Shown piece by piece: positions 1-64,000 of a stretch of 64,000 nt of DNA (within the stretch, counting starts at the first letter, position 1; every line of letters begins with the position of its first letter). The notes below the pieces were generated by a model. That model worked only from the letters and a program-made list of their open reading frames with translations. It had not been told where the DNA came from and did no database searches. The translations under genes were made by a program, and so were the position numbers. The stretch is taken from NCBI GenBank assembly GCA_905235805.1, contig CAJOMV010000084.1, forward strand, positions 5,354 through 69,353. The letters are read 5' to 3'. The DNA comes from an uncultured Ruminiclostridium sp. (GTDB lineage: Bacteria > Bacillota > Clostridia > Oscillospirales > Ruminococcaceae).

Positions 1-440
1 ATACCGCCGTTCTCGAGCGTGTAGTCCTCGGGGTCGATAGTGAGGTCGTTGTTGAGCGGGATAGCCTCATAGGGTATCTTGTATATGTCCGCCCATACGT
101 CGTAGAAGGAATAGGTGATCTCGGGGAAAAGCACGGGCTTATCGGAGTTGAAGAAGGTCTGGAAAGCAACCGAGAGCACATCGTCCGACCCCACGCCGAC
201 GAATACTGATTCGGGCTTCACCTTGTATTCCGCGGCGATCGCGCTGACCAGCTCCGCGGCATCGGGAGCCGGGTAGAGCCGCATATCCCTGTAATTCAGC
301 TCCTCCAGCGCCTCCTTGACAGCGGGGGAGGGGGGATAGGGATTTTCGTTGGTATTGAGCTTTGTGATTTCCTTCTCCTTCGGCTGCTCTCCCGGTGTAT
401 AGGGGACAGCCTTTCTTACTTTATTTTCCCATTCAGCCAT
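1..440 (-). CDS. hisC: Histidinol-phosphate aminotransferase (partial, runs off window start)
   Basis: Manual translation from ATG at 440: MAEWENKVRKAVPYTPGEQPKEKEITKLNTNENPYPPSP; YxPGEQP and KLNTNENPYPPSP are HisC N-terminal motifs; follows hisD. Confidence 0.93.
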   Translation of the reverse strand, partial: MAEWENKVRKAVPYTPGEQPKEKEITKLNTNENPYPPSPAVKEALEELNYRDMRLYPAPDAAELVSAIAAEYKVKPESVFVGVGSDDVLSVAFQTFFNSDKPVLFPEITYSFYDVWADIYKIPYEAIPLNNDLTIDPEDYTLENGG

Positions 441-464
441 AATAATTCCTTTCCTGTCTGCGGT

Positions 465-1760
465 TTACTTGCGTATATCCTCGATTCGTACTTTTATGGA
501 ATTTGCGTGTGCGGTGAGCCTCTCACGCTCCGCGACGCGGATTATGTCGTCAGCGGCGGCATTGAGTCCGTCAGCGGTGTAGTAGATGTAGCTCGACTTC
601 TTGATGAAGCTGTCCACCGAGAGCGGCGAGAAGAACCTTGCCGTTCCCGAGGTGGGGAGAACGTGGTTCGGACCCGCGTAGTAGTCCCCCAGCGGCTCCG
701 GAGCGTATTCCCCGAGGAACAGCGACCCGACGTTCACTATCCGTCCGATGTATTCCAGCGGGTTTGCCGCCACTACCTCGCAGTGCTCAGGCGCAAGGGC
801 GTTCGCGATGTCACACGCCTCGTACAGATTTTTGGTAACGATTATCTTTCCGTAGTTAGTCAGCGAGTAGTCGATTATATCCTTCCGTTCAAGGTACTGC
901 ATCTGCCGTTCTATCTCGGCAGTCGTTTCCTTTGCGACGCGTTCGCTCGTGGTAATGAGTATCGCGCTTGCGAGCTTATCGTGCTCTGCCTGTGACATGA
1001 GGTCAGCGGCGAGGTACTTGGGGTTTGCGGAGTCGTCCGCCACGACGAGTATCTCACTCGGTCCCGCTATCATGTCGATATCCACGGTGCCGTACAGCAG
1101 CTTCTTTGCTGTCGCGACGAATATATTTCCGGGTCCCACTATCTTTGATACCTTCGGTATCTCCTCGGTGCCGTATGCGAGAGCCGCCACAGCCTGCGCG
1201 CCGCCGCACATGAATATGCTGTCCACGCCGCAAAGCGCCGCCGCTACGAGGATATCCTTGTTGGGAGTGCCGTCCTTGAGCGGGGGAGTTGTCATAACTA
1301 TCTCCCCGACGCCCGCTATCTTTGCGGGAATGGCGTTCATCAGCACCGAGGACGGATATGCAGCCGTACCGCCCGGCACATACAGCCCGACCTTATCCAG
1401 TCCGCGTACCCTCTGTCCGAGAATGCAGCCCGTCTCGTCGGTCATCATATAGCCGTTCTGCTTTTGTCTCTCGTGGAACGCGGTTATCTTTTCGATGCAG
1501 TTGAGCAGCGAGTCAACAAACTCCCTGTCAGCCTCCGTCAGCGCGTCCTGTATCACTTCCTGCGGCACCCGGTAGTATTTCACGTCCGGGCAGTCGAATT
1601 TCGCGGTGTACTGCTTAACGGCACTGTCGCCGTTTTCCTTCACGTCAGCGAGTATAGCCCTGACAGTCTTTTCCACATCGGCGTTTATCTCACCGCTTCG
1701 CTTCTCGACTTCCTTCAGGAATTCCTTCTCGCTTCCGTCTGCGTATATTGTTCCTATCAT
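465..1760 (-). CDS. hisD: Histidinol dehydrogenase
   Basis: YVPGG.AAYPSS, GPGNIFV, DMIAGPSE, SQAEHD, GDYYAGPNHVLPT motifs. Confidence 0.97.
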   Translation of the reverse strand: MIGTIYADGSEKEFLKEVEKRSGEINADVEKTVRAILADVKENGDSAVKQYTAKFDCPDVKYYRVPQEVIQDALTEADREFVDSLLNCIEKITAFHERQKQNGYMMTDETGCILGQRVRGLDKVGLYVPGGTAAYPSSVLMNAIPAKIAGVGEIVMTTPPLKDGTPNKDILVAAALCGVDSIFMCGGAQAVAALAYGTEEIPKVSKIVGPGNIFVATAKKLLYGTVDIDMIAGPSEILVVADDSANPKYLAADLMSQAEHDKLASAILITTSERVAKETTAEIERQMQYLERKDIIDYSLTNYGKIIVTKNLYEACDIANALAPEHCEVVAANPLEYIGRIVNVGSLFLGEYAPEPLGDYYAGPNHVLPTSGTARFFSPLSVDSFIKKSSYIYYTADGLNAAADDIIRVAERERLTAHANSIKVRIEDIRK

Positions 1761-1804
1761 AGTCTGTTGTGTCCTTTCTTATTGTGCTGTATCGTTCGAG
1801 CTTT

Positions 1805-1858
1805 GGTCGCCGGCGCTCGAGTCGGCGCTTACGCGCTTTGATCGCTGGCGCTCGAGTT
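1805..1858. repeat. Dispersed GC-rich REP-like element, copy 1
   Basis: 54-nt segment matches 31979-32032 at 43/54 positions without gaps (manual alignment). Confidence 0.7.
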
Positions 1859-1990
1859 TTTTCGCCTACGCGGCGGGCGGCAACGCGTGGCGTTGCATCC
1901 GAATTCCGTCTGTTACATCCTGCTTGCTAACATTTTCTGCCTCGCAGCCGATATGCTCTGCGAGTGTTTTTCGGGTGGGGAGCGCTTTAC

Positions 1991-2650
1991 TCACACGCTT
2001 CCTCTTTCCCCCTGCTCAAGAGCTGACAGCATAGCTGCCGAGAGCTCTTCTATACGCTCTTTTTTGAGCTTCATACTTACGGTATTTACGATTAGGCGGG
2101 CGGAAATGGGAACGACGTCCTCGATGACCGCGAGACCGTTCTCCCTGAGGGTGGTACCGGTCTCGACGATATCCACGATACCGTCCGCTATTTTAAGCAG
2201 GGGCGCGAGCTCCACGGAGCCCTCTATCTTTACTATATCGACGTCCATGCGCTTGCTCTCGAAAAAATGGCGGGTAACTGCGGGGTACTTGGTGGCGACG
2301 GTCTTGACGCCTACACCTCCGTAAAAATCGGAGCCCTCCTTCGTCGCGAGCGCGAAGCGGCACCTGCCGAACCCGAGGTCAGCTATCTCATAGTACTGCC
2401 CGCCGTGCTCGAGTATGGTGTCCTTGCCGACCACGCCCATATCGCACGCGCCGAGCTCGACGTATGTGATGACATCGGCGGCTTTGGCGAGAACTACCTG
2501 AATGTTCTGCCCGGGGATATTGAGTATAAGGCGGCGTCCCTTTTCGACAAGCTCGGTGGTGTCGAAGCCCATTTTCCCGAAAAGTCCGACAGTATCCTTC
2601 TCCAGTCTGCCTTTGGTGAGAGCTATGCGGATAGTTGTATTTTCACTCAT
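1991..2650 (-). CDS. hisG: ATP phosphoribosyltransferase, short form
   Basis: IALTKGRL, ATKYP, GSVELAP, IVDIVETGTTLRENGL motifs; 219 aa; adjacent to hisZ. Confidence 0.97.
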   Translation of the reverse strand: MSENTTIRIALTKGRLEKDTVGLFGKMGFDTTELVEKGRRLILNIPGQNIQVVLAKAADVITYVELGACDMGVVGKDTILEHGGQYYEIADLGFGRCRFALATKEGSDFYGGVGVKTVATKYPAVTRHFFESKRMDVDIVKIEGSVELAPLLKIADGIVDIVETGTTLRENGLAVIEDVVPISARLIVNTVSMKLKKERIEELSAAMLSALEQGERGSV

Positions 2651-2663
2651 TCTGCTGCCCTCC

Positions 2664-3863
2664 TTATAGCACCGTGTGCTTTATGCCGTCTGCGGTGACC
2701 GTGTCGATGTGCTTTATGCCGCGCTTCACGGCGAGAGCGCGAGCCTCCTCCTCGGTGGAGAGGTCGGCGTATTCCACGGTAAGTCCTGCCTCGATAGATT
2801 TGCGGCAATGTCGGAGCGCCTCGGTGATGTGCTCATCGTCGGAGTAAACGAGCAGAGCCGGCGGGGGAGTCAGCATACCGCCCGAGCGCTTGAGCAGCGC
2901 GTTCGCAACGGCATTCTCGTTCACCGCGAAGCCTGTCGCGGGTATATCTGCCCCGAAGTCCGCGAGCACCTTGTCATACCGTCCGCCCGAGAGCACGGGC
3001 ATTCCGTATCCCGAGACATACCCTCTGAACACAATACCGGTGTAGTAATCCTGTGACTTGCTGACCATACCGAGGTCAGCGGTGACTCTGCCGCCGATGC
3101 CGAGAGCGGAGATGTTGTTGTATACCTTAACGAGCCGTGCGAGAGCGGGCTGCACCTCATCGGGGAGTACCTCCGCGGCTTCGGCTAGCACTTCCTTGCC
3201 GCCGAACAGTCTCGCAAGCTTTCCGATCGCTTCGGCGTACCTGTTGCTGCCGAACCTCGCGAGGAAACTGTCAAGGGCGGGGTAGTTCTTCCCGAGCATA
3301 TATTCCCGCAGCTCGTCCTGCTCCTTCTCGGATAGGGGAAGCTTCGCGGACAGCTCCGTGAAAAAGCCGCTGTCGCCTATCTCGAAGCGCCAGTCGTCCG
3401 CCTCAAAGGACTCCATTACCTCCGCGGCAACTGACAGCGCCTCCATATCGGCGCGCATTGTCTCGCCGCCGATTATCTCGATACCGCTCTGGTAGAATTC
3501 GTCATCACGTCCGCTTTCCTTCGGGTTTGCGCGGTAAATGGTCTGGTTATAGAAGAATTTGAGGGGCAGTGCAGACCCCGAGAGTCTTGTCCCCACCAGT
3601 CTCGCTATCGGGAGCGTGGAATCGGGGCGCATGACCACCAGCCGACCCTTCCCGTCGGTGAGCTTGTACAGCTCCTCCTGCGAGTAATGCCTCGACCTGT
3701 TGCTGAACACATCGAAGAACTCCAGTCCCGGGGTTATCACCTCTGTATAGCCGTGGCTGGTGAATATCCCTCTCAGTCTGTCTCCGACGCTCCGCAGAGC
3801 CGCGCATTCGTCGTATATGAGGTCACGGGTTCCTTCGGGGGTGAGCAGATCGTATTTTTTCAT
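2664..3863 (-). CDS. hisZ: ATP phosphoribosyltransferase regulatory subunit
   Basis: HisRS-like sequence (TPEGTRD, RPDSTLPIAR, YYTGIVF, GGRYD) upstream of short hisG. Confidence 0.93.
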   Translation of the reverse strand: MKKYDLLTPEGTRDLIYDECAALRSVGDRLRGIFTSHGYTEVITPGLEFFDVFSNRSRHYSQEELYKLTDGKGRLVVMRPDSTLPIARLVGTRLSGSALPLKFFYNQTIYRANPKESGRDDEFYQSGIEIIGGETMRADMEALSVAAEVMESFEADDWRFEIGDSGFFTELSAKLPLSEKEQDELREYMLGKNYPALDSFLARFGSNRYAEAIGKLARLFGGKEVLAEAAEVLPDEVQPALARLVKVYNNISALGIGGRVTADLGMVSKSQDYYTGIVFRGYVSGYGMPVLSGGRYDKVLADFGADIPATGFAVNENAVANALLKRSGGMLTPPPALLVYSDDEHITEALRHCRKSIEAGLTVEYADLSTEEEARALAVKRGIKHIDTVTADGIKHTVL

Positions 3864-3882
3864 ATTTGTATTCCTTCCGCTT

Positions 3883-3953
3883 ATGCTTTAGTGTGCTACT
3901 ATGCTAATCAATTACCATAGTAGTATGATAACATTTTTGCGGTCTCAAGTCAA
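3883..3953 (-). promoter_or_regulatory. Sigma-A promoter of his operon plus probable HisR (TrpR-like) operator
   Basis: Minus strand TTGACT-N17-TATCAT (3953-3925); downstream atgctttagtgtgctactatgctaat (3883-3908) resembles the CTTTAG-type HisR box. Confidence 0.6.
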
Positions 3954-4006
3954 TAGTTCTGTCAAATTTCGCTTTTTCGTACAATATTTTTCAACATTCC
4001 GCGAGT

Positions 4007-5215
4007 TCATTGTGTCGTCTGCACTGCGGGGGCTGGTGTATCGGCTTTGTCCTCGCCGCGGTAGAGCAGCTTGAGGATAATGGGCGTGGAAATGGAGGAT
4101 ACGATTATCATCAGTATCACGGAGGTAAAGTACGTCGGCTCCATCAGCCCCACCGACAGCCCCTTCTGCGAGACTATCAGCGCGACCTCGCCGCGTGTCA
4201 TCATACCCACACCGACTTTAAGGCTGTCCTTGAAATTGTTGCCGAGCAGCTTTGCCGTAAGCCCGCAGCCGATGACCTTTGTTATCAGCGCAGTGAACAC
4301 GAATGCCGCCGAGAACAGCAGCAGCTCCGGGGTAAATCCGTCGAACTGCGTTTTCAGTCCGATACTCGCGAAGAACACGGGGCCGAACATCATGTACGAG
4401 CTGACGTCCATTTTTTCCGCTATGTACTCCGAGTCGCGGAGGTTGCAGAGAATGAGCCCTGCCACATACGCGCCGGTGATGTCGGCAATGCCGAAGAATT
4501 TCTCGGCGGAGTACGCCATTATCATGCACAGCGCGAGTCCGAGAATGGGTATCCTGCGCTTATGCGGATAGCGCTTGTCAATGAACTTGAAAACATAGTA
4601 CGACAGTATGCCGACCAGCACGCTGAACAGCAGGAACAGTCCCGTTCTTCCCACAACGTCGAGCGGATCCGACTCGGGGTCCTTGAACCCGACGACGAAT
4701 GTCAGCACTATGATGCCTATGATATCGTCGATTATCGCGGAGCTGAGTATCAGTGTGCCTATGCGTCCCTTCAGGTGTCCGAGCTCCTTCAGGGTCTGCA
4801 CTGTGATGCCGACGGAGGTGGCGGTCATTATCGTGCCGATGAACACGGCGCGCATGAAGCCCTCGCTCCCCCATTCGGAGAAGCCGTATATCAGCATATA
4901 TGTGAGCGCACCGCCGGCAAGCGGCACGAACACTCCAACCAGCGCCACCAGCAGCGCTTTCGGACCTGTTTTCATCAGATCCTTCATATTTGTCTCGAGA
5001 CCCGCGCCGAACATTATCAGAATGACACCTATTTCAGCCATTCTCGACAAAAAGTCCGACTGTCCGACTAACCCGAGCGCCGAGGGACCTATTATCAGTC
5101 CCGCTATTATTTCTCCGACGACCTGCGGAGCCTTCAGCTTATGTGCGACCAGACCCAGTACCTTCGCGGACACGATTATCAGCGCCAGATCCTTCAGAAA
5201 TTCAAAACTCTCCAT
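4007..5215 (-). CDS. Cation:proton antiporter (CPA2/NapA-like)
   Basis: Many TM helices; PQVVGEIIAGLIIGP, ATSVGIT, AIIDDI, GMMTRGEVAL motifs. Confidence 0.9.
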   Translation of the reverse strand: MESFEFLKDLALIIVSAKVLGLVAHKLKAPQVVGEIIAGLIIGPSALGLVGQSDFLSRMAEIGVILIMFGAGLETNMKDLMKTGPKALLVALVGVFVPLAGGALTYMLIYGFSEWGSEGFMRAVFIGTIMTATSVGITVQTLKELGHLKGRIGTLILSSAIIDDIIGIIVLTFVVGFKDPESDPLDVVGRTGLFLLFSVLVGILSYYVFKFIDKRYPHKRRIPILGLALCMIMAYSAEKFFGIADITGAYVAGLILCNLRDSEYIAEKMDVSSYMMFGPVFFASIGLKTQFDGFTPELLLFSAAFVFTALITKVIGCGLTAKLLGNNFKDSLKVGVGMMTRGEVALIVSQKGLSVGLMEPTYFTSVILMIIVSSISTPIILKLLYRGEDKADTPAPAVQTTQ

Positions 5216-5227
5216 AACCGTCCTCTT

Positions 5228-5587
5228 TTAATTCGCAAACAGCGCGTAGTAGTTATTAATAAGAAGTATGAGCGAGAGCGTGAAAATAAATCCCACCGAC
5301 ATGATGAGATACATAGCGCGCATTTTCCTTGTTTTTATCAATATTATGCTGCTCATTCCGACCCAGATGCAGGATACCATTAGTGAGACGAAAATAAGCA
5401 TCATCGGGAGCATGAAGGTGTATTCGTAATGGAACACCTTCTCGGAAAGAAACAGCACAAGACCCGTGACGAACGGAACGAACCCCAGCGGCAGCACCGC
5501 CAGTCCCCAGTTTTTCCGCCCGGCACGGAAAAATCCGATATTCAGAGCGCCGAGTATCACGGCTATCACCAGACATTCTCCTGCCAT
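5228..5587 (-). CDS. Hypothetical membrane protein
   Basis: 119 aa, about four hydrophobic segments, GGAGG SD upstream. Confidence 0.7.
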   Translation of the reverse strand: MAGECLVIAVILGALNIGFFRAGRKNWGLAVLPLGFVPFVTGLVLFLSEKVFHYEYTFMLPMMLIFVSLMVSCIWVGMSSIILIKTRKMRAMYLIMSVGFIFTLSLILLINNYYALFAN

Positions 5588-5614
5588 TTTGTCCTCCGTA
5601 TGCCCCGCTTTTGT

Positions 5615-6130
5615 TTATCCGAGATATCCCTTTATTATGCCCTCGGCGGCGGAGTTGTCGCTTGTGACGATGTAGTACACCCATTCGCCGCTCTGCGACA
5701 CTATCGCGCCCTCGAGCTTGTAGTATTCCTCGGGAGTGTAGTCCTTGTAGGTCTTTTTCTGGTATTCCAGCCTGTCGTTGACAGCGGGGACAGCGGCAGC
5801 TGCGTCCTCGGAGTTACCGAACCTGAATACCGCTATCTCGTCCGGGTATGCTCCCGAAGCGCACATATAGTAGGACTGGTCGATGAGCGTGGCAGTATCG
5901 AGACCGTCGAAATAGTCCGGGAGGCTGTCAAAGCTCTTCTCGAACGCGGAGTTTATCGGCACGCTCTCAAGCACTGCCGCCGTTATCTCGGAGGCGGTGG
6001 CGCTTACGTTCTGAACTGCCGCCTCACCCGCGGTCGCGGCAGTCTCTGCGGGCTTACTGCCGCCGTCGCAGGCGGACGCGCCGCATACCAGTGCGGCAAT
6101 AAGGACAGCTGCATAAATTCTCTTTTTCAT
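5615..6130 (-). CDS. DUF4358-like lipoprotein
   Basis: Lipobox ASAC; DEIAVF and Y.PEE..KL motifs resemble DUF4358. Confidence 0.75.
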   Translation of the reverse strand: MKKRIYAAVLIAALVCGASACDGGSKPAETAATAGEAAVQNVSATASEITAAVLESVPINSAFEKSFDSLPDYFDGLDTATLIDQSYYMCASGAYPDEIAVFRFGNSEDAAAAVPAVNDRLEYQKKTYKDYTPEEYYKLEGAIVSQSGEWVYYIVTSDNSAAEGIIKGYLG

Positions 6131-6169
6131 TTTCTTTGGTTCCTTTCTTTTTGTTCCTGTCTGTGTGAT

Positions 6170-7063
6170 TTATATCTGTATCGATTTCTGGAAGTAGCTC
6201 AGCATGTGCTTGTAGGCGGTGCCGAGAAAGTGCATTCCGTCAGCCTCCGCGTAGGTCGCTGAGAAGTATCCCGAGGAGTCCTCGAGCTGCGAGCACAGGT
6301 CGAGATATACCACGCCCTCGTCCTCGCACATACCCTTCAGAAGCTTGTTGTAGCCGTTGACCATGACCATAGTCTCCTGACCCGCGGAGTCATGCACCTT
6401 TGTTACGGGCGGTATGGATACGACGTAGATGTAGCTGTCGGGGCATACCGCGCGGAGCTCTCTCACGAGCATAGCCATCTGCTCGGACATATAGGTGTTG
6501 CCCATGTACGCGAGACCGTTCGAGCCGAGCATTATGAATATACGCTTCGGCTGCAGCTCCTCCGCCTTGGATATGGAGGTATAGCCGTCGTAGGAATTGG
6601 TGCGGGCGGATTCGGGGTTGAGACCTATCTGCGCAAAGACGTGGTCAGAGTCGAAATAGCCGTAGTTGACCAGTCCCGTGTAAATGGAGTCTCCGATGAA
6701 CAGGTCGTCAGCGAAGAATTCGGGGTCGTAGTCGTCGTTCTCCATTGCCACTACAGTCTCATCGGGGTCGGGCTCGGTCTCCTCGGTGGTCTCGGTCACG
6801 ATGAACTCCTCTGTTTCCTCCGGCTCCTCCTCGGTGACGGGCTCGGTCTCCATTTCGATAGCCTCGCCGGTGGTTACCGCGGTGGTGGTTATCTGCGCGA
6901 CGGGTGTGTCCTGCTGATCCATATTTGCCACGTCCGTAGGCTCGAGCTTGCCTGTCATATACAGGTAGATAAGCACTATTAGCACGATGACCGTCAGCGC
7001 TATCAGTATATTCAGTATCACTATCGAGAGTGATATACCGTCAACTCTGTGTTTTTTCTGCAT
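6170..7063 (-). CDS. Membrane-anchored SGNH/GDSL esterase
   Basis: N-terminal TM, Thr/Glu-rich linker, FIGDS, LGSN and DGMH catalytic blocks. Confidence 0.85.
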   Translation of the reverse strand: MQKKHRVDGISLSIVILNILIALTVIVLIVLIYLYMTGKLEPTDVANMDQQDTPVAQITTTAVTTGEAIEMETEPVTEEEPEETEEFIVTETTEETEPDPDETVVAMENDDYDPEFFADDLFIGDSIYTGLVNYGYFDSDHVFAQIGLNPESARTNSYDGYTSISKAEELQPKRIFIMLGSNGLAYMGNTYMSEQMAMLVRELRAVCPDSYIYVVSIPPVTKVHDSAGQETMVMVNGYNKLLKGMCEDEGVVYLDLCSQLEDSSGYFSATYAEADGMHFLGTAYKHMLSYFQKSIQI

Positions 7064-7172
7064 AAACTTACGTCCTTTTCTGTCTTTCCTCTGTAATAGA
7101 CACTATTCTTTATTATACTATATTTTCTGCCGATAATCAATAGATTTTGAGAGAATTTTTCTCATTTCACGG

Positions 7173-7207
7173 ACAAAACGCCCCCTGACGCTGCAAAGGG
7201 CGTTTTG
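7173..7207 (-). terminator. Probable intrinsic terminator
   Basis: caaaacgccc...gggcgttttg inverted repeat just after the regulator stop codon. Confidence 0.6.
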
Positions 7208-7211
7208 CTGG

Positions 7212-7589
7212 TTACTTGTCGAGCTTGTGCTTTTTCATGTGCTTCTTGATAGCCTGGAAGGTCTTGTCGCTGATAACGTGCTCGATGCGGCAGGCGTCCT
7301 CGGAGGCAGTGTCCTCGTCCACACCAATGTTCACGAACAGGGCGGTGAGTACTCTGTGGCGTTCGTATATCTTCTCGGCTATCTCTTTTCCGAGGTCTGT
7401 GAGGGTGATGTATCCGTTCTCGTCGATATCGAGGTAGCCGCCGTCCTTTAGCAGGTGCATCGCGCGGCTTATGCTGGGCTTTGAGAAGCCCATTTCGTCG
7501 CAGATATCTATTGAGCGTACATCCTTTTTCTTTTCGGAGAGTATGAGAATTGTCTCAAGATACATCTCGCCCGATTCCTGAAGAGTCAT
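7212..7589 (-). CDS. DtxR/MntR-family metal-dependent transcriptional regulator
   Basis: ESGEMYLETI, SKPSISRA, ERHRVL, EDACRIEH motifs. Confidence 0.92.
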   Translation of the reverse strand: MTLQESGEMYLETILILSEKKKDVRSIDICDEMGFSKPSISRAMHLLKDGGYLDIDENGYITLTDLGKEIAEKIYERHRVLTALFVNIGVDEDTASEDACRIEHVISDKTFQAIKKHMKKHKLDK

Positions 7590-7610
7590 GGTAAAGTTCC
7601 TCCGTTAATG

Positions 7611-9767
7611 TCAGATTATGCCGGTTCTTTCGGCGCTTATGACGCCGGTTATCTTGCTTATGCGTGAGATGAGGTTCGTGAGCTGCTCTACGCTTGCTAC
7701 CTCCACGGTAACGATGATATTTCCGTTGCCGTTCTTGAGGTTATGGGCGGTGCAGTGCCGTATCGGTATCCTGCTGGCTGCTATCACCGAGGTAACGTCC
7801 GCTATGAGGGCAGTTCTGTCCTCCGCGATGATGTCGATAGTGGCGTTGTAGCTGTCGGTGTTCTCGTCCGCGGACGCCCACGCGGCGTTTATCCAGCGCT
7901 CCTTCTCGGACGCGGGTGAATTTATCACGTTCATGCAGTCCCGCTTATGGACGGAAACGCCGTACCCGCGTGTGATGAACCCAATGATATCGTCTCCCGG
8001 GAGGGGATTGCAGCACTTGGCGAACTTCACGAGGCAGTTCTCCATACCGTCCACGATAACGCCGCTCTTTCTGCGCCGTCCGGTGTAGTTGACAGCGTAG
8101 GGATCCTCGGTATCGCGGTCGCCGTGACGCTGACTGTACATATCCTTGGCGCGCTGCATTATCTTCGAGAGGATGACGCCGCCGTAGCCTATCGCCGCGT
8201 AGAAGTCCTCCACATTGTCGAAATGCTGCATCTTTGCGAGCTCAAGTATAAACTCCGGCTCGGGTATCATCTTGTTGCGGCGGAACTCGCTCTCAATGGA
8301 CGCCATGCCCTCCTGCACGTTCTCCTCACGGCACTCCCGTTTGAACCACGAGCGTATCTTTGTGCGCGCCTCGTTTGTCTTGGCTATGTCGAGCCAGTTG
8401 CGGTTGGGACGCGCGTTTTCGGAGGTGATGACTTCAACGATATCACCTGTCTGGAGACGGTAGTCGAAGCGTATCATTTTCCCGCCGACCTTCGCGCCTG
8501 TCATGTGGTTGCCGACCTGCGTGTGTATCGCGTAAGCGAAGTCGATGACCGTCGAGCCCGCGGGGAGGTTTATAACATCGCCCTTCGGCGTGAACACATA
8601 CACATCGTCGGGGGAGAGGTCTACCTTGATAGCGTCGGCGATCTGCTCGATATCGTCGGTGTCCTGCTGCTGCTCGATAATGTGGCGTATCCAGTCGAAG
8701 CGCTTCTCGCCCGAGACTGTGCCGCTTATGCCTGCCTTGTACTTCCAGTGGGCGGCGATACCGTACTGTGCGGTATTGTGCATCTCGTAGGTGCGTATCT
8801 GCACCTCGAAGGGAATACCCTCCCGACCGATGACTGTTGTATGAAGCGACTGGTAGCGGTTGGGCTTTGGTGTTGCGATATAGTCCTTGAAGCGGAAGGG
8901 AATAGGCTTGAAGATATCGTGGATTATACCGAGCACATTATAACATTCAATTACTGTCGATACAATTACTCTGACTGCGTATATATCATATATCTCGTCA
9001 AAGCTTTTGCCGTTTATGAATACCTTCTTATAAATGGAATAGACGCTCTTCACGCGTCCCTCAATGGTGGGGGGAGGCTGGATATCGGTGATACGCTCAC
9101 GGATACGCTCCTTTATCACGTCGATGAAGGTATCGCGCTGTTCCTTATGCTGGTTGAGCAGGTCCTCGATGGATTTCGAGCCGTAGGGGTCGAGAATGCG
9201 TATGGAGATATCCTCCATTTCCTCCTTGACGGCGCTCATACCGAGGCGATGCGCGATAGGCGCGTAGAAGTTCATGGTCTCGAGAGCCTTCTTGCGTTGT
9301 TTTTCCGGCGGGCGGTACATTATGGTGCGCATATTGTGCAGTCTGTCCGCGAGCTTGATGATGATGACGCGGATATCCTTCGACATCGCGATGAGTATCT
9401 TGCGGGTATTCTCCGCCTGCTGTTCCTCCTTGGTGTTGTTCAGCGGCACCTGACCTATCTTGGTAACGCCGTCCACGAGGTTCGCGACATCGTCTCCGAA
9501 CTTTCTTCGCAGCGTTTCGAGGGAAACGTCGGTATCCTCCACCACATCATGCAGCAATGCGGCGCATATAGTGTCGGTGTCCATACAGAATTCCAGCAGT
9601 ATACAGGCAACAGCTATCGGGTGAGTGATATACGGCTCACCCGAGCTGCGTTTTACGCCCGCGTGCGCTTCATTGGCAGTTTCGTATGCCGCGGTGATCT
9701 TTGCGAGATCGTAGGGTTTCTCGCTCTCCTTTATCTTCTCCGTCAGATATTCAATTGTATAAAGCAT
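7611..9767 (-). CDS. relA: Bifunctional (p)ppGpp synthetase/hydrolase Rel
   Basis: HD domain (HPIAVA, LHDVVED, KLADRLHNMRT), synthetase YQSLHT/EVQIRT, TGS (VFTPKG), CCNP and ACT regions. Confidence 0.97.
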   Translation of the reverse strand: MLYTIEYLTEKIKESEKPYDLAKITAAYETANEAHAGVKRSSGEPYITHPIAVACILLEFCMDTDTICAALLHDVVEDTDVSLETLRRKFGDDVANLVDGVTKIGQVPLNNTKEEQQAENTRKILIAMSKDIRVIIIKLADRLHNMRTIMYRPPEKQRKKALETMNFYAPIAHRLGMSAVKEEMEDISIRILDPYGSKSIEDLLNQHKEQRDTFIDVIKERIRERITDIQPPPTIEGRVKSVYSIYKKVFINGKSFDEIYDIYAVRVIVSTVIECYNVLGIIHDIFKPIPFRFKDYIATPKPNRYQSLHTTVIGREGIPFEVQIRTYEMHNTAQYGIAAHWKYKAGISGTVSGEKRFDWIRHIIEQQQDTDDIEQIADAIKVDLSPDDVYVFTPKGDVINLPAGSTVIDFAYAIHTQVGNHMTGAKVGGKMIRFDYRLQTGDIVEVITSENARPNRNWLDIAKTNEARTKIRSWFKRECREENVQEGMASIESEFRRNKMIPEPEFILELAKMQHFDNVEDFYAAIGYGGVILSKIMQRAKDMYSQRHGDRDTEDPYAVNYTGRRRKSGVIVDGMENCLVKFAKCCNPLPGDDIIGFITRGYGVSVHKRDCMNVINSPASEKERWINAAWASADENTDSYNATIDIIAEDRTALIADVTSVIAASRIPIRHCTAHNLKNGNGNIIVTVEVASVEQLTNLISRISKITGVISAERTGII

Positions 9768-9894
9768 ACCGATATCACACCTTTCTTTTGTTTTTCGCTG
9801 TTTGTTGTTTGTTGTTCTACAATTCTTTTTCTGTTTTGTCTATAGCGTGAATTTGTTTTATTTCGCCCGCGGAAAAACTTCTTCTATTTGGGGC

Positions 9895-10060
9895 GTTCTG
9901 CCCGCGAGGCGACTTACTTTCTGCCTGCAGCAGCAGAAAGTAAGCAAAGAGTGCCGCCCCCGGGGCGGGGTCGTTCGAAGCTCCGCAGAGCGCAGTGCTT
10001 CACGTTATTCTCGCTGGAGCTCTCCTCAACCCGCCCCGGGGGTCTGCCGAGCGGGGAGAG
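9895..10060. repeat. Structured intergenic palindromic element (REP/MITE-like)
   Basis: Hairpin ttactttctgc-N-gcagaaagtaa (9913-9943) plus long-range inverted repeat ccccggggcggg / cccgccccgggg (about 9957-9970 and 10030-10042). Confidence 0.6.
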
Positions 10061-10097
10061 TGCCTGCACAGCCGCACAGCGGTTCAAGGGAAGAGAC

Positions 10098-11198
10098 TTA
10101 CTCTTCTTCTTCCTCTTCTTCGCTGTCGTTATCGCTGTTATACACGACCTTAAGGAGCTTATCGGCGAGGGCGGATATGAGGTTTTTATACTGGAGCTTC
10201 TCGACCCACTTCTTGGGGAAGCCCTGCACACCGAAATACGCGCCGAGGAGCGCAGCCGTCATGGAAGCGCAGGTATCGCTCGCGCCGTCGTGGTTTGCGG
10301 CGAGCTGGATAGCGTGTCTGGGGCTGTCGTAGTGCAGCACTGCGCAGTAAACCGCGATAGCGAGCGCCTCGTAAGCCTCGAAGCCGTACCCCATTTTCTT
10401 GATAGCATCCATAGGGGTGATCTCCTCATTTTTGGTAAGGTCGAGCGCGTACTGCATGGTCTTTTTGAGGACCTCGCCGTCCGCTACGCTGTCGAGCAGC
10501 TTTATGACCGTGTTGACCGCGTCCTCTATCTCCGCGCCGCTGACTATCTCCGCTACGAGCGCGGCATAGCAGCCTCCCGCGATATATCCGACAGGATTGC
10601 CGTGGGTGATAGCCGCTGCTCTGCAGCCCATGTCAAATGCCTTGCGGGTGTCATTGTAGAAGTACAGTCCGATAGGTGCCGAGCGCTTTACGGCGCCGTT
10701 GTCCTTGTTGTCGTTGAGCCTTCTCTCGGGAGTTCCGTAAGCCATATTGCGTATCTTGAGGAGGGCGTCTATGTTCTTTGTATCGGCGGTGCGCTTCTTG
10801 TAGAGCCCCTTCGCCTTCAGCAGACGGAGCTTGTAGGCATTCTGCACGGGGTCGAAAAGCCACGCGTACTCCTTGCCCGCTACGGTCTTTGTCTGTGTGT
10901 ACAGCCATACCTGATACGCGAGGAAGATATAGTCCTCGTAGTTCACCTGCCCGTCGTCGGCTCCCGCGCTGTGCGCCCAGAGAAGTCCGTCAGCCGTGAA
11001 CAGCGAGAGCTGCGTATCGTCTGTGAACAGCGCTGTGCCTGTCCTCTTGCTCACCGCAAGGTCAAGACACCCCGATTTCTCAAACCTTTCGCATATCGCT
11101 TCATAGTCCATAAGCTCGATGGGATAGCCGAAAGCGTCTCCTAACGCAAGTCCGAGCATTACGCCCTTGAAGCGGTCGTCGAGATATACTTCGCTCAT
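10098..11198 (-). CDS. ADP-ribosylglycohydrolase family protein
   Basis: GLALGDAFG, FTDDTQL, NGAVKRSAPIG, AITHG motifs. Confidence 0.9.
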   Translation of the reverse strand: MSEVYLDDRFKGVMLGLALGDAFGYPIELMDYEAICERFEKSGCLDLAVSKRTGTALFTDDTQLSLFTADGLLWAHSAGADDGQVNYEDYIFLAYQVWLYTQTKTVAGKEYAWLFDPVQNAYKLRLLKAKGLYKKRTADTKNIDALLKIRNMAYGTPERRLNDNKDNGAVKRSAPIGLYFYNDTRKAFDMGCRAAAITHGNPVGYIAGGCYAALVAEIVSGAEIEDAVNTVIKLLDSVADGEVLKKTMQYALDLTKNEEITPMDAIKKMGYGFEAYEALAIAVYCAVLHYDSPRHAIQLAANHDGASDTCASMTAALLGAYFGVQGFPKKWVEKLQYKNLISALADKLLKVVYNSDNDSEEEEEEE

Positions 11199-11201
11199 TG
11201 T

Positions 11202-12542
11202 TTATTCGTCCTTTCTTTTCTTGAGTCTCCTCATAGATTTTCTGTCATATACAGTCTTTGAGATGACCATTGTTTTCTGTGTCATATAGAGCCGCTCGAG
11301 GTAATCGTAGTAGATACCCGGCGACGCGATGCCGCTGATACACACTATGTCGGTGCCCGCCTTGCCGACGATGCTGTCGGTGAGGAGCACGCAGTTCGTG
11401 CTGAGAATGGAGTAGGTCTTGAACTTCCCCTCGGTGAACTTGAAGAATTTCGCGTGGGTGCCGTTCCAGAGCTCGCTGCAATAGTCGTGGCAGTCGCTCA
11501 GCTTTACATTCCCCGCGCCCTTCTGTTCGCAGGCTGCCTGATAGGGCGGCTGCCATGGCACAGCGCCGCTCTTGAGCTTTGCCACCTCCGCTCTCACCTC
11601 GGCAAGCTGCTCCTCCGACAGCCTCAGCCCGTAGGAGAATACTATCTGCCTGTCGTGGGTGACCGAGAACTCAAGGTAGGTCTCCTTGTCGGCGGTGAAC
11701 ATCACACCGTCCCCGAACACTCCGAAGAGCCTGTGGGAGGCGTGGTCGTGGTTGCCGTAGGAGATGACCTCGCCGTCTATGTACAGGTCGAGGTGTCCGA
11801 CCTTGCCGGAGCCGTTGTTAGAGACATGCACCATTATCTCCATATCGGGCGGCGAACCGTCGGAGCGGTCATCGCCCACGAAGCTGGGAGGCTCGTCGTT
11901 CAGGGAGATGTACTCGTTGACATACCGCAGTGTGCCGAGGGGCATGAAGGTGGAGATGAAGACGGGCGGGGAAATGCGGATATGCCGCTTCATATCGTTC
12001 TTTATCTTCTGCGGTACTATCAGCGTCACGAAATCGGAGAGCATCTCCGCCCCGAACAGAATGCAGTAAACTCCCGAGATTATCAGGAACATATCGTTCC
12101 GCAGTCCCTGCGTGAACAGCAGTATAACGAACACGAGGTAGAACAGGAACGCGATCAGGTCGAGGTAATGCCCCGGCTGCCTGTCGAGCTTAGCCACGAT
12201 GAAGTCCGCGAGCTTAGAAGCTCCGTTGAACAGCAGGTACGCCGCCAGCAGATACGCCGCCAGCATGAATGACAGCTCCGGCATGGTGGTTATCAGCACC
12301 GCCAGCCCTATGTTCACCAGCGCGGTGACGAGCTTTGCTTCCTTGCGCTTCTGCCCGAGCTTGCCGCCGTGGGCGATGAACTCGAACAGGTTTTTGGCGC
12401 CGTGAATGGCGAGCACCGCTCCCGCGAAGTACGCAAGCGGCGTCATCAGTATCTCCCGCTGTGACACTATTATTATCCCCAGCGTCAGCATCGCCGCTCC
12501 GAGCGCGAACAGCGCTGCCTTGTATACATAAACCTTGTACAT
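11202..12542 (-). CDS. DUF308-like membrane protein with C-terminal soluble domain
   Basis: About six N-terminal TM helices; C-terminal GHLDL...SYGN...YSILSTNC. Confidence 0.7.
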   Translation of the reverse strand: MYKVYVYKAALFALGAAMLTLGIIIVSQREILMTPLAYFAGAVLAIHGAKNLFEFIAHGGKLGQKRKEAKLVTALVNIGLAVLITTMPELSFMLAAYLLAAYLLFNGASKLADFIVAKLDRQPGHYLDLIAFLFYLVFVILLFTQGLRNDMFLIISGVYCILFGAEMLSDFVTLIVPQKIKNDMKRHIRISPPVFISTFMPLGTLRYVNEYISLNDEPPSFVGDDRSDGSPPDMEIMVHVSNNGSGKVGHLDLYIDGEVISYGNHDHASHRLFGVFGDGVMFTADKETYLEFSVTHDRQIVFSYGLRLSEEQLAEVRAEVAKLKSGAVPWQPPYQAACEQKGAGNVKLSDCHDYCSELWNGTHAKFFKFTEGKFKTYSILSTNCVLLTDSIVGKAGTDIVCISGIASPGIYYDYLERLYMTQKTMVISKTVYDRKSMRRLKKRKDE

Positions 12543-13025
12543 TTATTTGTGGTACTTTCTGTTGTTGATTATCGTAAACGCGCGGTATATCTGCTCCGCG
12601 AGCATTATCCTCGCGAGCCTGTGCGGAAACGTCATCTCCGACATGCTCAGCCGCAGATCGCCGCGCTTCTTCACCTCGTCAGCCAGCCCGTAGGAGCCGC
12701 CTATTATGAAGGTGAAGGTGTTTTTCCCCTCCGCGATGCCGTCCGAGAGTTTCTGCGCGAATTTCTCGCTCGGGAGCTGCTTCCCCTCCACGCACATCGG
12801 TATCACCATGCTGTCCGCGGGTATTTTTCGGAGGATCTTCTCCGCCTCCGCGGTGAGCGCCTTTTGTATCTCCGCGTCCGACGGGTCGTCGGGCAGGTAC
12901 GCAGCTTCTATCTCCTCCGTCGTCAGCCTGCAGAACCCCGAGAGCCGCTTTTCGTACTCCCCGTAAGCCTGTATCAGGAACTTCTCCTTGAGCTTCCCGA
13001 CAGCGATGATGCTGACGCTTACCAT
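12543..13025 (-). CDS. rlmH: 23S rRNA pseudouridine-1915 N3-methyltransferase
   Basis: IAVGKLKEK, FIIGGSYGL, SEMTFPH, EQIYRA...YHK motifs. Confidence 0.97.
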   Translation of the reverse strand: MVSVSIIAVGKLKEKFLIQAYGEYEKRLSGFCRLTTEEIEAAYLPDDPSDAEIQKALTAEAEKILRKIPADSMVIPMCVEGKQLPSEKFAQKLSDGIAEGKNTFTFIIGGSYGLADEVKKRGDLRLSMSEMTFPHRLARIMLAEQIYRAFTIINNRKYHK

Positions 13026-14488
13026 TTTTCGCTTATCTTTGCTTTTCTCGCTCTTCTCGCCTCGGCTCTCGCGATGCGCGCCTTCTGTATCGCGTTGAGC
13101 ACGATGTCAGCGATTATGAAAAGAGCGAGTACAGCCACACACAGCTTGAACCACCACTTTCCGAAGATGCTGTTTATCATTCTTGTGGTATATTCGTACT
13201 GCGAGAGCTCTATGCTCTGCGAGGCTATCAGATTGGTCGTCCACAGGCTCTCGCCGTCGAGCAGCAGCTCGAGGGTGCCCATTACCTGCCCCTTTTCGAT
13301 AGGAGCAACGACAGCGTCGTTCTCGTTCTTCTCCGCGGTAATGGTTATCTTCTGCTGTATCACCGAGGTATCGAGGTCCTTCGGCAGCAGGGTCGAGAAC
13401 GCTCCCGCGGGCTTGAGTATGGACACATCGGCGTTCTCGCCCATATCCACCTTGACGTTTGTGATGAAGGTGTTCTCGTTCATAACGGGAACTATATCGA
13501 AGGTGCGGAACGCCCACTTATACAGAGCTATCGAGTCCTTGAAGTGTCCGTTTAGGCGGTTGCCCTCCTCGTCGCGGTAGGGAGCTCCGCAGGTGACGAG
13601 CATATAGTTGAAGCCGTTCTGCGAGGCTACCGACACGATATTGGCGAAGCCCTCGTGATAGACCGTCCAGTTCCCGTCGCCGTCCTTTGTGTAGTAGTCG
13701 CCCATACTTCCGGTCTTGAGTCCCGTGGCGTATTCGTAGTAGTAGGGGTTGTTGCTGACGTTGTTTATCAGCGAATCGACGTTGTAGATGCCGTAGGGAG
13801 CGGCATTGTACTTGTTCGCGGGCATGATGTACTCGTATGTGTTCGACATCTCCACCAGCTCGGGGAACTTGTCGTAGTAGTATCTCGCTATCAGATAGAG
13901 GTCATAGGGTGTGGAGTAGTTGTCCTCCTGCCAGAGCCCGTGGGCGTTGCCGAAGTGGGTGTCTGTGCAGCCTATCTCCTTCGCCTTCTTGTTCATCATA
14001 GCGACGAAGTTCGGTATCCTCTCCGTCTCACCGCCCTTGCCGATGTTGTAGGCGATTATGTTAGCAGCCTCGCACGCCGATTTTATCAGCAGAGCGTGCA
14101 GGCAGTCGTCCATGGTGAGGTCGGTCTGCCCGACAGCGATATCCGCGGTACCGGCACCCTGCTTGTTCGGGTCGTCTCCCCAGAACTCATTCGTGCACTC
14201 CCACGACGTGTCCATGTGCATCTCGAGGTCGGAGCAGTTCTCATACGCGACGATCGCAGTCATCAGCTTTGTGATCGACGCGGGGTAGCATCTTTCATTC
14301 TCGTTTTTCTTGGCAATGACCGTTTCGAGGTCGAGGTTTATCATGTAATACGCTTCACTGTACAGATCGACGTCGGGAGTGAATGCCGCCGAAGCCTTGA
14401 CGGCGCCTATTCCTCCGTATCCGCCGCCTATCAGTGAAATAACTAACAGAAACGACACAAAAATATGACGAATTTTTCTGTTTCGCAT
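13019..14488 (-). CDS. D-alanyl-D-alanine carboxypeptidase (peptidase S11)
   Basis: Signal peptide, PASITKLMT (SxxK), FGNAHGL, KTG, C-terminal TM anchor. Confidence 0.9.
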   Translation of the reverse strand: MRNRKIRHIFVSFLLVISLIGGGYGGIGAVKASAAFTPDVDLYSEAYYMINLDLETVIAKKNENERCYPASITKLMTAIVAYENCSDLEMHMDTSWECTNEFWGDDPNKQGAGTADIAVGQTDLTMDDCLHALLIKSACEAANIIAYNIGKGGETERIPNFVAMMNKKAKEIGCTDTHFGNAHGLWQEDNYSTPYDLYLIARYYYDKFPELVEMSNTYEYIMPANKYNAAPYGIYNVDSLINNVSNNPYYYEYATGLKTGSMGDYYTKDGDGNWTVYHEGFANIVSVASQNGFNYMLVTCGAPYRDEEGNRLNGHFKDSIALYKWAFRTFDIVPVMNENTFITNVKVDMGENADVSILKPAGAFSTLLPKDLDTSVIQQKITITAEKNENDAVVAPIEKGQVMGTLELLLDGESLWTTNLIASQSIELSQYEYTTRMINSIFGKWWFKLCVAVLALFIIADIVLNAIQKARIARAEARRARKAKISEKW

Positions 14489-14670
14489 ATTTACAAAACC
14501 ACCTTTTTGTTATATAATATTAGACAGAAAGAGCATTTATATCATCGTAAGAATATATAATACATTATTATAACATATTTTTCCGAAAAATAAAAGCCCT
14601 TTTTCAAATAATTTGACGATTTTTTGAAAAAACTTTTCAAAAGGGCTTGCAAAAGGCAAGGTAAAGCGTT

Positions 14671-15351
14671 ATGATACTGATAACGGGAGATGTCCACGGC
14701 GACATCGGAAGGTTTTCCGACAAGCGGCTCCGAAAGCTGAAAAAAGGGGATACGCTGATAGTATGCGGCGACCTCGGGCTGATATGGAACGGCTCCGACA
14801 GAGAAAAACGGCTTCTGAAGAAGCTCGGGAAGCGCAAATACGACATTCTGTTCGTTGAGGGAGCGCACGAGAACTTCGACGAGCTGGAAAAGTATGATAC
14901 CGAGGAATGGCACGGCGGGCTGACCCGTCCCATAAGCGGCAATCTCCGTCACCTTATCCGCGGGTATGTGTATGATATCGGCGGGAAGAGGGTGTTCGCT
15001 TTCGGCGGAGGCTCCGGGGAGTACAACGGCGGGAAGGCGCCCTGCTCCGAGGAAGCCGCGGTGCGGTATGAGCTGCCGGGTGAGGAGGAGCTCTCGGCTG
15101 CCGACGCGCGTCTCGCGGAGGTCGGGAACGAGGTGGACTACATCGTGTCCTACGAGCCGCCCGTCACTATAGCGGAATTCCTGAACGAGAAGGTTTCCGC
15201 GACCGACACCGTGGGCGTCTATCTTGACCGCAAGCGCGGCGAGGTGAAGTACCGTCTCTGGTTCTTCGGCAAGCACCACACCAACAAGCCCGTTCCTCCC
15301 AAGTTCATGGCTCTCTTTGACAAAATAGTGGACGCGGAGACGCTGAAATAA
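14671..15351 (+). CDS. Calcineurin-like metallophosphoesterase (degenerate motifs)
   Basis: ITGDVHG and CGDLG present; later motifs read GAHEN, SYEPP, FGKHH. Confidence 0.8.
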   Translation: MILITGDVHGDIGRFSDKRLRKLKKGDTLIVCGDLGLIWNGSDREKRLLKKLGKRKYDILFVEGAHENFDELEKYDTEEWHGGLTRPISGNLRHLIRGYVYDIGGKRVFAFGGGSGEYNGGKAPCSEEAAVRYELPGEEELSAADARLAEVGNEVDYIVSYEPPVTIAEFLNEKVSATDTVGVYLDRKRGEVKYRLWFFGKHHTNKPVPPKFMALFDKIVDAETLK

Positions 15352-15414
15352 ATCTGTTCATATATCCGCATAAAGCGGAACAAATGATATACACAAACGA
15401 AAGGAAACAAGACA

Positions 15415-15651
15415 ATGGCAGAGATCAAATTTGAGATCGTGAAGGAGCTCGGAGTGATATCCGAAGGAGCAAGAGGCTGGACGAGGGAGCTCAACCTCGT
15501 GAGCTGGAACGAAAACCCCGCAAAGTTCGACATACGCGACTGGTCACCCGACCACTCGAGAATGAGCAAGGGTATTTCCATGACGGAGGAGGAAATGGAG
15601 AAGCTCGTTGAGCTCTTCAATACCCGCGACGAGGAGGACAGCTTCGAATAA
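15415..15651 (+). CDS. YdbC/PC4-family ssDNA-binding protein
   Basis: GWTRELNLVSWN...KFDIRDWSPDH..MSKG signature. Confidence 0.9.
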   Translation: MAEIKFEIVKELGVISEGARGWTRELNLVSWNENPAKFDIRDWSPDHSRMSKGISMTEEEMEKLVELFNTRDEEDSFE

Positions 15652-15684
15652 TGCTGTTCACGCCCTTTCCGAAAGGAGAACAAA

Positions 15685-15945
15685 ATGCCAAATAAAATGA
15701 AAGCCGCGGCAGCGTTTGTCTGCGGTATGCTCGGCATCCTGACCGCGTATATCGACGCCTGGTTCTGGTTTGCGCTCGCTGTCGGCATAGTCGGCATTAT
15801 ATTCGGCGTCATTGTGCTGAAAAGCGACGAGCCCTCCTTCGGGAAGGGCATGGCGGTCGCCGGCACCGTCGGCTGCGCATTCTCGGTATGCGTCGGCATA
15901 GGCAGCATTCTGGGGTACATTGCCGCGTATTACGCTGTATATTAA
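15685..15945 (+). CDS. Small membrane protein
   Basis: 86 aa hydrophobic ORF with GAAAGGAG SD. Confidence 0.65.
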   Translation: MPNKMKAAAAFVCGMLGILTAYIDAWFWFALAVGIVGIIFGVIVLKSDEPSFGKGMAVAGTVGCAFSVCVGIGSILGYIAAYYAVY

Positions 15946-15984
15946 AAATAACCCGTCATTTCCACGGAAATGACGGGTTATTTT

Positions 15985-15986
<2 letters not shown>
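15944..15986. terminator. Bidirectional intrinsic terminator
   Basis: aaaaataacccgtcatttcc-ac-ggaaatgacgggttattttt inverted repeat between convergent genes. Confidence 0.85.
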
Positions 15987-17241
<1,255 letters not shown>

Positions 17242-17526
17242 ATTGTTGTATGCTCCTCTCTTATAATTCAAAAATTACCGACTACTATAATATCACAATG
17301 TCTCCGGTTTGTCAAGTCTCCGCTAACCGCAACATATTGTACTTTCGGATCAACTCCGCAACAAGATATGCTGTTGACGTATATGTGGAAAAATCACCAA
17401 AACCTATATGAACAGTTTGTGAAAAAGGGAGAAAATTAACAAATATACGGAAAGGGGTTAAAAAAAGAACATTTTTGTGTTATAATATAGTATGAGTATG
17501 CAGTTTTAAGAAAGTGAGGTGAGGAC

Positions 17527-19476
17527 ATGGACCGGATATTCTATCTCGATATGGTCGCGGTGCCGATATACGCGATCATACTGTACGCCACATTCGTCCG
17601 CAAGATGATAACGGGTCCGTCGAACCGTGCCTTCACCGCGCTTCTCGTAGTATCGCTGGTGACGGCAGTCTGCGACCTGATGACCGGCATGGCGAGCGCG
17701 AACGCCCCCATGAGCGACTACGAGGTGGGGCTGGTGTTCATCGCGAGCACGGTCTATTACCTGTTCCACATACTTGTGCCGATAATGTACCTGATGTTCC
17801 TGTTCGCGGAGACGAGAATGGGATATCAGATGACCCGCAAAAGCAAGCTGATAATAATATTCGCCCCCTATGCCGCATCTGTGGTGCTGCTGATAGTGAA
17901 CTGCTTCAACGGAGTGGTGTTCACCGTGACTAACGAGGAGGGCTACCGCCGGGGTCCCGGAGTGTATGTGTTCTACACGCTCGCGGCGATGTACGCGCTG
18001 TGGGGAGTCACATACCTTGCCCGCAGGCGGAAGATGTTCTCCTTCGCGAAGTGGCTCTCCCTCGGCAGCATGTATGTAATGAACGCGGCGGCGGTGATAA
18101 TACAGATGCTGTTCCCGAGACTGCTGATAGAGATGATAATGACGGCGCTTGCGGAGCTGTACGTCGTGCTGCTGGTAATGCGCCCCGAGGACTATATGGA
18201 CTACGGGACGGGGCTGCCTAATTTCCGCGCCTACAAGAACGAGCTGCTCAAGGTCACCTCCACCGATACCCGCGGAACTATCGTCGTCCTTCGTTTCATA
18301 AACGCCCGCCAGATGCAGCGTTATCTCGGCGACAGGCGCTATTTCAAGTTCATACGCAGCGCCGCCGAAAATCTGAAGGGGATCTGCGATAAATACGACC
18401 TCGAGGCTGACATCTACTATGAGCAGCCCGGACGTATCTACATTCTCTCCGACAACTATCGCTTCGACTTCGAGAAGGGAGTGCGCGAGCTCTACGCCGA
18501 GGTCATCGGTGACATTCAGGAAATAGAGAGCCTCGGCACCAAGGTAATACCGCGCTTCTGCGAGATACGATATCCCGATGATATACGCGACGCAGAGACT
18601 ATCATCAACATAGGACGGCAGTTCCACCGCATTATCCCCTTCGACCAGTTCTACACCCACGCGAAGGAGATCATCGAGTCTCCCACCTTCCGCATCAAGA
18701 ACAATATGGACCTTATCCTCAACCGCGCTATCTCAAACAAGAAGTTCGAGATGTACTACCAGCCGATATATTCGGTGAAGGAGAAGCGTTTTGTGTCAGC
18801 GGAGGCTCTTATCCGACTGAAGGACGAGGAGTTCGGGTTCATCTCTCCCGCGGAGTTCATTCCCGCTGCCGAGCGGCGAGGGCTTATGGTGGCTATCGGG
18901 GACTTTGTGCTGGAGTCGGTGTTCCGCTTCATCAGCGAGACGGATTTCCGCGGTCTCGGGTTGGAGTATGTGGAGCTCAACCTCTCGGTCGCGCAGTGCG
19001 TGCAGGGCGACCTTGCCGACAAGATCTTCGCGCTCGAGAAGAAGTACCACGTCAACCCCGCGAGAGTGAATCTCGAGATCACCGAGACCACCTATGAGAA
19101 CATAGGCAGTACTACCGACACGAATATCCGTGTCCTCTCGGAGAACGGCTTCAGCTTCTCCCTTGATGACTACGGAACGGGCTACTCGAATATGCAGCGC
19201 ATTTCGCGCCTCCCGCTCAAGATAATCAAGATAGACAAGACCCTTGTCGATGATATGGAGAACCGCTCGGGAATGTCCGTCATGCGCAATACCGTCAGCA
19301 TGATGAAGGACATCAACAAGGAGATAGTCTGCGAGGGCGTTGAGACCGCGGAGCAGCTCGAGACGCTCTCGGGGCTGGGCGTGGACTTCATTCAGGGCTA
19401 CTATTTCTCAAAGCCTCTCCCCGCGGAGAGTTTTGTGTCGTTCATAAAAGAAAAGAATTCGGAACAGACAGCGTAA
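17527..19476 (+). CDS. Membrane-bound EAL-domain c-di-GMP phosphodiesterase with degenerate GGDEF
   Basis: About seven N-terminal TMs; YYQPIY, EALIRL, EITE, DDYGTGYS, EGVE, QGYYFSKP. Confidence 0.9.
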   Translation: MDRIFYLDMVAVPIYAIILYATFVRKMITGPSNRAFTALLVVSLVTAVCDLMTGMASANAPMSDYEVGLVFIASTVYYLFHILVPIMYLMFLFAETRMGYQMTRKSKLIIIFAPYAASVVLLIVNCFNGVVFTVTNEEGYRRGPGVYVFYTLAAMYALWGVTYLARRRKMFSFAKWLSLGSMYVMNAAAVIIQMLFPRLLIEMIMTALAELYVVLLVMRPEDYMDYGTGLPNFRAYKNELLKVTSTDTRGTIVVLRFINARQMQRYLGDRRYFKFIRSAAENLKGICDKYDLEADIYYEQPGRIYILSDNYRFDFEKGVRELYAEVIGDIQEIESLGTKVIPRFCEIRYPDDIRDAETIINIGRQFHRIIPFDQFYTHAKEIIESPTFRIKNNMDLILNRAISNKKFEMYYQPIYSVKEKRFVSAEALIRLKDEEFGFISPAEFIPAAERRGLMVAIGDFVLESVFRFISETDFRGLGLEYVELNLSVAQCVQGDLADKIFALEKKYHVNPARVNLEITETTYENIGSTTDTNIRVLSENGFSFSLDDYGTGYSNMQRISRLPLKIIKIDKTLVDDMENRSGMSVMRNTVSMMKDINKEIVCEGVETAEQLETLSGLGVDFIQGYYFSKPLPAESFVSFIKEKNSEQTA

Positions 19477-19504
19477 TAAATTAAGTTTTTTAAAAAAGGT
19501 GGTG

Positions 19505-21460
19505 ATGACCGTGCAGACAGTGCTGTATTTTGACATCTGTGCTCTGCCCATATTTCTGATAATACTTCTCACGGTCGTTATCCGCAAGATGACACAGGGG
19601 ATAACGAACAGACTGTTCATCATGCTGCTGGTGCTGTCGGCGGTGACGACGGTATCGGACCTTGCAATGGAGCTGATATGCCGTCATCTGCCGATAGACG
19701 GGTGGGGCGTGTTCGGGGCTTCCGTGGCTATGTATTTCTACTTCCTGACGCAGACGCTGGCGATACTGGTGTATTACTTCTTCGCGTTCGCTGTGACGGG
19801 AACGTGGTACAGGGTGCGCTCGCTGAAAAAACAGCTTATTGTGGCAGCCCCTTACGGTATCATCGCGCTGCTGCTCCTCTCGAATCCATTCACCGGGGCT
19901 GTGTTCACGGTGACGGCGGAGGACGGCTACAGCAGAGGCTCGATGATATGGATAGTATACGCGATCACCATGCTGTACGCTATCGTCGCGACAGCGTACT
20001 TCTTCTCGAACAAGCGGTACATGACGCTTGAGAAGCTTGTGTCGCTGGTATCGCTGTCGGTGCTGATAGTGGGATCGGTGGTATTCCAGTACTTCTACCC
20101 GCAGTTTCTTGTGGAAATGGCGGCGACAGCGTTCGCGTTCATACTGATAATACTGTTCGTGCTGCGCCCGGAGGAGCGCACTGACGCGTCTGTGGGGTCT
20201 CTTAGCGTGGGGGCGTACCGTGCCGACCTGCGGAAGATACTGGAGATGAAAAGGCACGTTCAGATAGCGGCGGTGAGCTTCATCAATGCCCGTCAGCTTT
20301 ACAACTACCTCGGCGAGGAGAACTACACGGCGTATATCTCGAGCATAATCAGGCAGCTCGATACGCTGTTCACCCGTGAGAGGGTGTATTTTGACATTTA
20401 TTTCGAGGCCCCGGGGAACATCTATGTCATAATCGAGGACATGAATTACGACGTGGGGGACTGCGTGAAGCGTATGTATGCTGACATAGCCCGCCGCTCG
20501 GAGAAGGAGGTCACCTCGGGTGAGCGGCTTATACCGAGGGTATGCTGCATATCCGTGCCCGATGATCTGAACGACTTCGACGAGCTGATACGTCTGGGGC
20601 AGGAATTCAGCGCGCAGATACCCGAGGGCAGTCTGTACAACAAGGCTTCGGATATTATAGCCTCCCGCGATTACGGCATCATGAGCCACATGGATCAGAT
20701 ACTCAACCGAGCCATAGCGGAGAAGAAGTTCCGCATGTACTATCAGCCTATCTACTCCTTCGAGCGAGGGAGGTTCGTGTCAGCGGAGGCTCTTATCCGC
20801 CTGACGGACGAGGATTACGGCTTTATTTCCCCCGCGCTTTTCATTCCCGCCGCGGAGCGCAAGGGCGTTATACTCCCGATAGGGGATTTCGTGCTCGAGG
20901 ACGTGCACAGATTCATTTCGGAGAATGACTTCTCCGAGCTGGGACTGGAGTATATCGAGATAAACCTGTCGGTAGCGCAGTGCCTGCAGGAGGAGCTTCC
21001 CGAGAAGCTTGCGGTGCTCGGAGACAAGTACGGTGTCACCCCGGACAAGGTCAACCTCGAGATCACCGAGACCACGAGCGCCGAGATCGGCACAGGCATC
21101 ATGGAGACCAATCTCGAGATGCTCTCGGCAATGGGCTACACCTTCTCGCTGGACGATTTCGGAACAGGCTACTCGAATATGCAGCGTGTCTCACGGCTGC
21201 CGCTCAAGATGATAAAGCTCGACAAGAGCCTTGTGGACGATATGGAGTCGGAGGACGGGCTGTCTATCATGCGCAACACGGTCAAGATGATGCGTGATAT
21301 CGACAAGGAGCTCGTTGCCGAGGGTGTCGAGACAAAGGAGCATCTCGATACACTCGAGGAGTTCGGCTGCCACTTCATTCAGGGGTACTATTTCTCGAAG
21401 CCCTTGCCGGAAGAGGAGTTCGTGGAGTTTTTGAAGAAGCATAACAAAGTAAGTGCATAA
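19505..21460 (+). CDS. Membrane-bound EAL-domain phosphodiesterase, tandem paralog
   Basis: Same architecture; EALIRL, DDFGTGYS, QGYYFSKP; start uncertain by a few codons. Confidence 0.9.
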   Translation: MTVQTVLYFDICALPIFLIILLTVVIRKMTQGITNRLFIMLLVLSAVTTVSDLAMELICRHLPIDGWGVFGASVAMYFYFLTQTLAILVYYFFAFAVTGTWYRVRSLKKQLIVAAPYGIIALLLLSNPFTGAVFTVTAEDGYSRGSMIWIVYAITMLYAIVATAYFFSNKRYMTLEKLVSLVSLSVLIVGSVVFQYFYPQFLVEMAATAFAFILIILFVLRPEERTDASVGSLSVGAYRADLRKILEMKRHVQIAAVSFINARQLYNYLGEENYTAYISSIIRQLDTLFTRERVYFDIYFEAPGNIYVIIEDMNYDVGDCVKRMYADIARRSEKEVTSGERLIPRVCCISVPDDLNDFDELIRLGQEFSAQIPEGSLYNKASDIIASRDYGIMSHMDQILNRAIAEKKFRMYYQPIYSFERGRFVSAEALIRLTDEDYGFISPALFIPAAERKGVILPIGDFVLEDVHRFISENDFSELGLEYIEINLSVAQCLQEELPEKLAVLGDKYGVTPDKVNLEITETTSAEIGTGIMETNLEMLSAMGYTFSLDDFGTGYSNMQRVSRLPLKMIKLDKSLVDDMESEDGLSIMRNTVKMMRDIDKELVAEGVETKEHLDTLEEFGCHFIQGYYFSKPLPEEEFVEFLKKHNKVSA

Positions 21461-21463
21461 ATG

Positions 21464-21502
21464 AAAGACGCTTGCCGGAAGGTTGTTCCGACAAGCGTTT
21501 TT
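21464..21502. terminator. Bidirectional terminator
   Basis: acgcttgccggaa...ttccgacaagcgtttttt between convergent genes. Confidence 0.7.
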
Positions 21503-21503
21503 A

Positions 21504-22034
21504 CTACATAAGCTCTCCGAGCTCGCTGTCGAAGTCGTCGAGCAGGAGCCGGAGCGCTGTGAAGCTCATAAGGGAGTATGGGTCAGCCTGACGGCTGACG
21601 GGAAGCTCGAGGGGCTGGATACTGCGCCCGGAAAGCGCTGTGAGGGAGCGGTTGAGGGAGATGACGAGGGTGCTGTCACTGCTGCCGGAAAAGGAGACTG
21701 TGGAGCGTGGGGAGAAGCCGCAGTCCACGGCAAAAACTCCGTTTTTGCGGACTGCGGCGAGCTGGCGCTCGTCCTCCGCGCTGAAAATGGCAGTGCAGTC
21801 GGGCGGGAGCTTGTCGGGAAGCGGAGAGTTGTTCTTCGCTATGACTATGGGGGCTGACGTGCCGGTGATGAGAGGGGCTTCGCAGTCGAAGCAGATAAGC
21901 TCATAGCCCTGTCCCTGCTGTGAGAAGGAGCTGCCGCGGATATATGTGACCGAGTAGGTGCGTGAGAGCACCGAGCGGATAAGGTGCTCGAGCGTCCGGT
22001 CGGAGGGGGTACCGATAATGAAGATCGTGGTCAT
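21504..22034 (-). CDS. Hypothetical protein
   Basis: 176 aa ORF with GGAG SD; no family recognised with confidence. Confidence 0.65.
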   Translation of the reverse strand: MTTIFIIGTPSDRTLEHLIRSVLSRTYSVTYIRGSSFSQQGQGYELICFDCEAPLITGTSAPIVIAKNNSPLPDKLPPDCTAIFSAEDERQLAAVRKNGVFAVDCGFSPRSTVSFSGSSDSTLVISLNRSLTALSGRSIQPLELPVSRQADPYSLMSFTALRLLLDDFDSELGELM

Positions 22035-22107
22035 AATTTCTCCGTAATTGATTGATTACACAATATTTTGTACGCTATGCAAAAAAATATTCGTTTTATG
22101 TAAAACA

Positions 22108-22141
22108 ATACCGCCCACCGTATAATTACGGCGGGCGGTAT
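22108..22141 (-). terminator. Intrinsic terminator
   Basis: ataccgcccaccgta...tacggcgggcggtat hairpin downstream of the TM2 gene. Confidence 0.7.
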
Positions 22142-22160
22142 CGTAGTCAAAGAGAATGAT

Positions 22161-22637
22161 TCAGACGAGTATCATACCGTTCGAATCAGCAGGTTTTGTT
22201 AAAGCTATTATAAGATCAACCACGGCGATAAGCGAAGGTACGAATGTCCAGCAGAAGAACAAATAAAGCAATCCCTGTCCTGTTTTACCGGCATAGAATT
22301 TATGTACGCCGATCCCTCCGAGAAACAGACATAACAGACAGTATGCTACTTTGCTTACAGCTTTGGTTGCATTCCCTGGAACATAAACATTACCGGGCTG
22401 CTGTACATTCTGATTGTTGTTCATATTGATATTTATACCGCCCGGAGGCATCTGATAACCCGTGTTATTGATCTCTTCGATTTTCGAAATAATTGTTTTT
22501 GTCTCTGTTTCAAATATTTCGATTTTGTCCCCTATATGCGGAACAAAGTTAAGGTCGGAAGCCCGTACCTCCTTTATACTTCCGTCGTCAGTTCCTATAC
22601 TGATAACATTTTCCTTGATTTCAAGTATTTTTGCCAT
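22161..22637 (-). CDS. TM2-domain membrane protein
   Basis: SKVAYCLLCLFLGGIGVHKFYAGKTGQGLLYLFFCWT is a TM2 signature. Confidence 0.88.
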   Translation of the reverse strand: MAKILEIKENVISIGTDDGSIKEVRASDLNFVPHIGDKIEIFETETKTIISKIEEINNTGYQMPPGGININMNNNQNVQQPGNVYVPGNATKAVSKVAYCLLCLFLGGIGVHKFYAGKTGQGLLYLFFCWTFVPSLIAVVDLIIALTKPADSNGMILV

Positions 22638-22654
22638 ACTTTATGACCCCTTCT

Positions 22655-23326
22655 TCATATTATTTTATCTGTTACAGTACCCCATATTATTGTTACCATA
22701 CCTAATATGAGCATAAAAACTGCAACAATCGGTATATCAAGTCCTGTTACATTGAGCGCAAAGCTTGATATAATGTCACCTATATCGTTATTGAGCAGCG
22801 AAGATACCTGTTTGGTAAAAATATATACATTATATGTCATTACCGCCCTCACCGACAGATAATATACGAGGCTAAGTGAACTGATCGCAGCCGCGGTATT
22901 TTTTATTGTACTTTTACTGTCATTGTGCTTTATGATAGCTCTTACAAAGAAAAACACCCCTGCTGCTATAAAAATAATAAAGAAAATGTATATGCAGATA
23001 AGAACGAGCCCTGTATATAAATTGTCACCACCAAAATTGAAAAGCACAGACCCATCACGAAATCCGTCAATAATGTTGATCGGAGACAGGCTTGCGTTGA
23101 ATTCGGTAAGGTTAAGGCTGAAGGAAGAAAGGATACCGAGCGCACTATCAAGCTGAGCAGCCTTGAAGACCGGGAAAAATAATCCGACAAATAAAACGAC
23201 GAAAATTATGTAAAATACTATGGCGATATTGTTTACAGGTGTTGAAGTGGATTGCAGACTTGCTCCACACTTTGCACAAAACGTACTGTTATCGTTATTG
23301 GGGGTGCCGCATTTAGGACAAAACAT
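22655..23326 (-). CDS. Zinc-ribbon membrane protein
   Basis: MFCPKCG...FCAKCG N-terminus followed by about four TMs; AT-rich. Confidence 0.8.
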   Translation of the reverse strand: MFCPKCGTPNNDNSTFCAKCGASLQSTSTPVNNIAIVFYIIFVVLFVGLFFPVFKAAQLDSALGILSSFSLNLTEFNASLSPINIIDGFRDGSVLFNFGGDNLYTGLVLICIYIFFIIFIAAGVFFFVRAIIKHNDSKSTIKNTAAAISSLSLVYYLSVRAVMTYNVYIFTKQVSSLLNNDIGDIISSFALNVTGLDIPIVAVFMLILGMVTIIWGTVTDKII

Positions 23327-23340
23327 AATTTACCTCCTCA

Positions 23341-23427
23341 TTAGAACAAATCGTTCTAATATTATATTAGCACAATTTATTCTAATTGTCAACTCTTTTT
23401 CCAAAAAAATAGCATAATATATTCTAA
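23341..23427. promoter_or_regulatory. Three 19-bp operator-like repeats overlapping a divergent promoter region
   Basis: ttagaacaaatcgttctaa (23341), ttagcacaatttattctaa (23367), atagcataatatattctaa (23409); TTGACA on minus strand at 23392-23387. Confidence 0.65.
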
Positions 23428-23464
23428 AAGCAATTATTTGTGATTGGAAAGGGTTGAGCTATTA

Positions 23465-23677
23465 ATGTATGAGCGAATAAGAAATTTGCGTGAAGACAAT
23501 GATTACAGTCAGATGCAGATAGCTGAAAAGCTTCACTGCAGTCAGCGAACTTACAGTTACTATGAAAACGGTGAGCATAATATACCGACGGCTACACTTA
23601 TAGCAATTGCCGATATATATAATGTATCAATAGACTATCTTGTCGGACGCACAGATATAAAGGAAATCAACCGATAA
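23465..23677 (+). CDS. XRE-family helix-turn-helix regulator
   Basis: RIRNLRED...SQ.QIA..L..SQRTYSYYENG...VSIDYLVGRTD. Confidence 0.9.
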   Translation: MYERIRNLREDNDYSQMQIAEKLHCSQRTYSYYENGEHNIPTATLIAIADIYNVSIDYLVGRTDIKEINR

Positions 23678-23784
23678 ACCGCATTTGGCGCCATTGTAAA
23701 CACTTGTTTACAGCAAAGTAAAGGGTTTTGTATTGATTTTTCGGAATGGGTGTGATATGATTTCAGGCAAAGGGGGGAGTGAAA

Positions 23785-25245
23785 ATGAAAATTCGCTTTA
23801 TAGAACCGGGAAATCTCCCGTACCGTATGTCCTTCAAAAACCTCTATGTCTACGACAAATATATCAGGACTCCGTCTAACGGGATAATCACACTCGCCAC
23901 AATATTGAAGCGGGAGTGGGACGATGTGCTGTGCTACAGCGAATCCATATCGAAGATAAAGTGGGACGATATCTATGACGCGGACATCGTGTTCATCAGC
24001 ATATTCACTTTCAGCGCCAACCGCGGCTATGAGCTCGCGGAGAAGATAAGGGCGCACAGCTCCGCGGTGATAGTGTTCGGGGGATTGCACGCGACGCTGA
24101 ACTACATGGAGACAATAAAATACTGCGACTATGTGACCCGCGGTGAGGGCGACGAGATGCTGCCGGAGTTTGTGCGCAGGCTGGAGCGCGGAGAAGTGCC
24201 GGAGCTCCCCGGGGTAGTATACAAAAAGAACGGCGAGGTCGTGGTCTGCGGTGAGCCGATACCGCCGACAAAGCTTGATGTTGTACCGGACAGAGATCTG
24301 CTGTACCGCTTCCGCAAAATGGCATGGCACAGCACGCTCTGGCCGCAGGTGCACGCCTCGCGGAGTTGTCCGCACAACTGCGACTACTGCTCGCTTGTTG
24401 CGGCGTTTGGGCGGAGAATGCGCACACGCTCGCCGGAGAACGTTGTGGAGGATATCAAGGCGGCTGTGGAGTTCTTCGGGAAGAGAATGCTGAATATCCT
24501 CTGGATAACGGACGACAACTTCTTCGCCGACCGTCAGTGGGCGATAGAGACACTGAACGCTATAATCGACAGCGGGATAAAGTACTCCTTCACGATACAG
24601 GCACGTTATGAGGTGGGGTTCGACGATGAGATGCTTGACCTTCTCAAAAGGGCGGGCTTCGAGGAGCTCGCCATGGGCATAGAGTTCCTTGAGGACGAGT
24701 CCTTTGAGAATTACCACAAAAAAAGCACCTACGGGGAGATACTCCGTTCGGTGCGCAATATCCAGCGTCACGGGCTCCGGACGCGGGGACTGTTCATATT
24801 CGGCGCGGACAACCACACTCCGGGGATAGGGAAGAGGCTCGCCGATTTTGTCATCGCGAACAACATAAGCGGCGTGCTTATCCAGTCGATGTACTTCGTC
24901 CCCGGTACTCCCGTCTATGAGAGCCACAAGGACGAGCTGATAAGCCGGGAGGACTGGTCGCGTTGTATCGGAAAGGTCGTGCATTACCCGAAAAAAATGA
25001 CCCCCGCCGAGCTGCAGCGTGAGGTCATTGAAGCGAGCCGCCTGATATACTCCAGGAAGCGGCTCATTCAGGCAATACTCCATAAGCGCGGCACCGAGAG
25101 GATACTCTTTATCGGAGAGTACTTCTGGCAGAAGGACGTGCGCCGTGACTTAAAGCGGGAGCTCAAGTTTCTTGAGAGCCTTGTGACTGTTGAAGAAAAA
25201 GGGTATTCCCGCCGAAATATTCAGCTTCCGTCTTATCATGCGTAA
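23785..25245 (+). CDS. B12-binding radical SAM protein
   Basis: GGLHATL...GEGD cobalamin-binding region, CPHNCDYC cluster motif, DDNF, PGTP; upstream TTGATT-N17-TATGAT. Confidence 0.88.
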   Translation: MKIRFIEPGNLPYRMSFKNLYVYDKYIRTPSNGIITLATILKREWDDVLCYSESISKIKWDDIYDADIVFISIFTFSANRGYELAEKIRAHSSAVIVFGGLHATLNYMETIKYCDYVTRGEGDEMLPEFVRRLERGEVPELPGVVYKKNGEVVVCGEPIPPTKLDVVPDRDLLYRFRKMAWHSTLWPQVHASRSCPHNCDYCSLVAAFGRRMRTRSPENVVEDIKAAVEFFGKRMLNILWITDDNFFADRQWAIETLNAIIDSGIKYSFTIQARYEVGFDDEMLDLLKRAGFEELAMGIEFLEDESFENYHKKSTYGEILRSVRNIQRHGLRTRGLFIFGADNHTPGIGKRLADFVIANNISGVLIQSMYFVPGTPVYESHKDELISREDWSRCIGKVVHYPKKMTPAELQREVIEASRLIYSRKRLIQAILHKRGTERILFIGEYFWQKDVRRDLKRELKFLESLVTVEEKGYSRRNIQLPSYHA

Positions 25246-25756
25246 CGAGAATGACCGTCCTTCCGGCGGTCTTCTCTTTTGTGTATGCCATAACAGTCTG
25301 CTTGGTGTCCTCGTCGAGCCCCTTGAACGGCTCGTCAAGAAACAGCACATCATACTCCGCCAGCAGCGCCCGCAGCAGCGTGAGCCTGCGCTTCATGCCG
25401 CCGCTTAGGCTCCGTACGGGCTTATCGGCGGCGTCCGCTAATCCGACCGCTTCGAGCTCATTGATGAGCTCGAAGCGGTTTTTGCTTTTTCCGAGGACGA
25501 GCCGCAGGTTGGACAGCGCCGACAGATTTTCACAGAGTCTGTTCTCCTGAAAGACGGCACTGTACCGCGTGCCGCCGCGGGTGACGGTGCCGCTGTCGGG
25601 GGCAAGTGTACCCATGAGGATCGACAGTAGGGTGGACTTCCCGCAGCCCGAGGCTCCCATTATGACGGTGAAGCTCCCGTCGGAAAAGTCGTGTGAAAAA
25701 CCGTCGAGGACTGTCAGCTCCCCGAAGCTTTTTATGATATTCTCTGCTTTCAGCAT
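25163..25756 (-). CDS. ABC transporter ATP-binding protein (NitT/TauT type)
   Basis: GASGCGKST, LSGGMKRR, LDEPF, VTHD. Confidence 0.92.
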   Translation of the reverse strand: MLKAENIIKSFGELTVLDGFSHDFSDGSFTVIMGASGCGKSTLLSILMGTLAPDSGTVTRGGTRYSAVFQENRLCENLSALSNLRLVLGKSKNRFELINELEAVGLADAADKPVRSLSGGMKRRLTLLRALLAEYDVLFLDEPFKGLDEDTKQTVMAYTKEKTAGRTVILVTHDKTEAEYFGGNTLFLQQSQGSQET

Positions 25757-25770
25757 ATCTCCGTTCCCCC

Positions 25771-26517
25771 TTACAGTCTCTCTATCCGCTTTGCGCACAG
25801 GTCAATGACAAGCAGCACCAGCTTTTCCGTGATGATGCTCAGTACGATGATGACCAGCGTCCACGCGAAGAGGTCGGCGGTCTCGAGATATATCTTCGAG
25901 TTATAGAGCATCTGCCCGATAGAGCCGCGGGGCGTTCCGATCACCTCGGCGGCGACTCCCGACTTCCAGCACAGCCCCACCGACAGCTTCACGGCGGAGC
26001 GGAAATAGGGCATTATCTGCGACAGGTAGATACCGAAAAAACGTCGCATGACCGGTACTCTGAATATCTTCCCCATTTCTGTGAGCTTCGGGTCAAGCGA
26101 GTGTATTCCCTCGAACACGTTGGAATACACCACAGGAACGGAAATCAGGAAGGTGATCAGCACCGACAGGTTCGCGGAGCTTATCCATATCAGGGCGAGA
26201 ATGGTGAACGACGCCACCGGCACCGCCTTGACCGCGGTTATCAGCGGGGCAAACAGCTTTTCGCAGAACACGAATTTCCCGCCGAGCACCGCGAGGATAA
26301 CGCCGGTCACAGTTCCGAGCGCGAACCCGAGCATGATCCTCCCGAGTGTGAACAGTACGCTCGGCAGGAATGCCTCGTCAGGCACAAGCTCAAAAAGCCG
26401 CTGTATCACCTCTACAGGCGAAGCCAGCAGCAGGGACTTGCCGACAGCCATAGCGGCGAGCTGCCAGACAACGAGCCAGAAAACTATTGCGCAGACCGTG
26501 AATATTTTCTTTTTCAA
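25771..26517 (-). CDS. ABC transporter permease (NitT/TauT type)
   Basis: Six TMs, WKSGVAAEVIG motif; TTG start 8 nt after GGAGG. Confidence 0.9.
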   Translation of the reverse strand: MKKKIFTVCAIVFWLVVWQLAAMAVGKSLLLASPVEVIQRLFELVPDEAFLPSVLFTLGRIMLGFALGTVTGVILAVLGGKFVFCEKLFAPLITAVKAVPVASFTILALIWISSANLSVLITFLISVPVVYSNVFEGIHSLDPKLTEMGKIFRVPVMRRFFGIYLSQIMPYFRSAVKLSVGLCWKSGVAAEVIGTPRGSIGQMLYNSKIYLETADLFAWTLVIIVLSIITEKLVLLVIDLCAKRIERL

Positions 26518-26536
26518 GCAGCTCACCTCCGTTTAA

Positions 26537-26572
26537 AAATTCCCCGCAAACTTCCACGGTCTGCGGGGAATT
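26537..26572 (-). other. Intra-operon stem-loop after substrate-binding gene
   Basis: aattccccgca...tgcggggaatt inverted repeat; position typical of an mRNA-stabilising or attenuating hairpin. Confidence 0.6.
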
Positions 26573-26595
26573 GCATTACTGTATTGCTTCAGGGA

Positions 26596-27717
26596 TCACC
26601 CGACGTAGTAGAAGTCTTCCTCGGGAAGCTTGCCGCCGACGGAGGACGCGAGGGAATTGTAAAGTACCTCGAGGTAGCCGGAGAGCTTATTTCTCATTTC
26701 CTCACCCTTGATGAAGGTGATATTGCAGGCGGGGAGAGCCTTCTTCGCGACAGCCTCGGGAACTATGTCATAGCTGCCTATGAGCGCGGCTGCGCCCTCG
26801 GTGTCGGAGTTGACGTGATCCACGGACAGCTCATAGTTTGTGAGAAAATCATCTGCTGTGCCGGGGTAGCTGTCGATGAATTCCTTCCTGCCGACTACAA
26901 CGCCTGTTATCATGGTGCTGCCGTTATCGAGCTTATCCCATTCCTTTGTGAGGTCGAGCGCCACGCGCAGACCCTCGTTCTTCATCATGGCTGTGGTGAC
27001 GAAGGGCTGGGGAAGCATCGCGATACCGCCGTTCTCGGTTATGGCGGTGACGCACTCGGCGTGCTCAGCCTTCCATTCTATGGTAACGTCGTCCTTTATG
27101 CCGTTCTGCTCGAGCAGGTAATTGAGCGCGAATTCGGGAGTGGAGCCCTGACCGCTCGCGTAAATGGTCTTTCCCTTGAGGTCGGCTATGGACTGTATCT
27201 CCTCGGAGCCGCTCTCAACGATGTAGAGCACGCCGAGAGTGTTTACCGCGAGCACCTCCACTTCGCCCTCGGTCTTGTTGTACAGTACGGCGGCGAGGTT
27301 CGCGGGAATGCAGGCGAAGTCCACCTTGCCCTGTATGATAAGGGGAGTGAGCTCATCGGGAGCCGCGTATATCTCGAAATCGTAGATACTGCCGTCGGAG
27401 TTGTCGCTGTCGTTCATGAACGATACAAGTCCCATGGCAGTAGGACCTTTGAGCGCGGCTACCTTCACCTGATCGGCAAGCGCCTCGGGCTTGCTCGTGT
27501 CATCAGCTTCGGTCTCGGGCTCGGTGACTGCTTCGGTCGCGGTAGTGGTGGTCTCGGCAGTCTCGGTGGCTGCTGCCGTTGTTGTGGTGGTGGTAGTTTC
27601 CAAGGCAGCGGTGGTCGTGGTCTCAGCGCTTCCGGTGCCGCCGTTAGAGCAGCCCGCTCCGAGCAGCATCAGCACTGCGGTCATTGCCGCGGTGAGCTTT
27701 GTTGTTGTCTTTCTCAT
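26596..27717 (-). CDS. ABC transporter substrate-binding lipoprotein (NitT/TauT type)
   Basis: Lipobox GAGC, Thr-rich linker, LKGPTAMG, NTLGVLY, LPQPF motifs. Confidence 0.88.
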   Translation of the reverse strand: MRKTTTKLTAAMTAVLMLLGAGCSNGGTGSAETTTTAALETTTTTTTAAATETAETTTTATEAVTEPETEADDTSKPEALADQVKVAALKGPTAMGLVSFMNDSDNSDGSIYDFEIYAAPDELTPLIIQGKVDFACIPANLAAVLYNKTEGEVEVLAVNTLGVLYIVESGSEEIQSIADLKGKTIYASGQGSTPEFALNYLLEQNGIKDDVTIEWKAEHAECVTAITENGGIAMLPQPFVTTAMMKNEGLRVALDLTKEWDKLDNGSTMITGVVVGRKEFIDSYPGTADDFLTNYELSVDHVNSDTEGAAALIGSYDIVPEAVAKKALPACNITFIKGEEMRNKLSGYLEVLYNSLASSVGGKLPEEDFYYVG

Positions 27718-27895
27718 GATAGTTTCTCCTTCTTTTCATAGAAAATGCGCCGGTGCGGCGTTCCTTCCGGAACACGCAAAGGCGCAAAATGCTCGTATTC
27801 TGTGCCTTCTGTCTCAGCCGCTGCTTTGACATCGGTGTATTTTCCGTTATTATCCTTGCGGTCGGGAAATAATGCCTTCCGCTCGGTGTACGGAT

Positions 27896-27924
27896 ATTAT
27901 AGCACATCGTCACAGAATTGTCAA
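27896..27924 (-). promoter_or_regulatory. Consensus sigma-A promoter of the ABC operon
   Basis: TTGACA-N17-TATAAT on minus strand, about 175 nt upstream of the ATG. Confidence 0.8.
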
Positions 27925-27950
27925 TAGATTTGTGCGCGTCGCATTATTTC

Positions 27951-27979
27951 TTGACAAACAGTTTGTATAATGATATAAT
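27951..27979 (+). promoter_or_regulatory. Consensus sigma-A promoter
   Basis: TTGACA(27951)-N17-TATAAT(27974). Confidence 0.8.
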
Positions 27980-28012
27980 TAACTGAATATGCAAAAAAAT
28001 ACGGAGGCTGTC

Positions 28013-29455
28013 ATGACTGATACGAGCAAACAAAAAGCCGAGATAATATATGAGCCGAAGAAGATAAATTACGGGGCGCTTCTGAACGACGACACGGTGG
28101 AATGGCTCGCGGCGATGCCGCTGCTGGTGCTTTCCACGATACCGCTCGTCGTTTTCGTGTTAAGATTTGCGGAGGAAAATTACGCAACGCTCCAGCAGTT
28201 TCTCGACCCTGTGAGGGTGCTTTTCTGCCTTTTCGCAGGGATAACGGCGCTGGTATGTATCGCGACAGCGGTGAGGGACAAGCAGAAGCCCTCCGCGATA
28301 ATAAGCGGGAACAAGCCGTTTCTTCTGTTCGCGGCATTTCTTCTGTTGATGCTGATATCCTATCTCGTTGTGGGCAAACCGTTCTTTGACGACCCCTTCA
28401 ATCATCTCGGGATAAACTCCTCGGAAACGCATATCATGTACATCATGTTCTTTACGGTGTACTTCTTTCTCGGTAGCAGGATACGATCCCCGAAAATAAA
28501 GGGACTGATAATACACTTCAATGTGCTGATATCCTTTATCATAGCGTCATTCGGGCTGGTGGACTGCTATATCGCCCCGTTAAGACCTTTCCGGCTCACG
28601 CAGATATGGGACGGCTGCTTCCCGGGAGTATGGAGCAACCCCAATCATTACGGCTACTACCTCACTCTGATGACACTTCTGAGCGTGGGAATGCTGCTGT
28701 ATGAGAAGGAGCGGAGCTGGAAGATCTTCGGACTTGTCTCCTCCGCTGTACATTGTGTCACCATGGTACTGAACGACACCTTCGGCAGCTATCTTGCGAT
28801 ATGGTTCGGGTTTGTGTTCCTCATTATCGTGAATATCATTATTTTCAGAAAATTTCCCTTACTGTTACTTATTCCCGCCGCTGTACTGCTGCTTGCTTCG
28901 ATATTTCTTCCCACATGGGCGGGAAGCATGGGACAGAATTTCGCGGCACTCGGACAGGACACCGTAAGCATAGTCAACAATGACGAGAACGCGGGTCTTG
29001 CGGGTAGTGTGCGCTGGACGCTGTGGCGCACCGCTGCCGAGGGTATAATGGAGAGCCCGATATTCGGTCAGGGTCTCGAGGGGTGGGCGGACATACTGTT
29101 AGAGCGCTCCACCACTGGTATCCACCCTCATAACGAGTATCTCCAGTACGCGCTGTTTTTCGGCATACCCGCCGCCTGCTGCTATATTGCGGGGCTTGTG
29201 GCGGTATTCCTGCGGGGTCTGTTCAATCGTAAGAAGCTGGACGGGCTGACGCTGATGTGCCTTGCTGCGGCGTTCGGTTACTGTGTTTCAGCTTTCTTCG
29301 GAAACCCGAAATTTTACACCGCCCCCTACTTCTTTATGATACTCGGCTTTGCGTACAATTATTGCCTCGCGGCAAAAGAAAGCACCGGCTCCGCGAAAGC
29401 CGCGGATACCGGCGCAGAAGAAGCTGCCGCTCAGGAGAACGTCGCGAATTCCTGA
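28013..29455 (+). CDS. O-antigen ligase/Wzy_C-family polytopic membrane protein
   Basis: About 12 TMs, NPNHYG, R..LW...SPIFGQG, HPHNEYLQ motifs; GGAGG SD before ATG 28013. Confidence 0.82.
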   Translation: MTDTSKQKAEIIYEPKKINYGALLNDDTVEWLAAMPLLVLSTIPLVVFVLRFAEENYATLQQFLDPVRVLFCLFAGITALVCIATAVRDKQKPSAIISGNKPFLLFAAFLLLMLISYLVVGKPFFDDPFNHLGINSSETHIMYIMFFTVYFFLGSRIRSPKIKGLIIHFNVLISFIIASFGLVDCYIAPLRPFRLTQIWDGCFPGVWSNPNHYGYYLTLMTLLSVGMLLYEKERSWKIFGLVSSAVHCVTMVLNDTFGSYLAIWFGFVFLIIVNIIIFRKFPLLLLIPAAVLLLASIFLPTWAGSMGQNFAALGQDTVSIVNNDENAGLAGSVRWTLWRTAAEGIMESPIFGQGLEGWADILLERSTTGIHPHNEYLQYALFFGIPAACCYIAGLVAVFLRGLFNRKKLDGLTLMCLAAAFGYCVSAFFGNPKFYTAPYFFMILGFAYNYCLAAKESTGSAKAADTGAEEAAAQENVANS

Positions 29456-30834
29456 GACCAGTAGTAGTAGGTATCGTTCCCGACCTTCAGCACGCTCAGA
29501 CCGAACGCCACGCATTCAAAGTCGGGGTTGAGTATGTTTTCTCTGTGGGAGGGCGAATCCATCCAAGCGCGGAAGACCTCCTCGGGTGTGGAGAACATAT
29601 TCCGTCCGTAGGCGATGTTCTCGCCGCAGAGAGAGTATGAGATGCCCGCGTCCTTGAACGCTGTGCTGAATCTTGAGCCGTCGGGACGGGTGTGGGAGTA
29701 GTAGTAAGTGAGCTCCTGCGTGCGCACCTCGCAGACCTCATGCACTTTGGCGGAGTACCACAGCTCATTCAGCCCTGCCGCGAGCCTTGCCTGATTTACA
29801 AGGGTGAACATCGTGAGGTAAATGGTCGAGTCATCGGAGAAGGTACCGCCGCCGACATTCGTGAACGCGGTCTTTTCGGTATGCGTTTCCGTAGTTTCGG
29901 GAGCGACTGTTGCGGTGGTAGTCGCGGAGGTCGTTGCAGTTGTGGTGGCGGAGGTTTCGGGAGTCGTAGTAGTAGTCGCGCGTGTTGTTGTCGTCGTGGT
30001 CGCACGGGTCGTTGTTGTAGTTGCCGCGGTGGTCGTGGTGGTCGTTGTGGTCGTGGTCGCGCGAGTGGTAGTTGTGGTCACAGGCGCCGCCGTAGTGGTC
30101 GTAGTTGTCGTAGCGGGAGCCGCGGTGGTCGTTGCAGCCGATGTAGTCGTAGCTGCCCGCGTAGTCGCCGATGTCGTGGTAGTCGCGGGAGTCGCTGTTG
30201 TGGTCAGTGTCGCGGTGATCGTGATGCCGGGAGCCTCGGTTACGGTAACGGAGGGCTGTGTACCGGTACCGCGGACGGAGCCCTGATACTGCTGCTGCGA
30301 GTAGGTAGCGTACAGCTCCGCGGAGGTCTGCACTGAGGTATCCTCGGGCATACGCTCCTGCACCTCGTTCGAGAGCAGCCCATTGCCGCTGCTGTCCGAC
30401 TGTCTGCGGGCAGTGGAGGTGACTGCCGCCGTGGTGGTGGTATGAGTTTCCGCTTCGGAGACGGCAGTATCATCGGCGCCGGTGGTGGTATCCGCGAACA
30501 GCCCATCTATATCAATGGGCGTATCCTCGGGAGAGGGCTTGTGTACAGTGAGCTCCTCGGAGTATGTATAATCGGGCGACAGACGCAGAGTAAAGGTCGC
30601 GAGCTCTTCCGCGAACATAGTCGCGGTAAGCTCAGGCTCCGCTTCGAGGTCGGTGGGCATATCGTTTCCGTCGTTGTACGCCACAGCGCCCTCAAGTATA
30701 TCGGAGAACACCACAGGCTCGGCGTCCGAGGCGTTCGAGATATTCGTGAAGAACAGGAAGGCGGCAAGAAGCGCGCTGCACGACAGCGCGGCGGTAAATC
30801 CGCGCAGCGAGTTTTTCTGTCTGCGTGTGAGCAT
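29431..30834 (-). CDS. Secreted CAP/SCP-domain protein with Thr-rich linker
   Basis: Signal peptide, long TTTT(A/R) tract, C-terminal VNQAR...SHTRPDG...GENIA...WMDSPSHRENIL. Confidence 0.88.
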   Translation of the reverse strand: MLTRRQKNSLRGFTAALSCSALLAAFLFFTNISNASDAEPVVFSDILEGAVAYNDGNDMPTDLEAEPELTATMFAEELATFTLRLSPDYTYSEELTVHKPSPEDTPIDIDGLFADTTTGADDTAVSEAETHTTTTAAVTSTARRQSDSSGNGLLSNEVQERMPEDTSVQTSAELYATYSQQQYQGSVRGTGTQPSVTVTEAPGITITATLTTTATPATTTTSATTRAATTTSAATTTAAPATTTTTTTAAPVTTTTTRATTTTTTTTTTAATTTTTRATTTTTTRATTTTTPETSATTTATTSATTTATVAPETTETHTEKTAFTNVGGGTFSDDSTIYLTMFTLVNQARLAAGLNELWYSAKVHEVCEVRTQELTYYYSHTRPDGSRFSTAFKDAGISYSLCGENIAYGRNMFSTPEEVFRAWMDSPSHRENILNPDFECVAFGLSVLKVGNDTYYYWSQEFATFS

Positions 30835-30934
30835 ATCTTGTCCCTCCTTTCAAAAACATACACTATATATTGTACGATAAAACTAAGCTTTTGTCAAGAT
30901 AAAATCATCATATTATTACGGAGGAAAAATTTTT

Positions 30935-31978
30935 ATGGCAGTATTCACAGCAGACAACGAAGCCTTTGCCTACATGGGCAGGATAGATTTCACAGACCCG
31001 AAGGCACCGCTTCTCATTTATCCGGGCAGCAATATCCGTTTCACATTCGGCGGTACATCACTGAAAATAAAGGCAGAGAATATCCCGATGAGTGACAGAA
31101 TGTGGATAGGGGCGCTTATCGACGGGGTACAGCGGAAGATAGAGCTCACGAAGGAAGGGCAGGTGCAGGAAATAGTGCTTGCGGAAGGGCTTGCCGATAC
31201 CATGCACAGCTGCATGATATTCAAGCGTCAGGCTGCGGCGCATTATTTCAGGTTCCTCGGCGCGGAATGTGACGAAGTGAAGCCGGAGAACCACAGGTAT
31301 GATATGAAGCTCGAGTATTTCGGTGACAGCGTTTCCGCGGGTGAAGTGACCGAGGCGGTATACTATGAGGGAATGTGCGACCCCGAAAACCACGGCGGAC
31401 AGTACGACAACAGCTATTTCAGCTACACCTTCTCGGCGGCGCGCAAGCTGAATGCCGAGTTCCACAACAATTCCCAGGGCGGTCTTGCGCTCCTCGACCA
31501 CACGGGCTACTTCTACGGACCCGCAATAGAAACATTGACGGGGCTTGAAACAACATACGACAAGCTCAGCTATGTCCCCTACGCTCCGCAGGGTCTTACC
31601 CCATGGGAATTCAGCAGCTACACTCCCGACATTGTGGTCATAGCCATAGGGCAGAACGATGCCAACCCCAACCCCCACGCGGTATTCGACAAAGAATACA
31701 CGGAGAAGTGGAAGGCAAAGTACAAGGAGATACTTCTCGACCTCAAATCCCGCTATAAGACCGCAAAATTCGTGATAATCACCACAGTTCTCAAGCACGA
31801 GCGCAAATGGGAGTATATCCTCGACGAGCTCACCGCCGAGCTTGCCGACCCCGATGTCACCCGCTTCCGTTTTACCCGCGCAGGCACCGCCACCGACGGT
31901 CATCCCCGCATCACCGAGCAGGAGGAAATGGCGCTGGAGCTGGCTGAGTATCTGCGTACCGTCGCCTCGCGGCGATAA
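30935..31978 (+). CDS. SGNH hydrolase, carbohydrate esterase family 2-like
   Basis: N-terminal YMGRID beta-domain, GDSVSAG, GQND, DGHP; no signal peptide. Confidence 0.78.
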   Translation: MAVFTADNEAFAYMGRIDFTDPKAPLLIYPGSNIRFTFGGTSLKIKAENIPMSDRMWIGALIDGVQRKIELTKEGQVQEIVLAEGLADTMHSCMIFKRQAAAHYFRFLGAECDEVKPENHRYDMKLEYFGDSVSAGEVTEAVYYEGMCDPENHGGQYDNSYFSYTFSAARKLNAEFHNNSQGGLALLDHTGYFYGPAIETLTGLETTYDKLSYVPYAPQGLTPWEFSSYTPDIVVIAIGQNDANPNPHAVFDKEYTEKWKAKYKEILLDLKSRYKTAKFVIITTVLKHERKWEYILDELTAELADPDVTRFRFTRAGTATDGHPRITEQEEMALELAEYLRTVASRR

Positions 31979-32099
31979 GGTCGCTGACGCTCGAGACAGC
32001 GCTGGCGCGCTCGGGTCGCTTACGCTCGAGTTCTTGGGGGAGGGAACCTTTCTGAAGAAAGGTTCCCCTCCCCCAACCCCCCTCCTTCCAAAGACTTTT
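31979..32099. repeat. REP-like element copy 2 fused to a large palindrome
   Basis: 31979-32032 homologous to 1805-1858; followed by ttgggggagggaacctttct-ga-agaaaggttcccctcccccaa hairpin. Confidence 0.7.
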
Positions 32100-32171
32100 A
32101 ATTACTTCGTGATAAATCGGGGCTGTCTCTGCTATATTTTTTGTGCAAAACAGAGAAAGTGTTAAAATGAG

Positions 32172-32201
32172 CGTAACGTAATAGGAGCTTATTGCGTTTA
32201 T
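32172..32201 (+). promoter_or_regulatory. Candidate ECF-type promoter
   Basis: CGTAAC-N17-CGTTTAT, same geometry as the four promoters of the ECF array. Confidence 0.55.
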
Positions 32202-32235
32202 ATATATAGAAAAATAAAATCGGAGGAAATTGAAA

Positions 32236-34602
32236 ATGAAAAGGAATAAGATTCTATGCTTGTCACTCTGCGCCGCATTGCTCCTGTCGGGCTGTGCGAA
32301 CGGTGCGAATACCGCCGCCCCCGATACCGAGTCCGCGCCCCTGCTGGTCGATGCCGAGCCGCCCGCAAAAACTAAGCAGGTGACTACAACGACCGGCGCG
32401 GTCGCAGAGGCTCTCGACGGTGAAGAGGACGCAAAGCCCTCCCAGCTCGCGGACGACAACGGGCTCGTGACCAACATCAGGACACTCCCGTACAATCAGT
32501 TCATTCGTAAGCCGATTGAGGTCGAGAACCGCGATTGGCTGAATATGGAGGACGAGGACTGGTGTTTTATGGAGGGAGAAGCTCCCGACAACGACGGGTA
32601 TGTATATTTTGACGGCGAGTGGAAGAGCTATTCGTCAAACGGCAACCGCTTCCATGCAAAAGCGCGCTGTTCCGGCGGGGCAATGTCCGCGGAGTGCGAT
32701 GACAGGTTCAGAGAGCAGGTCGCTTCCTCGGCAGAAGCATTTCCCTACGGCTCCGACAGCACCGGCGTATTTGAAATGATACCCACCTCCATACACGTTA
32801 CGGGAGTCGATAACGAGCATGTGTATGCCGATGAGGTGAAGTACGGCTACAAGACAGCGTGCTACGATGATTTCTTTGTGGTGAACGCCTTTGTCCGCCG
32901 TGCGAAGGATACCACGCTGAAATACTACGACGACTACGATTATTATGAGGTGATAATCGACCCCGCGTTCATGAAGGAACTGCGCCTTCCGATGTTGGAG
33001 ACAGACCCGGAGAAGATGAAGTTTACCGTGAACGGAAAGGAATTCTACGCAGACACGGTGCACGGTTATCCTGTCCGCGTGAGCTACATAGACAATAAAG
33101 AGCTTTTCAAGGGTTTCCAGAGCGAGGATTTCATCTACGCTAAGGTCGCGCTAATGGACTTATCCTTCACCTACGATAACAACAACGGCGCACTGTTAAA
33201 CGGCAGCATAATGTCGATAGAGAAGATAACCGACGACACCGACGCGGTGATCGACGGAGACACTCTCCCGGTACCGGAGGAGCAGGCGGGAATTGCGGCG
33301 GCAATGTTGGCAGCGAAGGACGAGATGATAACGGAAAATACGATATCCTTCGAGCTTGTTGATCTCGATTTCGACGGCACTCCCGAAGTCCTTGCCCTTG
33401 ACGGCGAGCCGAGATATATGGAAGGCCCCGACGCCACCGCGACACTCCGCATATTCCGCTATAACGGCTCGGCAATGGAGCTGATAGGGGAGACGGAGAC
33501 GGGCGACTACGGCTCCTTCTGGCTTGATGAATGTACCTACATTCCGACAAACGAGCACGGCTGGCACCTGATGAATTTCAAAGAGCACGACTTCCTCACG
33601 GTAAAGGACGGACAGCTGAAAATAAACCGCATCACCGAACAGAGAGGTACCGGCGAGGTCAATGAGTACGGGTATTACGATCAATACGACTGTTACTATC
33701 GCGGTGAAAAGATAGTCGTTGAGCCTTACGAGGCGTACAATCCGCTTATGGGCAGGACGGAGACCTACTACAAGTGGGTAAGTGACAATTCCCTCGGCTA
33801 TTCGGTAATGGGCGATTCCGACTACAGCGTGTACTATATGCTGTGGGAAAATCTGAACGACGATTTCAGGCAGATACGGCGCGTAAGCCTCGACCCGAAG
33901 CAGAATTTCTGGAATGGCGCCGACTGGGACGCGAACCGCTTCGGACATTACTACGCTCCCTCCGCGCAGTTTCCTTATGACCTGCTGAATGTGTTCTTTA
34001 CGAGCTCGGAAGAAGCGGAGTTTGAGAAATTCTACGGACTGTCTTACGAGGGCGCGAAGGAAAAGCCTGTCATCTATCTCTATCCCGAGGAGCAGACGGA
34101 AGTCTCCGTGAAGGTGAACTTCCCCTACGGCGGCGAGCTTACCTGCACATATCCGGAGTACAACGACGGCTGGAATGTGACGGCAATGCCCGACGGCACA
34201 CTGTACGACGCGAACGGCGACGAGTACTACTGTCTCTACTGGGAAGGGCAGAGCAGGGACGTCATGACCAGCGGCGAGGGCTTCTGCGTTGCGGGGAAGG
34301 ACACAGCCGCATTCCTCCGCGAGAAGCTGCTTTACATCGGGCTCACTCCCCGCGAGGCGAACGAGTTCATTATCTACTGGCTCCCGCGTATGCAGGACAA
34401 TCCCTACAACATCATCACCCTCCACACCGCGGATTATGCCGCGTCCGTCCCGCTGTCCGTATCTCCTTCGCCCGACACGCAGATACGCGTGTTCATGACG
34501 TTCACCCCGAGCGGTGAGCTTGTGGATATCCCCGCGCAGGAACTTTCGCATTATGAAAGAAACGGCTTCACTCTTGTCGAGTGGGGCGGCACGGAAAAGT
34601 AA
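32236..34602 (+). CDS. Large lipoprotein with C-terminal KPVIYLYPE...VEWGG domain
   Basis: Lipobox LSGC; DLDFDGTPE loop; C-terminal KPVIYLYPE, YLYWEG-like, EFIIYW and VEWGG motifs. Confidence 0.8.
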   Translation: MKRNKILCLSLCAALLLSGCANGANTAAPDTESAPLLVDAEPPAKTKQVTTTTGAVAEALDGEEDAKPSQLADDNGLVTNIRTLPYNQFIRKPIEVENRDWLNMEDEDWCFMEGEAPDNDGYVYFDGEWKSYSSNGNRFHAKARCSGGAMSAECDDRFREQVASSAEAFPYGSDSTGVFEMIPTSIHVTGVDNEHVYADEVKYGYKTACYDDFFVVNAFVRRAKDTTLKYYDDYDYYEVIIDPAFMKELRLPMLETDPEKMKFTVNGKEFYADTVHGYPVRVSYIDNKELFKGFQSEDFIYAKVALMDLSFTYDNNNGALLNGSIMSIEKITDDTDAVIDGDTLPVPEEQAGIAAAMLAAKDEMITENTISFELVDLDFDGTPEVLALDGEPRYMEGPDATATLRIFRYNGSAMELIGETETGDYGSFWLDECTYIPTNEHGWHLMNFKEHDFLTVKDGQLKINRITEQRGTGEVNEYGYYDQYDCYYRGEKIVVEPYEAYNPLMGRTETYYKWVSDNSLGYSVMGDSDYSVYYMLWENLNDDFRQIRRVSLDPKQNFWNGADWDANRFGHYYAPSAQFPYDLLNVFFTSSEEAEFEKFYGLSYEGAKEKPVIYLYPEEQTEVSVKVNFPYGGELTCTYPEYNDGWNVTAMPDGTLYDANGDEYYCLYWEGQSRDVMTSGEGFCVAGKDTAAFLREKLLYIGLTPREANEFIIYWLPRMQDNPYNIITLHTADYAASVPLSVSPSPDTQIRVFMTFTPSGELVDIPAQELSHYERNGFTLVEWGGTEK

Positions 34603-34631
34603 AAAAACTCCCCCGTGAGGGGGAGTTTTTG
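34601..34631. terminator. Bidirectional terminator
   Basis: aaaaactcccc-cgtga-ggggagttttt. Confidence 0.85.
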
Positions 34632-36221
34632 TTATACTATCCTGCTATCGTTGAACCATATCTCCGTCACGTCATCGGGGGATATGCTTTCCGGCAGTGC
34701 GCAGTGAATGAAAGTCCTGCCGCTTGCGACCGGCTGACCGAGTGAGTTATAGCTGCTCGTTAATGTCATCTCGGAGCCGTCCGCGAACACGAGCTTTATG
34801 TCGAGACCGCCGAGGTCACGGAAAACAGTGTTCGCAGGCTCATACGAGAAATCAGTATAGGGTATCTCGGAGATGACCGCGGAAAATTCCCTCTCGGAGA
34901 ACCTGATGATATCGACAGGGTAGAGGTTGCCGAGGGAATCGGGGACTGTGGAATTATCAGGTATGATAGTACGGATATCCGCGTCCTCCGGTACATAAGC
35001 GGTGAAGGTGAAAGCTTCGCCCGGTATCTGCGGGTGATTTGCTCCGCGTGTCAGCGGGAATGCCGTAAGAGTAACGGTTATTTCGTCCGCTGGCTCATAG
35101 CGGTGGAAATTCCACACTGTGGACAGTCTGTATGTTTCCTCGGGCTGATGCAACACACCGCCGGACAGGATACCGACATTCTCTTCGTCAATGCTCTCGC
35201 TCAGCGGCAGTATAGAGTCACGCTCGTCATCAAACGCACCGATGAAGTCCGTCGAGATATACCCGCTGTCCTCGTCGAGCAGTATGTCATACGCGAGCCG
35301 CAGATTTATACCGTCAAATGTATAACCTGTGATGTGTACCCGGTAGCCGTCGCAGCTGAACCACTCGTCAGCCTTCGTATAGAGGTCGGAGGAACGGATA
35401 TCCAAAATTGTCATGTGTCTGATGAACTCGTCTATCGCCTCGCCCCAGATACGCACAAGTCCGACGGAGATGTTGCGCACATCGGAGATACTGATATGCT
35501 CCGGCAGGTCTGCAATTACAATGAAGTCCCCGTCAATACTGAATCCCGAATCGGTGACCTCGGCGAAAACGGAGTCTCCCTCCCACATCTCAAGCTCAAC
35601 AGGCGCGGTGGCGGCGGCATTCACAAGCTCCGTATTGTCCGGGGTGAGCGCGGGATCCCTATACCGCAGTATTATCTGTGTCCCGGTGAATATCATTTCC
35701 TCGATATGTGCTTTATATTTCAGCTTTTTGGTCTCTTCGTCCAGTGTGAACGTAACTTCCGTCATTTTGTCAAAGGCAAAGTTATAGTTGAACTTGCCGC
35801 TGTCGGTGACCGCAGATAGCTTTGCGGTGATACCGCCCGCAGTCTCCTCCTCGGGGACGGTTTCGGTGATATCCTCGGTGACCGCCTCCGTCACGATATC
35901 CTCGGCAGCCGAGTACGCGGCACCGCCGCCCTCCTTCAGCGGTGTGAATTCTATCCCGCCGCCGTAAGCGTTCCCCGCGAAGAAGCCTATGCCGAGAGCC
36001 GCGGCAATTCCCGCAGCTATCCCGCCTATCAGCGGAGCACGGCTGCCCTTGTGTGCAGTCCCGCCTGTGGGAAGCTCCCTCGCGTCCAGTCTTGTTACAT
36101 TTTCGTTTTTCATTTTTTCCGCCTTTCCCAGTATCTTTGACATTGCTGTCTGTGTGTCGGAAAAGGGGTATTTTTCGTATGCGTCCGAATATGCTCTGTC
36201 AAATATTTCCTTGATATCCAT
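34632..36221 (-). CDS. Putative anti-sigma factor A1 (single TM, large ectodomain)
   Basis: Overlaps 3' end of ECF gene; short N-terminal domain, TM (APLIGGIAAGIAAALGIGFF), about 430-aa C-terminal region; paralog of 40917-43235. Confidence 0.75.
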   Translation of the reverse strand: MDIKEIFDRAYSDAYEKYPFSDTQTAMSKILGKAEKMKNENVTRLDARELPTGGTAHKGSRAPLIGGIAAGIAAALGIGFFAGNAYGGGIEFTPLKEGGGAAYSAAEDIVTEAVTEDITETVPEEETAGGITAKLSAVTDSGKFNYNFAFDKMTEVTFTLDEETKKLKYKAHIEEMIFTGTQIILRYRDPALTPDNTELVNAAATAPVELEMWEGDSVFAEVTDSGFSIDGDFIVIADLPEHISISDVRNISVGLVRIWGEAIDEFIRHMTILDIRSSDLYTKADEWFSCDGYRVHITGYTFDGINLRLAYDILLDEDSGYISTDFIGAFDDERDSILPLSESIDEENVGILSGGVLHQPEETYRLSTVWNFHRYEPADEITVTLTAFPLTRGANHPQIPGEAFTFTAYVPEDADIRTIIPDNSTVPDSLGNLYPVDIIRFSEREFSAVISEIPYTDFSYEPANTVFRDLGGLDIKLVFADGSEMTLTSSYNSLGQPVASGRTFIHCALPESISPDDVTEIWFNDSRIV

Positions 36222-36708
36222 TTTCTTCTCTCTCCTTGTCTGTAAGAAGTGCACGGAGCTGTTCACGTCCCCGCATGAGCCTTGACCGCACCGAGGAGCC
36301 GCTTATCCCGAGTATCTTCGCAAGCTCCTCCACCGTATATCCCTCGCAGTAATGCATATACATCGCTATGCGTATCTTCGGGCGCAGCTTTCCGAGCAGC
36401 GCGAGTATCTCGCCGTCCTCACCGCCGTAGCTGTCCGAGCACTGCTTGTCCGCAGCGCTCTCCAGCGGAAGCGAATATCTGTACCAGTGCGACTTGAGCA
36501 CGTCCGCGCTCCTGTTTATCGCGCATCGCAGCAGCCATGCCTTCGCGTGCTCATCGCTTACAAAGCTGTTCCCGCCCGTGTAGAGCTTTAAGAACACCTC
36601 CTGTGCCACGTCGTCCGCGTCCGCGGCATTTTTCAGGCAGCAGAACGCCGCCGTGCATACCGCCTTGTAGTACATTCTCACATACCGTTCAAGCTCGTCC
36701 TCCGTCAT
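36199..36708 (-). CDS. ECF sigma factor A1
   Basis: DADDVAQEVFLKL, AWLLRCAIN (region 2), HYCEGYTVEELAKILG...VRSRLMRGR (region 4). Confidence 0.93.
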   Translation of the reverse strand: MTEDELERYVRMYYKAVCTAAFCCLKNAADADDVAQEVFLKLYTGGNSFVSDEHAKAWLLRCAINRSADVLKSHWYRYSLPLESAADKQCSDSYGGEDGEILALLGKLRPKIRIAMYMHYCEGYTVEELAKILGISGSSVRSRLMRGREQLRALLTDKEREENGYQGNI

Positions 36709-36754
36709 CGGCTCACCCCCTTTTCTGTGTTGTCGGAAAAGCGCTTTTCACTTA

Positions 36755-36784
36755 TAATACGATTCGGAAAGGAAAAGTGTTGCA
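36755..36784 (-). promoter_or_regulatory. ECF-type (likely autoregulatory) promoter A1
   Basis: TGCAAC-N17-CGTATTA on minus strand. Confidence 0.75.
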
Positions 36785-36848
36785 TTTTTTTCATTATAAC
36801 ATAAAAAAAGATTTTTTGCACATAATATCAACGAAAGGACTGATAAAA

Positions 36849-37283
36849 ATGCTTGGAAAGAATGATATCGAAATTCTCAACACCATATACAAGAACAGCC
36901 GAATGGCATACGACTGCACGAAGCAGGTAGTGGCGAAAAGCGCGGACGCAGAGCTGAACGATTATCTGAAGCGGCAGATGAAGCACTACGCCCGCAGCTG
37001 TATCGACGTGAAGAACACCCTCGCTAAGGAGGGTCACACCCCGCAGCCCGTCCCCGCTATGCAGTCTGCAATGGCGGCAATGGGCATATCCATGAAAACT
37101 ATGCGCGACCATACCGCGGGCAATATAGCGGAGCTGATGTACAACGGCACGAACATGGGCATAGTGGATATCGCACGTTCGGTGAACCACAGCAGAAACG
37201 CCTCGCAGGACACCGTCCGCAATGCCGAGACCCTGCTCAGCGAGGAAGAAAAGTACGCCGACGGCTTGAAGAAATTCCTGTAA
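36849..37283 (+). CDS. Hypothetical helical protein (possibly sporulation-related)
   Basis: GAAAGG SD before MLGKND; IAELMYNGTNMG motif; possible sigma-E-like CATAATAT upstream. Confidence 0.7.
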   Translation: MLGKNDIEILNTIYKNSRMAYDCTKQVVAKSADAELNDYLKRQMKHYARSCIDVKNTLAKEGHTPQPVPAMQSAMAAMGISMKTMRDHTAGNIAELMYNGTNMGIVDIARSVNHSRNASQDTVRNAETLLSEEEKYADGLKKFL

Positions 37284-37286
37284 ACG

Positions 37287-37321
37287 AAAAGCAGTCCCGG
37301 GTTTTCCGGAACTGCTTTTTT
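37287..37321. terminator. Bidirectional terminator
   Basis: aaaagcagtcccgg...ccggaactgctttt. Confidence 0.75.
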
Positions 37322-37326
37322 CTGTA

Positions 37327-40176
37327 TCAGAACGGGTCGTATGTGGGAATATCTCCGAGGTCAATAGGATTGCTGGTGATCGTCAGTCTGTCCTCGGGAA
37401 TATCGATCTGGTTATACTGCGCGTATTCGCGGATATAGTCGGCGTATTCCTCTCTGTCGGTGAGAACAAGGAATTTCGCGTTCGGCTCGGTGGAGCCGGG
37501 AGTTTTCAGCTTATCCCATATCACATATATACTGTCTATCTTGTAATAGACCTCGCCGCCTGTATCGTTGTGGTACATGGTCGTCTCGCGCCTGTCCCTG
37601 AAATAGGTTACGATATTGCGCACCGCTGTGAGCTGCGGCTCCTTTGTGAGTATTCTTACCAAAGAGCCGTCCGGGTAGGGTTCTCCGTTGGCATTGAGGA
37701 TATATTCGATAATAATATCGTCGGTTATCTTCCAGTAGATGCTCCACCGGTTCCCGAGCTTCACATAGTCGAGAATGCTGTCGTAGGCGGTGAGCGTCTC
37801 AAAGCTGAAACCGTTTGACGCCGCGGTTCTTGCCTCCTTACGGAATTTTTCCGCAGCGTCGCCCGCGCCTAGCTCCTTCAGTCTGTCGGCTATCGTGTCG
37901 TATTCGGTGAAGAGGTTGTATGTCTCCGTGCCGGAATATACGCCGCAGTCAAAGGCTACATTGTATATATCGACCTGTGAGGTGTTCTCGTAAGCAAGCG
38001 CGCCCTCCCCGAGGTCTCTGAGTTCTGTCACAGGGAGCCAGTCTGCCTTTTCCTGCTCCGGTGTAACGAGCCTGTACAGCCCCTCCGCTCCGGGGACTTC
38101 CTCTGTTATAGCCGACTTTATTTTGTCAAGCTTACCGTCGTTGATTATTTTCAGATATTCCTCGTCGGTATCGAAATCCTTTGTCATTACTGCCATAACG
38201 TGCGGGAAATAGCGTGTTTCATCATAAGGTGTGTTTGTGCTCCTGTGTCTGTCCCAAAGCAGTTCGATGATCTTACGGAACTTGGTATGCGTTGCGTCGA
38301 GCTTATAAACTCTGAATGATTTGCCGCTGTCGTATGTGCTGAGAACATAATTCTCGTTGAGGTAGTAGTATGTCCCGCGCAGCGGCTCATTGTCGAGGAA
38401 CCCGGCAGCCGTGACCTCGATCGCCCTCCCGGATATAAGCTTTTCGGGAATGAGCGCGTCCCCCTCGCAGTACTGCTTTATCACCTGACGGAAATAATCG
38501 TTATCGACATACATATCCTCGGTTTCTTTCAGGAATGTTTCCGCCGTTATATCAAAAGTCTCCATAGAGTACACGTTACCGCCTATGACGGCAAGGCTGT
38601 ACCACGGCGGATTTTCTCCGGGATTCGGGTCGTGCCTGTAAATTGACTGTGTCTGTATCTCGAAGGTCGCCGTGACAAGCTCGTTGTAGTTCGGTATCAC
38701 TGTGAGATCGTCCACGGTGAGGACGTCCTCGGGAGTACCGTCCTCGGCGGGGATTTCATAATAGGTTTCAGTGTCTATCAACGCATCGGGAGCCGCTATG
38801 AAGACCTCGCGGTTCACGAAGTCGAAGCACAGCATAGTTCCGTTTATGCTGTCTGTAAGGTCAAAGGGGTGGTTCTCAAGATAGAAGAGGGAATGGGAGA
38901 GCATAACGCCGCCGTCGGTATCAACGGCGTCTGTGGTCCCGGTAAACACGATTTCCAGCGGAGCAGCTATCGAGTCCGTGGGTCCCGCGTCCTCATCTAT
39001 AAGCCAGAACCGCGTGTCGAAGCCCTCCCCATAGGTGCCGTAGGCTGTCCTGATGACGCGGTATTCCTTGTCATCTTTGCGGATGGTGTACAGACCGAAG
39101 TAATCGTCGAGCCTGTCTGCGCGGAAGGAGTGGATATACAGGTGACCATTATTATCGCCTATATCGATATCCGGGTGACGGTTCACGGGAATGTCAGAAT
39201 ATATCCTTGTACCGCCCGGTTCCGGTATCACTACATTGAGGGAGCCATACATAATGTCCGGGTCGTCCCTGTCCTTCATCAGGTACTTGCCGATCAGATA
39301 GATGTCGAGGCTGGCGTCACCGTAGGGTACGGACAGCTTTTTGAAATACGCCCAGTCCAGCCGTGTGTGCACTTCGTCACCGGGGTCGTAGTAAGGAATG
39401 ATACCCTGTTCATCATATTCGTCGTAGTCTTTCAGTGTCCCGACACCCTCGCTCTGCATTTCCCCTACGATATAGGACGGGTACGGCAAAGTCTCCGCCG
39501 GCTGCGTGTCCGATATACCGAGCAGCCGTTCTATCTCCGTGACATCTTCCTGCGAGAGAACATACTCGAATTCCATGACGAACACGGCTACATCGGGCTC
39601 CTTCTTCCTGTACCAGTCGAGTATCGTCCGCATGGATTCCGTGCTTATCTCCGGCTGAGCAAGTATCTCGTCGTGCTCCTTATACCTGTCGGTGCCGCTC
39701 ATGAGACGGAATTTCCAGAACCCGGACGGGTCCTTCGACGGGTATACCTCCAGCCCCTTGAATGTCGAGCACTCAAAGTATTCGGGGTACTTATCCTGCA
39801 GGTAATAGGAATTTGTGTCTTTCCCGAGGTCGTAGGTGGAAGTGACCGCGGGAGTTACGGCTTCGGAAGGTGTCGTGCCGGTACCGGTGGCATTTCCTCC
39901 GGTCTCTATCTTTCCCGCGCCGAGCTTGTTTATCACGAGTGCCGCCGCGGTTATCATCAGCGCCGCAGCAAGCCCCGACAGCACCGCCATGTGCACTGGA
40001 AACTTCTTCTTTTCCGGCTTCGGCACGGGCTTCACCTCATATGCGCCGCCCTGCTGCGCTGTTATCAGGTCATCTATGAGCAGGGAGGGCTCTTTATCGC
40101 TGCTCATGGAATTTTCTATATACTTTTCGTTGACCTTTCCGATAGCGTCCAGTAATATGTCCTTCTTATCCTTCAC
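37327..40176 (-). CDS. Putative anti-sigma factor B1 (single TM, about 860-aa ectodomain)
   Basis: GTG start overlaps sigma TGA; N-terminal LLDAIGKVNEKYI, one TM, homology to 43856-46105. Confidence 0.75.
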   Translation of the reverse strand: MKDKKDILLDAIGKVNEKYIENSMSSDKEPSLLIDDLITAQQGGAYEVKPVPKPEKKKFPVHMAVLSGLAAALMITAAALVINKLGAGKIETGGNATGTGTTPSEAVTPAVTSTYDLGKDTNSYYLQDKYPEYFECSTFKGLEVYPSKDPSGFWKFRLMSGTDRYKEHDEILAQPEISTESMRTILDWYRKKEPDVAVFVMEFEYVLSQEDVTEIERLLGISDTQPAETLPYPSYIVGEMQSEGVGTLKDYDEYDEQGIIPYYDPGDEVHTRLDWAYFKKLSVPYGDASLDIYLIGKYLMKDRDDPDIMYGSLNVVIPEPGGTRIYSDIPVNRHPDIDIGDNNGHLYIHSFRADRLDDYFGLYTIRKDDKEYRVIRTAYGTYGEGFDTRFWLIDEDAGPTDSIAAPLEIVFTGTTDAVDTDGGVMLSHSLFYLENHPFDLTDSINGTMLCFDFVNREVFIAAPDALIDTETYYEIPAEDGTPEDVLTVDDLTVIPNYNELVTATFEIQTQSIYRHDPNPGENPPWYSLAVIGGNVYSMETFDITAETFLKETEDMYVDNDYFRQVIKQYCEGDALIPEKLISGRAIEVTAAGFLDNEPLRGTYYYLNENYVLSTYDSGKSFRVYKLDATHTKFRKIIELLWDRHRSTNTPYDETRYFPHVMAVMTKDFDTDEEYLKIINDGKLDKIKSAITEEVPGAEGLYRLVTPEQEKADWLPVTELRDLGEGALAYENTSQVDIYNVAFDCGVYSGTETYNLFTEYDTIADRLKELGAGDAAEKFRKEARTAASNGFSFETLTAYDSILDYVKLGNRWSIYWKITDDIIIEYILNANGEPYPDGSLVRILTKEPQLTAVRNIVTYFRDRRETTMYHNDTGGEVYYKIDSIYVIWDKLKTPGSTEPNAKFLVLTDREEYADYIREYAQYNQIDIPEDRLTITSNPIDLGDIPTYDPF

Positions 40177-40733
40177 AGCCCGATACCCTCCTTTTCCAGA
40201 TATTTTTTCAGCTTTTCACGTATCCTGTGCAGCGTGGTCTTGACCTTCTCCTCGCTTATCCCCATTTCCTCCGCTATCTCCGTGACGCTGCGGAAATGGT
40301 AATAGCGTTTCATGAACATCTTCTGTTTTTCCGCGCCGAGAGTGGCAAGAAATGCGTTGAGCGTCCGCACAAGCTCCCTGTCGTCGAATTCCTGCTCCAC
40401 CGTGGTATCGTCCGCGATACACTCCGCTATCTCGTCATAGATGACCTCTGCGTTTCCTCCGCCCCGTTTCATTGTAGTGTGTCCCCTCCTTCTGTTCAGC
40501 GCGATATTCCGCGCTATCGCTGACAGGAACGCTCCGAATTTCTTCGGGCGCTGCGGGGGTATGGTATTCCACACCTTCAGGTATGTATCGTTCACACATT
40601 CCTCGCTGTCCTCTCTGCTGCCGAGAATGCTGTATGTTATCCCTCTACAGTAGGAGCCGTACTTCTTGTCCGTCTCCGAAATGGCGTCCTCGGAACGCGC
40701 GAAATATTTATCTATTATCTCATTGTCCGTCAT
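40173..40733 (-). CDS. ECF sigma factor B1
   Basis: RSEDAISETDKKYG, EDSEECVNDTYLKVW, region 4 SVTEIAEEMG...VKTTLHRIR. Confidence 0.93.
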   Translation of the reverse strand: MTDNEIIDKYFARSEDAISETDKKYGSYCRGITYSILGSREDSEECVNDTYLKVWNTIPPQRPKKFGAFLSAIARNIALNRRRGHTTMKRGGGNAEVIYDEIAECIADDTTVEQEFDDRELVRTLNAFLATLGAEKQKMFMKRYYHFRSVTEIAEEMGISEEKVKTTLHRIREKLKKYLEKEGIGL

Positions 40734-40787
40734 TTTCTTCCACTCCCTGTTCAGGTTTTTTGCCCGGCAAATTATCCCTTTCACCTA

Positions 40788-40818
40788 TACAGACACCGGT
40801 TAACGCTCCGAGGTTACA
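40788..40818 (-). promoter_or_regulatory. ECF-type promoter B1
   Basis: TGTAAC-N17-TGTCTGTA on minus strand. Confidence 0.72.
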
Positions 40819-40871
40819 CTTTTTTCAAAAAAATTATAACATTTTTCGGCATACAATGCAATAACAAAATT

Positions 40872-40903
40872 TTCCCCCTTACAGAAAACTCCGTAAGGGG
40901 GAA
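40872..40903 (-). terminator. Intrinsic terminator
   Basis: ttcccccttac...gtaagggggaa after anti-sigma A2. Confidence 0.8.
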
Positions 40904-40916
40904 GCGGGATAAAATA

Positions 40917-43235
40917 TTATGAAGTGATATACAGAATATCGGGCATGAGGGTGATGCAGTCATTCTCGTCAAAGCGGAAGTCTATGTACATAATGCTGTG
41001 ACCCTCGCCGTCTGTGAAGCGCCAGCTGTAGGAGTTGTCCGCTTCGTCGTAGAAGCAGGTTCCGCCGAGGATATCCATTACCTCGGACAGGGAAGAGCCC
41101 TTGTGTATTCTCCCGCCCAGCAGCGACATCTGTTCCTCGGTAAGCTCATCGGGCTTTACAGTGAGGAACAAACCGTCGTAGTAATGCTTGTCGCTCTCAA
41201 AGTTATGAATGAAGTCGATAACTACGGAAGTCTCACCGTTTATGGGTTCCGTAGGCTCGTAGTCGAGAGGAAGCTTGATATCATTGTACACGGTGCAGAG
41301 TTCATCGAAGGTCAGCCCCTCCGGCACAACGCACTCCATTGCGTCGGGCAGGGGATCGAACATTTCCTCACGGCTCAGCAGCTCAGAGCCGATGACTACA
41401 GTGTCCCCCAGCTTCACCCACTGGATATTGCCGCGCCATGTGGAGGTATCGAAGAAGTAGTACACCTGCACCTTGCCGCCGTTGCGGTAGTTGGTGCTGT
41501 GAGGTTTTGTCAGACCCAGGCGTTCGAGCTCTGTGCCCTTGTACATATCAAGCGGTAACTCCGCGCTCGGTGTGAGCACTCGTCCGTCAACCATTTCCAC
41601 GGTCATCTCCGCCACGGGAGCCTCAAAGTCGCCACCGAAAATGCCTTCCTCTGTGTCGGTATAAACGCACTCGATTATGCCGTCACCGATGTATATTTGC
41701 TCGAGCGGAGCTTCCGCGCCGTTCGGCTGGGTTATGAGAGTACCCTTCGGCACAGCCATTTCGGCGGTGATAGCGGGGTACTTGTTCGTGACTTCCACGG
41801 TGAGGTGGGGGTTCTGCTCGATAAGCTCTCTGCGCTCCTCGAGATTTTCGGGAAGGTCTATCTCTGAACTGCACCAGAGATAAGCAAGGTCGAGCGAATA
41901 AACGGGCTCGGGCATGATATAGCTTATCTTTTCACCTTTTCTTATGCAGGAATTCTCCTCCCGGAACACTGTTTCGGTTCCCTGCTGCCAGTCGGCAACA
42001 CTCACGTCTTCGCTGAACTCAAATCCATAGGAGGTATCGGGGGAATTCGGATGTGAATTGAATTTTTGGCGTACCGTATATGTCATATCCAGCTTCAGCC
42101 CGTCGAAGGCAAGGTCGGTGATGACGACCTGCCAATCGCCGTAATCGAGGACATTACCGTCCGGGAGAGCCATGCTGCGCGGCACGAATGCCGTCACATC
42201 GTTCAGGTCGTAGATAGCCTCACGGGGGTCAAATTCCAGTATGCCCGCGGTCTTTTCCGCGTTTGTCGGAGTGAAGGTGCCCTTGCCGAGCGTTACGAAA
42301 TAGCCCTCGCTATACAGCGCGTCGAGGTAGCAGTCCTGCAGCGCCTTGAGGTAATCGGGGTCGCTGATATCGAGGTATTCTATCCTTACCGCGTCATGGG
42401 TTACGGTAGTCTTTCCGAGCTCGAATCTGCCGTCCGGGTCGGTATAGCCGTACTTCACGCCGGTCATCTTGCCGTCCGTGGTGTACATTGTGATACGCTT
42501 ATCCGCGTCGGCAGGGTAGGGGGCGTTATTGTCCTTTTCGCCCGCGTAGCGCGCATAGCTGTCCTCGAGGTCCATGAACCAGAATTCACACTCCGTCATT
42601 AACGACTTTGTCGTTCCGTCAAAGTGCACCGAGCAGGAATTATCGTCGGACATCAGTGAGTGGTAATCGCCGTTTGCCCAGCCCTCACCGAACATCGGGG
42701 ATACGCGGTTGTAGTCTATGCCGGGGAAATTCTTCACATCGGTATTTCCTGTGAAGATCAGGTCATACTCCATGCTGAAGTTGATCCCGTCGAACTGCCA
42801 CCACAGCACCTTCACTGTAACATCACCGAGGTCGAACACGTTTTCCTTCTCTTCCGACAGCTCCGTGCTCATATCATCGTATACCGGGGCAGCGGTAGTC
42901 TGCTCCGCATGGTACGCGGCATTCCCGCCCTCGGACAGCGGCACGAACTGCGGCAGCTTCACGAAGCCAGTCCCGAGCGCCGTTATCCCGAGAGCCGCGG
43001 CTGCCGTAAGCGATATCCCCGCCACAAGGGGAGCACGGCTCTTTCGCTTCTCACTCGGCATATCGCCTGTGGGCAGGTCGCGCGCGTCTATTCTCCGCAC
43101 GTTTCCGTTATTTTTCTCTTTCTCCATTTTATCAGCCCTTTCAAACACCTTTTCGCATATAGCGTCATTGTCGTAAGAGTGGTATTTCTGATAAAGACCG
43201 GAGAAGGTATCGTCAAACATCTTTCTGTAATCCAT
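40917..43235 (-). CDS. Putative anti-sigma factor A2 (single TM, large ectodomain)
   Basis: Overlaps ECF gene; shares RxDAR(E/D)LPTG, SRAPL and FxPLxEGGxAAY motifs with A1. Confidence 0.75.
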   Translation of the reverse strand: MDYRKMFDDTFSGLYQKYHSYDNDAICEKVFERADKMEKEKNNGNVRRIDARDLPTGDMPSEKRKSRAPLVAGISLTAAAALGITALGTGFVKLPQFVPLSEGGNAAYHAEQTTAAPVYDDMSTELSEEKENVFDLGDVTVKVLWWQFDGINFSMEYDLIFTGNTDVKNFPGIDYNRVSPMFGEGWANGDYHSLMSDDNSCSVHFDGTTKSLMTECEFWFMDLEDSYARYAGEKDNNAPYPADADKRITMYTTDGKMTGVKYGYTDPDGRFELGKTTVTHDAVRIEYLDISDPDYLKALQDCYLDALYSEGYFVTLGKGTFTPTNAEKTAGILEFDPREAIYDLNDVTAFVPRSMALPDGNVLDYGDWQVVITDLAFDGLKLDMTYTVRQKFNSHPNSPDTSYGFEFSEDVSVADWQQGTETVFREENSCIRKGEKISYIMPEPVYSLDLAYLWCSSEIDLPENLEERRELIEQNPHLTVEVTNKYPAITAEMAVPKGTLITQPNGAEAPLEQIYIGDGIIECVYTDTEEGIFGGDFEAPVAEMTVEMVDGRVLTPSAELPLDMYKGTELERLGLTKPHSTNYRNGGKVQVYYFFDTSTWRGNIQWVKLGDTVVIGSELLSREEMFDPLPDAMECVVPEGLTFDELCTVYNDIKLPLDYEPTEPINGETSVVIDFIHNFESDKHYYDGLFLTVKPDELTEEQMSLLGGRIHKGSSLSEVMDILGGTCFYDEADNSYSWRFTDGEGHSIMYIDFRFDENDCITLMPDILYITS

Positions 43236-43722
43236 TTTCATGACCTTCCTTTCTTTCCTCTGACAGTATCTCGCCGAGCTGCTTTCGCCCGCGCACCAGC
43301 CGGAGCTTCACCGCGGACTCCTTTATCCCGAGCATATCAGCTATCTCCTTTACCGTATAGCCCTCGTAGTAGTGCATATACAGCGTGACGCGGAGCTTCT
43401 TCCCGAGCTTCATTATCTCGGGCAGGAGGCTCTCCCCGGGGTCGTTTCCGGGCGCTGCTACCTCCTCGGCTGCGGAGAGCGGCTCGGAGAATCTGTACCA
43501 GTGTGACCGCAGTATGTCTCTGCTCCTGTTTATCGCGCACCGCAGGAGCCACGCCTTGACGTGCTCGTCGCTCGCAAAGCCCCCGGTGTAGGTATATAAC
43601 GCGAGGAAAACGTCCTGCGTGACGTCGTCCGCGTCGCTGACGTTCTTCACACAGCACAGCGCGGTCGCCCACACGCTCTCCTTGAACAGCCTTACATACC
43701 GTTCAAGCTCGATCTCTGTCAT
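43213..43722 (-). CDS. ECF sigma factor A2
   Basis: Close paralog of A1 (ELERYVR, DADDVTQDVF, AWLLRCAINRS, YMHYYEGYTV). Confidence 0.93.
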   Translation of the reverse strand: MTEIELERYVRLFKESVWATALCCVKNVSDADDVTQDVFLALYTYTGGFASDEHVKAWLLRCAINRSRDILRSHWYRFSEPLSAAEEVAAPGNDPGESLLPEIMKLGKKLRVTLYMHYYEGYTVKEIADMLGIKESAVKLRLVRGRKQLGEILSEERKEGHENGLQKDV

Positions 43723-43761
43723 CATACCCCTCTCTTTCTTTCTGAAAGGTCCTTTCAATAG

Positions 43762-43791
43762 TAATACGTTTGAGCGGGTCGAAAAGTTACA
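43762..43791 (-). promoter_or_regulatory. ECF-type promoter A2
   Basis: TGTAAC-N17-CGTATTA on minus strand. Confidence 0.75.
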
Positions 43792-43820
43792 TTTTTTATA
43801 TTAGATTTATCGGAAAAAAT

Positions 43821-43850
43821 CAATGACCGCACAGGAATGTACGGTCATTG
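43821..43850 (-). terminator. Intrinsic terminator
   Basis: caatgaccgcac...gtacggtcattg after anti-sigma B2. Confidence 0.7.
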
Positions 43851-43855
43851 TGTTT

Positions 43856-46105
43856 TTACTGTGCTATTTCCCAGTAATACGGCGTGAAGTCGAAGCGCTT
43901 GATTATTTTTTCCAGGAGGCTTTCCGAGGCAGAGAACGGCTTCGGGGTGATGCGCAGCATCGGTCTGTCTCCGCCGTCATCAAAGGTAACGTTCACGAGG
44001 TCGAGCCTGTCAATGATATATTGCTCCCCGCTCTCGTGATATACGGGGTGCAGTCTGAACCACAGAGCTTCGTTTCGTACTATCGTCATCTGTCCGTCCT
44101 GCCGGTATACCTCATATCCCGCGATCCCGCCGTTCTCATCGGGCAGAGTTTCTATTATATACCAGAGCCCGCCGCCGTAGAATGAGTAGAATTTGTGTCC
44201 CTGCTTGTCGTATGGCATAAGAACGGGATCGAATATATCCTCGTATGGGGTGATCTCGGTAAGCTCCGCGAGATCGATATTTTTCAGCTCCTCGATATTG
44301 TTCAGCTCAGCGAATTTCTGAAGATCCGTGATGACGTGTACCGACATTTCCCGGTAGGCTTTGTTGTCACACGCGAGGAAGCTGTGACCGTACCAGTTGT
44401 AGGAGTCAACGGCAGTCTCATTACCGTGCGCGTCGGTATTGATATTGCCTATGGGCATATATGCCGCACGCTCCTCCTCGGGTGTGATCACGGAGATGTG
44501 CTCCATATTCCCGATGTTATCGGAAAGGTATGCGGCGAGCTCGTAGGTGCCTTCGCGCACTATCACCTCGAGGCCGAAGTCATAGTCCTCGCCGTACATC
44601 ATGGTCGTGACGAACACGATACTCATATCCCCGTAGGTGTCGGGCTGCTCAGCGGCTTTCTCCCACAGCAGCTCCAGCGCTTTTCTGATGTTCAGCGCCC
44701 GGGCGCTCCATGCGTACTTTCCGTCAAGCCTCTGCAAGAAACGCGCGCCGTTCCCCCGGCCGTCATTGTCAACGGAGATCATATAGTTGTCGCCGATGTA
44801 GTAGAAGTCGGTGTCAGTTATCGGCTCGTTATCGAAGTAGCCGCGCACCTCCGCTTTTTGCAGCAGGGTGAGGTATTCCGTTTGCAGCGCTCCGTCACTG
44901 TCGGATACCGCCTTAATACCGTTTATCAGCTCGGTGATAGTGTCCTCGCGGCTGTATGAGGAATCCCGCGCCTCTTTGAGCGCTCTGTCGTATGAGAACC
45001 GCCCGTAGCTGATGTACTCATACACCGTTCCGTTCGCGCAGACGAGCATATCAAGTGCGTCACCCTCGCCGGCGGCGGGCAGTCTGTCGGAGAGGAATTT
45101 CTCCTGCACCGGCAGAGCGGTGACGGTGCTGTTCTCGTGCAGCTCCGAGGGTCCCGCCACGGGGTCGTGAGGCTCTTCGGGCTTCTCGGGAGGCTGGGTA
45201 CCCTTGTAGGCGTAAATGAAGATGTTCTCGAAGTCGAACCCGAAGGTGATCTCCCGCTTGAGGTCTATATAATAATTCGCTATTATGGTGTTCGTACCCG
45301 AAAGCTCCATACCCACGGTGTTGCCCTCGGAGAGAATGGACTTGTCGATATTCAGGTTGGTGAATATCTGCAATTCACCGTCGGAGTTTATCCCATAGAA
45401 TGTGGTGTACATTCCGCCTGTCTTCGCGGCGTACTGTGTGATGAACAGGGGATGGGTGCCGTTTTCATCGTACATGAATTCCACGCTTGCCCGTAGCCAG
45501 TCCATGCTCCTTCCGCCGTTGTCGTACTTAACGCCCTTCGCGGGCATAATTGGCAGCGGGTCTCCGGGGAAGAAGTACATCGTTCCTATCTCGTTCCCCG
45601 TGTTCATATCGGTGACTACAGCGTAAGGGTCACATATCAGCATATACGGGTCGTCCTCAGATATCTGATACACATTGTCCGCGAGCAGCTCCACGCGGTA
45701 TTCAAGCCCCGAGTCGCCGTCTCCGCTCTCTATTGTGAGCAGCAGCACATTGTCCCGACCGGTGCCGTCGTCCTCGCCGTTCTCCGGGAGCACGGGCAGG
45801 TCTTCATAGTCGCTGTACGCAGCGCCGCGGAAGTCCGTTCTGTCGGGGTCAACATAGTCATAGCGGATATACCGCCACAGCATGACCGCGCCCGTTATCA
45901 CGAGAGCAGCGGCTGCAATTCCGATGACGGCGCGTCTGATATAGTACGCCTTGCTCACGGTTTCGTGCTCCACGGTGACAAAGGAGAGCCTGTGGCGCTC
46001 TGTCCCGAACAGGGAACGCCGCTGCTTCGGCATGGTTGAGGTTATGAGCTTTTCGTCCTGTATGCTCCCAATTGCGCGGAGCAGCTTGTCTTCCGGTGTC
46101 CTCAC
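43856..46105 (-). CDS. Putative anti-sigma factor B2 (single TM, large ectodomain)
   Basis: GTG overlaps sigma TGA; LLRAIGSIQDEKLI N-terminus; TM AVIGIAAAALVITGAVMLW. Confidence 0.75.
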   Translation of the reverse strand: MRTPEDKLLRAIGSIQDEKLITSTMPKQRRSLFGTERHRLSFVTVEHETVSKAYYIRRAVIGIAAAALVITGAVMLWRYIRYDYVDPDRTDFRGAAYSDYEDLPVLPENGEDDGTGRDNVLLLTIESGDGDSGLEYRVELLADNVYQISEDDPYMLICDPYAVVTDMNTGNEIGTMYFFPGDPLPIMPAKGVKYDNGGRSMDWLRASVEFMYDENGTHPLFITQYAAKTGGMYTTFYGINSDGELQIFTNLNIDKSILSEGNTVGMELSGTNTIIANYYIDLKREITFGFDFENIFIYAYKGTQPPEKPEEPHDPVAGPSELHENSTVTALPVQEKFLSDRLPAAGEGDALDMLVCANGTVYEYISYGRFSYDRALKEARDSSYSREDTITELINGIKAVSDSDGALQTEYLTLLQKAEVRGYFDNEPITDTDFYYIGDNYMISVDNDGRGNGARFLQRLDGKYAWSARALNIRKALELLWEKAAEQPDTYGDMSIVFVTTMMYGEDYDFGLEVIVREGTYELAAYLSDNIGNMEHISVITPEEERAAYMPIGNINTDAHGNETAVDSYNWYGHSFLACDNKAYREMSVHVITDLQKFAELNNIEELKNIDLAELTEITPYEDIFDPVLMPYDKQGHKFYSFYGGGLWYIIETLPDENGGIAGYEVYRQDGQMTIVRNEALWFRLHPVYHESGEQYIIDRLDLVNVTFDDGGDRPMLRITPKPFSASESLLEKIIKRFDFTPYYWEIAQ

Positions 46106-46662
46106 AGCTTTATTCCCTCCTTTTCGAGATAATCCTTCAGCTTCGCGCGGGTGCGGCTGAGCGTCATCTTTACCTTGCTTTCGCTCATCAGCATCTGCTC
46201 GGCTATTTCCGAGACGGTGCAGAAATGGTAATAGCGTTTCATAAAAATAATACGCTTTTCGCGCGGCAGGGAAGTCACGAACCGCTCTATCAGCCCCGCG
46301 AGCTCATGCTCGTCCGCCGCGTCCTCCACGCTCACATTCGACGGTACGCACTCCGATATCTCCTCATAAGCGAGGGTGTGGGAATGCCCTCCGCGTTTCG
46401 CCGCGGCAAACCTGTCGAGCATATCCATGGCAAGATTGCGCGCGATACGCGCGACGAACGCGCCGAGCTTTGCGGGCGTTTCCGGCGGGATAAGCTCCCA
46501 TACTCTCATATATGTGTCGTTCACGCATTCCTCGCTGTCCTCACGGTTGCCGAGGATATTGTATGTCAGGGTGCGGCAGTAGCCGCCGTATTTTCTGTCG
46601 GTCTCGGAAAGAGCGTCCTCCGACCGCGCGAAATACAGCCCGATAATGTCCTTGTCCTTCAT
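46102..46662 (-). CDS. ECF sigma factor B2
   Basis: Close paralog of B1 (YFARSEDA.SETD.KYG, EDSEECVNDTY, FMKRYYHF, YLEKEGI). Confidence 0.93.
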   Translation of the reverse strand: MKDKDIIGLYFARSEDALSETDRKYGGYCRTLTYNILGNREDSEECVNDTYMRVWELIPPETPAKLGAFVARIARNLAMDMLDRFAAAKRGGHSHTLAYEEISECVPSNVSVEDAADEHELAGLIERFVTSLPREKRIIFMKRYYHFCTVSEIAEQMLMSESKVKMTLSRTRAKLKDYLEKEGIKL

Positions 46663-46690
46663 TTTTCCCTCCCGAAAGCTGTCTTTATAT

Positions 46691-46721
46691 TACAGACGGA
46701 AAAAAGACGTGTCGCGTCACA
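46691..46721 (-). promoter_or_regulatory. ECF-type promoter B2
   Basis: TGTGAC-N17-CGTCTGTA on minus strand. Confidence 0.72.
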
Positions 46722-46860
46722 CTTTTCTGAAAAAATTTTAGCATACTGCGTGGAATATGTCAACGGCTGATATCCGATTCGATAAAAATTACAAAAAAAT
46801 ATTGAAATTATATCAATAATGTGCTATACTACTACCATAAAGCATATAAGGAGAGATAAC

Positions 46861-48042
46861 ATGAAGCGTAAACTCAGAATAACCGCGCTTGCCGTATGCG
46901 CTTCTGTCCTGCTGTGCAGCTGCGGAAACACTCCCGCGCTCGCGGATACGACCACCACGTCGGAAACGACCGCGGCGGAGGAGACGGCGGTAAGCGTCGA
47001 TCACGGTGAGATGCGTGATATCCCGCTGAAGGAGCTGATAGCGGAGATGCACACGGGCTGGAACCTCGGGAACACAATGGATGCTCCCGGCGGCGAGACC
47101 TCGTGGGGAAATCCCGTCACCACCAGAGAAATGATAGACATGGTGTACGACGCGGGCTTCGACGTTATCCGCATACCCACCACATGGGATCAGCATATCG
47201 ACGACGAAAACGGGTATAAGATAGATGAGGACTGGCTCGCTAGAGTACACGAGATAGTGGACTACGCTTTTGACAACGGTATGTATGTCATACTGAATAC
47301 CCACCACGAAACGGGCTGGATAAAGCCCGCGACAAAGGAGCTCGACAGCTTCATGCCGCGCTTCGAGGCGCTGTGGACGCAGATAGCGGAAAGCTTCGAG
47401 GGCTACGGCGACCACCTGCTGTTCGAGGGCCTGAACGAGCCGAGGATAGAGGGCGGCGCGAATGAGTGGAACGGCGGCACCAAGGACGGCAGAGAAGCTC
47501 TCAATGTTCTTAACAAGAAGTTTGTGGACACTGTGAGAGCGACCGGCGGCAATAACTCAAAGCGAGCCCTGCTGATAACTACCTTCGCGGCGGCGGTGGT
47601 GGATTCCACCCTGAAGGCGCTGGAGGTGCCGGACGATGACAGAGTGCTGGTGTCGCTGCACGCGTACACCCCCTACAACTACACCTTCCACCCCATGAGC
47701 GAGTGGGAGACCTACGAGTTCACAGAGTATGTGGCGGGCGATATAGACAATCTGTTCACCACGATAGACAGCTACTTCCTCAGCAAGGATATCCCGGTCA
47801 TCATCACCGAGTACGGCTCCCAGAGCAAGAGCGTCCCGATATATGAGACGCGCACAGACGATGAGAACGTGAAGTGGGTGACCTACTATCTCGAAAAGGC
47901 GAAGGAATACGGAGTGCCGTGCGTGTGGTGGGACAATAATTCCTACTACGGGAGCGGCGAGCGCTTCGGGCTTCTTGACCGCGCGAACCTGAAATGGTAT
48001 GTTCCGCAGGTCGTGGAAGCTATCGGAAAAGTTTATAATTAA
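46861..48042 (+). CDS. GH5 endoglucanase lipoprotein
   Basis: Lipobox LCSC, GWNLGNT, RIPTTW, LNTHH, FEGLNEP (acid/base), HAYTP, ITEYG (nucleophile), WWDN; sigma-A-like TTGAAA-N17-TATACT upstream. Confidence 0.93.
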   Translation: MKRKLRITALAVCASVLLCSCGNTPALADTTTTSETTAAEETAVSVDHGEMRDIPLKELIAEMHTGWNLGNTMDAPGGETSWGNPVTTREMIDMVYDAGFDVIRIPTTWDQHIDDENGYKIDEDWLARVHEIVDYAFDNGMYVILNTHHETGWIKPATKELDSFMPRFEALWTQIAESFEGYGDHLLFEGLNEPRIEGGANEWNGGTKDGREALNVLNKKFVDTVRATGGNNSKRALLITTFAAAVVDSTLKALEVPDDDRVLVSLHAYTPYNYTFHPMSEWETYEFTEYVAGDIDNLFTTIDSYFLSKDIPVIITEYGSQSKSVPIYETRTDDENVKWVTYYLEKAKEYGVPCVWWDNNSYYGSGERFGLLDRANLKWYVPQVVEAIGKVYN

Positions 48043-48073
48043 ATTTCAACCCATACAAGAAAGGATAACGAAA

Positions 48074-49444
48074 ATGGCAGACAAAATTCCCTACAAGACC
48101 TACCTCACCGAGGAGGAAATGCCCACACAGTGGTACAACGTGCGCGCGGACATGAAGCAGAAGCCCGCACCTCTCCTCAACCCCGGCACCGGCAAGCCCA
48201 TGACCGCGGAGGAGCTCTCCGGCGTGTTCTGCGAGGAGCTCGTAAAGCAGGAGCTGGACAACGACACACCTTATATCGACATTCCGCGGGAGATACAGGA
48301 CTTCTATAGAATGTACCGTCCCTCTCCGCTGGTAAGAGCGTATTGTCTCGAGAAGGCTCTCGACACTCCCGCGAAGATATACTACAAGTTCGAGGGCAAC
48401 AACACCTCCGGCTCCCATAAGCTCAACAGCGCCATAGCGCAGGCATACTACGCCAAGAAGCAGGGACTCAAGGGTGTCACCACCGAGACCGGCGCGGGTC
48501 AGTGGGGAACAGCGCTCTCCATGGCGTGCGCATACCTCGGACTTGACTGCAAGGTATATATGGTAAAGGTCTCCTATGAGCAGAAGCCCTTCCGCCGTGA
48601 GGTCATGAGGACCTACGGCGCGGAGGTCACACCTTCTCCGTCTGACACCACAGAGGTCGGCAGGAAGATACTCGCCGAGCACCCCGGCACCACCGGAAGC
48701 CTCGGCTGCGCCATCTCCGAGGCGGTAGAGGTCGCTGTGAGCACAGAGGGCTATCGCTATGTTCTCGGCTCCGTGCTCAATCAGGTGCTCCTGCACCAGT
48801 CCATTATCGGTCTCGAAACTCACGCCGCGTTCAAGAAGATAGGCGTGAAGCCCGATGTCATCATCGGCTGTGCCGGCGGCGGCTCCAACCTCGGCGGACT
48901 TATTGCCCCGTTCATGGGTGAGAAGCTGCGCGGCGAGGCGGATTACAGAATAATCGCGGTTGAGCCCGCGAGCTGCCCCAGCTTCACACGCGGCAAGTAC
49001 GCCTACGATTTCTGCGACACCGGAAAGGTATGCCCGCTCGCGAAGATGTACACTCTCGGCAGCGGCTTTATCCCCTCCGCGAACCACGCGGGCGGTCTCC
49101 GCTACCACGGCATGAGCAGTACGCTTTCCGAGCTGTACGATCAGAAGCTCATGGAAGCTGTATCCGTTGAGCAGACCAGCGTGTTTGCTGCCGCACAGCA
49201 GTTCGCGCGTGTCGAGGGCATTCTCCCCGCTCCCGAGAGCAGCCACGCTATCCGCGTCGCGATAAACGAGGCACTCCGCTGCAAGCAGACAGGCGAGGAG
49301 GAGACCATTCTCTTCGGTCTGACCGGCACGGGTTACTTCGACATGGTCGCTTATCAGAAGTTCAACGACGGCACCATGACCGACTATATCCCCACCGATG
49401 AAGAGCTTGAAAAGAGCTTCGCGACACTGCCGAAAATCGGTTAA
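48074..49444 (+). CDS. trpB2: TrpB2-type tryptophan synthase beta-like PLP enzyme
   Basis: SGSHKLNSA, TETGAGQWG, GGGSN, HAGGLRYHG, APESSHA. Confidence 0.92.
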   Translation: MADKIPYKTYLTEEEMPTQWYNVRADMKQKPAPLLNPGTGKPMTAEELSGVFCEELVKQELDNDTPYIDIPREIQDFYRMYRPSPLVRAYCLEKALDTPAKIYYKFEGNNTSGSHKLNSAIAQAYYAKKQGLKGVTTETGAGQWGTALSMACAYLGLDCKVYMVKVSYEQKPFRREVMRTYGAEVTPSPSDTTEVGRKILAEHPGTTGSLGCAISEAVEVAVSTEGYRYVLGSVLNQVLLHQSIIGLETHAAFKKIGVKPDVIIGCAGGGSNLGGLIAPFMGEKLRGEADYRIIAVEPASCPSFTRGKYAYDFCDTGKVCPLAKMYTLGSGFIPSANHAGGLRYHGMSSTLSELYDQKLMEAVSVEQTSVFAAAQQFARVEGILPAPESSHAIRVAINEALRCKQTGEEETILFGLTGTGYFDMVAYQKFNDGTMTDYIPTDEELEKSFATLPKIG

Positions 49445-49449
49445 AAGAT

Positions 49450-49490
49450 AAAAAATCCCGCCTGCAAAAATTAACGCAGGCGGGATTTTT
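49450..49490. terminator. Bidirectional terminator
   Basis: aaaaatcccgcctgc...gcaggcgggattttt. Confidence 0.85.
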
Positions 49491-49493
49491 CTT

Positions 49494-50285
49494 TTACAGC
49501 TTCTTATATATACGATACGCGAGGTAACATATTCCAGCAGCAAATACCGTGATGACTGCCTCTATTCCCCAAATCGGTAAAATACCCGCTTGATAGAACA
49601 CTATCGAGAAGTCCGTTAAAGCGTGCAGTAGTACCGCAAGAGGGTACAGCCGGAAGTATTTCTTTTCCCTTGCCGCCGCGAACACCAGCACCGAGAAGCC
49701 GATATGTGCTGCTATCGCGGGTATGCGCTCGAAAACGCCGAGCAGACATTCGCCGAATGTAAGCTGCGAATATTGTGTGAGCTGCGAGATCATAGTGGCT
49801 GTCTGAGCTTCATTGACTCCGTTTGTGAGTTGGTCGCCCATGCCCATATTTATCATTATCCCGGTCAAAGCCATAGAGAACATCTGGAAACCGACATAGA
49901 CGCTCTCGAAGCCGCCGTGACCGATACCGTAGGAGAGAGAGGTGCGGCGTTCGCTGTACTTTTTCAGCACAGTCTTAAACGCGACGAACCGTCCCGTTTC
50001 CTCGAACACTCCCGCAAGCACTCCCGCGAGTACAGATGTGTACCACACATTCCCGCTTATCGTTTTTGCCGCGGGATTGTCCGCGTAAAGCAGGAGATAC
50101 GCGGGCGCGAGCTTCAGTATTATCGCGAACAGCAGCCACGTCACCGCTCCGACGATAACGGGCAGTATCTTCTCGTGGGTCTTTACCTTCCATACTATAA
50201 GCAGGACTACCGGAAGTATCATCATCAGTACGCTCTGTATTATAAGTCCCGCTATCGCTTCATCTGTGAAATGTATGTTCTCCAT
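49494..50285 (-). CDS. YhfC-family intramembrane glutamic protease
   Basis: AGVFEETGR, YGIGHGGFES, ER..A...H, LLHAL.D motifs; multi-TM. Confidence 0.88.
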   Translation of the reverse strand: MENIHFTDEAIAGLIIQSVLMMILPVVLLIVWKVKTHEKILPVIVGAVTWLLFAIILKLAPAYLLLYADNPAAKTISGNVWYTSVLAGVLAGVFEETGRFVAFKTVLKKYSERRTSLSYGIGHGGFESVYVGFQMFSMALTGIMINMGMGDQLTNGVNEAQTATMISQLTQYSQLTFGECLLGVFERIPAIAAHIGFSVLVFAAAREKKYFRLYPLAVLLHALTDFSIVFYQAGILPIWGIEAVITVFAAGICYLAYRIYKKL

Positions 50286-50980
50286 TATTTCCGCTCCCTT
50301 TCCCAGTCTGTATATATCTGATGTGAGCCCTTTATCATGGTCGCGAACATCACGAGAAATATTATCACCATCGCCGCCAGTGACGGATACCCGCGCAGTA
50401 CGATACCGGAGAGTATTACCGCGACACCGCCGAAGAATGTCACCGTGCCGCCCATTCTCTGTGAGCGCGCCCAGACCTCATCGTTCTTCATGCTCCAGGT
50501 CGTGCGCAGTCCCATGAGAGCGTTCATCTTCATTTTCGGCATTATATTCCCGAGCACCGCGAACAGCAGCCCCATAAGTATGACCGTTGCCGAGCAGTAC
50601 AGCTCCCCCTCTGTGCCGTTTATCTGCGTAAGCCCCGTGTAACCGATACAGATGAACACTGCCTCTAACCCGACCATTACCGCGTTCATTGCGGCACAGA
50701 CCGTGCCGGATATTTTCGCGTTACCCGCGGCGTGAGCAGTCTCCCTCTCATCGGTACCCGCTTTCTCCGCCTTTTCAGCCCGTCTGCGCATCAATATGCC
50801 AGCCACAGTGAACACGATGACGATAACAGCGAAAAACAGCACCTCATATTTTGATCCTATCCTGTCCGCGTTCCCGTCAAGCCCGAAATGCACTGGTATG
50901 TTATCCGGAAGCACGGTTATCGCTATCGCCGCGAATATAACAGCCAGTGCGGCAGTGATCATCAAAATCCTATTACTCAT
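50285..50980 (-). CDS. sdpI: SdpI-family immunity protein (DUF1648 N-terminus)
   Basis: LPDNIPVHFGLDGNAD; GNIMPK..N..GLRTTWSM.N.EVW. Confidence 0.82.
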   Translation of the reverse strand: MSNRILMITAALAVIFAAIAITVLPDNIPVHFGLDGNADRIGSKYEVLFFAVIVIVFTVAGILMRRRAEKAEKAGTDERETAHAAGNAKISGTVCAAMNAVMVGLEAVFICIGYTGLTQINGTEGELYCSATVILMGLLFAVLGNIMPKMKMNALMGLRTTWSMKNDEVWARSQRMGGTVTFFGGVAVILSGIVLRGYPSLAAMVIIFLVMFATMIKGSHQIYTDWERERK

Positions 50981-51269
50981 CAGGTCCACCCTCCTTCAGA
51001 GTGCCGGGACTCACCCCGAACTGCCCGAGCCACAGAAGCACCTCGTCGAACACGCTGGTATTCAGCTCATAGTAGATGAAATTCTTCTCCTTGTACTCAA
51101 TGACCATATCCGCCTTTTTGAGCAGCCGCAGGTGATATGACAGCGCCGCCGGAGTAATGCCGAGGCGCTCGGCTATCTCCCCCGCGTTCATTCTCCCGCC
51201 GCGCAGCATTGTGATTATCTCTCTGCGCTGGTCGTCGGACAGTATTTTGAAGGTCTCCGATATTTTCAT
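50973..51269 (-). CDS. sdpR: SdpR-like ArsR-family autorepressor
   Basis: FKILSD..RREI, AGEIA, LSYHL..LK, KNFIYYELNTSVF; upstream of sdpI. Confidence 0.85.
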   Translation of the reverse strand: MKISETFKILSDDQRREIITMLRGGRMNAGEIAERLGITPAALSYHLRLLKKADMVIEYKEKNFIYYELNTSVFDEVLLWLGQFGVSPGTLKEGGPDE

Positions 51270-51280
51270 ATTATCACCGC

Positions 51281-51359
51281 CTATTTAAAATTTTCTTTAA
51301 ATAGATGATAACATATTTTTAAGAAAAAGTCAACAAGTATTTAAAAATATTTTTAAATA
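51281..51359 (-). promoter_or_regulatory. Promoter flanked by two palindromic operators (probably SdpR)
   Basis: ctatttaaa-N6-tttaaatag (51281-51304) and perfect tatttaaaaatatttttaaata (51338-51359) around TTGACT-N17-TATCAT. Confidence 0.75.
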
Positions 51360-51372
51360 TGGACAATAAATA

Positions 51373-51396
51373 TCCCCGTCGGCTGACCGGCGGGGA
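51373..51396 (-). terminator. Intrinsic terminator
   Basis: tccccgtcgg-ctga-ccggcgggga hairpin. Confidence 0.6.
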
Positions 51397-51407
51397 AGCG
51401 GATATTA

Positions 51408-52361
51408 TTATTTCAGTGCGTATAAGGTAATATTCTCATAAGGTATCTCACCCTCGAATTTAGCTGTTCCCGCGGGGTCGGTATACAGCGAGTATCCCGT
51501 GCCGACATAAGGTACGACGGTATAGAGCCCGTTGTACTGAATGGAGTATTCCTGACCGTCCTCATAAGCTATGGTGACGGTCTTTTGTTCCGCTTCTTCA
51601 TCATCGGCAGTCATATCTATCGACGCGGTCATCATCTTCATATAGTCCGGGGGCAGGGTGTCATACTGTACGAGTGTGGTATAGTAGATGTACTTCTTTC
51701 CGTTGTGGAGACGCAGGTAGTTGTAGTCGTACTCTATCTCGAGGGTATCCTTGTCCAGTGTATACTCATGCTCGAGAGTGGCGAACCAGTACTTTGTGTT
51801 GTGCAGATCATACTTGTCGGTCATTGCCTGCACCTCGCTGTCGGGGCTGCGGGTATAGACATTGAAAGTGTTCTTGCCATCCACGTCGTCCCGGATATCG
51901 GTGACGATCTGAGTGTCAGTGTTTCCGAGATTGTAGAAAATTTCCGTTCTCCCGGGGAGGAAATAGTCCCTGCGCTTTTCCTCGTCGTTCACAGCGAGCC
52001 AGTGCCGTGTGAGCAGGGGCTTGCCCTCCTCGTCGTAGCGCATGAACCACTGGTCGCCGTTATACCAGATAGTGGACTGAAAGCTCTCCTCAGACGCTCC
52101 GAAGTACTCACGGAAGTACATCTCATCTGTCTGGAAGGTCCCGAAGCCCCAGTAGTCCTCGCCATTGAGGTTGCAGGTCACATATACGTTCTCGTGCCTT
52201 GTCAGGGCAGCCGCAAGGTTGTTCACCGCGGTAATGTCCGCGAGGGTAGTCTTGCGCTCGTTCTGCGAGTAGTCGTACGGCTCTATGGGCTCCCTTACGC
52301 AGGAGCTCATAATCACAGCCGCCGCGCAGAGAGCGGTCATTTTCAGTATATATTTTTTCAT
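51408..52361 (-). CDS. Hypothetical lipoprotein
   Basis: MKKYILK...MSSC lipobox; no domain recognised. Confidence 0.7.
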   Translation of the reverse strand: MKKYILKMTALCAAAVIMSSCVREPIEPYDYSQNERKTTLADITAVNNLAAALTRHENVYVTCNLNGEDYWGFGTFQTDEMYFREYFGASEESFQSTIWYNGDQWFMRYDEEGKPLLTRHWLAVNDEEKRRDYFLPGRTEIFYNLGNTDTQIVTDIRDDVDGKNTFNVYTRSPDSEVQAMTDKYDLHNTKYWFATLEHEYTLDKDTLEIEYDYNYLRLHNGKKYIYYTTLVQYDTLPPDYMKMMTASIDMTADDEEAEQKTVTIAYEDGQEYSIQYNGLYTVVPYVGTGYSLYTDPAGTAKFEGEIPYENITLYALK

Positions 52362-52475
52362 AATCATCACCGATTTTATTATATACTATTTTCCGGGACG
52401 TGTCAATCAGAAAATTTTCTGTTATCCTGCAACCTTTGCGACAGCGGCGCAGTGTTATATACAGGAGGCGATAAT

Positions 52476-52985
52476 ATGAAGAAAATGCTTGTTCTTATCC
52501 TTGTGTGTGCATTGCTTTGCGGCTGTTCATCCGGTAACCCGTTCGACACGGAGTTTGCAGACTACATTGTCACCGAGCCCGACTATACGGGCTATTTCCC
52601 GTCAACAGAGGAGGGCATGGAGACCGATTATTCCAATATCACAGCGCAGATACTGAAGGATACCTACACTCCCGAGGACGACAGCGCTTCCTGCGACGTG
52701 ACTGACAACAATCCCGGCAAGTGCTTTTATATCTATCAGATGACTTATATCGAGCGCCTTGACGGCGACACATGGGTCAATATCCCCTATGAAAACAAGT
52801 CGCTCTATATGCAGGAGGGCGGCTGGGCGGTATGCTGGATAGAGGGCAATTACGACAAGCCAAACCAGACCCGCGCGACGGTACGCTTCGATATGCTGTC
52901 CGAGCCTATGCGCACAGGCTCCTACCGTCTGGTCGTTTTTGTCGGTGACACGAAGGTATACGCACCGTTTGAGTACAGAGAATAA
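52476..52985 (+). CDS. Lipoprotein with Ig-like domain
   Basis: AGGAGG SD, lipobox LCGC, IERLDGDTW...GSYRLV...APF Ig-like pattern. Confidence 0.75.
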   Translation: MKKMLVLILVCALLCGCSSGNPFDTEFADYIVTEPDYTGYFPSTEEGMETDYSNITAQILKDTYTPEDDSASCDVTDNNPGKCFYIYQMTYIERLDGDTWVNIPYENKSLYMQEGGWAVCWIEGNYDKPNQTRATVRFDMLSEPMRTGSYRLVVFVGDTKVYAPFEYRE

Positions 52986-52989
52986 GAAA

Positions 52990-53034
52990 AGACCCCTCGG
53001 GCAATTCCGTTCTGCACAGATGCCGGAGGGGTCT
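52990..53034. terminator. Terminator between convergent genes
   Basis: agacccctc...gaggggtct inverted repeat. Confidence 0.6.
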
Positions 53035-53040
53035 GTATTC

Positions 53041-54681
53041 TTAATTTGAAAGATATGCGAGTACGAATACGGCGGGAGAGTTCCAGTATATTGTTATCTC
53101 GTTGAGGGAATAGCTCTCGGTATCGTCGGCGTAGCACTTCATGGGAGGAGTGCCGGAGGGAATGAGCTCCTTCGCGCGCGGGTCCGAGAGTCCGCTGTTC
53201 GGACCGCCGACCACCATGCCGGGAATGCACTCGTCAACTCCGTCGGCGTAAGCGGGACGCAGGTGGGGGAAGTTGCTGTGGTACTCCCCGACGCCGGTGA
53301 TGTAGCTTATGCCGAGGGGATTGCAGCCGAGGATATAGTGGAGCTGCCGCTCCGCCTGACAGCGGTACTCACCTCCGCAGAGCATATCGGTCAGTGCGAA
53401 TATCATACCGCGCTTGAGAACGTTCATATTGCTGCCCCACCAGAAGTCATGGGAGGTCATTGCCGCGCCGTAGCCGCACTCATCGGACAGCTTTTTCAGG
53501 TATGCTGCCGTGCGTGAAAACTCGTTCCTCAGCTTCTCGGCGGTGCTTTCGTCCTTCTCGTGCGGGCATAGCAGATACGCGAGGGAGCCCAGTCCCCCGG
53601 TCTCGGTGTAACCGAATTCCGTCAGCGGGAAATGCGTGTCGAGAAGCGCATTCGCCTTGTCAAACCAGTCGGTGCTTCCCGTGAGTGAGAACATCTCCAT
53701 GTACGCCCACCACCGGTTCGACTTGTCGTCCCACTGTCCGTAGGAGCCGGTGTTGCAGCCCTCGGGATTCGTGAAATCCATAAACCCCGGGTTCCTGTCC
53801 AGCCACTCCGCGGAGCGGACTGCTGCTTCACGGAGCCTGTCCGCGAACTCGCCGTCGAATTTCGCGTAAACAGGAGAGGCGAGCGCGCACACCGCCGCAA
53901 GGTCTGCCGCCGCCATTGACGAAACGGGGAACACATACAGCGTCTCTGTGTCATGCTCCGGCATCACAAAGGGAGCGTGCAGCAGCGTTGTGAGCTTGTG
54001 GTACACCGAGCCGTCGGGGTTCTGCATTTTCAGCAGCCATTCCAGTTCATAACGTACCTCGGAAAGTATATCTGGCATACCGCTTTCGGGAATATTCACC
54101 CTGCGCTGCGCGAACACCCGGGGGAAGAGCTTGTAGGCGTACAGCAAATGTGCCGCCGCGACAGCTCCCGCCGTGACATAGCGTCCGTAGTCTCCTGCGT
54201 CATGCCAGCCTCCCGACACATCGAGGGACACGGAGTTATCCTCCCACAGCACAGCCTTTCCGGTGTGGCACCTGTCGTGCTTCCACACGCCTGCGTACTT
54301 TTCGTCAAGCCCGCAGCCGCACCGCAGGAAATAGAACGCTTTCAGCGTGCGGTCCAGTATGCTGTCGTATATATTATCATCTATGGAGAAGAGCGCGGAT
54401 GACTTCCCGCCCGCCTTCACGCGGTACTTGCCCTTCTTTGTGAGTCTGCTGAGATCGGCGATGCACACCTTGTCTCCCGATGCCTCGTCATTTCCGAAGC
54501 TCTGCGTTTCACCGCTGAACACAACGGAGCCGTTTTTATCGGTTATCTCAAAGAAATCGCACTCAAAGGGTATCACCGCAGACTTGGCACTGCCGGGCAG
54601 AAATCCCGCCTGGTCAATGAATATCCCGAACGGCGGACGTTTTTCCCTGTGCAAAGTATGCTTTATATCGTATCTGTCCAT
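53041..54681 (-). CDS. GH9 glycoside hydrolase with N-terminal Ig-like domain, no signal peptide
   Basis: GGWHDAGDYGRY, WGSN, PHLRP, YSLNEITIYWN. Confidence 0.93.
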   Translation of the reverse strand: MDRYDIKHTLHREKRPPFGIFIDQAGFLPGSAKSAVIPFECDFFEITDKNGSVVFSGETQSFGNDEASGDKVCIADLSRLTKKGKYRVKAGGKSSALFSIDDNIYDSILDRTLKAFYFLRCGCGLDEKYAGVWKHDRCHTGKAVLWEDNSVSLDVSGGWHDAGDYGRYVTAGAVAAAHLLYAYKLFPRVFAQRRVNIPESGMPDILSEVRYELEWLLKMQNPDGSVYHKLTTLLHAPFVMPEHDTETLYVFPVSSMAAADLAAVCALASPVYAKFDGEFADRLREAAVRSAEWLDRNPGFMDFTNPEGCNTGSYGQWDDKSNRWWAYMEMFSLTGSTDWFDKANALLDTHFPLTEFGYTETGGLGSLAYLLCPHEKDESTAEKLRNEFSRTAAYLKKLSDECGYGAAMTSHDFWWGSNMNVLKRGMIFALTDMLCGGEYRCQAERQLHYILGCNPLGISYITGVGEYHSNFPHLRPAYADGVDECIPGMVVGGPNSGLSDPRAKELIPSGTPPMKCYADDTESYSLNEITIYWNSPAVFVLAYLSN

Positions 54682-54770
54682 AATTATTCCTTTTCGTCGG
54701 CAAACTTCTATGTTTCCACAGTCAATTATACTACCATATAAAAAAATTGTCAATGTTTTCCGATTTTTAT

Positions 54771-54815
54771 TTGACAAATGAGAAAAAATATGTTATATTG
54801 TTAGCGTGAGCTAAC
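54771..54815 (+). promoter_or_regulatory. Sigma-A promoter with GTTAGC-N4-GCTAAC operator
   Basis: TTGACA-N17-TATATT followed immediately by palindrome 54800-54815. Confidence 0.7.
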
Positions 54816-54833
54816 CGGAGGCGGGAGGAAAGT

Positions 54834-55172
54834 ATGATGAAGAACGAGAACAGCGGCAAAATACGCGAAGCGGCAAGGTACATGGTGAGCGGACTGTCGG
54901 AGAAGCATACCACCGACGCGCTTGCGGAGCGCTCGGGACTGTCCCCGACCACATTCAAGGTCTGCTTTCGCAGCGTTTACGGAAAGCCCGTGCATACATG
55001 GCTGACCGAGCGGAGAGCTGCCCGTGCCGCGCGCCTGCTCCGTTCCTGTCCCGAGCTTAGCATAGGGGAGATAGCCTTCCGCGTCGGTTATGAGAATGCC
55101 GGGAAGTTCTCCGCCGTCTTTCGCCGCATCTACGGTGTCACCCCCCGTGACTACCGCTCCCGTTCAAGATAG
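54834..55172 (+). CDS. AraC-family regulator, DNA-binding domain only
   Basis: LAERSGLS...F..VYG, IGEIAFRVGYENAGKFSAVFRRIYGVTPRDYR; 112 aa. Confidence 0.85.
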   Translation: MMKNENSGKIREAARYMVSGLSEKHTTDALAERSGLSPTTFKVCFRSVYGKPVHTWLTERRAARAARLLRSCPELSIGEIAFRVGYENAGKFSAVFRRIYGVTPRDYRSRSR

Positions 55173-55244
55173 CAGCTTGCTTTTCGCTCAAAGGCGCGAA
55201 TTCATGGACGCTTTTGGCGACAGCTTTACAGAGCAAAATTTAAC

Positions 55245-55283
55245 AAAAGCCTGTCATATAGCGGTATATGACAGGCTTTCTTT
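55245..55283. terminator. Bidirectional terminator
   Basis: aaagcctgtcatata...tatatgacaggcttt. Confidence 0.8.
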
Positions 55284-55357
55284 ATTCTTTTCGGTCATCA
55301 GGCACTAAGTATCTCCCCGCTTCAGGCGAAAGAGACGGCGCCCAAAGAGCGATCGAC

Positions 55358-58300
55358 TTACTTGAAGTACTGAACGCCGCTCTTGAAGAGGGGCTGGTCC
55401 TTGATACCGTCGACGTTGGTGCAGCAGAATGAGGAGATACGTTCGCTGTGTCCCATTTTGCCGAGGACGCGACCGTCGGGGGAGATGATACCCTCGATAG
55501 CGTACATGGAGCTGTTGGGGTTATAGCGCAGATCCATGGAGGGGTTGCCGTCGAGGTCGACGTACTGGGTAGCGACCTGACCGTTTGCGATAAGCTTCCG
55601 TATAACCTCATCGCTTGCCACGAAACGACCCTCGCCGTGGGATATCGGGATAGAGTAGATATCCCCTACCTTGCAGTTCATGAGCCAAGGGCTCTTGTCT
55701 GTGCAGATGCGGGTGCGTACGAGCTGTGACTGGTGACGTCCTATCTTGTTGAAGGTGAGGGTGGGGCTGTCCTCTGTGAGCGGAACGATCTCGCCGAGGG
55801 GCACAAGCCCGAGCTTTATGAGGGACTGGAAGCCGTTGCAGATGCCGAGCATGAGACCGTCACGGTGGTAGAGCATATCGTTCACAGCGTCCTTGACCTT
55901 CGGGTTACGGAAGAAGGCATTTATGAACTTGCCGGAGCCCTCGGGCTCGTCACCGCCGCTGAAGCCGCCGGGGACAGCCACGATCTGGCTTTCGGAGATG
56001 AGCTTTGCAAACTGCTCTACTGACTCTTCCACCGCGCTTGCGGAGAGGTTCTTTATTACGAATATGGTCGGCTCTCCGCCCTCGCGGCGGAATGCCTCAG
56101 CCATATCGTATTCGCCGTTCGTTCCGGGGAATGCGGGAATGAGCACACGGGGCTTTGCCGTCTTGCAGGCGGGCGCGCACTCGAACTTCGTTTCCGTCAC
56201 CGAGCTGATAGCCTCGGGAGCGTCGTAGTGCTTTACAGTGTCTCTGAATATCGGCTCGAGAACAGCGTCCCACTTCTTTTCGAGAGCCGCGATATCGAGG
56301 GTCACATCTCCGCTGGTTATTGTGTATTCCTCGGTGGTCTCTCCGATAAGCTCAAAGCCGTCGAGGTCATTGCCCGACTCGACGATGAACGCGCCGTAGC
56401 ACAGCCCGAAGAGCTTGCTGTCGTCTAGCTTGTTCAGCTTCGCGCCGATACGGTTGCCGAGGGACATCTTGAATATACCCTCCGCGAGACCGCCGTGACC
56501 GAGTGTCCAGACAGCTACAGCGTCGCCGCTTGCTATCGCGTTCTCTACCTTCTTGTAGACCGCCTTGACGCTCTCGAAATCGGGCATACCGTTCTCGTCG
56601 TAATCGGGGGCGATGTAGTACAGCTTGTCGAAGGGCAGCTTGAACTCTGCGCTGATTATCTTGTCGGCCCTGCCCATTCCCACAGCGAAGGAAACGAGGG
56701 TCGGGGGAACATCTATATGCTCGAAGGTGCCGCTCATGGAGTCCTTGCCGCCGATAGCTCCCGCGCCGAGAGCCTTCTGCGCCTTGTACGCGCCGAGCAG
56801 TGCGCTGAACGGCTGTCCCCAGCGCTTGGGGTCGCCCTGTGTTCTCTCGAAATACTCTTGAAATGTCAGCCAGCACTCGTCGGACTTGCCGCCCGCGGCA
56901 ACAAGCTTTGCGATACTCTCCACTACCGCGAGAGCCGCTCCGTGGTAGGGGGACTGTGTGGCGACTGCCGGGTCATAGCCCCACGCCATAATGGAAGCAG
57001 CCCTGGTCTCCGCGCCGAGCACCGGTATCTTCGCTGCCATAGCCTGTACGGGGGTCTGCTGGGTCTTGCCGGAGAAGGGCATGAGCACGGTAGCCGCGCC
57101 GACAGTGGAGTCGAATCTTTGAACAAGCGCTCTCTGCGAGCATACGTTCAGGTCAGTGACCAGCTTTTCCCAGTCCTCCGCGGTGTTGTGCAGTCCTGTG
57201 TCGTAGGACACCTTCACATCATCGACAGCTATATGGGTGTGCTTCTCCGCACCGTTGGAATTCAGGAATTCTCTTGATATATCTACGATAGTCTTACCGT
57301 TCCAGTTCATCACCAGACGGGGCTCAGCCTCGACCACAGCCACGGGAGTAGCTTCAAGGTTCTCGTCTCCCGCGAGCCTGATGAACTTGTCTACGTCGTT
57401 CTTGTCAACAACGACAGCCATTCTCTCCTGCGACTCGGAGATAGCGAGCTCCGTGCCGTCGAGACCGGCATACTTTTTGGGTACAGCGTTGAGGTCGATA
57501 GTCAGACCGTCCGCGAGTTCTCCGATAGCAACGGAAACGCCGCCCGCGCCGAAGTCGTTGCAGCGCTTTATGAGCACGGTCGCCTCACGATTTCTGAAAA
57601 GGCGCTGAAGCTTTCTCTCGATAGGCGCGTTGCCCTTCTGTACCTCCGCGCCGCAGCTCTCGAGGGACTGCACGCTGTGGGACTTGGAGGAGCCGGTAGC
57701 GCCGCCGCAGCCGTCACGTCCCGTACGTCCGCCGAGGAGAATGATGACATCTCCGGGAGCGGGTCTCTCACGCCTTACATGGTCAGCGGGAGCCGCCGCT
57801 ATGACTGCGCCTATCTCCATGCGCTTAGCCATATATCCGGGGTGGTATATCTCCGCGACGTGACCGGTGGCAAGTCCTATCTGATTGCCGTAGGAGGAGT
57901 AGCCCGCGGCGGCAGTGGTGGTTATCTTCCTCGGGGGAAGCTTGCCCTCGATAGTCTTGTCCACGGGGAGCAGTGGGTCGGACGCGCCGGTCACTCTCAT
58001 AGCCTGATAAACATAGGAACGTCCGGACAGCGGGTCGCGTATCGCGCCGCCGAGGCAGGTCGCCGCGCCGCCGAAGGGCTCTATCTCGGTGGGGTGGTTG
58101 TGGGTCTCGTTCTTGAACATTAAGAGCCAGTCCTCGTCCTTGCCGTCTACGTCCACCTTTATGCGAACCGAGCAGGCGTTTATCTCCTCGCTCTCGTCGA
58201 GGTCCTTCAGAATGCCGTCCTTTTTGAGCTTCTTTGCGGCGAGGGTCGCGATATCCATAAGGCACACCGGCTTGCCCTCACGTCCGAGCTCCTTGCGGTC

Positions 58301-59059
58301 AAGCTTGTACTCAGCGTAGGTATCTGCGATGTAGGAGGGCTTGATATCGGCATTGTCGATGATAGTGCCGAAGGTGGTGTGGCGGCAGTGATCCGACCAG
58401 TAGGTATCTATCATGCGTATCTCGGTGATAGTGGGGTCGCGCTTCTCGGTTCTGAAGTAATCCTGGCAGAATTTGATATCGTCATTGTCCATGGCGAGAC
58501 CGTAGTTCTTCACGAAATCCGCGAGACCGTCCTTATCGAGCTGTAAGAAGCCGTCGAGGGTAGCTACCTCGGTGGGGATATCGTACTCGGTCTTTAACGT
58601 CTTGTATTCCTCATAGCCGCACTCCCGGGACTCCACGGCGTTGATGAGGTAATGCTTTATGCGCGCGAATTCCTCGTCGGAAACGCTGCCGCCCAGCAGG
58701 TAGAGCTTCGCGTACTTCACGAGGGGTCTGTCGCCCTTGCAGAGCATCTGTATGCACTGCGCGGCGCTGTCTGCGCGCTGGTCGAACTGTCCCGGCAGAA
58801 ACTCCACGGCGAACATTCTTTCATTCTCCGAGAGCTTCGGCAGTTCATAGAAAATATTATCAACGGGCGGTTCGGAGAAAACGACGGGTATCGACCTGTC
58901 GAGGTCCTCCTTCGAGATATCCTCGACGTCGTAGCGGTTGATTACCCGCAGGCTTTCCAGACCGCTTATACGGAGGGAGGTCTTCAGGTCTGCGAGGAGC
59001 TGATCGCCCTCAACGGCGTAGCGGGGCTTTTTTTCGACATAGATGCGGTAAACTGACAT
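55358..59059 (-). CDS. purL: Phosphoribosylformylglycinamidine synthase (large single-chain form)
   Basis: YWSDHCRH, ETHNHPTEIEPFGGA, DFGAGG, SESQERM, GGFSGGD, GICNGFQ, MGHSER. Confidence 0.96.
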   Translation of the reverse strand: MSVYRIYVEKKPRYAVEGDQLLADLKTSLRISGLESLRVINRYDVEDISKEDLDRSIPVVFSEPPVDNIFYELPKLSENERMFAVEFLPGQFDQRADSAAQCIQMLCKGDRPLVKYAKLYLLGGSVSDEEFARIKHYLINAVESRECGYEEYKTLKTEYDIPTEVATLDGFLQLDKDGLADFVKNYGLAMDNDDIKFCQDYFRTEKRDPTITEIRMIDTYWSDHCRHTTFGTIIDNADIKPSYIADTYAEYKLDRKELGREGKPVCLMDIATLAAKKLKKDGILKDLDESEEINACSVRIKVDVDGKDEDWLLMFKNETHNHPTEIEPFGGAATCLGGAIRDPLSGRSYVYQAMRVTGASDPLLPVDKTIEGKLPPRKITTTAAAGYSSYGNQIGLATGHVAEIYHPGYMAKRMEIGAVIAAAPADHVRRERPAPGDVIILLGGRTGRDGCGGATGSSKSHSVQSLESCGAEVQKGNAPIERKLQRLFRNREATVLIKRCNDFGAGGVSVAIGELADGLTIDLNAVPKKYAGLDGTELAISESQERMAVVVDKNDVDKFIRLAGDENLEATPVAVVEAEPRLVMNWNGKTIVDISREFLNSNGAEKHTHIAVDDVKVSYDTGLHNTAEDWEKLVTDLNVCSQRALVQRFDSTVGAATVLMPFSGKTQQTPVQAMAAKIPVLGAETRAASIMAWGYDPAVATQSPYHGAALAVVESIAKLVAAGGKSDECWLTFQEYFERTQGDPKRWGQPFSALLGAYKAQKALGAGAIGGKDSMSGTFEHIDVPPTLVSFAVGMGRADKIISAEFKLPFDKLYYIAPDYDENGMPDFESVKAVYKKVENAIASGDAVAVWTLGHGGLAEGIFKMSLGNRIGAKLNKLDDSKLFGLCYGAFIVESGNDLDGFELIGETTEEYTITSGDVTLDIAALEKKWDAVLEPIFRDTVKHYDAPEAISSVTETKFECAPACKTAKPRVLIPAFPGTNGEYDMAEAFRREGGEPTIFVIKNLSASAVEESVEQFAKLISESQIVAVPGGFSGGDEPEGSGKFINAFFRNPKVKDAVNDMLYHRDGLMLGICNGFQSLIKLGLVPLGEIVPLTEDSPTLTFNKIGRHQSQLVRTRICTDKSPWLMNCKVGDIYSIPISHGEGRFVASDEVIRKLIANGQVATQYVDLDGNPSMDLRYNPNSSMYAIEGIISPDGRVLGKMGHSERISSFCCTNVDGIKDQPLFKSGVQYFK

Positions 59060-59134
59060 AGTGCTGCCACCAATCCTTTCGGTAATTCATATACAGATAT
59101 TATAACATTTCTCTGCGAGTTAGTCAAGGAAAAT

Positions 59135-59163
59135 TCATAATTAGCTCCCGTATTTCATATTAT
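59135..59163 (+). promoter_or_regulatory. Sigma-E (mother cell)-like promoter
   Basis: TCATAAT-N14-CATATTAT upstream of the bofA/spoIVFB cluster. Confidence 0.6.
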
Positions 59164-59189
59164 TGAAAAACGGACAAGGCGGTGTTACT

Positions 59190-59387
59190 GTGGAGAATGA
59201 GCGTGAGAGGATATTATCAGAGCTGGAGAGGGTGCGCGCCATGCTGTACAAGAACAGGCAGCTCTACGACCTTGCGGAGGACGACGCGGACACAGAGGCG
59301 CTCATATATGAACACAAGGCGCTGTCAGTGCGATACTCGGCGCTTCTCGCGAGGGCTAAGGAGCTCGGGATAACAAGGGGGGAATGA
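59190..59387 (+). CDS. YaaL/DUF2508-like protein
   Basis: EALIYEHKALSVRYSALLARAK pattern; upstream of bofA. Confidence 0.7.
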   Translation: MENERERILSELERVRAMLYKNRQLYDLAEDDADTEALIYEHKALSVRYSALLARAKELGITRGE

Positions 59388-59388
59388 T

Positions 59389-59634
59389 ATGGAAACAGCG
59401 GTATTATGCGTTTTGGCGGTATTAATGGCGGGAGTGTACAGACGTACGGCTGCCCCGAAGATGTACGCGTTCTTCAACATCATCGCGGGCGCGGTAAGTC
59501 TGGTCGGCTCGGAGATATGGTTCAGCGGCACCGCCGCGGGGATAACGCCGTACAGCGCGGCGCTGTCGGTGATACTCGGGGTGCCGGGAACAGCTCTGCA
59601 CTGGTTCGCGGGAACGATATTGCAGGAGGTGTAA
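59389..59634 (+). CDS. bofA: Pro-sigmaK processing inhibitor BofA-like
   Basis: 81 aa membrane protein with N...G and LGVPG motif; follows yaaL-like gene. Confidence 0.7.
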   Translation: METAVLCVLAVLMAGVYRRTAAPKMYAFFNIIAGAVSLVGSEIWFSGTAAGITPYSAALSVILGVPGTALHWFAGTILQEV

Positions 59635-59637
59635 GCT

Positions 59638-59925
59638 ATGACTGTACAGGTGATGACGGGTACGGCAGCGGTGAAGGAGGCTCCCGCTGCCTCGGTGACG
59701 GAGCGTTCAGCCGAAAAGCCGTATGTGTACACTCCCCCGGAGAATGTGTACGGATATCCCGCGCGGCAGTTTTCCGCTCCCCGGAGGAAAACGGGCTTCG
59801 GAGCAGTTCCCGTGGTGCAGCTACTGATATCGGCGGGGCTGGGCGCAGCGCTGTGGGCGGCGGCGAGCTTCGGGGACGAGGGGACGAGAGCGCTGTGCGA
59901 AAGGCTGGCGCAGCTTTTCCGGTGA
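59638..59925 (+). CDS. Hypothetical single-TM protein in the spoIVFA position
   Basis: AGGAGG SD; one C-terminal hydrophobic helix; TGA overlaps next GTG. Confidence 0.55.
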   Translation: MTVQVMTGTAAVKEAPAASVTERSAEKPYVYTPPENVYGYPARQFSAPRRKTGFGAVPVVQLLISAGLGAALWAAASFGDEGTRALCERLAQLFR

Positions 59926-60476
59926 AGGTGGAGCTGCGCTTCTCCTTCTTCGCGGTGCTGGGGTTCATGATATGCACCGACCGTGAGGGCGTGATGCTGA
60001 TGTGCGCGCTTGCCTGCGCTCTGCACGAGTGCGGGCATCTCGCCGTCATGCTCGCGGAGCGCAGACCACCCTCCTCGGTGGTATTCTACGGCGGGGGCAT
60101 ACATATCCGCGGCGGCAGCACGTCGCTCCCCGCGGTTATCGCGGGCTGTGCGGTGAACGCCGCACTTTTTGCTGTTTTCGGAGCTTTCCCGTGGGGCAGC
60201 GGGCAGCTCCGCCTTTTCGGTGTGTACAATCTGCTCATCGCGGCGTTCAACCTCCTTCCCATAGGTGAGCTCGACGGCAGGCGGCTGCTGGAGCTCGCGC
60301 TGATCCGGGCATTCCCGCCGGAGAAGGCAGTACGTTATTCCGACATCTGCGAGCGCGTAATGACCGTCATAGTTCTCCCCGCAGTGCTGCTGCTCGTTTT
60401 TTCCGGGTATCTCAACTTTTCGGCGATCATCTTTTTCTTTTATGCTTCAGCTGTTGAAATTCTTGAAAAAATATAG
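59922..60476 (+). CDS. spoIVFB: M50 intramembrane metalloprotease, SpoIVFB-like
   Basis: HECGH (HExxH) and FNLLPIGELDG (NxxPxxxxDG); upstream of TIGR03960 gene. Confidence 0.72.
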   Translation: MKVELRFSFFAVLGFMICTDREGVMLMCALACALHECGHLAVMLAERRPPSSVVFYGGGIHIRGGSTSLPAVIAGCAVNAALFAVFGAFPWGSGQLRLFGVYNLLIAAFNLLPIGELDGRRLLELALIRAFPPEKAVRYSDICERVMTVIVLPAVLLLVFSGYLNFSAIIFFFYASAVEILEKI

Positions 60477-60607
60477 CACGAAGCCCGCGTCCCCAAAAGC
60501 TGTCTGTGTTGCTTTTCCTCTGCTTCTTTTTTTCTTCTTCTATTGATTTTTTTCATGTTATATGGTATAATAACTGGAATACTGCCGATATTGGGAGAAA
60601 AAAGAAA

Positions 60608-61072
60608 ATGGATCTCAGAAGGATATCAAGAAAAATATTTATTGCAAGAATTATATTCAGTATCATTCTGATACTGGTATTGATCGGCATAGGTATTTAT
60701 TTCCTGATATGGCATCTGAGCGGACAGCATCATTTCCATGAAGCGCCGGAGAATATGCTTACCGGTTTTACTCCGGAGGAACAGACCGAGATACTGGACG
60801 CTTTCGGTTTAACGATGCCGGAAGACGAGAAAAATGCTTATGTTTATTCATTTGCGTACAGTAAAATTGAAGAAAGATTTTACTCATATACCGTCGAAAT
60901 AGGCGGAGTTGAAGATTATGAGGGCTTCTACGCGGCAAATCCTCAGCGTCGGTCTTTCAATGAGACAACATCGAATTTCCGTACGGACAGGCATTATTAT
61001 ATCGTATATACGGACTCCGGCGGCAGTACATTCAGATACAATAATTTATACACTAAACTATGTGACAGATAA
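60608..61072 (+). CDS. Hypothetical AT-rich membrane-anchored protein
   Basis: N-terminal TM; own promoter TTGATT-N17-TATAAT (60543-60571). Confidence 0.7.
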   Translation: MDLRRISRKIFIARIIFSIILILVLIGIGIYFLIWHLSGQHHFHEAPENMLTGFTPEEQTEILDAFGLTMPEDEKNAYVYSFAYSKIEERFYSYTVEIGGVEDYEGFYAANPQRRSFNETTSNFRTDRHYYIVYTDSGGSTFRYNNLYTKLCDR

Positions 61073-61091
61073 GATCAAAGGAAGAGAAAAA

Positions 61092-62936
61092 ATGTACAAG
61101 GACAAGCTTGACAGGATATTGCTGAAGGTGCAGAAGCCCTCCCGCTACATAGGCGGCGAGCTCAATTCCGTGGAGAAGGACAGGGAGAAGGTCTCCATGC
61201 GCTTCGCGTTCTGCTTTCCCGACACCTACGACATAGGAATGTCTCACCTCGGCATGAAGATACTCTACTCTCTGATAAACGAGGTGCCGGAGTACTGGTG
61301 CGAACGTGTGTTCATGCCCCTCCCCGACATGGAGGAGCAGATGAGAAAGCATGACATACTGCTCTACGGGCTCGAGAGCTTAGAGCCGATACGGGACTTC
61401 GATTTTATCGGATTTACGCTGCAATATGAGCTGTCCTTCTCGAATATCCTCGCAATGCTCGACCTTGCGGGCTTGCCGGTCTGGGCGAAGGACAGGAAAG
61501 CCCTCACCCCGATAGTCTGCGCGGGCGGTCCCTGCGTCTGCAACGCCGAGCCGATAGCGGATTTTGTCGATCTGTGCATTCTCGGCGAGGGCGAGGAAGT
61601 GGAGCTGGAGCTTATGCGCCTGCTCGAGCAGTGCAAGGCGGAGGGCGTCACAAAGCACGAATTTCTTGTCCGCGCGGCGCAGATAGAGGGTATATATGTC
61701 CCGTCGCTGTATGAGATAGAGTACAACCCGGACAACACGATAAAGAGCATTACCCCCACCGAGGGTGCGCCATACAAGGTGAGAAAGCGCATAATCAAGG
61801 ATTTCGACAAGGTATTCTACCCCGACACGTTTGTAGTGCCGTTCTCGGAGATAGTACATGACCGCGCGGTGGTGGAGGTGCTGCGGGGCTGCATACGCGG
61901 GTGCAGGTTCTGCCAGGCAGGGTATCTGTACCGCCCGTTCCGCGAAAAGCAGGTGGAGACGATAGAGAAGGAGACGATATCACTCTGCGAGACCACAGGC
62001 TATGACGAGGTATCCCTCACCTCGCTGAGCACCAGCGACCACAGCGAGATAGAGCGTATGCTCGCCACTCTCGCGAACTACTCCGACGCCGCGCGCGTGA
62101 ACCTCTCACTGCCGTCCCTGCGCATCGACAGCTTCAGCAAGGAGCTCGTCGACCGCATAAAGAGCGTCCGCAAGAGCGGTCTCACCTTCGCCCCCGAAGC
62201 GGGCACGCAGCGTCTGCGCGACGTGATAAACAAGAACATCACCGAAGAGAACGTGATGAACAGCTGCAAAATAGCCTTCGAGGGCGGATATACCTCGGTG
62301 AAGCTGTACTTCATGCTGGGACTTCCGACGGAGACCGTGGAGGATATCGAGGGCATTGCTGAGCTGTGTCAGAGGATAATCGACCTCTACTATTCGCTTG
62401 AAAACCGCCCGAAGGGCAAGGGTATAAAGATAGCGGTATCGCTGTCGACCTTCATACCGAAGCCATTCACGCCCTTCCAGTTCGAGCCCCAGCCCGAGGA
62501 AAGCGTTATCCGCGAGCGTCAGAAGCACCTCATGGAGGTCATAAATACCAAGAAGGTGACGGTCAGCCGTTCGCACTTTGACGTGACCCACCTCGAAGCG
62601 GCACTCGCCCGCGGCGACAGGCGGCTCTCGGCGGTGATATACGCCGCGTGGCGGAAGGGCTGCAAGCTCGACGGCTGGACGGAGTACTACAAGTACGACA
62701 AGTGGATGGAGGCCTTCAAGGAGTGCGGCATAGACCCTGCGTTCTATGTGAACAGACCCCGCTCCTACGACGAGATAATGCCGTGGGACCACATGGATAT
62801 ACTTCTGACAAAAGAGTTCCTTATCCGCGAGAATATGCAGGCTCACGAAGCGCAGCGCACCCCCAACTGTCGGGAAGCCTGCGCAGGCTGCGGCGTGAAC
62901 AGGTGCGTCGGCAGACCGTGCTTCAGGTACGGCTGA
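61092..62936 (+). CDS. TIGR03960-family B12-binding radical SAM protein
   Basis: VQKPSRYIGGE, FPDTYDIGMSHLG, RGCIRGCRFC, TFAPEAGTQRLR, KPFTPFQ. Confidence 0.92.
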   Translation: MYKDKLDRILLKVQKPSRYIGGELNSVEKDREKVSMRFAFCFPDTYDIGMSHLGMKILYSLINEVPEYWCERVFMPLPDMEEQMRKHDILLYGLESLEPIRDFDFIGFTLQYELSFSNILAMLDLAGLPVWAKDRKALTPIVCAGGPCVCNAEPIADFVDLCILGEGEEVELELMRLLEQCKAEGVTKHEFLVRAAQIEGIYVPSLYEIEYNPDNTIKSITPTEGAPYKVRKRIIKDFDKVFYPDTFVVPFSEIVHDRAVVEVLRGCIRGCRFCQAGYLYRPFREKQVETIEKETISLCETTGYDEVSLTSLSTSDHSEIERMLATLANYSDAARVNLSLPSLRIDSFSKELVDRIKSVRKSGLTFAPEAGTQRLRDVINKNITEENVMNSCKIAFEGGYTSVKLYFMLGLPTETVEDIEGIAELCQRIIDLYYSLENRPKGKGIKIAVSLSTFIPKPFTPFQFEPQPEESVIRERQKHLMEVINTKKVTVSRSHFDVTHLEAALARGDRRLSAVIYAAWRKGCKLDGWTEYYKYDKWMEAFKECGIDPAFYVNRPRSYDEIMPWDHMDILLTKEFLIRENMQAHEAQRTPNCREACAGCGVNRCVGRPCFRYG

Positions 62937-62951
62937 TGAGGGAAAGCATTT

Positions 62952-63293
62952 ATGGCGGAGTTTTTTGACGGACTGTTCAATTCCGAGACAGCGGACACGA
63001 TATTCGGATATGTGCTTATATTCGGGATAGGGCTGTTCTTTTATATCGCCAATTGGTGCTGCTTCATAAACAACATGATACCCGGCAGGAAATGGGTCTC
63101 AATGATATCGCCGATCGGGGGACTGATCATAGCGGGGGGCATACTCATCACAGGTGGCGGCTGGTGGGCACTCGTGGGGCTGACCGACCCGTTTTTCGGG
63201 GTGCTTGTGTATTCGCTGCTGACAGGACGGTTCGGGGTTACGAAAAAATCTGACAAGGAAGAAACGAACGAAAATGGCAAACACGGTAACTAA
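62952..63293 (+). CDS. Hypothetical membrane protein
   Basis: 113 aa, about three TMs, overlaps next gene. Confidence 0.6.
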   Translation: MAEFFDGLFNSETADTIFGYVLIFGIGLFFYIANWCCFINNMIPGRKWVSMISPIGGLIIAGGILITGGGWWALVGLTDPFFGVLVYSLLTGRFGVTKKSDKEETNENGKHGN

Positions 63294-63915
63294 GAATATA
63301 CGCGTATTTTTCTCGAAAACGGGGAGAGCTATTTACATCTCCCACCTCGACCTGTACAGGCTGTTCCAGCGCTCTATAAAGCGCAGCAAGCTTCCCGTGT
63401 GGGAGACGGAGGGCTTCAATCCCCATGTATACATCACCTTCGCGCTGCCGCTTGCTCTGGGAACGGCGGGACTGTGCGAAAGTCTTGACATGAAGCTCAC
63501 GGAGGATATAAGCCGGGAAGAGCTGATATCCCGGTTCAACGACGCGCTTCCCCGGGATATACGGGTAACGGACGCGGCGGAGCCGGTGTACAAGCCTACC
63601 GAGATATCTATGTCGGAGTATGAGGCGAATTTTGAGTGCGACGGCGCTAAGTTTGCGGAGTTCCTTGCTTCGGAGCATATCGTTACGGAGAAGAAGACCA
63701 AGCGCGGTATCACGGAGCTCGACCTGAAGCAGCACCTCACCGTGCTTGAGCAGGGAGAAGGGTACCTGCGGTTCACATTCCCCTCCGGCACCGAGTTCAA
63801 CATCAATGCGGGACTGCTGTTCGACGCGTTTGAGAAGCAGGCGGGAGAGGAGATATACTCGCTCCGCATAACACGGACGGCAATAAAATGCCGCAATGGA
63901 GAAATTTTTCGGTGA
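63274..63915 (+). CDS. TIGR03936-family radical SAM-associated protein
   Basis: FSKTG...YISHLD...EGFNPH...FALPLALG. Confidence 0.9.
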   Translation: MANTVTKNIRVFFSKTGRAIYISHLDLYRLFQRSIKRSKLPVWETEGFNPHVYITFALPLALGTAGLCESLDMKLTEDISREELISRFNDALPRDIRVTDAAEPVYKPTEISMSEYEANFECDGAKFAEFLASEHIVTEKKTKRGITELDLKQHLTVLEQGEGYLRFTFPSGTEFNINAGLLFDAFEKQAGEEIYSLRITRTAIKCRNGEIFR

Positions 63916-63940
63916 AATTTGGTAAAATTGCAAAAAACTC

Positions 63941-63969
63941 TTGCAATTCCGAAAAAAAAGTGCTATAAT
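63941..63969 (+). promoter_or_regulatory. Sigma-A promoter for a gene beyond the window
   Basis: TTGCAA-N17-TATAAT with TG extension. Confidence 0.7.
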
Positions 63970-64000
63970 ATAAAGGCATTTGTAACTGCATACTTTTTGT

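Follow-up and report, generated by a model that had tools for sequence, protein, structure and literature searches.

Four ECF sigma factor cassettes with large, highly diverged membrane partners in an uncultured Ruminiclostridium sp.

The window analysed here, a 64,000-nucleotide stretch of DNA from an uncultured Ruminiclostridium sp., carries four successive pairs of an ECF sigma factor gene and a gene for a large membrane protein, drawn alternately from two families (B1, A1, B2 and A2 along transcription). An initial annotation had read them as a parallel, uncharacterised bank of extracellular sensors, possibly for glycans, which raises the question of whether this locus is a sensing unit of its own kind and what its members might perceive. 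The four pairs are best placed as further members of a known ECF/anti-sigma type, and nothing found indicates a new mechanism. The four-cassette array is not a special unit, and its cassettes resemble ordinary switches whose outer, sensing parts change fast.

Gene arrangement, promoters and sigma factor class

The minus strand carries four co-oriented cassettes, in each of which an ECF sigma gene overlaps the gene of a single-pass membrane partner of 529–949 aa; coordinates and overlaps confirm the initial annotation in this respect. All features below lie on the minus strand unless stated otherwise. In cassette B1, sigB1 (46102..46662; family B, 186 aa) is followed by the putative anti-sigma gene asB1 (43856..46105; 749 aa, ectodomain ~670 aa), whose GTG start overlaps the sigB1 stop by 4 nt. 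Cassette A1 comprises sigA1 (43213..43725, with the longest ORF extending to 43758; family A, 170 aa from the ATG at 43725) and the anti-sigma candidate asA1 (40917..43241; 774 aa), which overlap by 23–29 nt. Cassette B2 is formed by sigB2 (40173..40733, longest ORF to 40784; family B, 186 aa from the ATG at 40733) and the putative anti-sigma gene asB2 (37327..40176; 949 aa, with a three-domain ectodomain). In cassette A2, sigA2 (36199..36708; family A, 169 aa) overlaps by 23 nt the anti-sigma candidate asA2 (34632..36221), which encodes 529 aa from the aligned ATG or 544 aa from a GTG at 36266, in agreement with the ~530 aa first given for the smallest partner. The overlap of sigma and partner gene differs between the families, being 4 nt in B and 23–29 nt in A. 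The 618-bp gap between asB2 and sigA2 contains, in correction of the first reading, a 144-aa gene on the plus strand (36849..37283) that is convergent with asB2. Its weak DUF2383 match (E 4.8e-6) lies under the Pfam cut-off, and this opposite-strand gene is probably not part of the switches.

An ECF-type motif (xGTxAC-N17-CGTAT or GTCT) is found upstream of every sigma gene in the window. The promoter of cassette B1 (46694..46721) reads TGTGAC-N17-CGTCT in the sequence, with a sigma-70-like site (TTGACA-17-TAAAAT, 46735–46763) farther upstream, and its exact motif has a unique intergenic occurrence in the whole genome. The promoter of cassette A1 (43764..43791; TGTAAC-N17-CGTAT) is followed by a conserved leader hairpin, TGAAAGG-a-CCTTTCA. 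That of cassette B2 (40791..40818; TGTAAC-N17-TGTCT) is preceded by TGTTATAAT, a sigma-A-like −10 element, and that of cassette A2 (36757..36784; TGCAAC-N17-CGTAT) has TGTTATAAT upstream and the leader hairpin GAAAAG-cg-CTTTTC downstream. Intrinsic terminators follow asB1 (43821..43850; 13-bp stem and T tract) and asA1 (40872..40903; 14-bp stem), while the terminator after asA2 (34603..34630; 12-bp stem) is common to a convergent 790-aa gene. Each cassette had been credited with its own promoter and terminator, a description that holds for the promoters in all four cases and for strong terminators in three (after asB1, asA1 and asA2). Because an ECF-type promoter stands ahead of each sigma gene, autoregulation appears to be implied. 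No regulon is named, since a whole-genome intergenic scan with the exact promoter motifs returned matches at the sigma genes themselves only and no further regulon member.

All four sigma genes belong to the ECF (group 4) sigma-70 factors. Each product contains Sigma70_r2 (PF04542) and Sigma70_r4_2 (PF08281; E 1e-9 to 1e-14 for the two domains), domain profiles gave no significant match to sigma region 3 in any of the four, and all pass the sigma70-ECF model TIGR02937 (64.5–89.7 bits against a cut-off of 42.9; 71.5 bits for sigB1). This superfamily model is the only one passed: among the curated ECF equivalogs of NCBIfam (e.g., SigV, SigW, SigM and SigX) none is reached above its cut-off, the SigV equivalog scoring 52–53 bits against 190. 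The best specific NCBIfam match is NF006930 for sigA1 (94 bits against 198), and TIGR02989 and TIGR02985 for family B (71 bits against 124–126). SigW (5wuq) is among the nearest solved sigma factors. Pairwise identities of 57% for sigB1/sigB2 and 54% for sigA1/sigA2, against ~24% between families, bear out the two closely related pairs seen initially.

The membrane partners and their predicted contact with sigma

A single hydrophobic segment is present in each partner, near residues 56–77 (near residue 56 in asB1 and residue 70 in asA1), with K/R residues before it. Positive-inside topology, a single transmembrane (TM) segment and gene overlap are present in all four which, together with the sigma domains, upholds the view of these genes as ECF sigmas with co-transcribed single-pass partners. 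The conserved cytoplasmic part spans ~45 aa in family A and consists of an N-terminal motif of ~25 aa in family B; family A also has a conserved juxtamembrane motif, PLKEGG..AY. Searches of the four partners against Pfam (E up to 10) and NCBIfam gave no usable match, including none to a known anti-sigma domain; no class I anti-sigma domain of the usual ~80–90 aa (ASD/ZAS; zf-HC2, RskA and similar) was recognised in Pfam at E up to 10, and a family-A N-terminal profile found no solved anti-sigma among the PDB sequences.

A complex prediction of the kind proposed in the initial annotation, between sigA1 and residues 1–66 of asA1, reached an ipSAE of 0.81 in three of three runs, compared with 0.01 for the best of three controls. 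In the model, asA1 residues 3–39 lie between sigma regions 2 and 4 and touch sigma residues 4–45 and 98–154; the runs have at least 59% of contacts in common, and partner pLDDT is at least 67. Among solved complexes 58 of 80 attain this ipSAE mark, and among mismatched pairs 2 of 110, counts that hold only roughly because the analysis's own alignments were used. As solved ECF/anti-sigma complexes exist, the result for sigA1/asA1 may reflect likeness to those. The model supports binding of the asA1 N-terminus to sigA1.

Each cassette is probably an independent ECF sigma/anti-sigma signalling module. Translational coupling would link the sigma gene to that of a type-II (N-in) single-pass membrane protein, whose cytoplasmic N-terminus of ~45 residues is predicted to wedge between sigma regions 2 and 4 (modelled for A1 and extended by analogy to the other three) and so to keep sigma off RNA polymerase. 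The extracellular part, 450–870 aa, would act as the sensor, with an outside cue turning the partner into a protease substrate. Site-1 cleavage outside the membrane may be performed in family A by signal peptidase, by analogy with DUF4179-type RsiV, and site-2 cleavage by the RseP-like M50 protease found in the genome (198 bits). The freed sigma would then transcribe its own ECF-type promoter, giving positive feedback, plus other targets. The two lineage-expanded families to which the modules belong combine a conserved chassis of sigma, N-terminus and TM segment with fast-diverging, sometimes replaced, near-orphan ectodomains.

Divergence is most evident outside the membrane. asA1 and asA2 can be aligned over their N-terminal 146 aa only (39% identity), with no detectable ectodomain homology, and asB1 and asB2 over their C-terminal 420 aa only (24% identity), in line with the high divergence first described. 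Among 5.8 billion proteins, the asA1 ectodomain has only two homologues (84–89% identical); those of the asA2 ectodomain are found only at 46% and 42% identity, and asB1 has one orthologue (63%) among 100 congeners searched. Relative to the closest species found, identity is 81–83% for the sigmas, 62% for asB1 and ~45% for asB2, while the neighbouring PALP and purL genes share 94–96%. In the A2 orthogroup, the ectodomain has been replaced in one relative. Judged by sequence comparison, the ectodomains are near-orphans that diverge much faster than the sigmas.

Pfam and NCBIfam revealed no carbohydrate-binding module (CBM) in the window partners, as initially noted. A small module of ~85 aa in asB2 (residues 115–200) recurs on BlaR1-type sensors with Peptidase_M56 in 3 of 10 sampled matches, and in dockerin-bearing proteins in 2 of 10. 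With the asB2 model as query, Foldseek gave no PDB match at E <= 1e-3, and in an Atlas shape search only the small module was matched (TM 0.57–0.58 over ~104 aa, in unnamed clusters). Atlas feature searches yielded only leads below 0.9 for asB2 and no usable match for the asA1 ectodomain. The AlphaFold2 (AF2) model of asA1 has a mean pLDDT of 43 and was for that reason not used for fold search; in the Atlas, asA1 has DUF4179/DUF5643 clusters as its structural neighbours (TM 0.44–0.50). In a scan of genome contigs with asB2, the single query returned nothing and an alignment-based run returned four MAG loci. A link to the cellulosome was set aside, as the genome holds one dockerin match.

Genome-wide families, origin of the array and possible cue

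The genome (2.43 Mb, 81% complete) encodes ~35 ECF sigmas, compared with an average of 7.1 per Firmicutes genome (PMC7826278). Its core pairs number 17 in family A and 8 in family B, and the window's four are 4 of ~26 that are scattered across the genome. The proposed sensor bank is not this locus, although the ectodomains are indeed uncharacterised. Homology between the window's A partners and their family-A paralogues runs through the N-terminal part (E 1e-8 to 1e-15), and the nearest sigA1 paralogue, on contig C28, is 64–65% identical. The −35 elements differ among the 17 and 8 sigma paralogues. Among the paralogous partners, PASTA, Peptidase_M23 (three times), A2M, Big_5 and Ig-like domains were recognised. 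As a side observation, 6 of 16 GGDEF/EAL members (P ~0.05) and 3 of 6 BspA-LRR members (P ~0.08) lie within 10 kb of ECF cassettes, which is not taken as linkage.

The relatives are rumen or gut MAGs, and the synteny check suggested with the initial annotation shows differing subsets of the four cassettes in G105 (the closest species found), L001 (more distant), L037 and L038. Orthologues of sigB1 occur in G105 (81%) and L038, and those of sigB2 in G105 (83%) and L001 (75%), while sigA2 forms an orthogroup with L001 and L037 sigmas (support 100/99). The DUF2383-like gene adjoins asB2 in L001, L037 and G105 as well, the G105 orthologue being 91% identical. The array had been explained as one B+A unit duplicated in tandem, with the sensors diverging afterwards. 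This could account for both halves reading B then A along transcription and for the adjacencies kept in relatives (B1–A1 in L038, B2–A2 in L037), and AU tests neither reject nor support an A1+A2 clade (p 0.205) or a B1+B2 clade (p 0.193). However, the sigma trees are star-like and recover neither clade, with A1 grouping weakly with the contig C28 paralogue (80/66) and B2 weakly with other paralogues; in G105, B2 adjoins B1 without an A cassette, and L001 has B2 and A2 only, with four genes between them. Moreover, B1 and A1 have between them no equivalent of the DUF2383-like gene located between B2 and A2, and asA1 and asA2 lack detectable ectodomain homology. A duplicated B+A unit thus finds no positive support and is a doubtful origin.

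A signal from the envelope, from peptidoglycan or of protein type is a likelier cue than a plant glycan, a view that rests on domains of the paralogues rather than of the window proteins: PASTA, Peptidase_M23, A2M and Ig-like domains in paralogous partners fit envelope or protein cues better. Glycan sensing had been suggested from neighbouring genes (GH5, GH9 and CE2-like), and in its fullest form the cassettes would be a plant-polysaccharide sensing bank, functionally analogous to SigI/RsgI, whose ectodomains bind glycans and switch on GH5, CE2 and GH9. The GH5 gene is divergent from sigB1, as it also is in G105 and L038; CE2 is close to the A2 cassette and adjoins the A2 orthologue in L001; the asB2 module occurs in dockerin-bearing proteins; and a rumen or gut habitat would suit such a role. 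Yet with ~35 ECF loci in the genome, lying next to one is weak evidence, and the exact-motif scan found no ECF promoter ahead of either GH5 or CE2. The 4 window and 20 paralogous partners gave no match to a CBM, GH or lectin family, and the genome has a single dockerin match and a single RsgI_N match, so that a glycan bank appears improbable. It is just as hard to favour the idea that the large partners serve chiefly at the surface or in the cell wall, for instance in wall remodelling or adhesion, and that their membrane anchor happens to tether a sigma. The sigmas would then answer generic envelope damage or partner turnover instead of specific ligands, and the ectodomains would change under phage or host pressure. 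Catalytic-type or wall-binding domains in paralogous partners (the three Peptidase_M23 cases, PASTA and A2M) and near-orphan ectodomains that diverge much faster than their sigmas would fit, but 17 and 8 insulated sigma paralogues with differing −35 elements make separate inputs and outputs likelier than one generic stress, and the asB2 module is common to BlaR1-type signal transducers. This too is an unlikely account.

If the independent sigma/anti-sigma modules work as proposed, a small-genome, uncultured gut/rumen lineage of Clostridia would weight ECF signalling unusually (~35 in 2.4 Mb) and would illustrate turnover of sensor domains while the signalling chassis stays fixed. Candidates for new ligand-binding folds are the orphan ectodomains and the small module that BlaR1-type sensors also carry, and the 17 closely related sigmas with differing −35 elements form a natural set of possibly orthogonal switches. 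A more speculative suggestion, offered tentatively, is that the two families are a diversifying receptor repertoire, in which a conserved chassis, insulated by diverged −35 elements, is re-equipped time and again with fast-evolving or swapped orphan ectodomains. Such a repertoire would provide the lineage with dozens of private channels for extracellular input, coming for instance from competitors, phage, host or diet polymers, and its logic would be closer to variable receptor families than to classical stress ECFs.

Comparison with known systems

Like SigV/RsiV of B. subtilis and C. difficile and BAS1627 of B. anthracis (ECF30, DUF4179), the cassettes pair an ECF sigma with a co-transcribed single-pass anti-sigma, predicted in the present case, of a Firmicutes-restricted type. 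The signal-peptidase site-1 of RsiV is situated in its TM and juxtamembrane region (DUF4179; PMC6066255). PF13786 (DUF4179) matches occur in eight family-A partner genes, all of them weak and one over the cut-off at 31.7 bits; in three paralogous partners E ranges from 3e-6 to 7e-3, and asA1 and asA2 themselves have no match (Pfam, E up to 10). Family A thus appears weakly related to the DUF4179 (RsiV-type) anti-sigmas. The uncharacterised type claimed at the outset is to that extent tied to a studied one, its ectodomains remaining uncharacterised. Unlike in SigV/RsiV, there are 17 family-A paralogues rather than one, and the window ectodomains bear no relation to RsiV's lysozyme-binding domain.

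Class I pairs released by regulated intramembrane proteolysis, SigW/RsiW among them, resemble the modelled complex in placing anti-sigma helices between sigma regions 2 and 4; promoters of the TGxAAC-N17-CGTx type and an RseP/RasP-like protease in the genome are further points in common. In contrast to SigW/RsiW, the cytoplasmic domain is only ~45 residues long and lacks a zf-HC2, RsiW or other anti-sigma Pfam match, and the window ectodomains are 5 to 10 times larger. Signalling of the FecR type, as in Bacteroidetes PULs, was rejected: the partners have no FecR match, the neighbours include no TonB-dependent receptor, and the organism is a Gram-positive-type sporeformer.

With the SigI/RsgI sets of cellulolytic clostridia, the cassettes share several paralogous pairs of sigma and membrane anti-sigma, varied ectodomains and a fibre-associated clostridial lineage. 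They are distinct from that system, as initially stated, in that the sigmas have a canonical Sigma70_r4_2 and not SigI-C, and the partners have no RsgI_N, CBM or GH module; the genome's sole RsgI_N match sits on contig C48, separate from the window. M56 transducers of the BlaR1/MecR1 type use a zinc protease to cleave a repressor, whereas sequestration of sigma is predicted here, and their TM chassis differs. The ~85-aa module of asB2 is also carried extracellularly on these Peptidase_M56 proteins.

Architecture and expression signals of the cassettes

The array comprises four minus-strand cassettes, each an ECF sigma gene with an overlapping membrane-partner gene, transcribed in the order B1, A1, B2, A2. 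In the ORF listing of 34632–46721, sigB1 (46102–46662) is paired with asB1 (43856–46105; 749 aa), sigA1 (43213–43725) with asA1 (40917–43241; 774 aa), sigB2 (40173–40733) with asB2 (37327–40176; 949 aa), and sigA2 (36199–36708) with asA2 (34632–36221; 529 aa). The partner gene overlaps the sigma stop by 4 nt in family B and by 23–29 nt in family A. All four sigmas contain Sigma70_r2 and Sigma70_r4_2 and pass the generic ECF model TIGR02937, none passes a specific NCBIfam subfamily model, and SigH, SigW and SigE are their nearest solved structures in a profile search. A single hydrophobic segment with K/R residues ahead of it in every partner makes an intracellular N-terminus probable. The ORF listing, domain and TM calls confirm the four co-oriented ECF/large single-TM cassettes of the initial annotation, and its two closely related sigma pairs are borne out by identities of 57% (sigB1/sigB2) and 54% (sigA1/sigA2) versus approximately 24% between families. 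The partners are indeed highly diverged: asA1 and asA2 are similar only over their first 146 residues (39%), and asB1 and asB2 only over their last 420 (24%).

An ECF-type promoter lies upstream of each sigma gene (TGTGAC-N17-CGTCT for B1, TGTAAC-N17-CGTAT for A1, TGTAAC-N17-TGTCT for B2 and TGCAAC-N17-CGTAT for A2), with an additional sigma-A-like element farther upstream in three of the four cassettes. Strong terminators follow asB1, asA1 and asA2; the proposal that every cassette has its own promoter and terminator therefore holds for all four promoters and three of the terminators. Intergenic occurrences of the exact promoter motifs in the genome are confined to the sigma genes themselves and thus point to no regulon. 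At 14 of the 17 family-A sigma loci of the assembly, the ECF −10 is directly followed in the leader by a short conserved palindrome or hairpin, TGAAAGG-N-CCTTTCA (window copies at 43741–43757 and 36736–36751, minus strand). Its variants preserve pairing (GAAAAG/CTTTTC, GAAAG/CTTTC, AGAGG/CCTCT and AAAGG/CCTTT), and it could be a 5′-terminal mRNA stem-loop or an operator. Across the 17 family-A paralogues of the assembly, the −35 hexamer varies (TGTAAC, TGCAAC, CGCGAC, CGTGAC, CCTGAC, ACTGAC, GGTGAC, TGTCGA and others), in contrast to the constant −10, (C/T)GT(A/T)TTAT, a pattern that fits promoters insulated from one another.

A 144-aa plus-strand gene inside the array (36849–37283), overlooked in the first reading, lies between asB2 and sigA2, convergent with asB2. 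It has a DUF2383 (ferritin-like) match below the cut-off (E 4.8e-6), is 91% identical in G105, the closest species found, and occupies the same place next to asB2 in the relatives' loci L001 and L037. Array neighbours encode a CAP-domain protein, CE2, a 790-aa protein, GH5, a PALP enzyme, YhfC and SdpI. Evidence for glycan sensing, raised earlier as one possibility from GH5, GH9 and CE2-like neighbours, is only positional; the genome holds one dockerin match and one RsgI_N match. Weak enrichment near ECF sigmas (≤10 kb) was also seen for GGDEF-EAL genes (6 of 16 versus 2.9 expected, P ~0.05) and BspA-type LRR genes (3 of 6), on contigs C1, C28, C50, C7, C110 and C132.

Genome-wide expansion and putative sensor domains

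The four window pairs belong to two families that have expanded across the genome. In the assembly (G000; 2.43 Mb, 134 contigs including window contig C84, estimated 80.7% complete), a profile from the four window sigmas finds approximately 35 ECF sigma genes, almost all of which overlap a downstream single-TM gene of 200–1691 aa. Firmicutes genomes average 7.1 ECFs each (PMC7826278). In the maximum-likelihood tree, the core clades of family A (17 paralogues, support 99/99) and family B (8 paralogues, support 99/92) are both star-like internally. The ECF loci are moderately clustered (11 neighbour pairs ≤10 kb versus 3.7 expected, P ~4e-4), and contig C9 likewise carries four sigmas. Family-A matches number 20 in this assembly versus 0 to 14 per genome among 18 congeners. 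ECF arrays also occur in other species, such as five sigmas within 13 kb in G002, and the named relatives are MAGs (“uncultured Clostridia bacterium” and “Ruminiclostridium sp. Tb.RUG.179”).

Family-A partners share only their first ~50 residues, the TM segment and a juxtamembrane motif, and family-B partners only ~25 N-terminal residues. The window ectodomains appear to be near-orphans in word-indexed searches of limited sensitivity. For asA1, two homologues (84–89% identical) turn up among 5.8 billion proteins, with no full-length orthologue among 100 congeners; asA2 has two (46% and 42% identical) and asB2 seven full-length homologues. A search of 100 congeners gives asB1 a single orthologue, at 63%, and shows homologues of its C-terminal part alone in 7 of them. 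A B-partner profile run against 1.84 billion representatives places the C-terminal region in ~25 clusters and asB2 residues 115–200, a widespread ~85-aa module, in >100; sampled carriers of this module include BlaR1-type Peptidase_M56 sensors (3 of 10) and dockerin proteins (2 of 10). The four window partners match nothing in Pfam (E up to 10) or NCBIfam, in agreement with the earlier failure to recognise a CBM. Recognisable domains in 20 paralogous partners are PASTA, Peptidase_M23 (three times), A2M and Ig-like, with no CBM or glycosidase domain among them. A 1691-aa family-B partner (C1:6141–11216, locus L027) is unusual for an anti-sigma candidate in having an ectodomain with Big_5 and alpha-2-macroglobulin domains. 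Both of the families represented in the array are lineage-expanded, and their putative sensor domains are uncharacterised and change fast.

History of the locus

In G105, the order is 790-aa gene, DUF2383-like gene, asB2 (two ORFs)-sigB2, asB1-sigB1, GH5 and PALP, with no A cassettes. The split asB2 orthologue (L036, contig C60, 1876–4119; 147- and 548-aa ORFs) could reflect a frameshift, a pseudogene or an assembly error. Identities between G000 and G105 are 81–83% for the sigmas, 62% for asB1 and ~45% for asB2, versus 94–96% for the flanking PALP and purL. The initial annotation had proposed duplication of a B+A unit followed by sensor divergence. Synteny would fit it where B1-A1 occur together in the close relative L038 (GH5, sigB1-asB1, sigA1-asA1) and B2-A2 in L037 (sigB2-asB2, DUF2383-like gene, sigA2-asA2). 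The G105 arrangement, with B2 beside B1, is awkward for that model, and the more distant L001 holds only B2 and A2 orthologues, with YhfC, SdpI and HTH genes between them and CE2 beside A2. Neither B1+B2 nor A1+A2 emerges as a clade when orthologues are added to the trees, and neither grouping is rejected by AU tests (p 0.193 and 0.205, respectively), so the duplication is unproven.

Replacement of an ectodomain is seen in the A2 orthogroup. The L001 sigma belongs firmly to it (support 100/99; 73% identical), and its partner (15980–17350) matches asA2 only at residues 1–138 (49%), the remainder being homologous over its full length (36%) to another G000 partner, C57:9458–10894. By this sequence comparison, an ectodomain was replaced or swapped between cassettes on a conserved chassis of sigma, partner N-terminus and TM segment.

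The partners as probable anti-sigma factors

The earlier call for a structure model of a sigma with its partner N-terminus was answered for sigA1 with asA1 residues 1–66 (alignments of 17 paralogues per chain). The model reached ipSAE 0.81 in three of three runs (best control 0.01); 58 of 80 solved complexes attain this mark, as do 2 of 110 mismatched pairs, a rough guide since own alignments were used. Runs agree on at least 59% of contacts, with partner pLDDT at least 67. This predicted binding supports an anti-sigma role for family-A partners. For family B, we infer the same role from gene coupling, topology and a conserved N-terminal helix. The genome also encodes an RseP-like M50 protease (198 bits).

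None of the window partners, asA1 and asA2 included, matches a known anti-sigma domain. Weak DUF4179 matches occur in three family-A paralogues (E 3e-6 to 7e-3), family-A partner genes yield eight weak PF13786 matches in a six-frame scan (one above the cut-off), and the structural neighbours of asA1 in the Atlas are DUF4179/DUF5643 clusters, at a TM of only 0.44–0.50. DUF4179, nearly confined to Firmicutes, is the TM-plus-amphipathic-helix region of RsiV, where it conceals the signal-peptidase site-1 until lysozyme binds (PMC6066255, PMC8844934, PMC7826278). Family A is thus plausibly a diverged branch of the DUF4179 (RsiV) type, with the window copies asA1 and asA2 as candidate members. In the model, asA1 residues 3–39 contact sigA1 residues 4–45 (region 2) and 98–154 (region 4), the sandwich arrangement known from ECF/anti-sigma complexes; as such complexes have been solved, the agreement shows likeness rather than proof. 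The four pairs look like ordinary-type ECF sigma/anti-sigma modules, by modelling in family A and by inference in family B, and represent a known type of mechanism rather than a new one.
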